Positions 1 to 64,000 of a stretch of 64,000 bases of DNA are shown piece after piece. The notes under the pieces were generated by a model. It did no database searches. It was given only the letters and a program-made list of their open reading frames with translations, and was not told where the DNA came from. The stretch is from contig OX597815.1 in assembly GCA_951406725.2 (NCBI GenBank), positions 137,020,001 to 137,084,000 of the forward strand, written 5' to 3'. Each line of letters opens with the position of its first letter. Position 1 is the first letter of the stretch. The stretch comes from Octopus vulgaris. Lineage: Eukaryota. Made by a program: the position numbers and the translations under genes.

Positions 1-568
1 ATTGCTACCTAATTTTGTTTCTTCAAATATTCCGCGTGTGTTATAGAAAGTAGCACCAATCAATGCTGCTACTAAAATCACAAGCATCTTACATAATATC
101 CAAATTAACAAAACCTGTCTGATTAGCATGCTGTCATTCTCTAACTCATTCACTAACTTCAGACTGACACATGTCCTCGCTCTTAGGTTTTTCTGTCACT
201 ATTGAAATTCTCCTACCACCGCTATGTCAGATTCACCTGTCTCTTATTCCGACTAATATCTTGGAGGATAATGCTATTATTCTATTTTATATAATAATTT
301 CTTTACTATGATTGTCAGTCTACTGGTTATATTATATATCACTCCATTTATTAGTATGGTCTTGTATCATACATTTATTAGTATGGTCTTGTATAGATAA
401 TTTGCAATTTCATCTACATTCGAACAGGAAGCAGGTATTACTAATTACGTAGTGATTTATATATATATAAAGTTAATCCAAACAAGAAAGCACAAAAAAC
501 ACAACAACGCGAGGACGTGGAACAGATATAGTATTATTGGACGCTCAGGAAAGAAGGAAAGAAGGAGG

Positions 569-603
569 GTTTAACGTTTCGAGCGTAGCTCTTCGTCGGA
601 GAC
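569..603 (-). ncRNA. Minimal type I hammerhead-ribozyme-like motif, degenerate (PLE-type)
   Basis: Minus strand reads GTCT CCGACGA A GAGC-TAC-GCTC GAAA CG TT AAAC. It has a stem II hairpin, the GAAA box and a palindromic stem III (ACGT). The core shows U4>C and stem I has one mismatch. Confidence 0.55.
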
Positions 604-1317
604 ATAGGAGAAGGAAAGATCCAGAGAGCTAAGTTATATTCTGTTAAGAACGTGGAAGAGTACAGTATAAAGCTCGTCCACCTTCAGATTTCACCCTGTA
701 CTATCCAGTAGTAGTATTATACGTGCTTCTAGGTTTACGTTTGGGCTTCTGTCGTGTGTGAATAGGTAATTGAAAAAAATTGGAGTCAACAAGAAGGAGT
801 ACGGCTGAACATTTATTTTCAATCACAACAATTGTTTCTACGCAACGTAGTCCTCCAGGTGCGCAGGTACTTCATTATGCAACCGTTTCCCTTCTTTATG
901 AGATCTGGTTGTGTTTCCTCAGGCGATATATAAATATTGTCTCCGTAAATTCAAATTCTCGGCATCAAGAATATCCTCTCTGTCTGTCGTGGCCTGGAGT
1001 TAGTAGTAGTCACTGAGTTTATCAAAAATGTGTTGCTGAAGGATCGTTGGCAAGCTGCTTTGAACGTGTAGATATGGTTGTATGGTGATTCTGCTACTGT
1101 TAAAGTGGTTACCGTTTTAAAGGGATTGGCATTTGATTTCTGTGTACTGTTGATTTGTTCTTCATTGTTGGTTACACATGCGATTAACCTTAACTGACCC
1201 TTAAGAATCAGCCCATACATACACATACATGATCGTTCACTTAGATATCTATTATATATACACACACACGCACATACACGCGCGCACGCACACGCACACG
1301 CATGTATGTATGTATGT

Positions 1318-1357
<40 letters not shown>

Positions 1358-1641
1358 CAAATTAATAATAGACGGGTAAGATTTATTAATCAAATTAATT
1401 AATTAATAATGTTACCAAGTAGATCAGCACGTTAAAATAACCTTTATAGATAAAATTATACAAATATTCTGTAATTATAAACATAATTATAATTAGGGGC
1501 CAGCTAATTGCTTCACCACATACCGAATTTAGAAATAGGAGTCAAATGTCTTTTTCTGCTACTACAAGAATCTCCATGATGGTAAACATACTTTTTTACG
1601 AAGGCAAAGAGAAAAACAATGAATCAAAACGATCAGGATTA

Positions 1642-1704
1642 ATTATATACGCGTTTCGAGATTAAAGTGATTTAAATTTTACTTACTTCTCTCTTCAGTA
1701 TAAT
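1642..1704 (-). ncRNA. Minimal type I hammerhead ribozyme motif, core intact
   Basis: Minus strand reads ATTATA CTGAAGA GAGA-(26 nt)-TCTC GAAA CGCG TA TATAAT. This gives a 6-bp stem I, canonical CUGANGA and GAAA, a palindromic stem III (ACGCGT) and a GUA cleavage triplet. Confidence 0.75.
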
Positions 1705-1989
1705 ATTTCCAATTTATAAAATGTGAAAGTTCTAGGGCTAAATATGCACACACTCAAGCGTCATCATGCAACAGATATCCAACCAACACTTCCAAAATTT
1801 ACAAGGCCGAATGTGAATACACTATTCGAACTCTATACCTACGTATATATATATATATATATATATACTTGTACATGTTTGGATTAACTATACATAAAGT
1901 GAAAGTTTACGAAAATAAACAAAAGACGAAGACAGATGTTTAAACAACAAGCAAGTGTATTAGTTTGGCACTCGGGAGGGCGAGAAAGT

Positions 1990-2025
1990 CTTTTACATTT
2001 CGAGCCTACGCTCTTCAACAGAAAG
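1990..2025 (-). ncRNA. Hammerhead-like motif with core variant (CUGUUGA), degenerate
   Basis: Minus strand reads CTTT CTGTTGA A GAGC-GTAG-GCTC GAAA TG TA AAAG. Stems I and II pair, the core has A6>U, and the stem III palindrome is broken (ATGT). Confidence 0.5.
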
Positions 2026-2756
2026 GAATACGAGGAAATAAACAGAGAGAATAAAAATCAAAAAGTTTTGGAGTTAGCACTCGAGAGAGAGCTGATCCCA
2101 ATACTAAAAATAGTCCTTACAAGACCACGCATTTTTGCTAGCTACGTAGACTGAGGCAACGTAAAAAGAAGTGTTTTTGCTCAAGAACACAAAATGAAGT
2201 TTACTAATTGTTAACGTTTAAGTCTTGTACAATATTCACATATTTCTATGCGCATGTATAGCACGCACACACACACACCTATACATGTGAGTGTGTGCGT
2301 TTATGCATGTGTTATTCTTTAACAAGAATAGTATCAACAGTGACTTCGAAGTTAAGCCATCATAGGACTGTGATAGCTTTAAGTTCATCTTTATATAGTC
2401 TTTGTTAATTTAAAATTTTCTAGAGCATATTGTTTATTTAGACAGATAGACAGATTGATTGATGGATAGATTGATGGAGCTGATCCCAATATTAAAAATA
2501 GTCCTTACAAGGACACTCATTTTTGCCAGTTGTGTAGACTGGAGCAATGTAAAATTGAAGTGTTTTGCTTAAGAACGCAACGTATCGCCTGATTCATGAA
2601 TTGGAACTATAATCTTACGGTCATTTGTGCAGCACCTTAACCACTAGTCACGTACATACCCTATACATATATATTTTTCTGTTCGTGTACGTGAGCGCAT
2701 ATAAATGTATATATATATATATACTTTATTTTAAGCAGCAGAAAATTCAACAAAAT

Positions 2757-2794
2757 CTGTTACTCTGAGTTTCTCGTTGCCGTTCATCAGACAG
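2757..2794 (-). ncRNA. Minimal hammerhead-ribozyme-like motif downstream of a PLE endonuclease fragment
   Basis: Minus strand reads CTGT CTGATGA ACG-GCAA-CGA GAAA CTCAGAG TA ACAG. The core is canonical, stem I is CTGT/ACAG, stem III is near-palindromic, and there is one mismatch at the base of stem II. Confidence 0.65.
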
Positions 2795-3824
2795 TTTTTG
2801 CTAGAATGGAACATATATATTAATTCAATCTATACTCTTACAAACGCTACACCTTTAAAAAGAAATGGACTTGTTTGATTGGCCCTTTAGAAAAAACGGT
2901 CAATCTTCGAGCGATAAACAAAAAGGTCAAAAATATATGTATATATATATAAAAAACTTATAAAATTATAAAATCCGAGGAAAAAACCGAGGAAAAAACC
3001 TATTGCCGTTAATGAAGACAGTACAAATTAATGCATAGAAATTAAACCTGTTATAAATACTGCAATACATATTTATATTAAAATCCACATATATATATCA
3101 ACATACACAAAAGGATGCGCGTAAACGCCATACATACATATACAGACGTATGAATATGAATCTAAATTATACACATAAAAGCATGTGTACATATATTCAC
3201 GCAAACCGTCTCGCACGCAAGCTAAAATTCATCTATGTAGCAATTCTCATATACTGAGCAAGGAGGGGGAACGAAAGAAAGGGAAAGAGAGAAAAAAGAG
3301 AAACGAAGGAGGGGTGGGGAAAACTTGTAGCGATATTATTGACATCTATAGAGGCCAGTATACATACACAAGTTTGAATTGATACATATACATACCGTCG
3401 TGTGTATGCGTGCTTAAGCACAAGCATACTTTCACTTACACATACACAGATACGCATGCTTACAAATATATATGCTTTGCTATATACAAACTTATATAAA
3501 CATTCTAAATTTGACAACATTGCTTTTTTTAAAAAAAACATTGCTTTTAAAAAAATGGGTGCATTAATAAAAATATATACAAAAGACATATAAAATAAAA
3601 TATAACATCCTATTTTGGGTCATTTATAAATAATCAAGGTAATATAAATAATCAAGGTAATCTTATGCAATACAATAACATGAAAACAAAGTTTGTAGGT
3701 TTTTCCTAATATATATGTAGAAACAATAAGGCTTTGCTATAGTTCCGTCGTAGCGCTCAAGAGTCAAAATCAAAATCAAAAAATCAAAATACAAAATATA
3801 TACTCTATCCATATGGTATATTTA

Positions 3825-4113
3825 TATTCGACATTTTAAATTTAGCCGTGTGCCTACATAAGTTCATTAATTCACTTCTTTGATTCAAAGAATTATTGTC
3901 TTTGAATAATATATATTTTTTCTAATAAGCAGAGCCTGCACTTGAAATTATATTTGTAAGCTCCATGCCTGTATGGTGCCGCCCTGTCCAGAATGCTCCA
4001 TGTCACGTTGAAAGGTGGGGCTTCCTTTTCTTTTTAGTTCCCAGACATATTTTGCTAGGCTGGTTTTCTTTCTGTTCTCTGGGTATTTAAAAGAATTCTT
4101 ATGAGAATAAAAT
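3825..4113 (-). mobile_element. Penelope-like element, GIY-YIG endonuclease C-terminal fragment (frameshifted)
   Basis: Translation across two frameshifts gives HKNSFKYPENRKKTSLAKYVWELK / VTWSILDRAAPY...CRLCLLEK / NNSLNQRSELMNLCRHTAKF, the typical PLE endonuclease tail. It is 5'-truncated at a (TA)n run. Confidence 0.8.
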
Positions 4114-4149
4114 CTTATATATATATATATATATATGAGTGCATATATA

Positions 4150-4206
<57 letters not shown>

Positions 4207-4718
4207 ATAGATAAACACGCGTATAAATATATATTGTATGCACATGTATACAGTTTGTGTGTGCCCGCGTGTGTATGTGTATCAGTGGATACGAATTTGC
4301 TAAAACTGACAGTTAATGTCGTAGATGCCTTCTAACAATAAAAGATAATGAGTGAGAGAGAGAGAGAGAGAGGCAAAGGCAGAGCGAAAGAAAGAACAAG
4401 AGAGAAAGAAAGACGTAACACTTTGATAGGCAGATTAATAACGGAAATAAAATATGGATGCGTATAAACGCACAACTATATATAAGGATATGTACAGGCA
4501 TACCTACATGCACACTCACACACACACACATACACACATGCATATATATATGTATGTAGATACATGTGTGTGTATATATATATAGATATATATATATACA
4601 TACCAAAATTACGTGTGAGTATACATATGTATACATAATCTATATGTACGACTGGTAGCTTCAGTATATCCTTATCATATACTTGTGTGTGTGTGTGTAT
4701 GTGTATGTGTGTGTGTGT

Positions 4719-4768
<50 letters not shown>

Positions 4769-5479
4769 TGTGTGTGTATGATTGTATATTTTTGAGAATG
4801 TATCAGTTTTTTGATAGATTATTTTAGTCTGTGAATATCTACAGAATATCAACCGCGTTCCTTCGAAGCTGCTTCTTTTTTTTTTTTTTTTATCATTCAA
4901 AAACGTTTCTAAAACTTTTGGGAAGATGCTACCTTAGACAATTTCGAAATCTTCGGAATGACAATAACTTAATAATTTTTTTTTTATAGCAATTTTGCAT
5001 CCTTCTGATTTTATTGCTTGTTGGTTATTGTTGTTGTTGTTGTTATTTATAATATATTGTTGTTATTTTTATATTATTTTCATGTTGCTTGTATCGCTTT
5101 GCTTCAGCTTCTGTTTGTTAGTAAGACTCCTCTTCCACATTAGCCATCCTGTTTTAATTGCATTCACTTCTACTTGTGGTTCGTAACTTCGGTTGTCATT
5201 TAATTGTAGGTGAGCTTTAATTTTGTTAACTGCCTTCACTCACTTTGTCAAGTCGTCTGAAACACATATTTTTGTGTATGCATATACGTGCACATTATGC
5301 GTGCGTGCGTATGCATGTATGTACGGACGTATGTATGTCTATGTTAGTATTTATGTGTGTAGGTAGAGATACATGTGTGTATGCTCGCGTGTATTTGTTT
5401 GTATATATATATATATATACACATGTTTACATATATACATAACAGACGTATATATATATATGTATGTATATATATGTGC

Positions 5480-5522
<43 letters not shown>

Positions 5523-5621
5523 TATTTACACACATATATACATACACGCTTGTGTAAACATTATATATGAATATATAATAGATGCATATAAATATATATA
5601 TATGTATATATATGCGCACAC

Positions 5622-5671
<50 letters not shown>

Positions 5672-6017
5672 TATGTATATATGCACATACATAGAGAGGG
5701 ATGATAAGAGAGGGGTAAGGATGACAGAGGAAAGAGATACAGAAATAGTGGAAGTTAAAAAGAAGACCTGTTAATGCCACAAGATCGAAATGAAGATAAT
5801 TTATTCAATTATAAAGAGGGATAAAAATGTCAATTCCTCATCGCTATTCTTTATGCTTTTTTCTCTTTTTGTTGTTCAGTATAGTTCTGCTTCATTTTCT
5901 TTTATCATTCAAGTAGTTTGAGCTGTTTGTTTTGTGATATTGTTGTGATCTAGCTCATTTACCGGATTTTAAATACTTGTTAACAAGTAAACGCATGTTG
6001 TATCTACATCTTGTTGG

Positions 6018-6109
6018 GATCTGTGTATGATACGTTGCGTATATTTTGAGATCTGTGTATGATGCGTTGCGTATATTTTGAGATCTGTGTATGATACGTT
6101 GCGTATATT
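6018..6109. repeat. 32-bp minisatellite, about 2.9 copies
   Basis: Unit GATCTGTGTATGATACGTTGCGTATATTTTGA starts at 6018, 6050 and 6082. Confidence 0.9.
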
Positions 6110-6628
6110 ATATAATGTATAACCTTATATAATGGAACTTGAGGGTTGTGCATTCGCAGAATTGCTAAGGGATTGTAAAAACGTAGTTTGCAGTATGTTC
6201 TGGCGCGTTCCTTACTGAAATCTGCCCCACGTATGTCGTCATAACCTTTCATCCTGCTGGCGTAGATAAAATTAGACTAAACTCAATTAGTGAAGTTGAT
6301 GCTATAGTTTAATCTCTAACCTCAAAGTCATATTCGCAATATTATGAAATATGTATTATGATACTGTTAGGTATGAGTATACATAAGAGATATATCATAT
6401 TACGTCTCCAAGGTTATACGTTTGCAATCCTAGTGCAGCCCTTGGTGAAACCGACAATGATGCATTTTTGTGGAAGATATTTTATATGTGATCAGCAGTC
6501 GCCCCAAAATATCATCAACGTATTACCTCCCAATGCGCATGATGTCGCAAAATAGTATGCAATGCTATCTGAAAAAATACAGTCTTAGATACATTTAGAG
6601 AATTCCTCTATTACTTAATACATAAATA

Positions 6629-7050
6629 GGTGCAGGCGTAGCTGCGTAGTAAGAAATTTGCTTCCTAACCACATGGCTCCGCATTCAATCCCACTGCGTG
6701 GCATCTTGTCAAGTGTCTTCTACTATAGCCTCGGTCCAGCCAAAGCATTGTGGCTGGATTTGGTTGGTGGAAACTGAAAGAAGCCCGTCGTATATATTTA
6801 TGTATGAGTGTAGGTGCGTGTGTGTCTGTGTAGGTGTGTATTGTTGTCTGCTCCGCCACCCCCGCTTCACAACCGGTGTTAGTGCGTTTACATCCTTGTA
6901 ACCTAGCGGTTCGGTAAAATCGGCCGATAAAATATGTACCAGGCTTTAAAATATAAGTATTGGGGTCGATACATTCGACTAAGATTTCTTCAAGCCGGTA
7001 CCCCAGTATGACCACTGTCTAGTGACTGAAACAATTGAAAGATATAAAAA
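6629..7050 (+). mobile_element. tRNA-derived SINE (family B), near full length
   Basis: Head GGTGCAGGCGTAGCTGCGTAGTAAG...GCATTCAATCCC and a tail ...CCCCAGTATGACCACTGTCTAGTGACTGAAAC. Homologous copies lie at about 14963-15115, 19390-19588(-), 34117-34272, 48593-49010 and 62940-63210(-). Confidence 0.75.
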
Positions 7051-7059
7051 ATAAACATC

Positions 7060-7440
7060 ATCACAAGGAATATTGGCGGAACATTCCCATCAAAACGTCT
7101 ACCAAGTACAAATATAAAACGTCTACCAAGTACAAATATAAAACGTCTGTTTGAGACAGATGAGAAAATGTATGTATGATCCTAGATGTCAGCTGCTCCG
7201 TTGATGTGAATACCTCTTCGAAATCCAAAGGGAGAGAGTGTAACAACTGACAAACACTCCAAAACATTCAGATTCAATACCAAGATTATGAATTCACATT
7301 TATATAAATAATAATTAATTTATAGTAAATGCCTAAGTGATAATTTGGAAAACTTGGGTTTTCAGAAAAAGCAATCAATCAGCTAACACGCTCATACAAT
7401 AAAATATGCAAGACTTCTTTCAAATTCAATATGTTACCTT
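7060..7440 (+). mobile_element. Decayed 3' fragment of an RLE-type non-LTR retrotransposon
   Basis: Degraded translation gives DVSCSVDVN...QIQYQDYEFTFI...LENLGFS...ICKT. It matches the fragments at 51230-51700 and 56853-56980. Confidence 0.5.
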
Positions 7441-9877
7441 GTTTTTTCTCCTACGTTTCAATGATAGGGATTTTTAAATTCGCCAGAAGCCAGCTCCTTC
7501 TTTACAAGAAGCCTGCAAAGACTTAAACATAGAAGAGAACGCATATGGTGGGCTTCTAGATGATTTACCTGCAGGTATTTTCACAAGATACTTGACAGCT
7601 CGTAGCTGCAGCAAAATGCACTTACCCAGAACATCACCCAGTATGATCGAACAATATGCTTGCAGCTCGACAAATGCAGGGAAAATAAAAGCTCTTGGAT
7701 ACGGATAAGGAGATTAGGAAGAACGAATGAGAAAACAGAACCAGACCAGCAGACGGCAAAGATGAGAAGGCTCTTTTGCAGCTCTAGAAAGGAAGATAAA
7801 GCGTTCAAACATCAAGTTTGTGTTCTAGAGATTAAAATGAGTTACCGAGAGATTTCGTGACTGGTTGGATAGTTTTCGTGGGATGTGAACTGTAATACAC
7901 GTAGGAGAACGGGTTGAAAAAGTAAATCCGTTATATATATGGGCATGATACTTCATTTTGGATCTGATGTGAACTTTGTTGTCGTTTGAAACTTTCTGGG
8001 ATTGAAGGATTTACTGGTAAGCAGAAGACAGGCAATCTTTCTAATAAAATTTCGGATTTGTTATTATTTTAGGTAACAGGAAAAACCTTTACTAATAGTG
8101 AAGCCTATAATTTGAAGAAACGATGAATGGTTTAGTTGAATGATATTCAGTTTTTAGTGTGAACGATGAATGTACAAATGAAAATGTAAGAAAAAAAAAC
8201 AAGAACAGAAATGAGAGTATCAGCAAGAAGAGTTGAGATATATAGTAATTCAGACATTCCATGTCGCAGACGAAGTCTTTCAAATCATCATTGATTATTT
8301 TGTTAAGATCGTGTATTGAAGCATCTGTAATTTATATTCACATACATCGCATCTGTAATTCGCTTTAAAGTTTCACCTTGTGCTACAAATACACACAAAC
8401 ATTCCCCTATGAACGTTGCAGAGGGTAATGTGTGTAGGTGTGTGCATGCTTCTGCATCAACGTCTATAACTATGTGCATATACGATGAGATAGAGGAAGC
8501 AGGAGTAGATGCAAAGAAAGATTAATGCTACGTGCGTTTGTATGTCTGTTTACATAACCACTAGACACACATAATATATATGAGTGTGTGTGTGTCTGTG
8601 TATGTGTAGACATGTATTTATATGTACATATGTATATAAGAATATACATGCTTATGTGTAGATGGACAGATACATACATACATATACAAGTCGTTATGTA
8701 CATTGCCTTTATACATATGTATATATGTGTGTGTCTGTGTGTGTGTCAGAGAGTGAGTGTATCTGCGTATGCGTATGTGAGTGCGCACAAATGTGTGTGT
8801 GTGTATGTATATATTTAACACTATGTAAATCGCAACCGTGATTTCTGTTCACAATGCTATAGAACACTTCAATCGTTTTAGGAACTAAACAAAATAAACT
8901 TTCAGATGTAAAATAACATGATGTAAATTACACAGCTACGTCTTTCTACATGCATGAAAACCTTAAATACAATTCAGTGAGATGGAGACCTTTTAGTATG
9001 GAAACAGCGATAATGATTTCTTGCAAAGCTGTTGACACGATTCCTAATAAAAGACATAACAGTGTTGTTAAGAAATTCGCTTTGAAACTACATGGTTAAC
9101 GACCTTGGTCTACTACCTGGTACCTTAATTCTCCTATTGAGCAAAGATGTGTGAGTTATTTTCATTTACATGGAATTTATATGAAGCTATTAGTATTTGC
9201 TATCTATATTAATTTTGTTTAATTATTGTTAATTTTTTTACTATTATTGGTATCAATAATAGTCATTATTTTAATTTATATTTTTAGTATCAATAATAGT
9301 TATTAGTAGGAGTAAAGAAAAAATCTTATTTATATCCACAGTTCTAAAAGCAAATGTGCTATAGACACATTACACGAAAGCAAGATCACTCATCACACAA
9401 TAGGGACAGCTGACCCAGGGATAAAAATATAACTCAATAAACAAAACTAATATTCCCTTACTTGAAGATGAATATAATCAAATTTCAAAAAGTGAACGAA
9501 CAGAAAGAAAGAAATCCGGAATATGAGTTTCACTCATGGTAACTACTGCAATATAATTTGAACGTTCACGTTCAAGTGGGAATAAATGTTACCTCTCTGT
9601 AATTACAAACTGGTTATGATATACAGTGGGCACGAACGTGTCAAGGAAACTGAAACGAAGGTATTATTAATGTAATAAGAAATAAACGAAGATTTGATGT
9701 AACAATCGTCTGTACCTGGTTGGTTACAATGGCACTTGGCTGACAATTAAAGATATATGTATGTTTGTGTGTTAGGTTATTTGCGTATGTGACGTTGTAT
9801 GTGTGTGAGTATGTGTGGACATATGCATATATAGATATAAACATACAAATACAATCACACGCATACACACACACACG

Positions 9878-9937
<60 letters not shown>

Positions 9938-10444
9938 CACATACATATATTTTTTTTTGGTTTCAGGTCAGAGCTGCGGCCATGCTGAGGCACCGCCGTT
10001 TTGCAAAAAGTGTTGTTATAGAGTGCCTCTTCTAATGTGGCATTTGATATATATATATATACATGCACTCACACATGCAGACATGTAAGTGTGTATATAT
10101 TGATATCAAATTTTGAAACAAAGCCAACAATTTCAAGGCAGATGGAAATCGATCCCATGGAACCCAGTACCCATGTAGTTCTTATTCTATTACCCACGAA
10201 AAAATAAAAGCCAAAGTCGACCTCGATGGAATTTGAACTCAGAAGGTAACGACGGACGAAATGCAGTTAAGCATATCGCCCGGTAATGTTCCTACCAGTT
10301 CGCTGCCTTATATATCTGTAAATATTGTTTGTTCTATGTCAATTTATAACAGAAACAATTTAACATTAAACTGAAAAAATATACAATACAGTAGAATCGA
10401 TAAGGTTTAATAAGATTGTAGCAAAAGAGAATATTCTTTTCTCC

Positions 10445-10810
10445 TCTGGGCACGAGGCATGAAATTTTTTGGGAGGGGTGGCAGTCGATTATATCGACCA
10501 CAAAACGCAACTGGTACTTAATTTATCGACCCCGAAAGGATGAAAGACGAAGTCGACCTCGGCGGAATTTGAACTCAGAACTTAAAGGCAGGCGAAATAT
10601 CTATTTCTTTACTACCCACAAGGGGCTAAACACAGAGGAGACAAACAAGGACAGACAGACGGATTAAGTCGATTATATCGACCTCAGTGCGTAACTGGTA
10701 CTTAATTCATCGACCCCGAAAGGATGAAAAGCAAAGTCGACCTCGGCGGAATTTGAACTCAGAACGTAACGGCAAACGAAATACCGGTAAGCATCTCGCC
10801 CGGTGTGCTA
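10445..10810 (-). mobile_element. Nin/Inv-domain-type SINE (family C), tandem dimer
   Basis: Two repeats of GTTCTGAGTTCAAATTCCGCCGAGGTCGAC...TTCATCCTTTCGGGGTCGAT. More than ten further copies occur in the window, for example near 10110, 19820, 22025, 23470, 52000, 52950 and 58780. Confidence 0.75.
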
Positions 10811-11364
10811 AAGCTGACTTGCGCAAGAGAATATTAAATAAAAGTGAGACTTGTTTTTGTCGTTGTTGTTGCTGTTGCTGCTACTGCTGCTGCCCCGAAC
10901 ATACAGAATTGTTAGTCCATCAGAGAGAATGTCTCACAGTATTTCTGTCACTTCTTCATGTTCACTGGTACAAATCCAAGAGAGGTCAATTTTGCTTCGC
11001 ATCGTATCGGAGCCGATAAAATGAAAATGCCGGTCAAGTATTTGGGTCGATAGGATCGAGGAACTTTTCCCGATTTCACTTTTGCTTCTCATACTTTTCT
11101 CTCGTTAAAATAAAGTACCAGTCAAGTTCTGAGGCCGATGTAATCGACTAATTCCTAAAATTGAAATTAATTTGAAACTAAGACGATGAACTTACAGAAG
11201 CGTTAGCATGTCGGACAAATTGATTAGAGGCATTTCTTTCGATTCGATTCTTTAAGTTCCGTGTTCAAATCTCACTGAAAACAATTTTGACTATTTTTTT
11301 CTTTTTCAGCACAGTAACATATAGTGCCATTTATGTACTGTGGTGATATAACTGAATTGCTTCC

Positions 11365-11700
11365 TTCCCTAAAAGTCTCAATATTAGTTTCTTCCATCGT
11401 CTTAGATACCTGTCTTGGTGTTGAACCAACTGCATCAATTACCACGGGAACCATTGTTTCATAATTACTTCATCTTTCTGGTCAGACCGGATATTTCTCA
11501 CATATTTAGGGTATCCACTCTGGTATCATGGGTATTGCAAATGCAATGATCATACATTTATTTGTACCCTACAATCATATCTGTTTTCTAGCGTCAATAG
11601 TATGGTCAGTCTTTATTTGGAACGACATAAAACCTGTATTCATTATTTTCCATCATAACCTCTGGCTCGTGTTCATGCCATTTTTTATTTTGAAGCTTCA
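11365..11700 (-). mobile_element. RLE-type (R4/Dong-like) non-LTR retrotransposon fragment
   Basis: Minus-strand remnants read WHEHEPEVMMEN...KTDMIV...VPVVIDAVGSTP (restriction-like endonuclease region). The fragment abuts a (TAA)n array at 11701-11765. Confidence 0.6.
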
Positions 11701-11715
11701 TTATTATTATTATTA

Positions 11716-11765
<50 letters not shown>

Positions 11766-12823
11766 CATTATTGTTGATATTTTTGTTGTTACTGTTGTTG
11801 CGTTTGTTATGTTTATTATGCTTATTATTGTTATTACTTTGCATAACTTCCATAATGGATTTCACTCAAATTATGCTAATATTTGCCTTCACTGAAATAT
11901 TAACATAATTTCAATATTCAGAAAGGAGTAAATAAACGTAAGTAAGACTATACTAGAATGTATGGACGGAAATAAATATGGAAGAAAAATAATTTATATT
12001 TATTTCACCATAAAATTAACTCATTCGAGTTAAACCATGGGGAACAAATATATTTTAATATTAGAAAACATTATTTACTGTCTTACAGTCATATTTTATA
12101 TAATGTTGTTTATATTCTGACTTCGTAAAATAGAAAATCATTAGTTAAATGCTATTTTATGTCATACTTTATGCCTGATATTAGAACAAGAATTTTTTGA
12201 TATGTTTTGTTTTTGAATTTTATTACCCGTATTTAAAATAAATTGGGCTGGTTTTATTTTTAAAATTTGAAGTATATTATCAACCGAATCCAATAAAACC
12301 CGTGCACTTTGAATATTTTAGCAAAGCTTCATTGCTTATCAATGGAAATCCGCCATTTTAAGGTAGTTAATTTATATATCGAAATATCGATTAATATTTA
12401 ACACTGTATTGCGAGCGAACATTTGTTCATAATATATATCATTTATGTGATATAAGCAGTATTGGTTTTACGGATGATGTTTAAAATGTTATTGCAGCAC
12501 TTACTGCATTTTTGTTGGTGTATTTGTTGTGTTGTCATTTCTGATATTTCTTGTTGTTCATGTTGACAGGAAATTTATATTGTGGTTACTAATTTAAAGA
12601 CAAAAAGATTCGAATTAAATTGCTATCTACCAAATGATACTACTTTGACACAGGCCAATATGAATACACACACAATCACACTTATGGATATACGTATACA
12701 TATAGACAAACATCCATGTATATATATATGCAAACACACTCACATACATACATGCATACATACATACATACATACATACATACATACATAATACATACAT
12801 ACATACATACATACATACATACA

Positions 12824-12855
<32 letters not shown>

Positions 12856-14557
12856 CAACAGATTAAAAGAAATATTGCCGCCAGAACATTGCTCTCTCAC
12901 AATGCATTTGCAATACCAGTACTACACAGTATTGGTAAGTAAATCATTGCCAATCAGTTGAGTGTTTTTTTGTCAGCCATCTACGATACATGCCTTCTTC
13001 GAAAGTTGTGCTGACCTAGATCAATGTTCTTTAACATAAAGTTAGCAGAAGTCAGCATATAGTAGCCTATTATATTCCCTTGCCCGAAGAGCACCCATAA
13101 TTTTAGCAGCACGAAGTAACTTATATCAGTGAAATAATTAAAAAATTTTTTTTTCATCTATGTTGACAATTATTTATAATTTCCAATCCGTAATATATGA
13201 TGTAATACAATTTGTTCATATAAACATATTTGGTTTTCTTGTGAAAATTATTTTACGAAATCTCAAGTTATGGGCGGCAAGTTAATGAAAAATTGCACTA
13301 TTGATGCACTTTTGTCGTGTCACAAGTCTCTTCAATTTTCAGACCGGTTATAAGGTTTAGATCTAATTCACAAAATGAGAAAACACTCTTGCCATGAAAT
13401 ATAGAATCTTTTACTGAGATTTTCCCAGGAAAACGTCAGTAATCTGTCTCCTTGTATTTTTTTGAAAACAACATTTTAATATAAGTATGTTAGTAGTTCT
13501 TAGTTTATATCGATCGTAGACAGGATAGTAAAATCATTGTAATTAAAGCGCTGAAATTAATTTTCTTACATAGACAATCACAAATTGAAATTTTATAAGT
13601 GAGTCAATTATATCCTTGCGACAATTTGTTGTGTAGATGCTGATCGGCCTATGCATGACTTGAAGAGTACTTATAGTACTTGGATAACCTATTCTCCGCG
13701 TAATTGCTCAAACCGTTAAAAATAGCAACTGTATCTCCTTCACCTTTCATCTTAACATTTCTAAAACGGAGAATACATTTGGCAACGTTGATCTTTTCGC
13801 AATTATTACCTTTAATAAAACATAGGACGCCTATATCTGGATCGCTGTTGAACACAGCAGACTTGCTTAGAACTCATCTCGATTTGATCAAAAGCAGAAA
13901 GAAACAGTAAGAAACTCAAAAGATTAAAATGGAATAGGATCACTGACTGTAACTGTATTTGAAATCAGAAACTAAGCAAGCCAAATTAGTACCACAAGGT
14001 ATTTAATAATGCGTAATCACCCAACAATTTTCAGGCGAGCAATCAAGAACAGTATAACTTTCCTTATGTCACAATGACCAGAGATTATAAATGAAAGAAT
14101 GAGAGAATTACAACGATCTACAACAGAGAAACAAGTGAAAAAAAAATGCTACGAAATCGCATATTATGTTACCGTATATTAATTCGGCTTCAAGTATTAT
14201 TATAATTTAGTATTGTCTTATGTATATATGCATTTGTTTATTAATATGTTACAGCAGGATGCAGTGAAATTCAAGAGGTAATCGGATACTAAATGAAATA
14301 GAAGTAAAATTTTAGGGCAATTATTGGTATTGCCACTTTACTCTGAGAGCGTTATTCACTGAGGTTGTCTCTGGAATGTGAAGTGTTGGAATAGGAGTGA
14401 AAACAATGTGAATGGAAAAGAGTTAAGTTTCGTGAATGAAGGGATATGAGGGGAAAATGGAACAAAAAAAAAGATAGAAAAAAAGCAAGGAAAAGAATTA
14501 CGAGTATTATTTTCCTTCATTTCCAATTTCTTCATTATATAACAGCAATCACACATA

Positions 14558-14588
<31 letters not shown>

Positions 14589-14618
14589 TAGCCAGACAGA
14601 TAGATGATAGATAGATAT

Positions 14619-14671
<53 letters not shown>

Positions 14672-14860
14672 GAGATAGATAGAGAGATAGAGAGAGAAAG
14701 ATAGGTAGATAGATAGATAGATAGATAGCTAGATAGATAGATAGATATATAGATAGATATGGTAAATGTGTATAGTAAATGTGTATGAATATATGTAAAC
14801 ACATTTACACATGAATATATATACATATATATTATATATAAGAAGCATATATTCACATAA

Positions 14861-14962
<102 letters not shown>

Positions 14963-15504
14963 GCGCAGTCGTGGTTGTGTGGTGAAATGTTTGCTTCCCA
15001 AACACATATTTCCGGCCTCAGTTCCGCTGCGTGGCAGGTGTGTTTTACTGTAGCCTGGGGACAACTAAAGCCTTGTGAGTGGATTTAGTAGACGGAAACT
15101 GAAAGACTCCTGTCCTACATATATGTATGCATGAATGTATGTATATAAATATATATATGAATGTATATATATATGCATATATGTATATGTATATATGTAA
15201 ATATATATATGTATGTAAATATAAATATATATATACATATATGTACAAATGTAAGTATGTATATGTATATATGTATATATATGTATGTTTATGTATATAT
15301 ATATATGTATGTATATATATATATGTTTATGTATTATGTATATATATATATGTGTGTATATGTGAGTATGTATATGTATATATATGTATATGTATATATA
15401 TATGTATATATATCTCTGTATATGTATGTATGTATGTATATGTATATATTTATATGTATATGTATGTATATATATCTATGTACATATATAGTATCTATAT
15501 GTAT

Positions 15505-18035
15505 TTTTTAAATTTTATTTTATCTAGTTTCAGCTCATGAGCTGTGGCTATGCTGGGGCACCGCCATTTGGTGTTGCTACATGATTTTACTTCACGAATG
15601 CTTTTTAGCAATTGCCATTTGGTGCATGAGAGAGTTCGATGCAGCTACCCTCATCTGCACCTCCTGCCGCGAAGTTGGTTCATCCGGGACACGTGACAGG
15701 AAGAGATCCAGTCCTACTTTAAAGACATCCGCATCCACCCCATGCAGGTCCCTCAGGTTCTTCGGGAGGATATTGAAGAGCTGTGGGCCTCTGAAGCCCA
15801 GGCTATCACAGTATCTTGTCCTACATCTTGATGGCAAATTTGGAGTCCTTGGCACCACGCAGTGGCGCCCAGTTCTGGTACTTGTGTAACTTTCGATGCC
15901 ACAGTTTGGGACAAGTCCTTCCAGGATCTTCCAGATGTATATTATGGCATATCCTTCTCGCCTACGCTCCAAGGAATAGAGTTTTAATCTCTTGAGTCTT
16001 TCCCAGTAGCTTATATGCTGCACAGAGGCTATCTTCTTTGTGTAGCTTCGTTGGATCGCCTCAAGTTCTGTGATCAACTTGACACTGGATGGTGACCATA
16101 GCTGAGAGCAATAGTCAAAGTGGCTTAGGAAAAGTGTCCTCCAGAGGACCATCATGGTTTCTTGTTCTCTTGTTCTAAAGGTTCTAAGAATCCATCCGGC
16201 CAGTCGTCTACATTTCATTGCCAATTTAGTAACATGTACATGAAAGCTTGCGTCATCACTCATGTAAATACCCAGATCACGCACTGATTGTGCCTCTGGG
16301 ATTGCAGTCCCTCCGATCCAGTGTATTCATTGGGTATTGCATTCAGTTTTGCATGCTGATAGCATAAAGCTTGAAACTTTTCAGCATTGAACTGCATACT
16401 ATTCTTTTCAGCCCACTTGTATATTTTGTCCAGCTCACATTGCAGGTGTTTAGTATCTTCAGGGTTCTGTATTGCCTGTGAAACTTTTGTATCATCCGTA
16501 TAACTTGTGATCACGGCTCTCTGATTGGCTGAGGGCATGTCTGAGAGGGCCATTATGAACAGTACTGGTCCCAAAACAGTGCCCTGCGGAACATCGCTCA
16601 CTATTTGCGTGTTAATGGAAGTGGCCCATTGGCTACTACCACCTGACTTCTATCCTTCAGAAAGTCATGAAGCCATTCTCCCAAATTTCCAACTATGCCA
16701 AGATCACGCAGTTTGTGATATATCATTCCATGATCGACTTTATCAAAGGCCTTTGCAAAGTCGAGATATATCACTTCCACATTTGAGTGGTTGAGCAGTC
16801 GTTTCAGCACCCAGTCATAGTGTTGTAGGAGCTGAGTTAAGCAGCTTCTTCCTGGTCGGAAACCATGTTGGGTGTCAGGCAGCAAGTCATTTTCTTCAAG
16901 GAAGGTGAATAGTTTCCTTCTGACTATTCGTTCCATGACCTTGCTGATGTATGAGGTCAGGGAGATAGGTCTGTATTTCTTGGCCTCCGCTCTGCTACCT
17001 TCTTTATGAATAGGGCATATTTTACCTTCCTTCAGTTTTCTTGGAAGTTTGCCAGTTGCAAGGAAGCTCTGAAAGAGGAACTGCAGTGGTCTTGCTAGGA
17101 CTCTCTTACATACTTTTAGAAGGATTGCCGGGAATCCATCGGGGTCAGTAGTTGAGTTTGTTTTCATTTCATCTATAGCCTTTATTACATCGTCTTCCTT
17201 TATATTGATATAATCAATCATCGCTGCCTCTGATTTTATATCTGCAGTGGTAAAGAAGTCAGTTGGATTGCTGATTTGGAAATGCCCAAGGGGTGGAGTG
17301 AAAACATTCTTGAATTGCTCATTTAGTATTTCACTTACCCTCATTGGATTTCCTGTGAGTGTGCCATCCTTTTCAAGGAGTGGCCCTATCCTACAGTGCA
17401 CCGTAGCTGTTTCTTTGGCATACCTGTAGAAAGCTCTAGGGTTAGATTTTATGTTGTCTATAGCCCAGGCTTCTTTGTCTGCTCTTTCCTTTTCATGGGA
17501 GAGTTGCAGGCATTTTTCAATTTCCAACAGTTTTGTGGCGGTTTGTGGCACGCACCACATCTGCGTACCTCCGTTTTGGGGCAGGTGGTGCGTGGTCCAT
17601 TCCTTTTCCTTTTGGTAGTTGGTTTCTGACCTGTTTCGTGTTTATGTGGCAGGGTCTTTGATGTGCAAAGCGGGAGTCTGCACCTTCCTCTCCATGCCAG
17701 CAGACACCTTTCATGTAGAATTTACATATTCGTGTGTGCTGTCTCTTTCTATCCTTTTTGGTACATGGATAGTCAGGTTTGCTTCTATCCTTGGCTGTTT
17801 CATCTTTTGGTTTTGTTTGAGTTTTAGTTTTTCCTTGTCTGGCTGTTTCCTCTTTTGTTCTACTTTTAGCTTTTCCTCCTTTTATTTCTTTTTTGGCTCT
17901 TTCATCTCCATGGCTTTTGGTGCTGGTAGGAGCACTTGCATTTGGGTTTACTTCCCGGGCAGATTTCTCACTTGAATCTTCTTCCTGGGTATCTACCAAG
18001 CGGGGTTGACATCTTTCATCAGCACCGCGCCTGAT
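15505..18035 (-). mobile_element. CR1/L2-group LINE, internally deleted and frameshifted
   Basis: RT motifs occur over three frames: YRPISLTS, QHGFRPGRSC, YLDFAKAFDKVDH, VPQGTVLGP, SYTDDTK, RDLGI, YWERLKRLKLYSLERRR. An ORF1 remnant at 17540-18035 is joined directly to the ORF2 linker, and no APE domain is present. Confidence 0.9.
15592..17560 (-). pseudogene. Reverse transcriptase ORF2 of the CR1/L2-group LINE (pieces 16601-17560, 16260-16601, 15592-16284)
   Basis: Consecutive RT subdomains are split by two frameshifts, and the catalytic YADD reads YTDD. Confidence 0.88.
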
Positions 18036-18794
18036 AAAAATGTCTGATAAATATTTTCTGATGAAAATGTCTGATGAAAATGTTTGAGAAATAACAGAAA
18101 TACACACACAAATATTACATTCCAAAGAATCCATTACAAATCAGGCCCAATCACAGCTATAATCCATAACGTGCCAACTTCAAGTCATACAACACCTCAC
18201 TACTTTCACTCATTCATATTCTCCCTTCTCTTTTTTCTTCTTCTTCCTCTTCTTCTTCATCATCATCATTATCATCATCATCGTCGTCATCATCATCACC
18301 ATCATCATCATCTTCTTCTTCTCCTTCTCCTTCTTCTTCTTCTTCATCATCATCATCAACATCGTCATCTTCTTCTTCTTCTTCTGCTCCACCTTCTACC
18401 TCTTAACTTTATCACTAATGCTTTTTAGTATAACACCTACGCAAATTCCATAAACAAACCTTTCAATAGAAATATTCTCCCGAATTGAACTGCAACTGCT
18501 AGCCGTCACTGACCATTCAAAATACGACCATCAAGGCACTCCCAAATTTTTCCACCCCCTCTCCTCATCAACCTTCTTCTTCTTCTATCCTACCAAGAAT
18601 TCACAACGGCCTAGAACACACAAGTGCAAACAAGGGAGACAGAGAAAGGCAGAATGCCACTTATATTTGAACATTATACAAATATTGCTTTAAAAAAAAC
18701 CGGTACTGAAATGTTCTTTATAAAATTATTTTAGCATTTTCTATTTTGACTTGTTTTTTCATATATATCAACTCGTGTGTTCCTTTTCACCCTT

Positions 18795-18838
<44 letters not shown>

Positions 18839-18925
18839 GGAAGTAAATAGACACCTATTTACTCGTTAAGATTAGTTTAAATCTGAAATTATACAATGAT
18901 TAATACTCAAACATTTCCTCACACC

Positions 18926-18973
18926 GTCTCTGATGAAGGGATACATAAAATATCCCGGGAACAGCTGTAAGAC
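18926..18973 (+). ncRNA. Minimal hammerhead-ribozyme-like motif, one core mutation
   Basis: Reads GTCT CTGATGA A GGGATA-CATAAAA-TATCCC G GGAA CAGCTG TA AGAC. Stem I is GTCT/AGAC, stem II is 6 bp, stem III is palindromic (ACAGCTGT), and GAAA reads GGAA. It lies in a roughly 200-bp island between (TA)n runs. Confidence 0.65.
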
Positions 18974-19328
18974 CTTTTCTTGATAAATGCCATGAAATCT
19001 ATTTACTGTCTTGGTTGTTTTTTTTATCTCATTCTGTCACTTTATATATATGCATGATAATAAATGACCCATGTTGGATGCCTCACCCGTATCATTATCG
19101 AGCCTAGAGCTTAACTATGGTCTATCCATAGCATTTACCCGATACCTTTTGGGTCTTCCTGACACCAGTACCTTTCATACCCTATATATATATATATTAA
19201 ATATGTTTAAAACCATGATACCATGATTTTTTCATGCTGTAATCTTTTGTAAGCGAAATGTTCATCAATAAAAAAAAATCTGCTGAAATAGCTGTTGTCA
19301 ATTCCACTTGTCTTTTATTATATATACA

Positions 19329-19363
<35 letters not shown>

Positions 19364-19639
19364 GCCTACGCTGGTGTGTATACAATACCGGTTGTCGGAC
19401 GGTGGTAGGGGATGAACATAGACACACACAAATTGATATAAGATGTATACGACGGGATTCTTTCAGTTTCTCTCTACCAAACCCACTCACAAGGCTTTGG
19501 TCTGCACAAGGCACCACGTGGTGGGACTGAATCCAGAACCATGTTTTTGGGATCGAAGCTTCTTACTACGCAGCCACGCCTTCGCCTATAAATACAAATA
19601 TATGGCATACACACTTACACACACACACACAAACACACA

Positions 19640-19680
<41 letters not shown>

Positions 19681-22600
19681 TTTTATATACGCATATTTGT
19701 ACTTGAATTAAAGTATCAATTAATCAATGCTGTCTAGGGTATCGACTATTCTGATTCCCTCAAAATTTCTGGTCTTCTGGTATTATTGTAAGTAATAATA
19801 ACCCATTTTATTATATACACAAGGACTGAAATTTTAGATGTGAAGTTTAGTCGATTACATCGATCCCAGTGTTCAACTGGTACTTATTTTATCGAACTCG
19901 GGAGGATGAATGACAAAGTCGACCTCAGAGGAATTTGAACCTAGAACATAAAGGTGAATGAAATGCCGCTAAGCCTTTTGGCTAGCGCGCCAACGGCTCT
20001 CTCCGTTTGCCGTGTTGGAAGCAAAAGTATGCTAATTAAAATTTTCATCATATGTTAATGTAAAGTCTACGATTGTTCATCGTTGCTTTATATATTTTTA
20101 TTTCTTTTCACTTGTAACTTCGTCGTTCCTAGACTTCTTACTTCAATAACATGCTCAGTCTTGTGTAGAAGTTCGAAATAATCCTGTAATTAGTAATAAT
20201 AATCATTATAGTAATCATCATCGTTAAATTTTTCTGCTCATCATACGAAAAGATTCATGTCTTGTGTTTTAATGTCTCGATGTTTCTTCAAATCTCAAAG
20301 ATTTTGATGGATTTATATAGAATACAGAAATAATTGTTTTGTTGTGTTTTATTTTCTGCAGTTCTGCAATCTGAAACTCTCTGTCCTTTGAAGACATATT
20401 CTGCTATTATTCAGTATTTCCACGGCTATAATGACTATTTCTTACACATGATTTTCAAGTTATGTCAGTTCTAGATCAAGATTCTTATGTTTCTATTGCC
20501 TTGAATCGTCTGTATAACGTATGGAAAAGCAATATCTATATTTCTAAGATCTTACACAAGATTACTTTTGGTTTCTTCATTATTTTTGTGTCTCAGCTAT
20601 ATGTCTGTATTACGCGGAAACTTTGCAGTAAGAAGTATAAAGCTGCGACTGTCATTGTTTATAACAGCAAGTGGTTGATATTGGTTCCACTTGTAATCGC
20701 TGTTTAATTCAAATCTCCAACTTATCAAACAATGTAATATTTAACCCATTCTATCCTTTGTGTGGCACCTTTCTTCATTTACCTCACAGTATGGTTGAAG
20801 GTTTTGTAGAACTCATTCGCCACTTACGACTCAAAACACCTGTTACCCGTATGAAAGACACTAGTGAGTCACTTGAATGAGATTTGGTTGCTATACCCTA
20901 GTCTCCTTGAATCTCTCTGAATTTCTTCTATTTTGTTAAATAATATTTGTCTATTCGCTTCTTCTGGAGAATCATCTATGATAAGGAAAGTACCCACTTT
21001 AGACTCAAAGCTATTCTCCAGCAATGTTTTCTGTTCACCTGACAAATTGTAACATTTGTCTCATTTTCAGATGTCTATCTTCTGGGTTTTTTTCACTTGT
21101 TTCTAATTCTTTCTTGTTTTTATATATCCTCGATTGAATATAATTTATTTATATAATATATTTATTTTTCAACTTTTAGACAGCATGATGGCTACCAAAT
21201 ATTTTTCAGCCACCAAGCAACTTATGAAGATCGGCCACATATCATATTGTTTCCGGTAGCTGCTTTTATAAACAAACGATGAAGGTTCAACGAAGGTGAT
21301 CGAGAAATCAAAAGAGAGATATAAAATAAAATAAATAATATAAAGCAGAATTTTGTTATTATTTTCAGGCCTGGAAAAAGTAAAATGTTAAATAGAATAG
21401 ATTGGATATACAACAAATATTCATAAAAGAAAGGCATAAATAGCAAGCAGTTAATATTTAGTCTATATAGTTATTATTAAATAAAATTTACTAAGTGACC
21501 TTCTGATCAATATTCAAAATAGGTTACAACCTAAGACAAAGGCATATTCAATAATGTTAATCGAATCATAAATAACTCTCACCCCTTAACAGACAACGGG
21601 TTGTGGCACATATTTCATTTGTTCGTCATTTATTCATACGACGTCTGGTTGCTGAAATGCAATATACTGCTGTTCAATACTTGTTGAAAGTAAATATCGT
21701 GACCATATTCAGAAAATAGCTTCTATGACAAACAGGATACGAAGTAAGGATTCCATATATTTTCTCTGCCACAGCGCTTCTTTGTAAAAAGAAAAGTCTA
21801 AGAACATTTCTCAATAGGCTACTGCTTTTAAAGGCTCAAGATTTAGCAGCTCAGCAGATCCGCTAGTGTTTTTCGTAAAAGGAACAGACATTTTAATTAG
21901 ATCTTAAGTATTAAAACATTTGAGTTGACTGCAATTAAAATTATATCATAGTAGAGGTGATTATAAATATTTTCCCAATTACTACTTCTGTCATTGCTAT
22001 GTTTATTATTATGACTACAGCTAAGACGGCGAACTGGCAGAATCATTAGCATGCTTAGCGGTATTTCGCCCGTCGTTACTTTCTGAGTTCAAATTCCGCC
22101 GAGTTGAACACTGGGGTCGATGTAATCGACTCATCCCCACTTTTCCCAAGCTGCCCTTGTGGCAAAAATTTGAAATCATTATTATGACTACAGCTAAAAG
22201 AACAACATTATTTGCAGTAATTCAGCTTATATACACTGAATATGGCAGTAAAACTGATCTCGAAAAACTACCTTAAAAATGAGATCATCTATTTCTATTC
22301 AATTCTAAGAGTAGAACACAATGTAACGAAACAGAATTAGCCGATAGCCTTGCCAACTGCACCGGGAATTGAAATCGGAAGCTTATTTGCTACGCTATGC
22401 TGGCCATGCTAAGGAAAAGAAGCGAATATATTAGCAAAGAAATGACACGAAAAGAAACACCTCCACATTGCTGCTTTGTTGGGCGACCATATTAGATTGC
22501 AGTCCAACAATCTAAAGTGACAGATGGAATAAACTTGATGAAATTACTATTAACGATAAATGACGTTGTGAAAGTGATTAACAGTAAACAGGGTGTGCAA

Positions 22601-23829
22601 TGATAACCATTTGCAATTTGATAATGTATGGTGGGATAAGATAAAATAACAAAAACAAAAATTGTGATAGTAAATCGAAATAGAAAGAAAGCATTTCATT
22701 GTAGAAGGCAAAATAAATAAATAAGTAAATAAAATAGAATTTGATAGGCAAATTAGCTGAGAACAGAAATTGTGCAATAGACTCGTATTGTGTGAAAAGG
22801 ACAAGCAGAATGATTAGCAATATCGATTTCTTAATTAAAACAAAAGGCCTCATGGTCATAAGAGTAGAGAAAGAGATTGTTGGACTTCTTTTCTGCTTTA
22901 CTTCGGGGAATTTGATGGCGTAAAGGAAGATAGAAAGTAAATTAAAGTCACAAGTAAATCAAGAAAATAATACTACCATACAGCGCTGTAAAAGATTGAA
23001 TGCTTTTTGTCGTTTCTTTTGTTTTCCTTTTTCGGTGGCTATTTTGAGCAATCCGAAAGCGAAGTTTTGTGGGACAGGCGTAACAGGGAACTGATTTGAT
23101 ACTAACATACTAACCTCTAATTTTTTTTATTGAACTTCGGGGTATGAAAGGCAGACTCAAGGCATCTGGCATTGGAACTCAGATAGTGTAAATAAAATCA
23201 ATAAAACATATAATCAAGTTACTCTACTGTGTCTACCAACTCACGACAATTCTTCTAGTAAATAATAATCCTTTCTACTAAAGGTATAAGGTTCGCTGCC
23301 TTCTTTCAGTAAATAATAATATTCGAATTTTATATTTGCGTAACATTTGTAAATTGTAATTAGTCAATTAAATCATTTCTAATATGAAACTGGTAATCAT
23401 TTTACCGATCCCGAAAGACGAAACAAGCGTTAAACTCAGTAATATTTTTAAAAGACAGCAAAATCATAGTCTTATTTCTTTATTGCCAACAAGGGGCTAC
23501 ACACAGAGGAGACAAACAAGAACAGACAAACGGATTAAGTCGATTATATCGACCTCAGTGCATAAGTGATACTTAATTCATCTACCACGAAAGGATGAAA
23601 GGCAAAGTGGACCTCGGGGGAATTTGACCTCAGAACGTAACGGCAGACGAAATACCGCTAAGCATTTCGCCCGGTGTGCTAACATTTCTGCCAGCTCGCT
23701 GCAAAATCGTAGTCTTGAATTGTTTTTCTGACTTATTTGCCAGCGTAACATGGAGTATTGAGTAAAGTGTATTAATTTGCTATACCACATATTTAAAACA
23801 TTAAGCCAATTCAAGAACCTCCATTGCGA

Positions 23830-24790
23830 CAGAAAATAATAGTAATCCTTTCAAATGTAGAAACAAGACAAGAGAATTTGAAGGAACGGAACCAGTCGAC
23901 ATCATCGACTGAAACTTCATTTTATCAACTCTTGGTGGATAAAATGCAAAGCTGGAAAAGACTGGAACAAATACTACAAGACGTTTTTCTGAAACTCTAA
24001 TGATTTCTACTAATCTAGCATATTATAATTTCAAATATAGGCCAGAATTTAGTAGGAGGGATATAGGAGGGATTCTTAAATGATTATTTTAGCCTGAAAC
24101 GTCGGTTTTCAATTAAAAAATAAGGGCCCATGACAAATTATGCAATGCGTTTACTTAGGCGCTCTCGGCCTCGAAAAAATGAATAACAAAGATAGTCTCG
24201 ACAGAATTTGAACTCAGAACATAAAGAGCTGATAAACAGACCGCAACACATTTTCCGATACTCGATCGAGTCTGTTGGCTCACCACTTTCAATGATTTCT
24301 AATTTAGCAATAAGCCAGTGGTTCCGAGGGGAGGAAACAAGTTGATATCATCGACACAAGTTCTTCACTGGTATTTTATTCTATTGGTCCCGAAAGTATG
24401 AATGGCAAAGTTTTTCAAACTGTAAAAGACCTGGAATACTTACTGCATAGCATTTTTCCGACACTCAAACGATTCGACCAGTTAACAGTCTTTATAATTG
24501 GTTCTGATTGAGGAACATGGTCAGTAATTTTTGACAGGCGCGCTTAGTCGACTACATGAAACTCAGTTTCTGTACGTGACCGTTACATTTTCTCACAGAT
24601 CAATACATGATAAAGGATAAAAGTGAAATTAGAATGTAGAAACAGGGGCAAATACAAGAACGGGAATCAGTTTTCCCGATACTACAACGATTCGGCGAAC
24701 ACAATCTCTTAAAATAATATTTTGTAGCATTGCCATAAGACCTGACAGTCGGAGCCGGACTAGTCGATTTTTTCAACACTCTAATAATAA
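23830..24790 (-). repeat. Old, diverged cluster of family C SINE units
   Basis: Recurring degenerate motifs (AGTCGAC/AGTCGAT, GAATTTGAACTCAGAAC, CATTTTCCGA..CT..AACGATTC) spaced about 170-240 bp apart. Confidence 0.5.
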
Positions 24791-25587
24791 AAGTATTCTA
24801 TTATAAACTTTATCGTAAGTTGATGTATATGAGTATATGCATATATACACACATATATCTAATTTTCTGTATATGAAGTGAACAAATATTGAATAAAATT
24901 TGTATATTGTGAGGTATGTCTCTTTCTCTGTAACAGCATTGTAAATGGGAAATGATGTTTATGTTTATGCTGGAATGCATATAACATTGACTACTGACAA
25001 AAGATACTACTTTTGGTAAATGAACCTATCCTTGCAATATAAGATGTGCTGTAACAAGTCGATATCAAATATATGGAATACGTGTCATTTTCATATATTC
25101 ATTAAGCACCCGATTCAGCTAATTTCTTTCATAACACCGTCATTTTTACATCACGAGTGTACTAGTAAGAATAATGTTGGCATCTGACTTAGTCTAAATA
25201 AGAGCAATTTTGAGTGGAGTGGGGCTTAGTCGATACCATCTGCTCCAGTAAGTAGGGGTACTTTATTTTACCGAAATAATGGGTGAAATCCACGCTAAAA
25301 AGCTATTTTGTTTCTTTTTCCTATTTCTAGTATTGCGGTAATGACCATTCCACAACCACCACGAAGGAGAATGGAGAAATGATGGTCCCCATCACGCGAC
25401 CTATTTCCAGTGTCTGTTAATTTATCATAAAATACTTGGTGGAAAATCACGTTCCTATTGATTTACAATATCACATTATAATGACTCACATAGCTAGAAA
25501 GCAGGAATATTCTAAAGGTGTGTGGTTCAATGCATGGGGAATTGATCACTATTGTCAAACCATACAACAAGACGATCTCATTCCTTT

Positions 25588-26160
25588 TCTTATTTCTTTA
25601 TTGCCCACAAGGAGCTAAATATAAAGGGGACAAACAAGGACAGACAAAGGGACTAAGTCGATTACATCGACTCCAGTACGTAACTGGTACTTAATTTATC
25701 GACCCCGAAATCATAAAAGGCAAAGTCGACCTCGGCGGAATTTGAACTCAGAACGTAACGGCAGAGGAAATACCTATTTCTATTTCTTTACTACCTACAA
25801 GCGGCTAAACACAGAGGGGACAAACAAGGACCGACAAACAGATTAAGTCGATTACATCGACCCCAGTACGTAACTGGTACTTATTTAAGCGACCCAGGAA
25901 GGATAAAAGTCATAGTCGATCTCGGTGGAATTTGAACTCAGAACGTAACGGCAGATGAAATACCTATTTCTTTACTACCCACAAGGGGCTAAACACAGAG
26001 AGGACAAACAAGGACAGACAAACAGATTAAGTCGATTATATCGACACCAGTGCGTAACTGGTACTTAATTTATCGACCCCGAAAGGATGAAAGGCAAAGC
26101 TGACCTCGGTGGAATTTGAACTCAGAACGTAACGGCAGACGAAATACGGTTAAGCATTTT
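25588..26160 (-). mobile_element. Family C SINE tandem trimer (units of about 185-190 bp)
   Basis: Three highly similar units begin ATTTCTTTA.T.CC.ACAAG at about 25592, 25782 and 25966. Confidence 0.85.
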
Positions 26161-27249
26161 ATGTACTGATGTGCTGGAAACATTTAAAGTCAGTGCCACG
26201 AACATTGATATCATTCTTGCTTAGCGAATCGATCAATGAAGCCCTCGCGTATTTAGGCAACCGCGGGCTCTTTGCCTTATGTCATGGTTCCGTCGGACCA
26301 CGCTTGAAATTGTTTAATTATAACAATTTCATGTCTTCCTGTTGAATTTCATTCTTTCTATCATTGTTTTCGCATTCAAATTTCATTCTTTATATAGAAT
26401 ATTTGCTTTGTTATTGTTGGTTCTTTCTTTGTTTCTTCTTCATCTCTTTCATCTATGTTTTTGTCCACTTTTCTTTTATATTGAATATTGAATTAGTTAT
26501 CTTTTAATAAAGTCATTTTTACTAGTATTTTTTCATCTAATTCACAAAATTATTAAATGTCTTGCATTCTTTCCAAAACTGCTATTTCTATTTGCTAATA
26601 AAGCGTTTTTGATGACAGAATTTACCATTGCTTTCTGCATTTATCAAATTTGAGCTTTCTGTTCACACTATTTTCGCTTCGGGTCATTATTGTTATATCT
26701 TCTTTCTATTCATTGTATTCTTCTTCTTCTTCTTCTTCTTCTTACCATTATTAATATTCAAGAAATAACAAAGATAAAGAAATCATTGTTATAAATAGTG
26801 CTGGTACTATTTATATATTGATTCCTACGCATATTTTTCTCCTAAATTTATCATTATTTTTGTTGTTTTTATTTGCATTAATGTTATTACTATTCTTAAC
26901 ACTTCCTCTTTTCCTGCATTTTCTAATTTCTGTTTTTTGTGAGAATTTTCTTTCGTTCATACTTTGACCTGCTAAATATCTTAATTCGTTACCATTTGGT
27001 ATTCATGCTCTCGAAGTGATATGTAGGCACCTTTAAGATTTATTCTATTTTGTTGTTTCATTTATTTATTTTTTTATTTCTATTTTATTTTATTTTATTT
27101 ATTTATTTATTTATTTTTTTTTTTTTGCAAAACCATTAAACTAGTAAAACAACAAAATGACAAAAACACAGTCATCTATCAATGAATAACCCTTGTATAT
27201 TGTAGTTTTCACCGCTGCAACAAACTACTAATAAAATGTTATGGACGGA

Positions 27250-27289
<40 letters not shown>

Positions 27290-27987
27290 AACACACTAAC
27301 ACAACACATAATTCCTATACATAAGGCAATTAGTTTTCACCAGGACTGGCAGCTTATTTAACCAGACTAACTGAACAAGTCCTCAGGCGAAACTTAAAGT
27401 TCCAGCCATAATTAATTCAATTATAAAATTGACTTTACAATTAGACTTGATTCCAACCCAACCCCATGAGTAAATTTACTGCTTCTATTCTTACAGTTTA
27501 TTTAAAAGAACAACCCAGAATTAGCATTATATGTTCACGTGTATGTGAAAGAGAGAGAGAGAGAGACAGACAGACATTGAGAAGCAGTCGAGATAGACAG
27601 AGTAACAGAAACGCCAGCATTACGCCTTATTTTACTTTGGCGAAGCTTGCCATAGTGTAACGAACGTTTTTAAGAAACACTTATTAGACGTCCAACGAAA
27701 TAGCTGCAGTCCGAAAAGGCCTGTAGATAGTCTCTTCAATTCCTTGGATCTCTCACAATTTCATCTTAACCTCCCTGCTATACAGTACAGAAACAGTCTC
27801 ATCTCCTTTTGTTAACCTTCAACAGTGATAACTCACCCGCTTGAAGAGAAACAAATATATGAATACAAAAGTATATGTATTCATAAGTATATATGAATAC
27901 ATAAGTAAATTTATACATACACACTCGTTCACACGCTTGCGCACGCACACACATACATGTATGTGTGTCTGTGTATATATATATACA

Positions 27988-28042
<55 letters not shown>

Positions 28043-28097
28043 ATATATGCATATGTATATACGTATATACATACATATGTATGAGTGTGCGTGTGGA

Positions 28098-28395
28098 GGC
28101 GCAATGGCCCAGTGGTTAGGACAGCGGACTCGCGGTTGTAGGATCGTGGTTTCGATTCCCAGTCCAGGCGTTGTGAGTGTCTATTGAGCGAAAACACCTA
28201 AAGCTCCCCGAGGCTTCGGCAGGGGGTGGTGGCGATCCCTGCTGTACTCTTTCGCCACAACTTTCTTTCACACTTTCTTGTTGGCTTGCTTGCTTAGGTG
28301 GCGTCATTTGAAGGCTAAAACAATGCTAAACGCATTGTGACCAGCGATGTGTAGCAACATCTGTTAACCTGGTCGGTCACGGTGATCACGGTGAT
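28098..28395 (+). mobile_element. tRNA-derived SINE (family A) ending in (TA)n
   Basis: A box TGGCCCAGTGG and B box GTTTCGATTCC. The 3' end CACGGTGAT (duplicated here) is followed by TATATA. Confidence 0.85.
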
Positions 28396-28429
28396 ATATA
28401 TATATATATAAAACTGTCTGTTGGTGTGT

Positions 28430-29200
28430 ATTGTATCATCCCATAAATAATGCGGTTTTTTTCTATTGCATGAACTAAAAGCTGGAAAGAGACGGGATGA
28501 ACTATCTACGTCAATTTACCATAAAAGCAGGTAGTAATTTTATCGTGTACTTATTCTTAGTGCAAGTTTTGAAGAGTGTAGTTCAAAGTTATATATCGGA
28601 AGTGACAAAGAAGGATATTCGGCATATTTTGCTTTTTGAGTTCAATAAAGGCAACGATGCAACTGAAAGTGGAAGGAATATTAATGTAGTGTCAACGGTG
28701 GTTCCAGAAATTTCGAGCCGCAAACTAACTACAGCCTAGAAGACGAGCCTCATCCTCGAAGCTCGGTAGAGTTCGACGAGGACGTCCTGCAAACACTGGT
28801 GGAACAAAATCCCATCGTAACTGTTGAGGAACTAGTCTAATGCTCGGCCACATTCAGCGAAGATGACATTCCAAAGGCTGGAGCAGTTTGAATGGGAAGT
28901 GTTGCCTCACCCACTATATTCGCCGGACATTGCCCCATCCGATTATCATTTATTCCGCATTCTTCATTTGGACGAAAAAAACTTTTGGGACGAAAAAAAT
29001 ATGAATTCTCTAGACGAGGTCAGGACACTACTGGAAGAGTTTTTTTCTTCATAGACCAGTGGATTTTGCAAGAGGGGCCTGGCAACCCTACCAGGTAGAT
29101 GGAAGAGCATTCTAGAACATGGAGGATAGTATATTTTAGATTAAAAAAGAACTTCATTTTGAAGAAATAAAATTATAAAAAAATATGGGATGACGCAGTG
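28430..29200 (+). mobile_element. Mariner transposon, internally deleted
   Basis: TIR remnants are TCATCCCATA (left) and TATGGGATGA (right). Peptide remnants are EVTKKDIRHILLFEFNKG and ARPHSAKMT...WEVLPHPLYSPDIAPSDYHLF. Confidence 0.85.
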
Positions 29201-29338
29201 TATATATGTATAATATTTGTGCATATACATATATATATGCATGTATGTCCATGTATATATGTGTGTGTACGTATGCACATGTATGTATACAAACAATATA
29301 TTATTTTATATTTTATCATATTATGTCAAATTATATCA

Positions 29339-29390
29339 TATTGGGCTGGTAAAAGATTTTTAGCGTTTTCTAAGTAAAATCCTAAACAAC
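29339..29390 (-). mobile_element. Probable 3' TIR end of the mariner at 32935-34055, separated by the Gypsy insertion
   Basis: TATTGGGCTGG...TAGCGTTTTC resembles the inverse of GAAAAACGCTA at about 34031-34041. Confidence 0.5.
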
Positions 29391-29755
29391 TGTTGTATCC
29401 TCCGTCCCCAATGCCGTAGTACCGCCACGATATTGTGACGGATGGTTTAGATACACTTACAAGTATAATAACAGTAAACAAGATAACGATACAACCGTTA
29501 TAACAACGTAACGATCCAACAAACTCTTCACGAGCCAACAACCAATATTCCAAACGAACTAAACAACAGGCACCTAACTACTTCACTGTGACATCTACTT
29601 GAACAGACGCACAAACTTCACTCCGAACACTTCCATTTATAATTGCTCGGTCCAGTCTATTTCTCGTAAGGGGGCGTCGTGACTCTCATCCCAACACGTC
29701 TACTTTTGAGATTTCGACTTCCGTAAGAAGTGAAATTTCGTTTTTTTTTCCAACA
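29391..29755 (-). repeat. 3' LTR (365 bp) of the Gypsy element
   Basis: TGTTG at 29391 and CAACA at 29751-29755 form the terminal inverted ends. On the minus strand it is immediately preceded by a polypurine tract, AAAAAAGAGCGAGAAGAG (about 29756-29773). Confidence 0.8.
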
Positions 29756-32700
29756 CTCTTCTCGCTCTTTTTTAAAAATTAATATCTGTTTCGTTTTCGC
29801 ATTATTTCTAAGTGTACAGTTTGGTTCCTTTTTCTATTGATGCTTCTACGAAGCTCAATCTCAATCAGTGCTGTCAGTTCAAATATGTCATAGCAGACTT
29901 CCATTGGTATTTTCTTTCGTTTTTCAGTATGTCTCATATTTCATTGGTTTAGGTGTCTCTTATGTTCCCCAAAGTTGTCCTTTAATTACATACATCATTT
30001 TTCCTAATTGTTAGGTTACAAAACCATCCTCCAAGCCTTCGAAATGTTTTGTTGCTTTTCTGTATTTCCTTTAAGTATATAAGATGTTCCTAGTATTCAT
30101 ATTGGGCGATACACTATATATATCCTCAAGAATTTTGTTAGCGCTTCGTCATTTCCTACGCGATTCCTTGATTTTTTTAACGCTCGCTTGAAAGTATCAA
30201 CGAATCTTTCTACCAGCCCGTTTGACCTCGAGTGGTAGGGCGAAAAAAATATGCTTTATCATATGTATTTTGGAGAAATTCTAAACTTCACTACACGTAA
30301 ATTGTGTTCCATTATATGATACCAGCGTGTCTGGAACACCGTATCAGGCTAATAATTCATACAGGAACTTTATTGTTGGTTTATTGTACCTGCATACTTC
30401 TGGCTACTTTGTACTGCTATCAATAACGATCAGATTGTATGCGCAGTTCACCAGTCCAACGTAGTCGATATATATCCTGGACCACGGACTATCCGTCTGA
30501 GGCCACGACTGGTATTTTAGCTTTGGCAGCTAACGCACAACCTCTACATGATTTTACACAATTTTCAATGTTCCCGTCCATTATCGGCCAATATACATAG
30601 CTCCTCATTGAGGCCTTCATTCTGGACATTCTAGAGTGTCCACTATGGAATTACTGAGATACTTGATACTGTAGTGCAGTTGGTAGTGACACTATTTTCG
30701 CATACATTAAAATATCGTCTCATAGTGAAAAGTAATCCGAATTTGCATTTTTATTTTGCTTATTTTTCAACATTTCTTTCTTATAATGTAATTATCCTCT
30801 GCGTATTTCATTTTTATATCGTATGCTGTCACTGGCAGATTGTGAATAACATTACACATATCTTTAACTTCATTTTCTGATTACAATGAGGCTATCACTG
30901 TATCTTCTATCGGTTCCGCATTCTTTGGAATCAGTCTCAATAAACGGTCCGCATGACCAATTTCTTTCGACGGAATATACTGCATCTTAAAATTGTAGTT
31001 TATCAATATCGTACACCAGCGTTTTAGTCGGTTCGCTGAATGGGCAGGCAATCCATTTTTTAATCCAAAAATTAATAGTGATGGTCGACAGTCAGTTTGT
31101 AGCAAAAAAAAATCTACCATGCAGAAATTTGTGAAATTTTTTTTTAACGCATACATAATTGATAGATCCTCCTCCTCTATCTGACTATACTTTCATTTCC
31201 GCTACTATCAGCGAACCTGAAACATGAACTACTGGCTTCATATTTCTATTTTTATACTTGTGTAGCAAGACTGCTCCTATTCCATAATCCGAAGCATCTA
31301 AAGCTACGACAATGTCCATTTCAGGATCAAAATTCGCTTGTTATAAATCAGAATTTAGTTTGTTTTTTTATCTCTTCGAAGGTGTTTTGACACTTACCAA
31401 CAAATACTTCTTTTTTCAGTAAATCATTTAATGGTGCTCTAAATTTGTACATGTTAGTGATATAATTTCGATAGTAATTTACCAGCCCCCAAAAACGTTT
31501 GTAATGTCACAGTGTTATGTGAGGGGAAGCTTATCTTTAATTGCGTCTGTCCTCGACGGGTCAGGACTTCTTCCATTTTATCAATAATTTGCACTAAGTA
31601 TTTGATTTTTTACAAACTCACATTTCTCATCTCTCAGAGTGAGCCCGTAGTCTCTTATTTTTTCAAACACAGCTTTTATATGCTCAATATACTCATCACA
31701 CGAATTATTTTTAATCAATATGCTATGTAGGTGTGGAATTGTCAAATAACAGTCCGCCAACGTCGCATCTATAACTTGTTAAAATAGTGCAGGTGTGACC
31801 ATCAGACCAAAGGCAATCTATAATATTTGTAAAATCCCTTGTGTGTATTTACTGTTAGAAGCTTTGAGCATTCCTCGTCAACCGTTATTTGCAGAAACGC
31901 CTCAGACAAATCCAATTTCGAGAATATTTTGCCTCCATTTCATTTTGCAAAAATATCCTCTGGAGTAGGAAGTGAATAGTGCCTTGTTTTTAAACCGTCA
32001 TTCAAACCCGTAGAAAAATCGGCACAGGTGCTGCCCGTTTAGAATAATCCATTTTTTAAAATAATTCCACCTTTTCCGGTCTGTCTAACTCTTCACCTAC
32101 GTTTTTTTATCGCAGCGAACGATACCTTTCTATTGGATCTGTATACTAGCCCAGCGTTTTCCTTTAATTGAAAACAGGTTTCAGCCTTTTTACTTAGATC
32201 TAACAAACCCGACAGAACTTGAGGTGCCATCTTTTCTAATTTTCTCTTCAATTCGTCAGACGTCTCATTTTTAGATGGACAACCAATTATGTTTTTGCAG
32301 TAAAAACTTATGGGGAGATCCCATAAATCAAATAACTCCGACCAGTCGGCACCAAACAGATTGATTGCGTTCTTTACAACGAAAACTTTCGCCTTGCAAG
32401 ATTTACCTCGAAATGTGACGTCATTCCATATTTCGCCTACAAAGTTCAGTTTGTCAACCGTCTTGCTACATGCAGTTCTCCCCCTGCTTTTCATAACATA
32501 GGTTTCCCTATTTTCTTCTACGTGTTGGTGTTGATTGAAATGTCTCTACCAGTATCCAGTTGTAGTTTAATATTTACTCCGTTTACTTTTACGTGCATAA
32601 AATACCTTATTTGGGAGTCAATTTTACTTTCTGCTGAGAGCAATTTAGAATTTTTTTACATTTGACTTTCGTACATTTGTTCTGCAGTGTAAACTATTGT

Positions 32701-32930
32701 GTCGAAACTTTTGACAACTGTAATATTTTGTTTTTAAAAGCACATTCTTTTCTGAAATGTAGGCCTCCACATCCGTTACATGGATTAGGATCTAGCAATC
32801 TTTTGTGGTTATACTTTCTAGGTTGACATATCTTTATTTTTGCGAAATCCTTTGCTTGAATTATTCTTACGTCATGTTTCAGATTCTCCATTCTTTAACA
32901 TTCTTCTGCAATATTCAGATAATCGTGCAT
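29391..32930 (-). mobile_element. Decayed Ty3/Gypsy (Mag-like) LTR retrotransposon lacking its 5' LTR
   Basis: Order on the minus strand: gag knuckle CNGCGGLHFRKEC, protease LQLDTG, RT region, RNase H (TDCRPS..IFG...HSANRLKRW...GHAD), integrase (MRSYVYWP, PWSRI, RSNGLVERFVDTF), PPT, LTR. It has many stops and frameshifts. Confidence 0.85.
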
Positions 32931-32934
32931 ACCT

Positions 32935-34055
32935 TTACTCAACCACATATTTCCTATTTTGTTCCACAACCTTTGAGGCATGTTCCTGATCCTATCCTCC
33001 CACAACTTGGCATCTTTCTGGATCTGAGTAGATCCAAGTAGTTTTTACACTCTTTTAAGAATCGAATGTTTTCCCATTAGGAGAATTTTGCCGGGATCAG
33101 AATAACTGATAATCCGAAAGTTCAAGGTCAGGTGGGTACAATGGGTGAGGTAGCACATCCCACCCAAGTCGCATCAATTTCTGCCTGGTCTGCAAAGAAA
33201 AGTGCGATCTAGTGTTGTTCTGATGTATGACGACACCCTTTCGGTTGGCCAATTCTGGACGTTTTTCATTCATTGCCTCCTTTAATCGGTCTAATCGGGA
33301 ACAACAATAACAGTCTGAATTTAACGTCTGATTTTGTGGAAGTACATTATAATACACAATGCCCTTCCGACCCAACCAGATACAGAGCATCACCTACTTC
33401 AGATGCAAACCAGCTTTTGCAGAGATTGAAGGCGGTTCATCTCATTTTCCCCAGGATCTTTTTCGTTTTATGTTGTCGTAAATTATCCATTTCAGAACAC
33501 ATGATCATTTTTGTCAGAAATAGATCATTTTTGTTTCTTCTGAGCGGAGAATCAGAGATGGAAACGCACTCTATTAAATTTTCTTTCCGTTAAGTTGTGA
33601 GGCACCAATCATAACAATTCGCGTAACCAATTGTTTTTAAATGCTTTATAACGCTCACATAAGATATGTGAAGAATCTCTGCAATGTCTCGCGTTCTGTG
33701 ACATTGATTACTTTTTATCGAAGTCTCGATTTGTTCATTATCAACGACTATAGGCCTGCTGGAACGTTTAAAATATTCCAGGCCAAAGTTTTCGGTTCTA
33801 AACCTAGTGAATAACTTACAAACACTATAACATCATCTCCATAATCAGCAGATATCTTCTTTGTTGTTTGTGAAGCGTTTTGCCTTTCCGGAAATACAAG
33901 GGCATTAACTGACGAAAATGTATTCCATTTCTTACATTTGTAATTTTATCGCAAGAAGAGTACAAGTAAATAATCCACACAAAACTAAAATAGAAAAAGG
34001 TTGCCGTCACGTGATTAAGCATCACTTGTTGAAAAACGCTATTAACTTATACTGT
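32935..34055 (-). mobile_element. Mariner transposase pseudogene
   Basis: Reads MLCIW...KGIVYYNVLPQNQTLNSD...RPELANRKGVVIHQNNTRSH...LGWDVLPHPLYPPDLELSDYQLF. N-terminal HFRQLM..YFRKG lies near 33900 and a TIR remnant at about 34030-34055. Confidence 0.88.
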
Positions 34056-34349
34056 ATTATTTATATTATATCAAGTCTAAAATTCTGTCCTTTCTGAATT
34101 TCGCCTTCGGTATACACATGGCTAAGTGGTTAAGAATTTCGATTCACAGACACTTGCTTTCGAGTTTCTATTGCATGGAACCTTGCGAACATTTCTTCTA
34201 CTGCAGTCTAAGTTGGCTGCAGCTTTGTGGGTGTATATGATAGACAGAAACAGTGTGGAAGTTCGACATCCATACACATACATATATACATACATACATA
34301 CATGCATACAAGTATATCTATATATATATATTTATATCATACATACGTG

Positions 34350-34424
<75 letters not shown>
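34350..34424. repeat. (GATA)n array flanking the 3' end of the Tx1 element
   Basis: Perfect GATA repeats lie directly against the element end. Confidence 0.95.
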
Positions 34425-34426
<2 letters not shown>

Positions 34427-34901
34427 AGTTTCTTTATTGGCCACACAGGGCTGCACACAGATGGGACATGTTACAAGGTAGAGCTTTTCTTTTGGGGGAT
34501 GAAAAAAACAAAAAGGAAAAAAAAAGAAACAAAAAAAAGGTGGCGTGGGTTTTCCATCAAAAGGGATCGTAAAAGGGAAAAAAGAACAAAAAAAAGAAAA
34601 GAAAAAAGAAAAAAAGGAAAAGGAACAAAAGAAAAGAAAAATGAAAAAAGAAGAAAAAAGAGGAAAAAAAGGGGAAGAGGAAAAAAAAAAACAATCAATA
34701 GGGATCGTGTATCACAGTGTCATGATGTATGGTGTAGAGGGGAAAGCAAGTAAGGTTTATCCGTGGGAAGAAAAGCCTACGAAAAAGACCACGGTAACCT
34801 TGGTCAATATTGTTATATGTTACCACATTTGTTTGCAAGTGGGTAACCCTCTGTTTTCAATTTCTGGGTTCATAGGGTTATGCTCAAGGTGGCTTCGTCA
34901 T

Positions 34902-37226
34902 TCATCTTTTTTTAAAACATTCGCTAGACAAAACTTGGCTCTCTACTCTTACTTTCCTTTTCAAGTGGTACTTGAAGAAGTTGATGAGAGGTTGACCAGA
35001 GAGGAAAGTATTTGTCTCCAATCCTTTCAGACGCGTCCACCAGATACGTTCTTTCGCCATAGCCATAAGGATGATGAAAATAGCTCTTCCTTCCCGTTTG
35101 AAGGAAGGAGGCGTGACAATATTGACGATAGACTCAGCTGATAAACCGACTCGTCCCACACGTGACAGCAGTTGTTCGACATAAACCCACAGGTCGGAAA
35201 TTGTTGGACACTGCACGAGTGCGTGCAGAACGGTTTCGTCGCTCTGGGCAGGTCGACCCGTGTTTCTCGAGCCGTGTCTGTAGAGCTTATCCCGAACGTG
35301 TCGCGCTTCTCGGTAGCACTGCCAGGCCAGGGATCTCTGGAAGTTGTCCATGGGCCCTGGCCCGAAAGTCGTCCCGAACAGGCGGGTCAGGTATTCCTCG
35401 TCGACGTCCAGGTTCGCCCCGAGCTCGTCGTCGTACCTCCCCTCCACTAATCCCCGATAGAATGCTTTGGTTGTGATGGAGTCACTCAAGGTCGACCCAG
35501 GACGGCAGAGTTGCTTGAGAGCAACGCGACACTCGCGGTGCCATTCGCCCTTCCTCGGCCTCTTTTTGATCCACGATTGCAGTTCGGTCATGGAGACGAG
35601 CTGCGGGAAAGCGTGCCTCACAAACGGCGACCACACCTGTTCACCGTCGTCTACGAAGAGCCAGAGATGTCGCAGTCTCAGCGCGTGTCTGCGCATCATC
35701 AACCACGACATGCCCAGTCCTCCTTTTAACGGGTGTTGACAGCAAATGGATCGCCTGACCATCGGGACGCATCCTTTCCACAAGAAGCGAAAGAGAATGC
35801 GTTCTAGTTTGGTGATGGTAGGATCGGGACAAGGCACGACGGTCAGGCGGTAGTAGATGACGGACGCGATGTACGTGTTCGCCACCTCCGCCCTACCTTT
35901 TAGGGACAGTTTCCTCTCGGCCCATTGCCGGGCGAGAGTGGCCACCCTACTCGTTATCTCGTTCCAGTTCTTCTCCATTTGGAGGTCCGGACCGAACCAG
36001 ACCCCGAGCAACTCGACCGGACCGTCGGTCCAGCGTCCCACAACGGAGGCGCTGGCGGACGGCATGGGCTTGCTTCTCCAGGTGCCTAGTCGCAAGCCCA
36101 CTGACTTTTCCCGATTGACTTTTGCTCCTGTCACTGCTTCGTAGTTTTTCAGTGTCTCGCTGACCTGCTCGATATGCTCGTGGCTAGACACTATGACGGT
36201 GACGTCGTCCGCGTATGCAGACACGCTCGTCCCGCATCCCAGTTCTCGCGGGATGCCCCTCAGCTTCCGCAATAATGGCTCGAGAGTCAATACGTATAGA
36301 AGCGACGAGAGGGGGCATCCCTGACAGACCGAACGTGCGATGTCGAAAGGTCTCGATAGATGTCCATTTACGCGAATTACCGAACGGATGCCTCTGTACA
36401 AAGCGGATATCCAGCCGCGGAAGACGGGACCGAAGCCAGCCGCTCTGAGGACAGCCCCCAAGTATCGATGGTCTACTCTATCGAAAGCTTTCGATTGATC
36501 CAAATTGATCAGCGCCCCACCCATGCCAGGTTCGTTAACTACCCTGTCTATGATGTAGCGCATCAGGTGGAGGTTGTCATGGATGGTCCGGCCTGGCACG
36601 GCGCACGTTTGCGCCTTGTCGACCAGTTTCTCGATGACAAGCGCCAACCTCTTTGCTAACACTTTGGCCAAAATTTTCAAGTCTGCATTAAGCAGAGTGA
36701 TGGACCTAAAGTTATCTATTACATTTCCCTTGTTTAGATCTTTCTTCAGCAGTGTTACGGCTCCTCGGCTCACAAAACCAGGAATGCTCCCGTTTTGCTG
36801 CCAGTTGCAGTACACCGCTGCCAAGACGTCTCCAAACAAGTCTGGTATGCAACTGCAAAGCTCGTAGGGTAGACCATCCAAACCCGGCGATTTGTCCCTC
36901 GAGCATTCTGCCATCGCGTCCTGCACTTCCGCCGCCGTGATGGCACCTTCGCAGCACCCTGCCTCTCTTGTCGAGAATCGTGGTAGGCTGTGTAGGTAGG
37001 CACTGAAGACCACCCTACGTTCTTGCCCGCCACTCGTCCCGAACAGTCGGGCAAAATGCTGTTGAAAGGCCTCACACATTTTACTTGGTTCGATCAATTC
37101 GCGCCCCTGTTCATCTACCAGAGACCGAATGGTGGCTTTGTTGCCCTGTTGCGCCTCTGCCACCCGGGCCTCTCTCGCGGCTCCAACAACTTCGTTCCTT
37201 AGAGCACGCATCCTAGCTGACAGCAC
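34902..37226 (-). pseudogene. Tx1-clade ORF2 reverse transcriptase portion (774-aa open stretch)
   Basis: All RT subdomains are present, including YADD. It is separated by frameshifts from the APE pieces at 37213-37935 and 37969-38241. Confidence 0.9.
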
Positions 37227-38241
37227 ACCCTTCGTGTTTGGCGTTGAAGTGTTGGTCGAGAGCCAACCTCGCCGCCAAAACGTCGGATGCGATGCCGCTT
37301 CTAATTGCCTTTTCTAGCTTCTTAACAAGCTCACCCTCTACTCTATTTCTATCTATGCCTAGTGTTTTTCTGTACCTAATCGCTTCTGGTTTTACTGCTC
37401 TCTTGAGGGCAAACCACCATTTGTTGTTGATGATGGCTCCCGTCAAAGCCCTCTTTACTAGTGTGCTAATCCGGTTTCTGAAAACCTGTCTCGGTGGGAA
37501 AGACGGGTTTAGTTTCCAATATCCGGGACCCTGCCTAAGTGTTTTACCTAAGTCTAGCGTACATGTCACAAGTTTGTGATCCGTGTAGCTGACTATGTGG
37601 AATTGTGGACATCCTATGCTATATCTATCTACTGTCCTACATAGTATCCTATCTAGATACGATCTCGACGACCCGATGCGGTTGCTCCATGTCCACGTTA
37701 GCGCATTCGGGTGGTCTAGTCGGAACCTGTCAGACAGTTGAAAGCGTCTGAGCAGGTCTCTGAGGCATTTGCATGCCCGTATATTCCTATCTCTACCCAC
37801 GTGTCCAAGGTAGCAATCCAATCCCCCACTAAGAGTAAAGGACGAGACGTTCCCAAGAATACTTCTAGACGTTGAAAGAAATCCGCCCAACTTGTTAAGG
37901 GCGGTGCGTAGACTGATACGAGTTGAAAAGCGCACCCATTACTGCTGTCGACATCCAGGACGACCAGTCTACCCTCCGGGTCTACGAATATTGTCTTTAC
38001 TTTGAGATCCAGACCTTGCGAAAAAGTACCGCGGTGCCACTACCGCCCATTCTTGGCAGACAGGTGGAAAATAAATGTTGAACTGTCCGCCAAACATGGT
38101 CTTTAGGGCCCGCGGATTGTGGAGTCTGGTCTCACTTATGGCTATGATTTCTAACTTATGTGACTTTATGTCATTTAAGGGGTACCCTTGTTTCCAAGGG
38201 GACCCCAAGCCACGCGCATTTACACAACCAATCTTGATCAT
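37213..38241 (-). pseudogene. Tx1-clade ORF2 APE endonuclease portion (frameshifted)
   Basis: Reads MIKIGCVNARGL...IIAISET in one frame and TWTWSN...SRSYLDRILC...YTDHKLV...GPGYWKLN in another. Confidence 0.85.
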
Positions 38242-39176
38242 ACTCCTAATGAATTAGAATACAAGTGAAAGGAACAGAGGGTTACTTACTGCTCGAAAGT
38301 TTTTGCTTTCTCCTCCTTTGGTTTGTCCTCAAGGAGATCCCAGTAAAGTTTCTTTGTTAGATATTTTTGGCATTTACCAACCGCACTGGGGAAAATGCCT
38401 TTGAGTGTGTAGTGCAGACTTTTGGAGATGTGTAATATTTTGATGTGATCTGGTGGTATTGTGTATGGGTGATTGTTTGTTCTTATGTCATCTTCTGTTA
38501 TGTTTGTTTTTGATTTGATGTATTCCATCAAATTTGTGTTTTTGGTGTCTATAGCTGTGAGCATGTTTGCTGTATATATTTTTGTGGTGTTGGTGTGGCT
38601 GTTGTTTGTGTTTGCATTTGGTTTGGTTGTGTTTCTGCTCTTTATTTTCCTTCTTTTTCTAGCTATTTGCCATTCCTCACTGGTTTCGTCTTCCAACGAA
38701 TTTTCTGAGGAATCAGTAGGGGGTAGGGGTATGTTGTAGGCTTCTATGTATGTCTGTGTAGGTGGTTGTGCTGTTGTTTTCGTTGCTGTTGGTTGTTGAG
38801 TGTTTGTGTGTGGTGAGTGCGATATAAGGGATGGGGAATCAGTTTTTGCATATTATCTTTGTTTTTCTGTTCCTTTGGTTCTTGCTGTTGTTGGTGGTGG
38901 TGGTATTTTCTCAGGTGTTGAGTAATTTTTGGTTGTTGACGGCTTAGCTTGGTGTGCTTCTCATGTCGTCTTCTGTGTTGATGGTGGTGTGAGTAGTAGA
39001 GCTTTTTTTTTCGGAGTGTTTTGGTTGTGGTAGTGGTTGTTGTTGTTGCTCTTGGTGTGGAGTGGTTGGGCACGTCTTTTTCAAGTGTTTTGCTTCCACA
39101 CAAATAGCAATGTGGTCGCCTGCCCTCTACCACTATATGAAGTTTGTAGCCTCCTGGCAGTTCTATAGTGGTGGGT

Positions 39177-39261
<85 letters not shown>

Positions 39262-39305
39262 CAGTCAGACGACAGATAGACAGACAGCCAGACAGATAGA
39301 TAGAA
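39177..39305. repeat. (GATA)n/(GACA)n array flanking the 5' end of the Tx1 element
   Basis: Perfect GATA to about 39260, then a degenerate GACA/GATA mix. It is in the same orientation as the array at 34350. Confidence 0.95.
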
Positions 39306-39857
39306 AAGTTCTTCGTGACGTTAGGTAAGTTAAATGACAGAAAAACGTAAACTAGATTCGCAATATTGTCTAAATGGGAAATTATTGTCACCCCTCGAAT
39401 ATGCGAACTTTCATCCGTTTATTTGTATGAAATATTCGATTCCTTTGCCTTCGCGAATGGGCATGCGTTCTTTGCTGGAAACATGCTTCTATTTCGTAAC
39501 TACGTCCCAGTTTACAGAATATATATTTCGCATATTTTGCAGCATTTTAATTCATTTCTATAGCCATTTTTTTTAAGCATATAAAACAAAAATGAAATAT
39601 CTATATTCAAGAAATGAAAAATCAGAAGGTTCTGCACCCTGATTGTAACTTTGAATGTCTACGTTGATAGCATCTGTTTCTTCACCACTAATGAGAAGCT
39701 GAATTTCTTAATCATCAGCAAAGAAAATAGTTTAAGATCTTACATTAACACGGAACGGTTAATAAATGTAACCCATTCCGAAGGTTTAACCAGTAAAACT
39801 TGCACACACACATATGTACTAGCATATATGTGTGTGTGCATGAGAATATTGATAAGT

Positions 39858-39899
<42 letters not shown>

Positions 39900-39909
39900 A
39901 TAATAACAT

Positions 39910-40156
39910 AACTGCGCCCTTTTTAAAGCCTAGCCAGGCTCATGGGCCCGGTTTCCCGGTTGCTATGACGTATGTGTTCCCCAGCTGGACGGGACGCCAC
40001 TCCACCGTAGCGTTACTCATTTTTGCCAGCTGAGTGGACTGGAGCAACGTGAAATGAAGTGTTTTGCTCAAGAACACAACGCGTCGCCCGGTCCAGGAAT
40101 CGAAACCACAATCTTACGATCATGATACTGACACCCTAACCACAAAGCCACGCGCC

Positions 40157-40158
<2 letters not shown>
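39910..40158 (-). mobile_element. tRNA-derived SINE (family D)
   Basis: The minus-strand head reads GGCGCGTGGCTTTGTGGTTAGGGTGTC...GGTTTCGATTCCTGGACCGGGC followed by TTCTTGAGCAAAACACTTCATTTCACGTTGCTCCAG. Related pieces occur at about 2515-2650(-) and 45685-45990(+). Confidence 0.75.
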
Positions 40159-40254
<96 letters not shown>

Positions 40255-41451
40255 GTATATGTATATATATATATACGGAGAGAGAGAGAGAGAGGCAAAG
40301 AGAGAAAGTTAGAGAGAGAGTAAGTAATATACGAATGCTTACTTATATATAGATAGATATATGTATACATACATATGTATATATGAAAAGATAAATGATT
40401 CGTGACGTTAAGTAAATGAGATGACAGGAGCAGGTATTCAGGCATACAACCAGGTATAATGGCCCTAATACGCATTAACATTAACTCAAGCAGAGACGCA
40501 CTCACACACACAAACACACACACACACACACGTGTATATATACATACCTACCTTCTTGCATACTTATAAGTATTAATATACATATATAACCACCTAGCTG
40601 TAGTTGCTGTATAGATTGTTTACCAAAACAGCTTTAGAGTCCGGTTCATGTATTTGCGAAGAATTGTAAAAAAATGAAAAAAAACGCAGTTAACATAGGT
40701 ACGTGGAAGCATGCACAGACATAAACACATAAAAATATTCATACCGCGAGCAACGCAAACGTATACTAATGCCATGCATATATATACATATAGATATACA
40801 TACATACATATATTCATATATCTTGACGTGTTAACATGCATTCATACAAACTTAGATACATAAAGATGCAGATGCATACATATTTACATACGTAGACACA
40901 TATACACATGCAGACACACGCCCTACATACACAAATTTATACATTGGTGGGAAAGGTCAATACCCTGGTGCATTGTAACACGCATTTCTGGCTTCTGTAG
41001 TGAGCACAAGCTGCAAAAAATTTTCCTTCATCAACTTTACCGTCTGAAATGCAGGGAGCAGAGTGATTCACCTGTCGGAACCATACAGGAGACAACGCTG
41101 TTATTTACAAAATATACAGCATGTATGCATGTGTGTGTGTATGTATGTATGTATGTATGTATGTATATACTCATGCATGTAAAGGCGCATATACCTATCC
41201 AGTTATACTATATATATATATGTATACACACATTTGTATACTTGTACATAGATTCATACACATACAAAATAAATACATAAAGACATGTTGTATATATATA
41301 TATAAAGAGTTTCGTTGGTTCTCATACGTTGCTTGTGTATGTATGTAAACCTATACCTATACCCACATACAGACATATAGATATAAGTATACACATATAA
41401 AGATACATATACATACGTACATATATACATATATGTATACATGTATGTATA

Positions 41452-41488
<37 letters not shown>

Positions 41489-41708
41489 CGGATGTGTCTG
41501 TGTGTATAGGCGCACACACACACACACGCACAAATATGCATATATATATATATATATATACATATATATACATATTTGTGCGTGTGTATGTGTGCGCGCG
41601 TATACACACAGACACATCCGTAATATATGTGTGTGTCTACGTACATACACACACCCACAGTTAGATAGATGGATGGATAGATTGATAGATAGACAGACAG
41701 ACAGAGTC

Positions 41709-41785
<77 letters not shown>

Positions 41786-41798
41786 CAGACAGACAGAC

Positions 41799-41879
<81 letters not shown>

Positions 41880-43811
41880 TGCACATGTGTGTTTACTTAC
41901 ATTTAATCACAGTGAAAATACGACGTGGAGCTTTATATGCAATGCACACACACACACACACGCACACACACACGCACACATACACACACACACATGCATG
42001 CATGCATACATACATACATATATACACACCCACATATGCCTAAACAAGAATTAAATAAGTGATAAATGAACTCACTAAAGATTGAAAAAAATGTGTGAAT
42101 TACAGCGTGTATGAAAGAATGACTCTAATTAATTAAGTGCATTAATTAAAAGAGGAATGAATGAATAAATGAATAACAATGGGAAACCTTAAATGAAACC
42201 ATCAGTAATAAAATATAGAGAATGCAAAAGATATTGCTAACAGATAGAAGGGAAATAACTTCTCAAGCAGTGATGTCCCCTCGGTAGATAGCGTCAGTAT
42301 ATATTGTCGTATCTTCATGATGCATCTGGTTTTATATTTTAATTTTCTGTATTTTCTTTTTTTAAATCTTCTGATTTCCAGTTCAATAATGTTGTGATGC
42401 TCATGCTTTCCAAAATAGAATCGTTGTTATTCAGTATATAAAAAAAAAATAGTACTGATTTCGTGTCAAAAATCATTATTATTTAAAAAGAGCTGCTGTG
42501 AATATCATTTGGCCCAGAACTGTCGAACGGATCTAAAGACATTCAAAATGGTGCCACCCAACCAATCTTTTATTCAGAAATATTATAATTTGGACTACTG
42601 AATTAGTTAATGTGTCGTTTTTCTACTATATATGACAGTACGGTTCTGGGTTGAGATAGATTAGTGTGCTGAACCAAAAGTGACCATGAGAACTTGCGCA
42701 AGCTTCTCGTGCGTTGTGCAGCATATTTTATAAGCATAGTTTGCAAGGCCCAGATATTGGACCTTATAGAGTTTCAGTTCAGAACGTGAAGGGAAAATGT
42801 CTTTTTGTACTTGCTTTTTATTGTTTCTTCTCTCTTTTCTTTATCTTCTCCTTTAGACTCGACTCAAACGCCATATATTTAAGCATGGCATGAATTATTG
42901 GAAAATATTTCATTCATGTTCTTCTGAAATCTACTTGCTTTGTAAATATATTCAGCCGGGGGTTGGGATAGAAAGCGACAAACCTTATCTTTATCTCTCT
43001 TTACGTCATCTACACATGTTATGATAGTGTTCATTTTATGATTTTTTTATCGTATTATTTCTCCACATCTTGCTAGGCACACAAAAAAAACCTTAAATTC
43101 TAAGGAAAGGAAAAAGGTTAGATTATGATTCTTTACAATATCGACTTGCCGGGAGGTGTTAAAGCTCCAGTACCACCCAACCCCCAAGCCAACGAGGGAT
43201 TTGCTTCATGGTTTTTCGATATGCTAGAAAATGCAGTCAAATGCCCTTCAAATCCCCCGCAAAAGTCTATAGACATAAATAAATGGAAGTGATGTATGAG
43301 ACAATGTAGTGATAAATGCTCCGACAACAGATGAGATATTCAAATGTTCGTAGCTACAATGGCTTTGATCATAAATTACTTAAGGTTAAACATCAAGAAC
43401 AAACATCAGCTTGGGGTAATTGTAAAAGAGATTTCTGACACAGGCACAAACAGATTTCGTGGGAGCTAGAACATTCAGATATAGCTAAATCGATCACAAA
43501 ATTATGAAAAGTAAGGCCAACAGCCTCAGGAGTGGAATACAAATTTATATCTGATATAAATATATGTAGCAGGATGATAGGCTGGCTCTCCGAAATGTGA
43601 TTCAAAATCAACAACGACACTTTATTGATTCTGCCACCGACAATAAAAATTATAATTTTAATTCAGGATGGTTCTAAGCACTTGAAAGACTGCTGAAAAC
43701 TTGTGGATACCTAAGATTACAGGCAGTAACCTGCTATTCACATAAATCCTACCAGGAATAAAACCTATCCTGAGTCAAACCAATAATAATAATTATAATT
43801 ATAATCATAAA

Positions 43812-44893
43812 TTCCCTGATGCAGTACCAGGCTTTGGGTTTCATGGCTTCTCCTCTTAAATGATTGGAAGTGTTATCATGTACATTGTTTTTATCTTGGT
43901 ATAAAAGATGGGCTACAGCAAATATTCTGCTCAATACCACAGATTTGCTTTGTCGGCTGACGATATGTGCATATTTGATCACCAGTAGAAGTAGTTGGGG
44001 AGCATCATAGCCATGGTTTGAGAGGAATTCTGTGGGGTTTGGATAATTCAGCTTTGGAAACAACGGTGTTTCGTTCAACATCCTTAAACGACCGTTGTTC
44101 AAGGACCTTTTGTGCGGGATGAGCTACTCGGCTTGAAGGAAATTGTAACTGGACCCCATCTGTAAGGTCATGCGCTGTTTATCTTGGTATGAGATCACCA
44201 TGTCGCGCACATACGGTTGAGATACGTGTGCCTGATGTACCCTTATCAGAGGGGTAGTCATGATGGGTATACAGAGCTTCGTATATTTGCCCCAGTGACA
44301 CTTTAATAGCATGCGCTGCTCTCTCACTCAATAATAATAATAATAAATGCCCTGATGAGGCACTGGCTCTCATGGCTTCTCATCTTAATTTATTAAAAGT
44401 GTTATCATGTACATGTTTTTTTCTTGATACAAAAGATGGGCTACAGCAAATATTCTGCTCAATATCACAGATTTGCTTGTCGATTGCTTGACCTTAACCA
44501 GTTGAGCATACCTCTTAGTGGCTGACAGTATGTGTATCTCTAATCACAAGGAGTAGTGGGGGAGTATCATAGCCATGTGTTGAGAGAAATTCTTTGAGAT
44601 TTGAATAATCCACCTTTGGAATCACGAGTGTTTCGTTCACCATCTCTAAGCTAACCTTATCCTGGGACCTTCTGAGCGTGGTGGGTCACTCGACCTGAAA
44701 AAAATTCTAACCGGGCCCCACCAACAAGGTCACATGCTGTTTATCTTCATATGAGATCACCATTTCGCGCACATATGGCTGTGATGCATGCGCCTGGTGT
44801 ACCCTTATCAGACGGGTAGTCATGATGGGCATAGTGGGCTTGGTATAATTTACCCCAGTGTCACTTTGATGGCATGCACTGCTCTCTCACTCA
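43812..44893 (+). mobile_element. Two tandem copies of a roughly 550-bp non-coding interspersed element bounded by (TAA)n
   Basis: Copies lie at about 43812-44329 and 44349-44893. They start CCCTGATG and end CTGCTCTCTCACTC, and they are separated by (AAT)n. Confidence 0.85.
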
Positions 44894-44898
44894 ATTGG

Positions 44899-45683
44899 CT
44901 ACCAGGTCAACATATTAAAGAACAGCAGCAGCCCATCGTGTCGTGTATGTAGACACAAAATGAAAGCATTGATAATGCTATCTACTTGTACAATCTTCTT
45001 GCGCCTACAGAGTATCTCAACACACATGACTGAGCAGCACATTATATTCACTGGGTGTTTTGCGAAAGATTGGACCTGTCCTATGATAAAAACACAGACC
45101 ACTTACAGTGCTTGAAAATGGCTATATTTCACACCTCTGGAGCTTCGCCATTCAAACTGATAGAAAGACAGATGCGAATAGATCAGACATTATATTGAAG
45201 GACTTTAGTCAAAAATCACGCCTCCTCATCGATATGACTGTCCCATTCGACATAAATGTTTCTGTCAAGACCTGAGCAAGTATAAAGATCTTGAAATAGA
45301 AAATGGCAAAATGATGAACCTGAAAACTAAAGCAATAACTGTTGTCACAGGTGCCCTTGGTATGATATCAAAGGGGGCTGATTGCTACCTAGCTTAGAAA
45401 CCAAGAAATCCCAAAATGGCAGAAATTCAAAAAATAGTGTTCATGGGAACTGCCCATATCCTACGTAAAATACTGTCTATGTAACCTCAAATTTTAAAAC
45501 AAACTTATAATTTTCTTGTTTTCTTAAACATTCTCTAGAACAATACTTTGTGCAAAACCAAATATATAGCACCCGAGTCACAACACCAACTTGAACTTCT
45601 AACTTGTTGGCTCTTTAGGTCTTTGGGTGAGACTTGGAGTGAACTTGTCCAAATACAAAGCAGAAGTCAAACATAATAATAAT
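44899..45683 (+). mobile_element. RLE-type (R4/Dong-like) LINE 3' fragment with TAA tail
   Basis: Zinc-knuckle region CRVC...ESIDNAISTC, then DIILKDFSQKSRLLIDMTVPFD and SKYKDLEIE...VVTGALG. It ends ...GTCAAACATAATAATAAT. Confidence 0.8.
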
Positions 45684-46018
45684 AGAGCATCGAACTTACG
45701 ACCGTGGGGTCGTGAGTTCGAATCCCGCACTGTGCTGCGTGTTGTGTTCTTGAGCAGCAACGTGAAATAATTTCACGTTGCTCCAGTTTACTCAGCTGTA
45801 CAAAAGAGTTGCGACGTCATTGCTGCCAATCTGCATTGTCTTTTGACTTTCCCTAGGATAACATCGGTGGCGTGGAGAGGAGAGGCTGGTATGCATGGGT
45901 GACTACTGGTCTTACTTAAACAACCTTGCACGAACTTACGCCTCGGAGGGTAACTTTCTAGGTGCAATCCCCTGGTCATTTGTGACCGAAGAAAGCGGGG
46001 TCTCCGCCTCCGGCTCCG

Positions 46019-46344
<326 letters not shown>

Positions 46345-46387
46345 CCTATCGTGTACATATTTTGTTTTTGGTGTGAAAGATGGGCTG

Positions 46388-47070
46388 CAGACGGGTAGTC
46401 ATGATGGGTATATTGGGCTTCGTATATTTTACCCCAGTGTCACTTTGATGGCATGAACTGCTCACTCACTCAATAATAATAATAATAATTATAGTAATAA
46501 TAATAATAATAATAATGCCCTGATGCAGTACCAGGCAGTAGCTCTCATGGCTTCTGATCTTAACTGATTGGAAGTGTTATCATGTACATTGTTTTGTCTT
46601 GGTATAAAAGATGGGCTACAGCAAATATTCTGCTCAATACCACAGATTTGCTTGTCAGTTGTTTGACCTTAACCAGTTGACCATGTCCCTTAGTGGCTGA
46701 CGATATGTGCATCTCTGATCACGAGCAGAAGTAGTGGGGGAGCATCATAGCCATGTGTTGAGAGGGATTCTTTGGGGTTTGAATAATTCACCTCTGGAAA
46801 CATGGGTGGTTCTTTCAACATCCTTAAACAACCCTTATTCAGGGACCTTTTGAGCGGGATGAGCTACTCAACCTGAAGAAAATTCTAACTGTGCCCCACC
46901 TGCAAGGTCATGCGCTGTTTATCTTGATATGAGATCACCATGTCGCGCACATATGGTTGTGATGCATGTGCCTGGTGTACCCTTTTCAGACGGGTAGTCA
47001 TGATGGGTATATTGGGCTTCGTATATTTTACCCCAGTGTCACTTTGATGGCATGAACTGCTCTCTCACTC
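46388..47070 (+). mobile_element. 5'-truncated copy (about 46388-46471) plus full copy (46517-47070) of the roughly 550-bp TAA-bounded element
   Basis: Same sequence as the copies at 43812-44893. Each copy is followed by (AAT)n. Confidence 0.85.
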
Positions 47071-47157
<87 letters not shown>

Positions 47158-47166
47158 AAGAAGAAG

Positions 47167-47198
<32 letters not shown>

Positions 47199-47340
47199 GA
47201 AGAAGAAGAAGTAGTAGAAGTAGAAGAAGAAGAAGAAGAAGAAGAAGAAGAAGAAGAAGAAGAAGAAGAAGAAGAAGAAGAAGAAGAAGAAGAAGAAGAA
47301 GAAGAATGATGATGATGATAATGATAATGATAATAATAAG
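47071..47340. repeat. Compound (TAA)n-(GAA)n-(TGA)n microsatellite
   Basis: Directly visible in the sequence. Confidence 0.95.
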
Positions 47341-47514
47341 TACATGGAACAAATAAAGGCTGCAATAAGGGTAGAGCACATTCAGAAAACATCACTGTTT
47401 GGAACCGCTCGAATACTCCGGATGGTGCTCGAAAATTAAGGGGTGTTAAATTAGTTCACCGGTAATGAACAGATGACACCGTAGTACATGTCCAGCGTTA
47501 GAAGCTGTGCAAAG

Positions 47515-47515
<1 letters not shown>
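47341..47515 (+). mobile_element. Extreme 3' end of an R4/Dong-like RLE LINE between trinucleotide arrays
   Basis: Reads YMEQIKAAIRVEHIQKTSLFGTARILRMVLEN*, then a short UTR and (TAC)n(TAA)n. Confidence 0.7.
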
Positions 47516-47600
<85 letters not shown>

Positions 47601-47913
47601 TGAATGATGATGATGATGATGACGATGATAGTAATAATGATAATCGCACAAGTAAGCAAATTTAAAGGGTGCGAAAAAAAAACCATAACATGGCCATCAA
47701 TATTAAACAGGCGCTTATTATATCGACCCCAGTAAACGGAAGGGGAAAGCAAAGTGTACCAAGGCAGGGATTTCAATTCATATTGGTTTTGAATGAATTG
47801 AAAGAAACAGTTCAAATACCCAATATAAATAAACGTACCACAGCAAACTTTAGAATACAAAATCACACACGCTCATGTACATATACATACACACATGCAC
47901 ATAGTAAGAATGC

Positions 47914-47945
<32 letters not shown>

Positions 47946-47959
47946 TGTATGTATGTATG

Positions 47960-47993
<34 letters not shown>

Positions 47994-48143
47994 TGTATGT
48001 GTGTATGTATGTATGTGTCAATGTAAGTACGTGTGTGTGCATGTGCATATCAATAAACCACTTTTGTATCTAAAAGATTTTTTAAATATTTACTACGGAT
48101 TGCTTGAAGCTAACTTCCTTCCTACATCTCAATCCCTGGATCT

Positions 48144-48215
<72 letters not shown>

Positions 48216-48219
<4 letters not shown>

Positions 48220-48496
48220 CGTGATAGACCGGGCTATCAGGTGTTGCGACACATCGCTGGCCACAATGCGCTTCGCATTGTTTCAGCCTTCAAATGACGC
48301 CAACCCGCTGGCTAAGCGACCAGGCCAACAGAAGAAAGAGTGAGAGAAAGTTGTGGCGATAGAGTACAGCAGGTATCGCCACCACCCCCTGCCGGAGCCT
48401 CGTGGAGCTTTAGGTGTTTTCGCTCACAATGCCCGATCTGGGAATCGAAACCGCGATCCTACGACCGCGAGTCCGCTGCCCTAACCACTGGGCCAT
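48216..48496 (-). mobile_element. Family A SINE ending in (TA)n
   Basis: Reverse complement of the 28098 and 49445 copies. Its 3' end abuts (TA)n at about 48148-48215. Confidence 0.85.
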
Positions 48497-48515
48497 ACAT
48501 ACATACATACACACA

Positions 48516-48583
<68 letters not shown>

Positions 48584-49026
48584 TCACACATAGGCGCAGG
48601 CGTGACTTTAGGTGAAGTCGCAGCTGTGTGGTAAGAAGTTGGCTGCCAACTACACGGTTCCTAGTTCAATTTCACTTGCGGCATCTTGAACGGGTGTTTC
48701 CTTCTATATCGCCGGGCTGACCAATACCTTGTGTGTGGATTTGGTAGACGGTGACTGAAAGAGGCCTATCGCATTTTTATCTTTATGTGCGTGTATGGGG
48801 GGTAGTTGTTTGCGTTTGTCCTCCACCACCGCTTGACCACAGGTGCTTGTGTGCTTAAGTTCCCGTGATATAGCCGTTCGGCAAAGCTGAACGATAGAAT
48901 AAGTATCAAGCTAACGAAAAAACATTAAATACTAGGGTTGATTCGCTCGACTTAAATCCTTCAAGGCGATGTTCCAGCATGCCTGCAGTCTGATGACCGA
49001 AACAAGTAAATGAAAACCATACATAT

Positions 49027-49442
<416 letters not shown>

Positions 49443-49444
49443 GA

Positions 49445-49738
49445 GGCGCAATGGCCCAGTGGTTAGGGCAGCGGACTCGCGGTCGTAGGATCGCGGTTTC
49501 GATTCCCAGACCGGGCATTGTGAGTGTTTATTGAGCGAAAACACCTAAAGCTCCACGAGGCTCCGACAGGGGGTGGTGGCGATCCCTGCTGTACTATATC
49601 GCCACAACTTTCACTCACTCTTTCTTCTGTTGGCCCGATCGCTTAGCCAGCGGGTTGGCTTCATTTGAAGGCTGAAACAATGCGAAGCGCATTGTAACCA
49701 GCGATGTGTCGCAACATCTGATAGCCTGGTCGATCACG

Positions 49739-49802
<64 letters not shown>

Positions 49803-49871
49803 CGTGATCGACCAGGCTATCAGATGATGCGACACATCGCTGGTCATAATGCGCTTCGCATTGTTTTAGCG
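49445..49871. mobile_element. Family A SINE (+, 49445-49742) and a 3' fragment in opposite orientation (-, 49799-49871) sharing one (TA)n
   Basis: Reads ...GATCACGGTGA (TA)n TCACCGTGATC... Confidence 0.85.
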
Positions 49872-50599
49872 TTCATATAAGCGTAAGATCGAGATGTAGG
49901 AAGGAAGGTAGCTTCAAGCAATCCGTAGTAAATATTCAAAAAAATCTTTTAGATACAAAAGTGGTTTATTGAGACTGAAGGTTGTACATTTATTCGTATC
50001 GAATTATAATAAACTGAATGAAGTGCATTTTATATTTTACGGTAGGCGACCAGGTTTCCCGGACGTGCAAAGTTTACATTGCCGCAAGGAGGTACATGTT
50101 AATAGAAGGAAGATTCGATCAAAATGTGTAAACTTTCATTTAATCAATATATGAAGAGTAGCCTACGGTAATCAACTCGCCTGGTTATTTACCATTCCTG
50201 AGGTTCTGCTCGCTATGAAATATATGTAGCCCCGATCTTATCTACTCCATTCCGTAACTCTTGTGTGTGTGTGTGTGTGTGTGTACATATATTAGATAAA
50301 GATATATTATTACCGTTATTAATGGTATTAATAAGGCAATGATAAGGTGTCCACCAAGTTCACACCGTTACAGTACTATATGCTTGTTTTGGCGCTTTGG
50401 CTGTGCATTTAGCAAGTGGTATTATATACCCTAGTGATTCTAAATTTTCTATATATATCATTTGAAATGTAAATATCAAAGTAACTACATGTACAAGGCA
50501 AACGAAATTCAGTAGGCTTCATGTTGAAAAATAAATTGTTCATTTATCAAAATTCGAACAAGTGATTCAGCCAGATGTAGATTTTATAGCCGATTTCAC

Positions 50600-50840
50600 A
50601 ATGTTCATAAATATTCAATATTTGCACAGCCTGTGACACGACACACCTCAAGTCGGTAGTTCGGCTCTTGACAAACAGGTTGTAGCATATCGCGCGTTAT
50701 ATTCTTCAGCACCTCAGTGATTTTCTGCTTGAGATACTCTAGGCTTGTAAGAAGAAGCGGGGAACATAGATCCAGTCTTTCACCTAGCCCCATAGAATAA
50801 AGTCAAAAGGCGTGAAGTCAGGTGAATATGGTGGCCATTT
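50600..50840 (-). mobile_element. Tc1/mariner-superfamily transposase C-terminal fragment
   Basis: Reads KWPPYSPDFTPFDFILWG / LEYLKQKITEVLKNITRDMLQ...YRLEVCRVTGCANIE. Confidence 0.8.
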
Positions 50841-51047
50841 CAATAGCATATTATTATTACCACTAGCATGCCCACCTAAACATAGTTTTTACACATTTTG
50901 TTAAAATTTGAGGTCATTTGAGTGCGAATTGCCTATGTTACTATACTACGAATTAATGTCAATTTCGTGGGAGGCAATATATATTGCTCTTCATCTTAGA
51001 GGGTGCTTCTTCTTTCGCATCTGCTTGTATAAACGATATATATATAT

Positions 51048-51083
<36 letters not shown>

Positions 51084-51229
51084 TTACATATATATATTAA
51101 TATCTAAATATATAAAGAATGTGCATACATACACACACACACACACATACATACATACATACATACATACATACATACATACATACATACATACATACAT
51201 ACATACATACATACATACATGCATACATA

Positions 51230-51701
51230 GGCACATAGAGAAGACAAACTGTGTAGATGTTAACATAATGCTAAAGATCAGTGAAAAAGAAAATACCAAC
51301 ACTGAACAGTTGGGGAATCTGCAGCTACTCAATCCAGATTACAAGTTCTTGTTTATACCTGTAATTATTGGGAGATGTGACACACTGCCTAAATACCAAA
51401 CTTGACAAATTAGGTTTCTCAAAACTAGAAATGAGAAAGGTAATTCGAAAACAGGATATCCAATCCATCACTAGAATTGTAAAAATCTGTAAAACTTTCC
51501 ACTTTATCACTTAAGTATGTATGAGCTTGTCTAGATATGCCACTATATGCATGAGAATACATACATAAAGCAAAACATAGAAATCTGCACATGCATACAT
51601 ACAAAAATACCCTGTTAAAAATCCAATGGAAGAGCCTTAGATCTAGGCAAGAAACTGGCTCTTTCCCTTTTGGAAAGAAATCTTAGAATAAAATTGAATA
51701 A

Positions 51702-51702
<1 letters not shown>
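51230..51702 (+). mobile_element. RLE-type LINE 3' fragment flanked by (CATA)n on both sides
   Basis: Reads DVNIMLKISEKEN...NLQLLNPDYKFLFIPVIIG / LDKLGFSKLEMRKVIRK...IVKICKTF. The UTR ends AATAAAATTGAATAATTA followed by (CATA)n. Confidence 0.7.
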
Positions 51703-51732
<30 letters not shown>

Positions 51733-54700
51733 CATACATACATACATCCTTATTTACTTCCTTATTTCCTTCCTTCCTTCCTTCCTTATTTATACATCAG
51801 GTTGCTGGTTGTATACATTCCAAATAATTAGAATTTGCCACCTTGCTGGAACGGGAAAACTGAACACTTACAGGTAATTGCTAGTAGCACTCAAAGTACA
51901 AGGGATATAATTGCATAATTTATAGATATTTAGAATTTTATTTGCCAGAAAAATGAACTCCTCGAACAGGAAATGTGACTGTATGGGAGATATGCCGGAC
52001 AAAATATTTAGCAGCATTTCTTCCAGCTTTAGATCCAAATACCACCGAGGTCGACTTTGCCTTTCCTTTTTTTTTTTTTTTTTGAAGTCGATAGAATAAT
52101 TAACAGTTTAGCACTGAGGTCGATATGATGGAAATAACTTGCCACCTCCCTCTAAAAACTTCAGGCCTTGTGCCTATAATGCAAAGGTTTATTAATCGAA
52201 TATTTCTGTTTTCTGTGATAAGTTTCATTTCACAGGTAGAAATTTAGCAACGTGGGATTTTATGTCAGTATAGTTTGTGTAATGAGAGAATATACGGTCA
52301 GGGAAATAACAAATATCTTAAATTGATCAATAACGAGAATTATGATAAGACAAATGACGTACAGAATGGTATACTGGGTGATATACGGAAAAACTGTACT
52401 GTATTGTAATCTATAGTTTACTGTCAGGAATGTATATCAGTATGTTTGTAAACATACAAGCTAGTGTGGAACGATGCGTATGTGCATGCGTGTGCTTGCG
52501 TGTTTGTGTGTATGTGTGTGTGCGTGTGTGTGCGTGTGTGTGTGTGTGTGTGTGCATGCGTGTTTGTGTGTGTGTATGTGGTGTGTGTGTGTGAGCCTAC
52601 TGTCATCGAGGGAGACCCTGGCTAAGTCTTCTAGTAGAAGCCTCTAGTTGACGAATGTCTCATATTCCCACCATATTTGTTGGGTGTGTGTGTGTTTGTG
52701 TGTGTTTGTGTGCGTATGATTTGTGTGTGCGCGTTCGTGACTGAGAGAGAGAAATATTTGCCTCAGCCATAGTTTCTACGTGATAACAAGTAATAATAAC
52801 GTGTAAAACATCTTAACTTCCTTTGCTCTTTAGAAAAGATGTTCCTTAAGTGTTACATAAACCCCTTTGGGGGAGAGAGAAACATTTTTCTTCGTTCGTA
52901 TTCTATAATTGTATGGGCACAATGGAAATGTTAAGGAATAAGAATAATGGTTTCGAATTTCGGCCCAGAGCCAGTATTTATGCAGGAGCGATGTGAAGTC
53001 GTTTACATCAATCTCAATATTTGAGTGGTACTTATTTTATAGACCCCGAAATAATGTGAAAAGCAAAGTCGGCGTTTGGCAGATTTGAACTCAGAACGTA
53101 AGGCCGGAAGAAATACCGCCAAACATTCTGTCCAGCGTGCTAACGATTCTGCCAGCGTGCTGGCTTAACGTTAGCAGAGAATAGTTTCAGGAAAACGGTT
53201 AAGTTGATTTCATTGACCCCAGCGCTTAACTGGTACTTATTTTATCGACCTCGAAAGTATAAAAGGCAAAATCTACCCCGGTGGAACTCAGAATGTACAG
53301 AGGGACGAAATGCTGCCAAGCATTTTGCGCCGGTGTACTTAACGATTCTGCCAGCTCGCCGCCTTATTAGCAGGTATGATGATAAAACGTGGTTGTGCAT
53401 GCGTTTCATCAAAGTGAACAGAGGTTGAAAAGTTCAATGAATTAGTTAGATGGATCTTCTTATATCAGGTTTATCTCCTCCTGAGCATTGGTATAAATAT
53501 GTCCAATTTTCTAAATCTGATATTGAAGTCGAATTTAATTCTGGTTTTAGCTAACTTACCTCTTCTTTCTTTTACTAATTTGACTAATCTCGTATTCAAT
53601 TTTATGTTTTGACTGAGTTTATGAACAACATTTTATAAGTTTTCAAACTTATTTGTTTCAAATAAATATTTTAAACACTTTCTTATACAGCATACGGCTG
53701 TTCCTTGCATTTGTATCTACAGGTGATTTCTTTCATTTGACTTATTAATCAACGGAATTAGAAAAAGTCAACTGAGTAGACAGGTTATTTAAAAAGATTC
53801 ATAGATAGAGGGGATGGTTCAAATTTCTTGGTCGATGAATCTCGTCTTGGAGTTACTTTATTCATATCCATCCAAGAGGTGGAGTATATTATCAAACACT
53901 TTTCAGTAGTAAATCCAGCAAAGCTAAAGCTAATTTTTGCTGTTTTCTATAAATCACAGTTCGTTTGAAATTGCTGTGTACAACTAAACATTTTCTTCCT
54001 GCATCTTTCTCTGTATCACCGGTAATATATTATTACTGCACTTGTTTGCGCGCAAAGTATAGGCCTACAGTTTGATATGGCTTCTGGTGTTTAAATTTTG
54101 GGAAATTAATATTGTTTACCTGTCCAATAGTCAATGAACTGTTAATCCTGGTCTACTTAGGAGTTTATTGACTTCTAGCGTTCAGGTTTTTCAGCAAAGA
54201 ATTCTTAAACTAATTAATCCTAGGGAATTTTCACTTGCTTCATATTCTTAGTATGCTGGTGTGCTCGTGTCCATTACACCAACATGGTCCATTGTGTTTT
54301 AATCATTAATTTTATTTTGGACAATATGAGCAAGACAGACCTGGTGTTAACCTTTTGAAAGATTAGCACTTCTGACCTATCTTAAACTGCTTTCTTTTTT
54401 ACAATCACTATAAGAAGATATCATGAAAGAGATTATACGTACTGACTAGACTGAGTGCAGTTTTTTAGATAACGTTTAGTTTGTTTTAAGTCGATTAGCT
54501 TTCATTTATTTGTACTAAACAAATTCGCTTTGCTTCGTTTCAATTGAAAACCTTTTCATTTTTATTCTATTTGTGTTAATTGATTCCTTTGTTTTCTTTG
54601 TTCAAATTATCTATTTGTACGTATGCACGTTATATAAAGAATATATTTTGCCATGGAATTAGAAGAGCTTGCAAAGCCTCTGAGTAGCTGCTGCAGTTTC

Positions 54701-56823
54701 TGCCTGGGGCAAAGTATCTCTAATGTTTATTTCACCTCACCTGTGTGTAATATAATAAAGTAAATCTCAATTGTATTTCTTGGGATCATTCTATTTTCTG
54801 TTGTTTGCATTTAAATGTTTGTTGGACTTTATTTGATTTGTCCTACATGCTCACCCATTTCTCATTTAAAAACTTGTTTTATTTTATCTGAAGTGAAAAT
54901 ACTGTATGTAATAATCGTATGTACTATATTAAGTATCTGATGTGCATTAGTGAGGTCTTTAAGAAATCACTTTCTACTGTTTTATTTTTATTATTATTTA
55001 TTCATTCACTTTTATCAACTTTGGTTTGGTCGCTAATAATATTATCGATGGAAAATACCTATATCAATTTCCTGCAGCTAACTCTCTCGTTTATTAATTC
55101 ATATTATATTAAATATAAATAGCAATTTTGTCATATCTTCGTGCATATTCTAACGCAACTTGAGTGGAGCATCCACCTTGTACTCGTATGTAGCTGAAGG
55201 TCTTATCAAAACTTACATACAACATTGAGTGGGGTCGCACTGATCCTGAACCACAAATGTCAGCCCTTCAGCAGTGACCCATGTAGTTCTATGTAGCTCT
55301 GTGTTAACTGCACTTAGGTTTATTTAATTCTTTGGGGGAATTGTCACTGGTAGAATGAAAGTTCCCTGATGATGTTCAATTCCTCGATTGCTCTCTAATT
55401 TAACTGTAACTCTGATGAATTTATTCATTCTACAATATATTCGTAATTATATGCTTGTGTCTATAATTTTTTGACGAATCTGTGTGTCGGGTAACTTGTT
55501 CAACAACATATCTCTATATTTTATTGTATATCGCATGAAACATTTCGTTTGGAAAGCGTTTAATAATTTCTTGTGGTGAACTGTCCTTTGTTTATTCGAA
55601 TAAAGTGTTTAATTCAGTTACTCTAGTTTTTTAAACCATATCAGATTTGTTTCCTCATTCTTCTAAGGCATATACCTGTGACGCGTTGTCAACTTTAACA
55701 GTCTGTAGTTCAAATTTTGCCAAAAGTCGTCTTGATTTTCTGTCGATTTATTTTATTCTGATGACTTATTTTATTAAATTTCATATTTTTGCCTACCCCG
55801 GCCTTTCGTTTTATTTATTCTTTCGATTGTTTTTACAGTCAGTGTGACTACGTAACTTGCAGCCGGAACATCCAGTGTCCTGACTCAGTACATTATATTT
55901 TACGGGTTATACCTGGATATATGCAAACTATATGGGATGGTCACGACTAAAATATCTTTCATCATAAGTCAGTTCGAATAGGGTTAATTTTGTGTTAGTC
56001 GACATTAGTAGTAACTATATATTAGGATTCAGTAGTAAATCGTTTTCTAATTAATTACCTTATGTTCATATTTTTGATATATTTCTGCTTATTCCGCTGA
56101 CGTTGGCTTTACCTTTCATCCTTTTGGGGTCGATAAAATAAGTCAATGTAACTGACTTATTGCTATCTTCGTGCCAAAATTTGGAACCAAAATGTGTGTA
56201 TGCTGAGTTTTGCTTCTACTATTGTTGCAGCGAACTGAGAGAATTGTTAGTGCGCCAGTAGAGTTGGGATGGGATTTTTAACAACCTTTCTTCCAGCCTT
56301 ACGCTCCAACTTCAACTCTATCACTGTTGTCTTCACATTATGTTTTTTTTTCCTTTCGAGATCGATAAAACAAGTAACAGTTGAGTTCTGGGATCGATAT
56401 AATCGACTAACCCACCTCTTCCTAGATTTACTGGTCATGCGCCATAATTTAAAACCGTTATTGTTGTTTAGCCCAAAAGTTCAGTGCTTATCCAGTACAC
56501 TTATGATTAATGTTATTTCGACCTTGGTGAACTTGTGACCGTTCTCTCTATTTCTCCTTTACACATACTACATACCTAGGGTTATATTATATACAATAAC
56601 CTATATTTTTAAGTCGTTAAATGTGTTATTTATTTAAGCTCCTGTTTCTAGCGAAATAGACGATTTGATATTCTTGGTACTTACCAATTTTTCAGTGTCT
56701 ATATTCGAGTATATACATGGCCTTGGTTTCGAATATTTGCAAATATTTCTGATATAACATATTCGAGTATGTATCTGCCGTTGTGTGTACATACATACAT
56801 ACATGCATGCATACATACATACA

Positions 56824-56852
<29 letters not shown>

Positions 56853-56854
<2 letters not shown>

Positions 56855-56980
56855 GGATCTGAATAAACTGGGATCATTTTCAAAAAGAGAAATTGACCGG
56901 CTGATCCGTACATTACAAGTGCAATTTGTGAGTGGAACAGTAAGAATATGCAAGACTTTTCACAAGTTCCAAATGTAAAT
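56853..56980 (+). mobile_element. Short 3' coding fragment of the same RLE family, 5' end at (CATA)n
   Basis: Reads DLNKLG.FSKREIDRLIRTLQVQFVSGTVRICKTFHKFQM*. Confidence 0.6.
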
Positions 56981-57058
56981 TTGTTTGTGCTAACTACATC
57001 CCAATGATGGAGACTTGTACCTTTGTGGAAGATTTATAATAATTAAAAAATAGAAGAG

Positions 57059-57104
<46 letters not shown>

Positions 57105-57151
57105 TATATGTATATACACACATATATATATATGCACACACACACACACAC

Positions 57152-57182
<31 letters not shown>

Positions 57183-57437
57183 TGTATGTATGTATGTATG
57201 TATGTATGTATGAAGACTCATTATGTTTAAATTTGTACTCAATTCAAAGGCGCCGCAGTAGATCACGTCCGTCTATGCAGTAACTAGTACTTCATTATCA
57301 AATCTGCACATTCTTTAATCTAGATAGTATGGTTTGATTGTAGAATGATTTCACTGTTTTCTTCCAGCAGGTCCAACGACCCACACTCGTTGGCTCGCTT
57401 ATATGAATAAACTGTATGTATACTTGTTTTTTAAGTA

Positions 57438-57954
57438 CCGTAAATCCTCGAGTATAGTCCGTACTTGAGTATAATACGCAGGGGATTTTTAGGGGGCTGT
57501 ACCTCTGAAAAGCCTAAACCTTGTGTATAATACGCTTCCCTTCTCTAACTTGAGTCAAGGAAGTCTAAATAACGTCCTTGGTTTGTAAAACTGTATACGG
57601 TAACGTCCTTTATTATTGTATATATAACATAATGCAAACGTGTAGCTTTTTGTGCATTTTGTTCGCAGAAAATAAAGAAATAACAGTAATAACAGTTATA
57701 ACGTTTAATAAATGTTGCTTACTGCATGTTATGGATGATTCTTTTATGACTTCATTGCTTTCAAGCTTAGCTTAAGGTATTTTCGCGCCCGACATCATAA
57801 AATGCGTCTGAATAAACATCTCCGGACAGCAAATAGAGATTCGGACATTGCTTAGAAAATAATTTTCATTTTAAACCTCGTATATAGTACGCACTAGGGA
57901 TTTTGACCTTTAAATTTTGGGGAAAAGATGCGGATTATACTCGAGGATTTACGG
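57438..57954. mobile_element. Non-autonomous Tc2/pogo-like DNA transposon (MITE)
   Basis: 24-bp TIRs CCGTAAATCCTCGAGTATA(G/A)TCCG with one mismatch, and TA on both flanks (57436-57437, 57955-57956). Confidence 0.9.
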
Positions 57955-58456
57955 TAATCGCGTAAATATAAACATAATCGTTTGTATATTTTTGAGTTCC
58001 TGAGTTATATGTTTGTTTACGCAACTGTTGATATATGCATCTGTATTTCATTACTTTAGCCGAAGTCATTTTAGTTCAAGATGTTTTAAATCATTGATAT
58101 CTTGTTTCATTAAAACAACATGATAATTTATAATAAAAACTTTAGCGTTTCATCGGAGATTTTAATGATTGTACTTATTTCCTTATTAGTCTTTCATGTT
58201 TAGATTGGGACAATAGTGTTCCTGACTTCATAAGCGCTCCAGCATCTTAGTTTAATTTGTGAATGATCTGATATTAGAGCGGTATTGCTCTTGCCTTTCA
58301 AATACGGGCAGAAATGGATCGTATAAACGTTGAAGTAAATGATAAAATCATCATTTCCGGTTTCAAATTCTTTAACTCTTTCCATACAATAATCTTCAAT
58401 GTGACGTTGTCGATGGTATTCTTGTTACTTGTTACTATCATTGCTGCTACTTCTGT

Positions 58457-58495
<39 letters not shown>

Positions 58496-59396
58496 AGTTG
58501 TTACTATTTTTGGTATTATTGTTGTTTAGTCCCGCTCAGCCTTCATCCGGAATTTATTTTTACGTGCAAGAAACTTAAGACCATATCCAACATCATTTTT
58601 ACTAAGGTGGAGAGGATGCGATTTGACTGCAAATTTTAGAAAATCGAGCAACCACTTAGAGGCTTCCTTCGGCAACAATTTACCAGTTGTTCTAATGTAT
58701 GACGGAAAAAAAAAAGATTCATATGGTGACTGCAAGCTGAAATTAGTTATGTTTCTGTGTTTAATATCGTTGTGGTTTCAAAGGCAACGAGCTAGCAGAA
58801 TTGTCAGCACGCCGGGCGAAATGTTAAGTGGCTTTCTTCCTGGTTTTACATTCTGACTTCAAATTCCACGAAGGTCGACTTTGCCTTTCATCCTTTCGGA
58901 GTCGATAAATTAAGTACCAATGAAACACTGGGTTCGATGTAATCCACCGAAATTTTAGGCCTTCTGCTTTTAATAGAAAGGTGTATCGTTGCGGTTTCAA
59001 TATCGTATAGCCAAAAGTGGACAAATCCAGCTGCTTTCTGTTCGCATGAAATCATTTCATTCTGATAACGGACAGTAAAACAGATATAACTTCGTATTAA
59101 AATGAAATAAGACAAAACACCGACGATACTGTTACCGTCATTTATCAAAGACTAACAAAACAACATTGTTTCTTTAAAACACACACACAAGCATATTTAT
59201 ACATATCTACATGAATATACATGTATATAAATATAAATATAAATATAAATACATATTACGGAGATGTACTCGCATAGCAAGTAATTTGATCTGAGATCGT
59301 GTGCTGAAACGAAAATAATTGCAGCGTGGAAGGTGTTTATAAGCCATTTAAGAAACACACAAAAGCCGTTCGATTCACTTCAACATTTAAGTTTAA

Positions 59397-59446
59397 TTTG
59401 TCAAAATATTTCCGTCGCTAAAATCCGCGACCTGTTCACTGACAAA
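59397..59446 (-). ncRNA. Hammerhead-like motif with G3-C8 core (GUGAACA); GAAA reads GGAA
   Basis: Reads TTTGTCA GTGAACA G GTCGC-GGATTTTA-GCGAC GGAA ATAT TT TGACAAA. Confidence 0.55.
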
Positions 59447-59466
59447 AATGAGATGCAGCACGGATT

Positions 59467-59516
59467 TTTGTCATTGAACAGGTCGCGGATTTTAGCGACG
59501 AAAATATTTTGACAAA
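59467..59516 (+). ncRNA. Mirror copy of the hammerhead-like motif; GAAA intact, position 3 reads U
   Basis: Reads TTTGTCA TTGAACA G GTCGC-GGATTTTA-GCGAC GAAA ATAT TT TGACAAA. Confidence 0.55.
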
Positions 59517-59865
59517 TTAAACTTAAATGTTGAAGTGAATCGAACGGCTTTTGTGTGTTTCTTAAATGGCTTATAAACACCTTCCACGCTGCAATTGTTG
59601 TATAAATACATAAATATACACGTATGTTTATGTGTGTGTATGTGCGTATGCGGTAGTGTTTGTGTGCGTTTGTATGTTAGAATAAGTTTATTATTTTAAA
59701 GCCAGTCTCGGGCTTAACAACAGAATATTTACTGGTGGGATGATTTAATATTGAGAGCAGTGTCAACTTGACTTTACAATGCATGCACATGCATATAATT
59801 TATAAATAATATATTTAATATATATTATATACACACACAAATACACGCACGCACACACCCACATG

Positions 59866-59948
<83 letters not shown>

Positions 59949-60589
59949 ACGATGAACAGTGCGCCCTATGGCTATTTTGACGAACTCATCTTCACAGTAA
60001 TAAACAAGAAATAAGTTCGAATGCATAATATTCGAAACGCAATTAATAGACAGAGTACCATAATATTTATCATTCTTAATCTCCTTTAATAAAATTTGAA
60101 TACATTTTTGTAGGTTTATCCGTAATAAATATACTTTTTTATCTTAATGAAGAAATGCCAACATATTATATGATGAAACAACGTATATAATTTATCCTTT
60201 AACAAAAAAAAAAAGGTTCTTGCGAACGAAAGATGCTTTAAAATGTACACGTAAAGGAATAAAAGGGTGGGGGAAGCGAAATACAGACGAAAATAATTTG
60301 AAAATATTGTATAAAGAAGTACATGCAAATATAAATAACTATATGAACACATGGGGAGATACACATACACAACAATATACACACAAACACACACACAAGC
60401 ACACACACATACATGCATGCATGCACAGGTCTGTGAGTGATGCTATGCATGTGTGCGTACAGCTACATGTGTGTGCATGTGTATATTTGTATATACATAT
60501 ATATAAATGCATACATGTGTGTGTATAAGTGTATGTATATATATATATATATAAATCCTTAAATCCTTAAAAATGTTTTAGCCCGAAGG

Positions 60590-60614
60590 TATGTATATAT
60601 ATATATATATATTC

Positions 60615-60646
<32 letters not shown>

Positions 60647-60725
60647 GTGTGTATGTATGTATATACATATGTATGAATATATATATATGTATGAATATAT
60701 ATATGTATTTATGTATATACATATG

Positions 60726-60771
<46 letters not shown>

Positions 60772-61570
60772 CATATGTATATATGTATATATGTATGTAT
60801 GTATATATATGTATATACATATGTATATATGTATATACATATGTATATATGTATATATGTATATATGTATGTATGTGTATATATGTATGTGTATATATAT
60901 ATATGTATATATTTATATGTATTTATGTATATATATGTATATATATTATGCAGATATTTAAACGTATGTGTGTACATATAGATTTGAGTGTATACATATA
61001 TATAACCACATAAACAATACTCCCACAGGTCTCACGTAGACACACACTCATACGCATATAAATATATATACACACATGTGTGCATGCATATATACACACA
61101 TGCATATGTGCAATTCATGCATGCATACATACACACAAGCATACATACAAACATACATAGACACATACATGCATACATACATACAAACATACATGCATAT
61201 AGGCATACATACGCACGTACATACATACATACATACATACAAACATGCAGGCATGCATACATACATACACACAAGCATACATACAAACATACATAGAAAC
61301 ATACATGCATACAGGCATACATACATACATACATACATACATACATACATACATACATACATACATGCATGCATACATACATACATACATACATACATAC
61401 ATGCATACATGCATACATACATACATACATACATACATACATACATACATACATACATACATACATACATGCATGCATGCATACATACATACATACATAC
61501 ATACATACATACATACATACATACATACATACATACATACATACATACATACACACATACATACATACAT
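60590..61570. repeat. Degenerate (TA/TATG)n and (CATA)n low-complexity block
   Basis: Directly visible. It is the source of many spurious YI/MYVC ORFs. Confidence 0.9.
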
Positions 61571-61832
61571 ATTATTAGTCTTTTTGAAGTGTGATCAATC
61601 GCGAGACGTATATTTTATCGTTCAGAAATTATTTCAAATATCAACAAGATAAACTCATCTCCGAAAGCAAAAATAAAAAGAAACACATCAAGCTTTATAA
61701 CAACAGTGGGTAAAAATGTAAGAATTAAAAAAAAAAAAAAAAGTTTGATATGGAAATGTCTAGGCAGAAAAAAATACGTGTGATTTCTTCATTGCGGTTT
61801 CTTGTTTTATATATTTATATGTTTATAGGCGT

Positions 61833-61941
<109 letters not shown>

Positions 61942-62148
61942 GTGTGTATGTGTGCGTGTTCGTGTGTTTCTTTGTATATTTCAGAAAAATTATAAACACA
62001 CGTAAATAATATGAATAAAGCAGTAAGGTAGATAGATAGCTACATACATATGAATATACATACGCACATACATACATACCCACCTACATATATTTTCATA
62101 TATATCTATCTGTTCGTATGCATATGTGGACATATATATGTGTAGGTT

Positions 62149-62196
<48 letters not shown>

Positions 62197-62626
62197 GATG
62201 TGTGTATGTATATATATGTGAACATCCTGTGTGAGGGGTGTGCATGTGGGTGTGAGTTTAGGTATGCCTATACTATAGATTCATGCATATAGACATGTTA
62301 ACAGCACACATATATTTCTAAGTATATGTAATTCATATTAATAGAATTTATATATTTAAAAAAAATTAACTAAATTTATCAAAAAGAAATTTTTTATTCT
62401 ACAATCATTTTTTGAGCAGTCATTCTAGTCGATCGTTACTATATACACGCATACATATGTATATATACATGTTCATGCAAATGAATATATGTATGTAAGC
62501 GTGTATATCTTTATCAAGATAAAAATATTGAGAGTGACTAACTGATTGAAACACATATATTTATTAAAAATGTATGTATGCATATTTGTATATGCGTGTG
62601 TTAATATATATACATATAATATATAT

Positions 62627-62660
<34 letters not shown>

Positions 62661-62690
62661 AAGATATTGTACACACACATATACACACAC

Positions 62691-62766
<76 letters not shown>

Positions 62767-63046
62767 GTATGTATATATGGTTCAAATATGCTGAAAACAA
62801 GACAGAAACAGATGAGGGAACAACATGTGGGCATGTATTTATGTATGTATGTATGTATGCATGCATGGATGGATGGATGGATGGATGGATATATGTATTA
62901 ATGTCTTTCCATTTTACCCGAGCGTCAAAATAATATTTTTTTTATTCTTTTATTCTTCGACGTGTTTCAGTCATTTGACTGCGGCCATGCTAGAACGCCG
63001 CCTTGGTTTTAAGTCGAACAAATCCATTTATTTTTTAAAGCCTAGT

Positions 63047-63188
63047 CATCATCATCATTGTTCGACCGTGGTCGAGACAATGGAATTTACCATGTTGCGC
63101 CAGACTTCACGGTCCATCATAGCATTACGGAGGTCCTGTTGCTGGATGCCTGTATCCCTGGAGATTACATCAGGGTAGGAGAGTGTGC
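63047..63188 (-). mobile_element. 5'-truncated RTE-like LINE end with (GAT)n tail and 7-bp TSD, inserted in a family B SINE
   Basis: Reads TLSYPDVISRDTGIQQQDLRNAMMDREVWRNMVNSI. The TSD GCCTAGT is at 63040-63046 and 63189-63195. Confidence 0.8.
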
Positions 63189-63214
63189 GCCTAGTACTTA
63201 TTCTATCTTACCTA

Positions 63215-63995
63215 TCTTGGAAGACCGTCGCAGGACAATTGCCTAACTAGTGTGTCCTGAAGCTCCTGCCAACGATTTTTGAGCGAGGAATTGCGAGTGA
63301 AAAGGGTTGGAGTAAAATTTGTTCCTCGCTTGCTCACGGAAGATCCAAGACAGTCACGACAGGATGCGTGTCGTGAATTAAAAGAACAGTTGATCTGGAC
63401 TGTTTTTCGAAAGTCATCACCGGTTTCGAAAACTGGTGCTACGGCTATAACCCGGAAACGAAGTATCAATCAAGTCAATGGAAGCTTTCGACGTCACCAA
63501 ACCCCAAAATAGCGCGCCAGGAGAAGTTCAATGTTAAGACGATACTGATTTGTTTCATCGATGCGAAAGGAATTGTCCATAAAGAATTTGTTCCTTGTGA
63601 TCAAACTGTTAACCAGATATTTTACTTGGCAGTTCTGAAAGTTTTGCGAGACGTGGTGAGACGAAACGCCCGACTTTTGCTAAAGTGGAGAGTGGTGGAT
63701 TCATCACGACAATGCGCCTGCGCACACCGCCTAGCGTTTGAGACAGTTTTTGACCAAAAATGGTGTGACCCCGCATTCCCACCCGCACGATCTTGCTCCC
63801 TGCGACATTATTTTTTGTTCCACCGAATGAAAAAAAGATTTTGGTAATATAGAAGAGGCGAAGGAAAAAACGCCAGAGGCGTTAACAGGCATCAATCCGC
63901 AAGAATTCCGTGACTGCTTCAAATAGTGGAAACCGCGTCTGGACCGATGCATGGCTTCAAATGGAGAATACTTTGAAGGCAATAAAAGTATGAAC
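63215..63995 (+). mobile_element. Mariner transposase pseudogene fragment
   Basis: Reads KFVPRLLTED, VITGFENWCYGYNPETK, VKTILICFIDAKGIVHKEFVP.DQTVNQ, IHHDNAPAH and WKPRLDRCMASNGEYFEG, with frameshifts. Confidence 0.88.
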
Positions 63996-64000
63996 ATATA

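Follow-up and report, generated by a model that had tools for sequence, protein, structure and literature searches.

Family-wide G3-C8 hammerhead motifs in a Penelope-like element of Octopus vulgaris

A palindrome within a 64,000-nucleotide stretch of the Octopus vulgaris genome (contig OX597815.1, positions 137,020,001 to 137,084,000; hereafter the window) is probably a decayed head-to-head insertion of two terminal repeat (pLTR) copies of an autonomous Penelope-like element (PLE), in whose family the hammerhead motif carries G3-C8 in place of C3-G8. The C3-G8 pair is among the most conserved features of hammerheads. Since the family swap likely kept this tertiary pair, it has likely also kept weak self-cleavage, dependent on a dimer or on protein.

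The palindrome and its two hammerhead motifs

Of the 133 positions in each arm of the palindrome (59317-59449 and 59464-59596), 131 are complementary, and the arms enclose a 14-nt spacer. Their two mismatches lie at hammerhead position 3 (59439/59474) and at A13 (59412/59501). This is the geometry given in a first-pass annotation of the sequence, which had also correctly located the 7-bp stem I, the 5-bp stem II, the GAAA, the palindromic AATATT and the UUU triplet. An extra G between A9 and stem II, at 59481, was absent from that description; such a base before stem II is a known trait of PLE minimal hammerheads (PMC4209133). The parts of the locus are as follows.

59255..59316, minus strand: PLE tail of ~60 nt, on the left arm only; it spans codons ~11-31 at the start of the element's ORF and matches the L093 pLTR-ORF junction at 97%
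59317..59449, minus strand: left arm, a pLTR copy whose hammerhead retains G3-C8 and has A13G (from the arm comparison)
59397..59446, minus strand: left minimal type I hammerhead, with G3 at 59439, C8 at 59434 and the mutated position 13 at 59412
After 59404, minus strand: predicted cut site of the left hammerhead (mirrored from right-arm coordinates, i+j=118913)
59450, plus strand: single G before the AG of the spacer, foreign to the element and likely a copied cap
59450..59463, plus strand: spacer, being the 5' end of the right arm; the element match begins at 59451 with the AG of the family 5' end cluster
59464..59599, plus strand: right arm, pLTR copy without tail, whose 3' end is the nearer of two family 3' end sites
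59467..59516, plus strand: right minimal type I hammerhead (stem I 59467-73/59510-16; stem II 59482-86/59495-99)
59474-80, plus strand: core of the right hammerhead, a G3T mutant, with C8 at 59479 and the extra G at 59481
59500-03, 59503-08 and 59509, plus strand: GAAA, AATATT and U17 of the right hammerhead
59566, plus strand: ORF start codon in the right arm

Both copies have the layout of a minimal type I hammerhead, namely a three-way junction with stems I and II, a palindromic helix III segment and an NUH cleavage site; helix III is predicted to be unstable in the monomer. The core reads GUGAACA...GAAA instead of CUGANGA...GAAA, and its nine remaining bases are canonical. Position 3 is G in the left, minus-strand copy and T in the right, plus-strand copy, while position 13 is G in the left copy. 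No hammerhead appeared among the 150 Rfam matches listed, out of 185, for positions 57000-62000 (E<=10).

The palindrome as a whole is predicted to fold into a single hairpin (-219.8 kcal/mol). As its two ribozymes lie on opposite strands, the locus is unable to form an active dimer; this inverted pair also differs from the tandem hammerhead units that, along with circular RNA, define non-LTR retrozymes. No ORF remnant of the element was found within the window. The locus is a pLTR-only inverted insertion, that is, a head-to-head pair of PLE terminal repeats, a form already described for these elements (PMC8557442).

A Penelope-like element linked to the repeat

A downstream 28-mer has 9,575 exact matches in the genome searched (2.8 Gb, 227 contigs), and of 4,843 candidates in a protein search 150 were scored as matches. 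In longer copies, the repeat is preceded upstream by a microsatellite-rich stretch of ~1 kb and then by a GIY-YIG end. Stop-free frames of 1025 and 839 aa contain YVDD, a CX3CxxC linker and YIGETSR, with the hammerhead ~1.0 kb downstream. In one locus (L093), the repeat is continuous with the ORF start MAYKHLPRC, and the left arm and tail of the window encode the same start: read in frame on the minus strand, the tail at 59255..59316 completes the translation MAYKHLPRC...RVHLRN, as in L093. The PLE origin proposed from the repeat alone is thus borne out by linked RT-GIY-YIG frames.

Sequence motifs place a reverse transcriptase and, at the C-terminus, a GIY-YIG endonuclease in a single ORF linked to the repeat, as in endonuclease-bearing (EN+) PLEs. 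The structure of the copies agrees, with pLTRs, partial tandems, inverted 5'-truncated copies and an optional tail. A Pfam search of the ORF itself matched no family; among 20 aligned homologues, RVT_1 was found in 7 and GIY-YIG in 5. Among named proteins, the closest comes from Octopus vulgaris (54% identity). A CX2-5CxxC linker between RT and EN and a bias towards insertion in microsatellites mark the Neptune clade (PMC8557442). Both are seen here, as C-QSN-C-AV-C in L090/L091 and as (TA)n flanks, and the CX3CxxC linker suggests Neptune and not Poseidon. The element is also present in contigs of four sequencing runs, a form of data in which RNA ends are invisible.

In one array (L021:968-2671), some ten short pLTR units follow one another, most of them in head-to-tail orientation and with (TA)n in between; it resembles a retrozyme array and could be a source of hammerhead dimer. 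A second candidate, at C28:25.046-25.070 Mb (L061-L063), was rejected as a PLE tandem. It is a host segment of ~5.2 kb, duplicated in tandem, which contains pLTR copies and an open frame of 316 aa.

The core swap is the family norm

The first-pass annotation had proposed GUGAACA...GAAA as the family core, and genome-wide copy counts agree with it. Exact 22-mers have G at position 3 in 5,534 matches and another base in 152 (~62 A, 28 T and 10 C by eye among the 100 listed); matches without C8 number 324 and those without A13 number 56. For an unbiased sample we took the first 100 matches to the downstream anchor on C1, which gave 81 loci, or 75 with 115 copies after six duplicates were dropped. 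Here G3 is present in 74 of 76 copies, C8 in 75 of 82 and A13 in 87 of 88, with the remaining core bases at 97-100%.

Approached from the endonuclease ends, 45 of 62 rows have a downstream hammerhead, comprising 39 with G3-C8, 6 with G3·G8 and none with C3; three rows are the same copy fetched twice, and L067 (T3, damaged stem II) was missed by the pattern. The family falls into three loop-II groups. Most copies in each group carry G3-C8, and in the youngest it is fixed, even as loop II itself has diverged. C3-G8 copies within the family (L141, L147) are too few for a subfamily. Further, less common families also bear hammerheads, with different helix III segments (L158, L173, L177); the last has U at both 3 and 8.

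The position of the two mismatches at the locus had earlier been read, post hoc, as each copy having been hit once in its catalytic core. Under such a reading, copies would be enriched for core-inactivating changes, as only uncleaved, ribozyme-dead RNAs or stable palindromes would survive. The coincidence has an a priori chance of 0.6%, and position 8 is more variable genome-wide than position 3 (324 vs 152). However, across 35 independent palindromes the arms differ at 9 of 217 core positions (4.1%) and at 91 of 2102 others (4.3%; Fisher p=1.0), non-A13 matches are just 56 genome-wide, and the excess at position 8 is partly due to one G8 lineage. We consider the enrichment highly improbable. 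As the core rate is not raised above that elsewhere, the pair of core hits is attributable to chance, T3 and G13 being variants of ~1% each. Whole-genome counts also disposed of the idea that T3 and G13 are widespread inherited alleles; that impression arose from a search bias towards rare words.

Covariation with sister families

A sister pattern that excludes G3 and C8 has 2,205 matches in the genome, vs 65 for a control. Among 30 such loci fetched, 21 carry C3-G8 and share with the family the extra G and the GUC/GAC stem II base. The C3-G8 families have related endonucleases on their upstream side (L243, L244, L251) and, on their downstream side, a 1,312-aa frame that is 54% identical to the family ORF (RT ~54%). 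When 14 metagenome relatives were scanned permitting any 3-8 pair, two had a hammerhead, both C3-G8; these outgroups are L327 (47% RT identity) and L331. Since C3-G8 is found in both the sister families and the metagenome outgroups, G3-C8 is the derived state.

In an alignment of 31 rows, the 3-8 pair is CG in 22, GC in 8 and other in 1, and double changes also occur in stems I, II and III. Of the alignment cells, 82% pair, vs 27-50% for slid controls. The rows were hand-picked (30 of the 53 listed plus both window arms), with most non-pairing variants omitted, and the Watson-Crick 3-8 pair of nearly all aligned rows reflects one event in this chosen set. The compensatory nature of the swap, suggested earlier from the core alone, is supported here by covariation of the pair against homologous sister families. 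At the level of sequence, the change from C3-G8 to G3-C8 is a real, derived covariation, and a single evolutionary event, not many.

A G3·G8 lineage was also identified, with 163 matches and independent insertions in different flanks. The tree of endonucleases has a long root branch and low support, and does not separate the order of G3·G8 and G3-C8; G3·G8 may be either an intermediate or a reversion. A family with a fixed swap provides evolutionary evidence for selection on the 3-8 pair in PLE minimal hammerheads, and the three states G3-C8, G3·G8 and C3-G8, carried by related elements within a single genome, form a matched natural set.

The G3·G8 lineage has its own loop II and linked endonuclease ends, and 36 of its 100 matches listed are on C16. 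There they cluster at ~1.3-11.5 Mb and 42-56 Mb (L340-L345), with different flanks, for which local hopping and a chromosome-specific history are alternative explanations. In L270, a sister PLE whose open frame runs to 1,312 aa, both hammerheads (7530-7583 and 2932-2985) carry A9C, a variant that occurs twice in L159. Fifty matches to the G3-C8 pattern in viral contigs were set aside as chance, as none has an extended stem II plus a convincing stem I and helix III.

Insertion anatomy

Head-to-head pairs account for 39 of the 75 independent family loci sampled, so the palindromic form of the locus is not unusual. Exactly one arm is tailed in all 45 palindromes of the sample (39 after 6 duplicates were removed). 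Measured from the cut site, the 3' ends of 115 copies fall at +77..+99 in 46 and at +138..+148 in 67, both within the ORF start. The 5' ends (n=115) cluster at -61..-55 of the cut site in 45 copies, with 3 lying within 3 nt of the cut site itself. Among 57 junctions, a G comes next in 14 of the 16 that end at the AG of the 5' end site, or in 10 of 12 when partner-arm cases are left out (p=8e-4), and a TATA-like stretch starts 30 nt upstream of the 5' end site. The one-tail rule and the 5' end cluster with its extra G together suggest complete cDNAs, running from two internal RT starts to the capped end of the RNA. We infer that the short copies are such cDNAs of uncleaved, capped RNA, which the G at 59450 fits.

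Alternatively, the 5' end cluster could reflect splicing, as in Penelope of D. virilis: the site would be the 3' end of an intron, with its branch point, pyrimidine tract and YAG, and the short copies would be made from spliced RNA. The region immediately upstream of the 5' end site does contain CTAAC, a pyrimidine run and CAG/TAG, and the Penelope intron ends at helix I, according to the main text of PMC4209133. Against this, the sequences upstream of the junctions listed share no exon sequence, and a start site would account for the single extra G and for the TATA-like stretch at -30; we regard splicing as rather unlikely and retain the capped RNA end as the preferred reading.

At least four sampled palindromes (L282, L279, L232, L216), and also L046, L056 and L059, have arms of differing loop-II subfamily type, which makes it likely that each insertion used two RNA templates. 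Seven identical palindromes on C1, all within its first 33 Mb (L229, L298, L299, L302, L303, L308, L325), were rejected as separate insertions; they represent one insertion inside a larger repeat of >1.1 kb and were counted once.

A mechanism can be proposed from these features. Transcription by RNA polymerase II would begin ~58 nt before the cut site, with the TATA-like stretch lying 30 nt further upstream. The RT-endonuclease, likely dimeric, would nick both strands of (TA)n or AT-rich DNA, and reverse transcription would begin at two positions inside the ORF, both within its first ~30 codons, copying uncleaved RNA up to its capped 5' end. The outcome would be one tailed and one untailed arm, head to head, an anatomy that is observed, by a mechanism modelled on that in the main text of PMC11167929. 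Cutting by the hammerhead would be confined to tandem transcripts or would call for the protein of the element, and would be dispensable for some insertions. At the present locus, each ribozyme copy carries one ordinary point mutation, and, with the copies on opposite strands, read-through RNA is predicted to form a long hairpin. The strictness of the one-tail rule supports, in vivo, the two-start-site model derived from the only PLE reconstituted in vitro.

Does the G3-C8 hammerhead cut?

We lean slightly towards residual self-cleavage by the family ribozyme. A double-hammerhead dimer is predicted at -28.8 kcal/mol, about equal to two monomers (2 x -14.1) and less stable than a non-catalytic dimer (-32.7), so that the catalytic dimer fold would be accessible, not favoured. 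In a PLE hammerhead that needs protein, an engineered C3G/G8C gives partial rescue (PMC11167929; PMC8495972), and an engineered G3-C8 variant is mentioned in PMC3884650. Cleavage does not appear to be strictly needed, since the G3·G8 lineage, predicted to be inactive, has inserted, and A9C occurs in both hammerheads of the sister whose ORF is intact.

The motif might instead be a relic, with dead or negligible catalysis, kept as an RNA fold or as a protein-binding or translation element of the pLTR, with the swap reached by drift through G3·G8. That the G3·G8 and A9C lineages transposed is consistent with this, as are the cut site without a 5' end peak and the report that insertion of the anole element in vitro is unaffected by hammerhead mutants (PMC11167929). 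Yet just positions 3 and 8 of the eleven core positions changed, with pairing restored, for which a random pair has a chance of ~1 in 165, and G3-C8 is held by most copies of all three loop-II groups, up to fixation in the youngest, despite the divergence of loop II. The missing end peak is weakened as an argument by the anole ribozyme, which cuts in vitro and shows no cut-site ends in RNA-seq (PMC11167929). We therefore hold a catalytic relic to be unlikely.

More tentatively, retained catalysis and the insertion model may be combined: a natural, active G3-C8 hammerhead would have become fixed in a young family of thousands of copies, via a G3·G8 state that survives as a lineage, and each palindrome would be the trace of a dimeric RT that had copied two separate capped RNA molecules, starting at a different internal site on each. 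If an active G3-C8 class does exist, CUGANGA and U3-A8 descriptors miss it, and some ‘hammerhead-less’ PLEs may have it; ribozyme searches need a G3-C8 descriptor.

Relation to known systems

Lunse et al. are said to report about 150,000 PLE variants. No natural G3-C8 hammerhead was found in the main texts of the literature searched, which included two reviews (PMC6765202, PMC6155905) and had Lunse et al. outside its scope. PLE minimal hammerheads and natural U3-A8 are already published (PMC4209133, PMC3088659), and natural G3-C8 is what is new here with respect to those texts. The G3-C8 of this family is likely to be the natural form of an otherwise laboratory-made variant.

The closest description is that of the metazoan PLE pLTR hammerheads (Cervera and de la Pena 2014, PMC4209133). 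These likewise are of type I and have an extra base between 9 and 10.1, G10.1-C11.1, a palindromic 15-16 segment, a location in the pLTR and thousands of solo or inverted copies. The octopus family differs in its G3-C8 swap, which is absent from the text there, and in its 7-bp helix I and 5-bp helix II. Natural 3-8 covariation is known as U3-A8 in Schistosoma (PMC4209133), and this is also the one covariation named in the main text of a survey of natural core variants (Perreault et al. 2011, PMC3088659).

The Anolis Poseidon element PAc (Frangieh et al. 2024, PMC11167929), as its main text has it, shares with the family two internal RT starts in the ORF that define the tail, AT-rich targets, the cutting and extension of both strands and uncleaved RNA as template. 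C3G/G8C was engineered in PAc and is partly active there, whereas in the octopus the double change is natural. The family ORF starts ~56 nt past the cut site, while that of PAc starts inside the ribozyme; the ~60-nt tail and the CX3CxxC linker further distinguish the family from PAc. The non-LTR retrozymes (bioRxiv 10.64898/2026.07.22.740005) are, in the text of that preprint, likewise short PLE-derived units that are non-coding and contain a type I hammerhead. Retrozymes run from cut site to cut site in tandem, whereas family units span the transcript start to the RT starts and are mostly solo or inverted.

The window also holds a short dispersed repeat at 56091-56143, 56346-56375 and 58863-58915. 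We take this repeat to resemble the end of a common octopus SINE.
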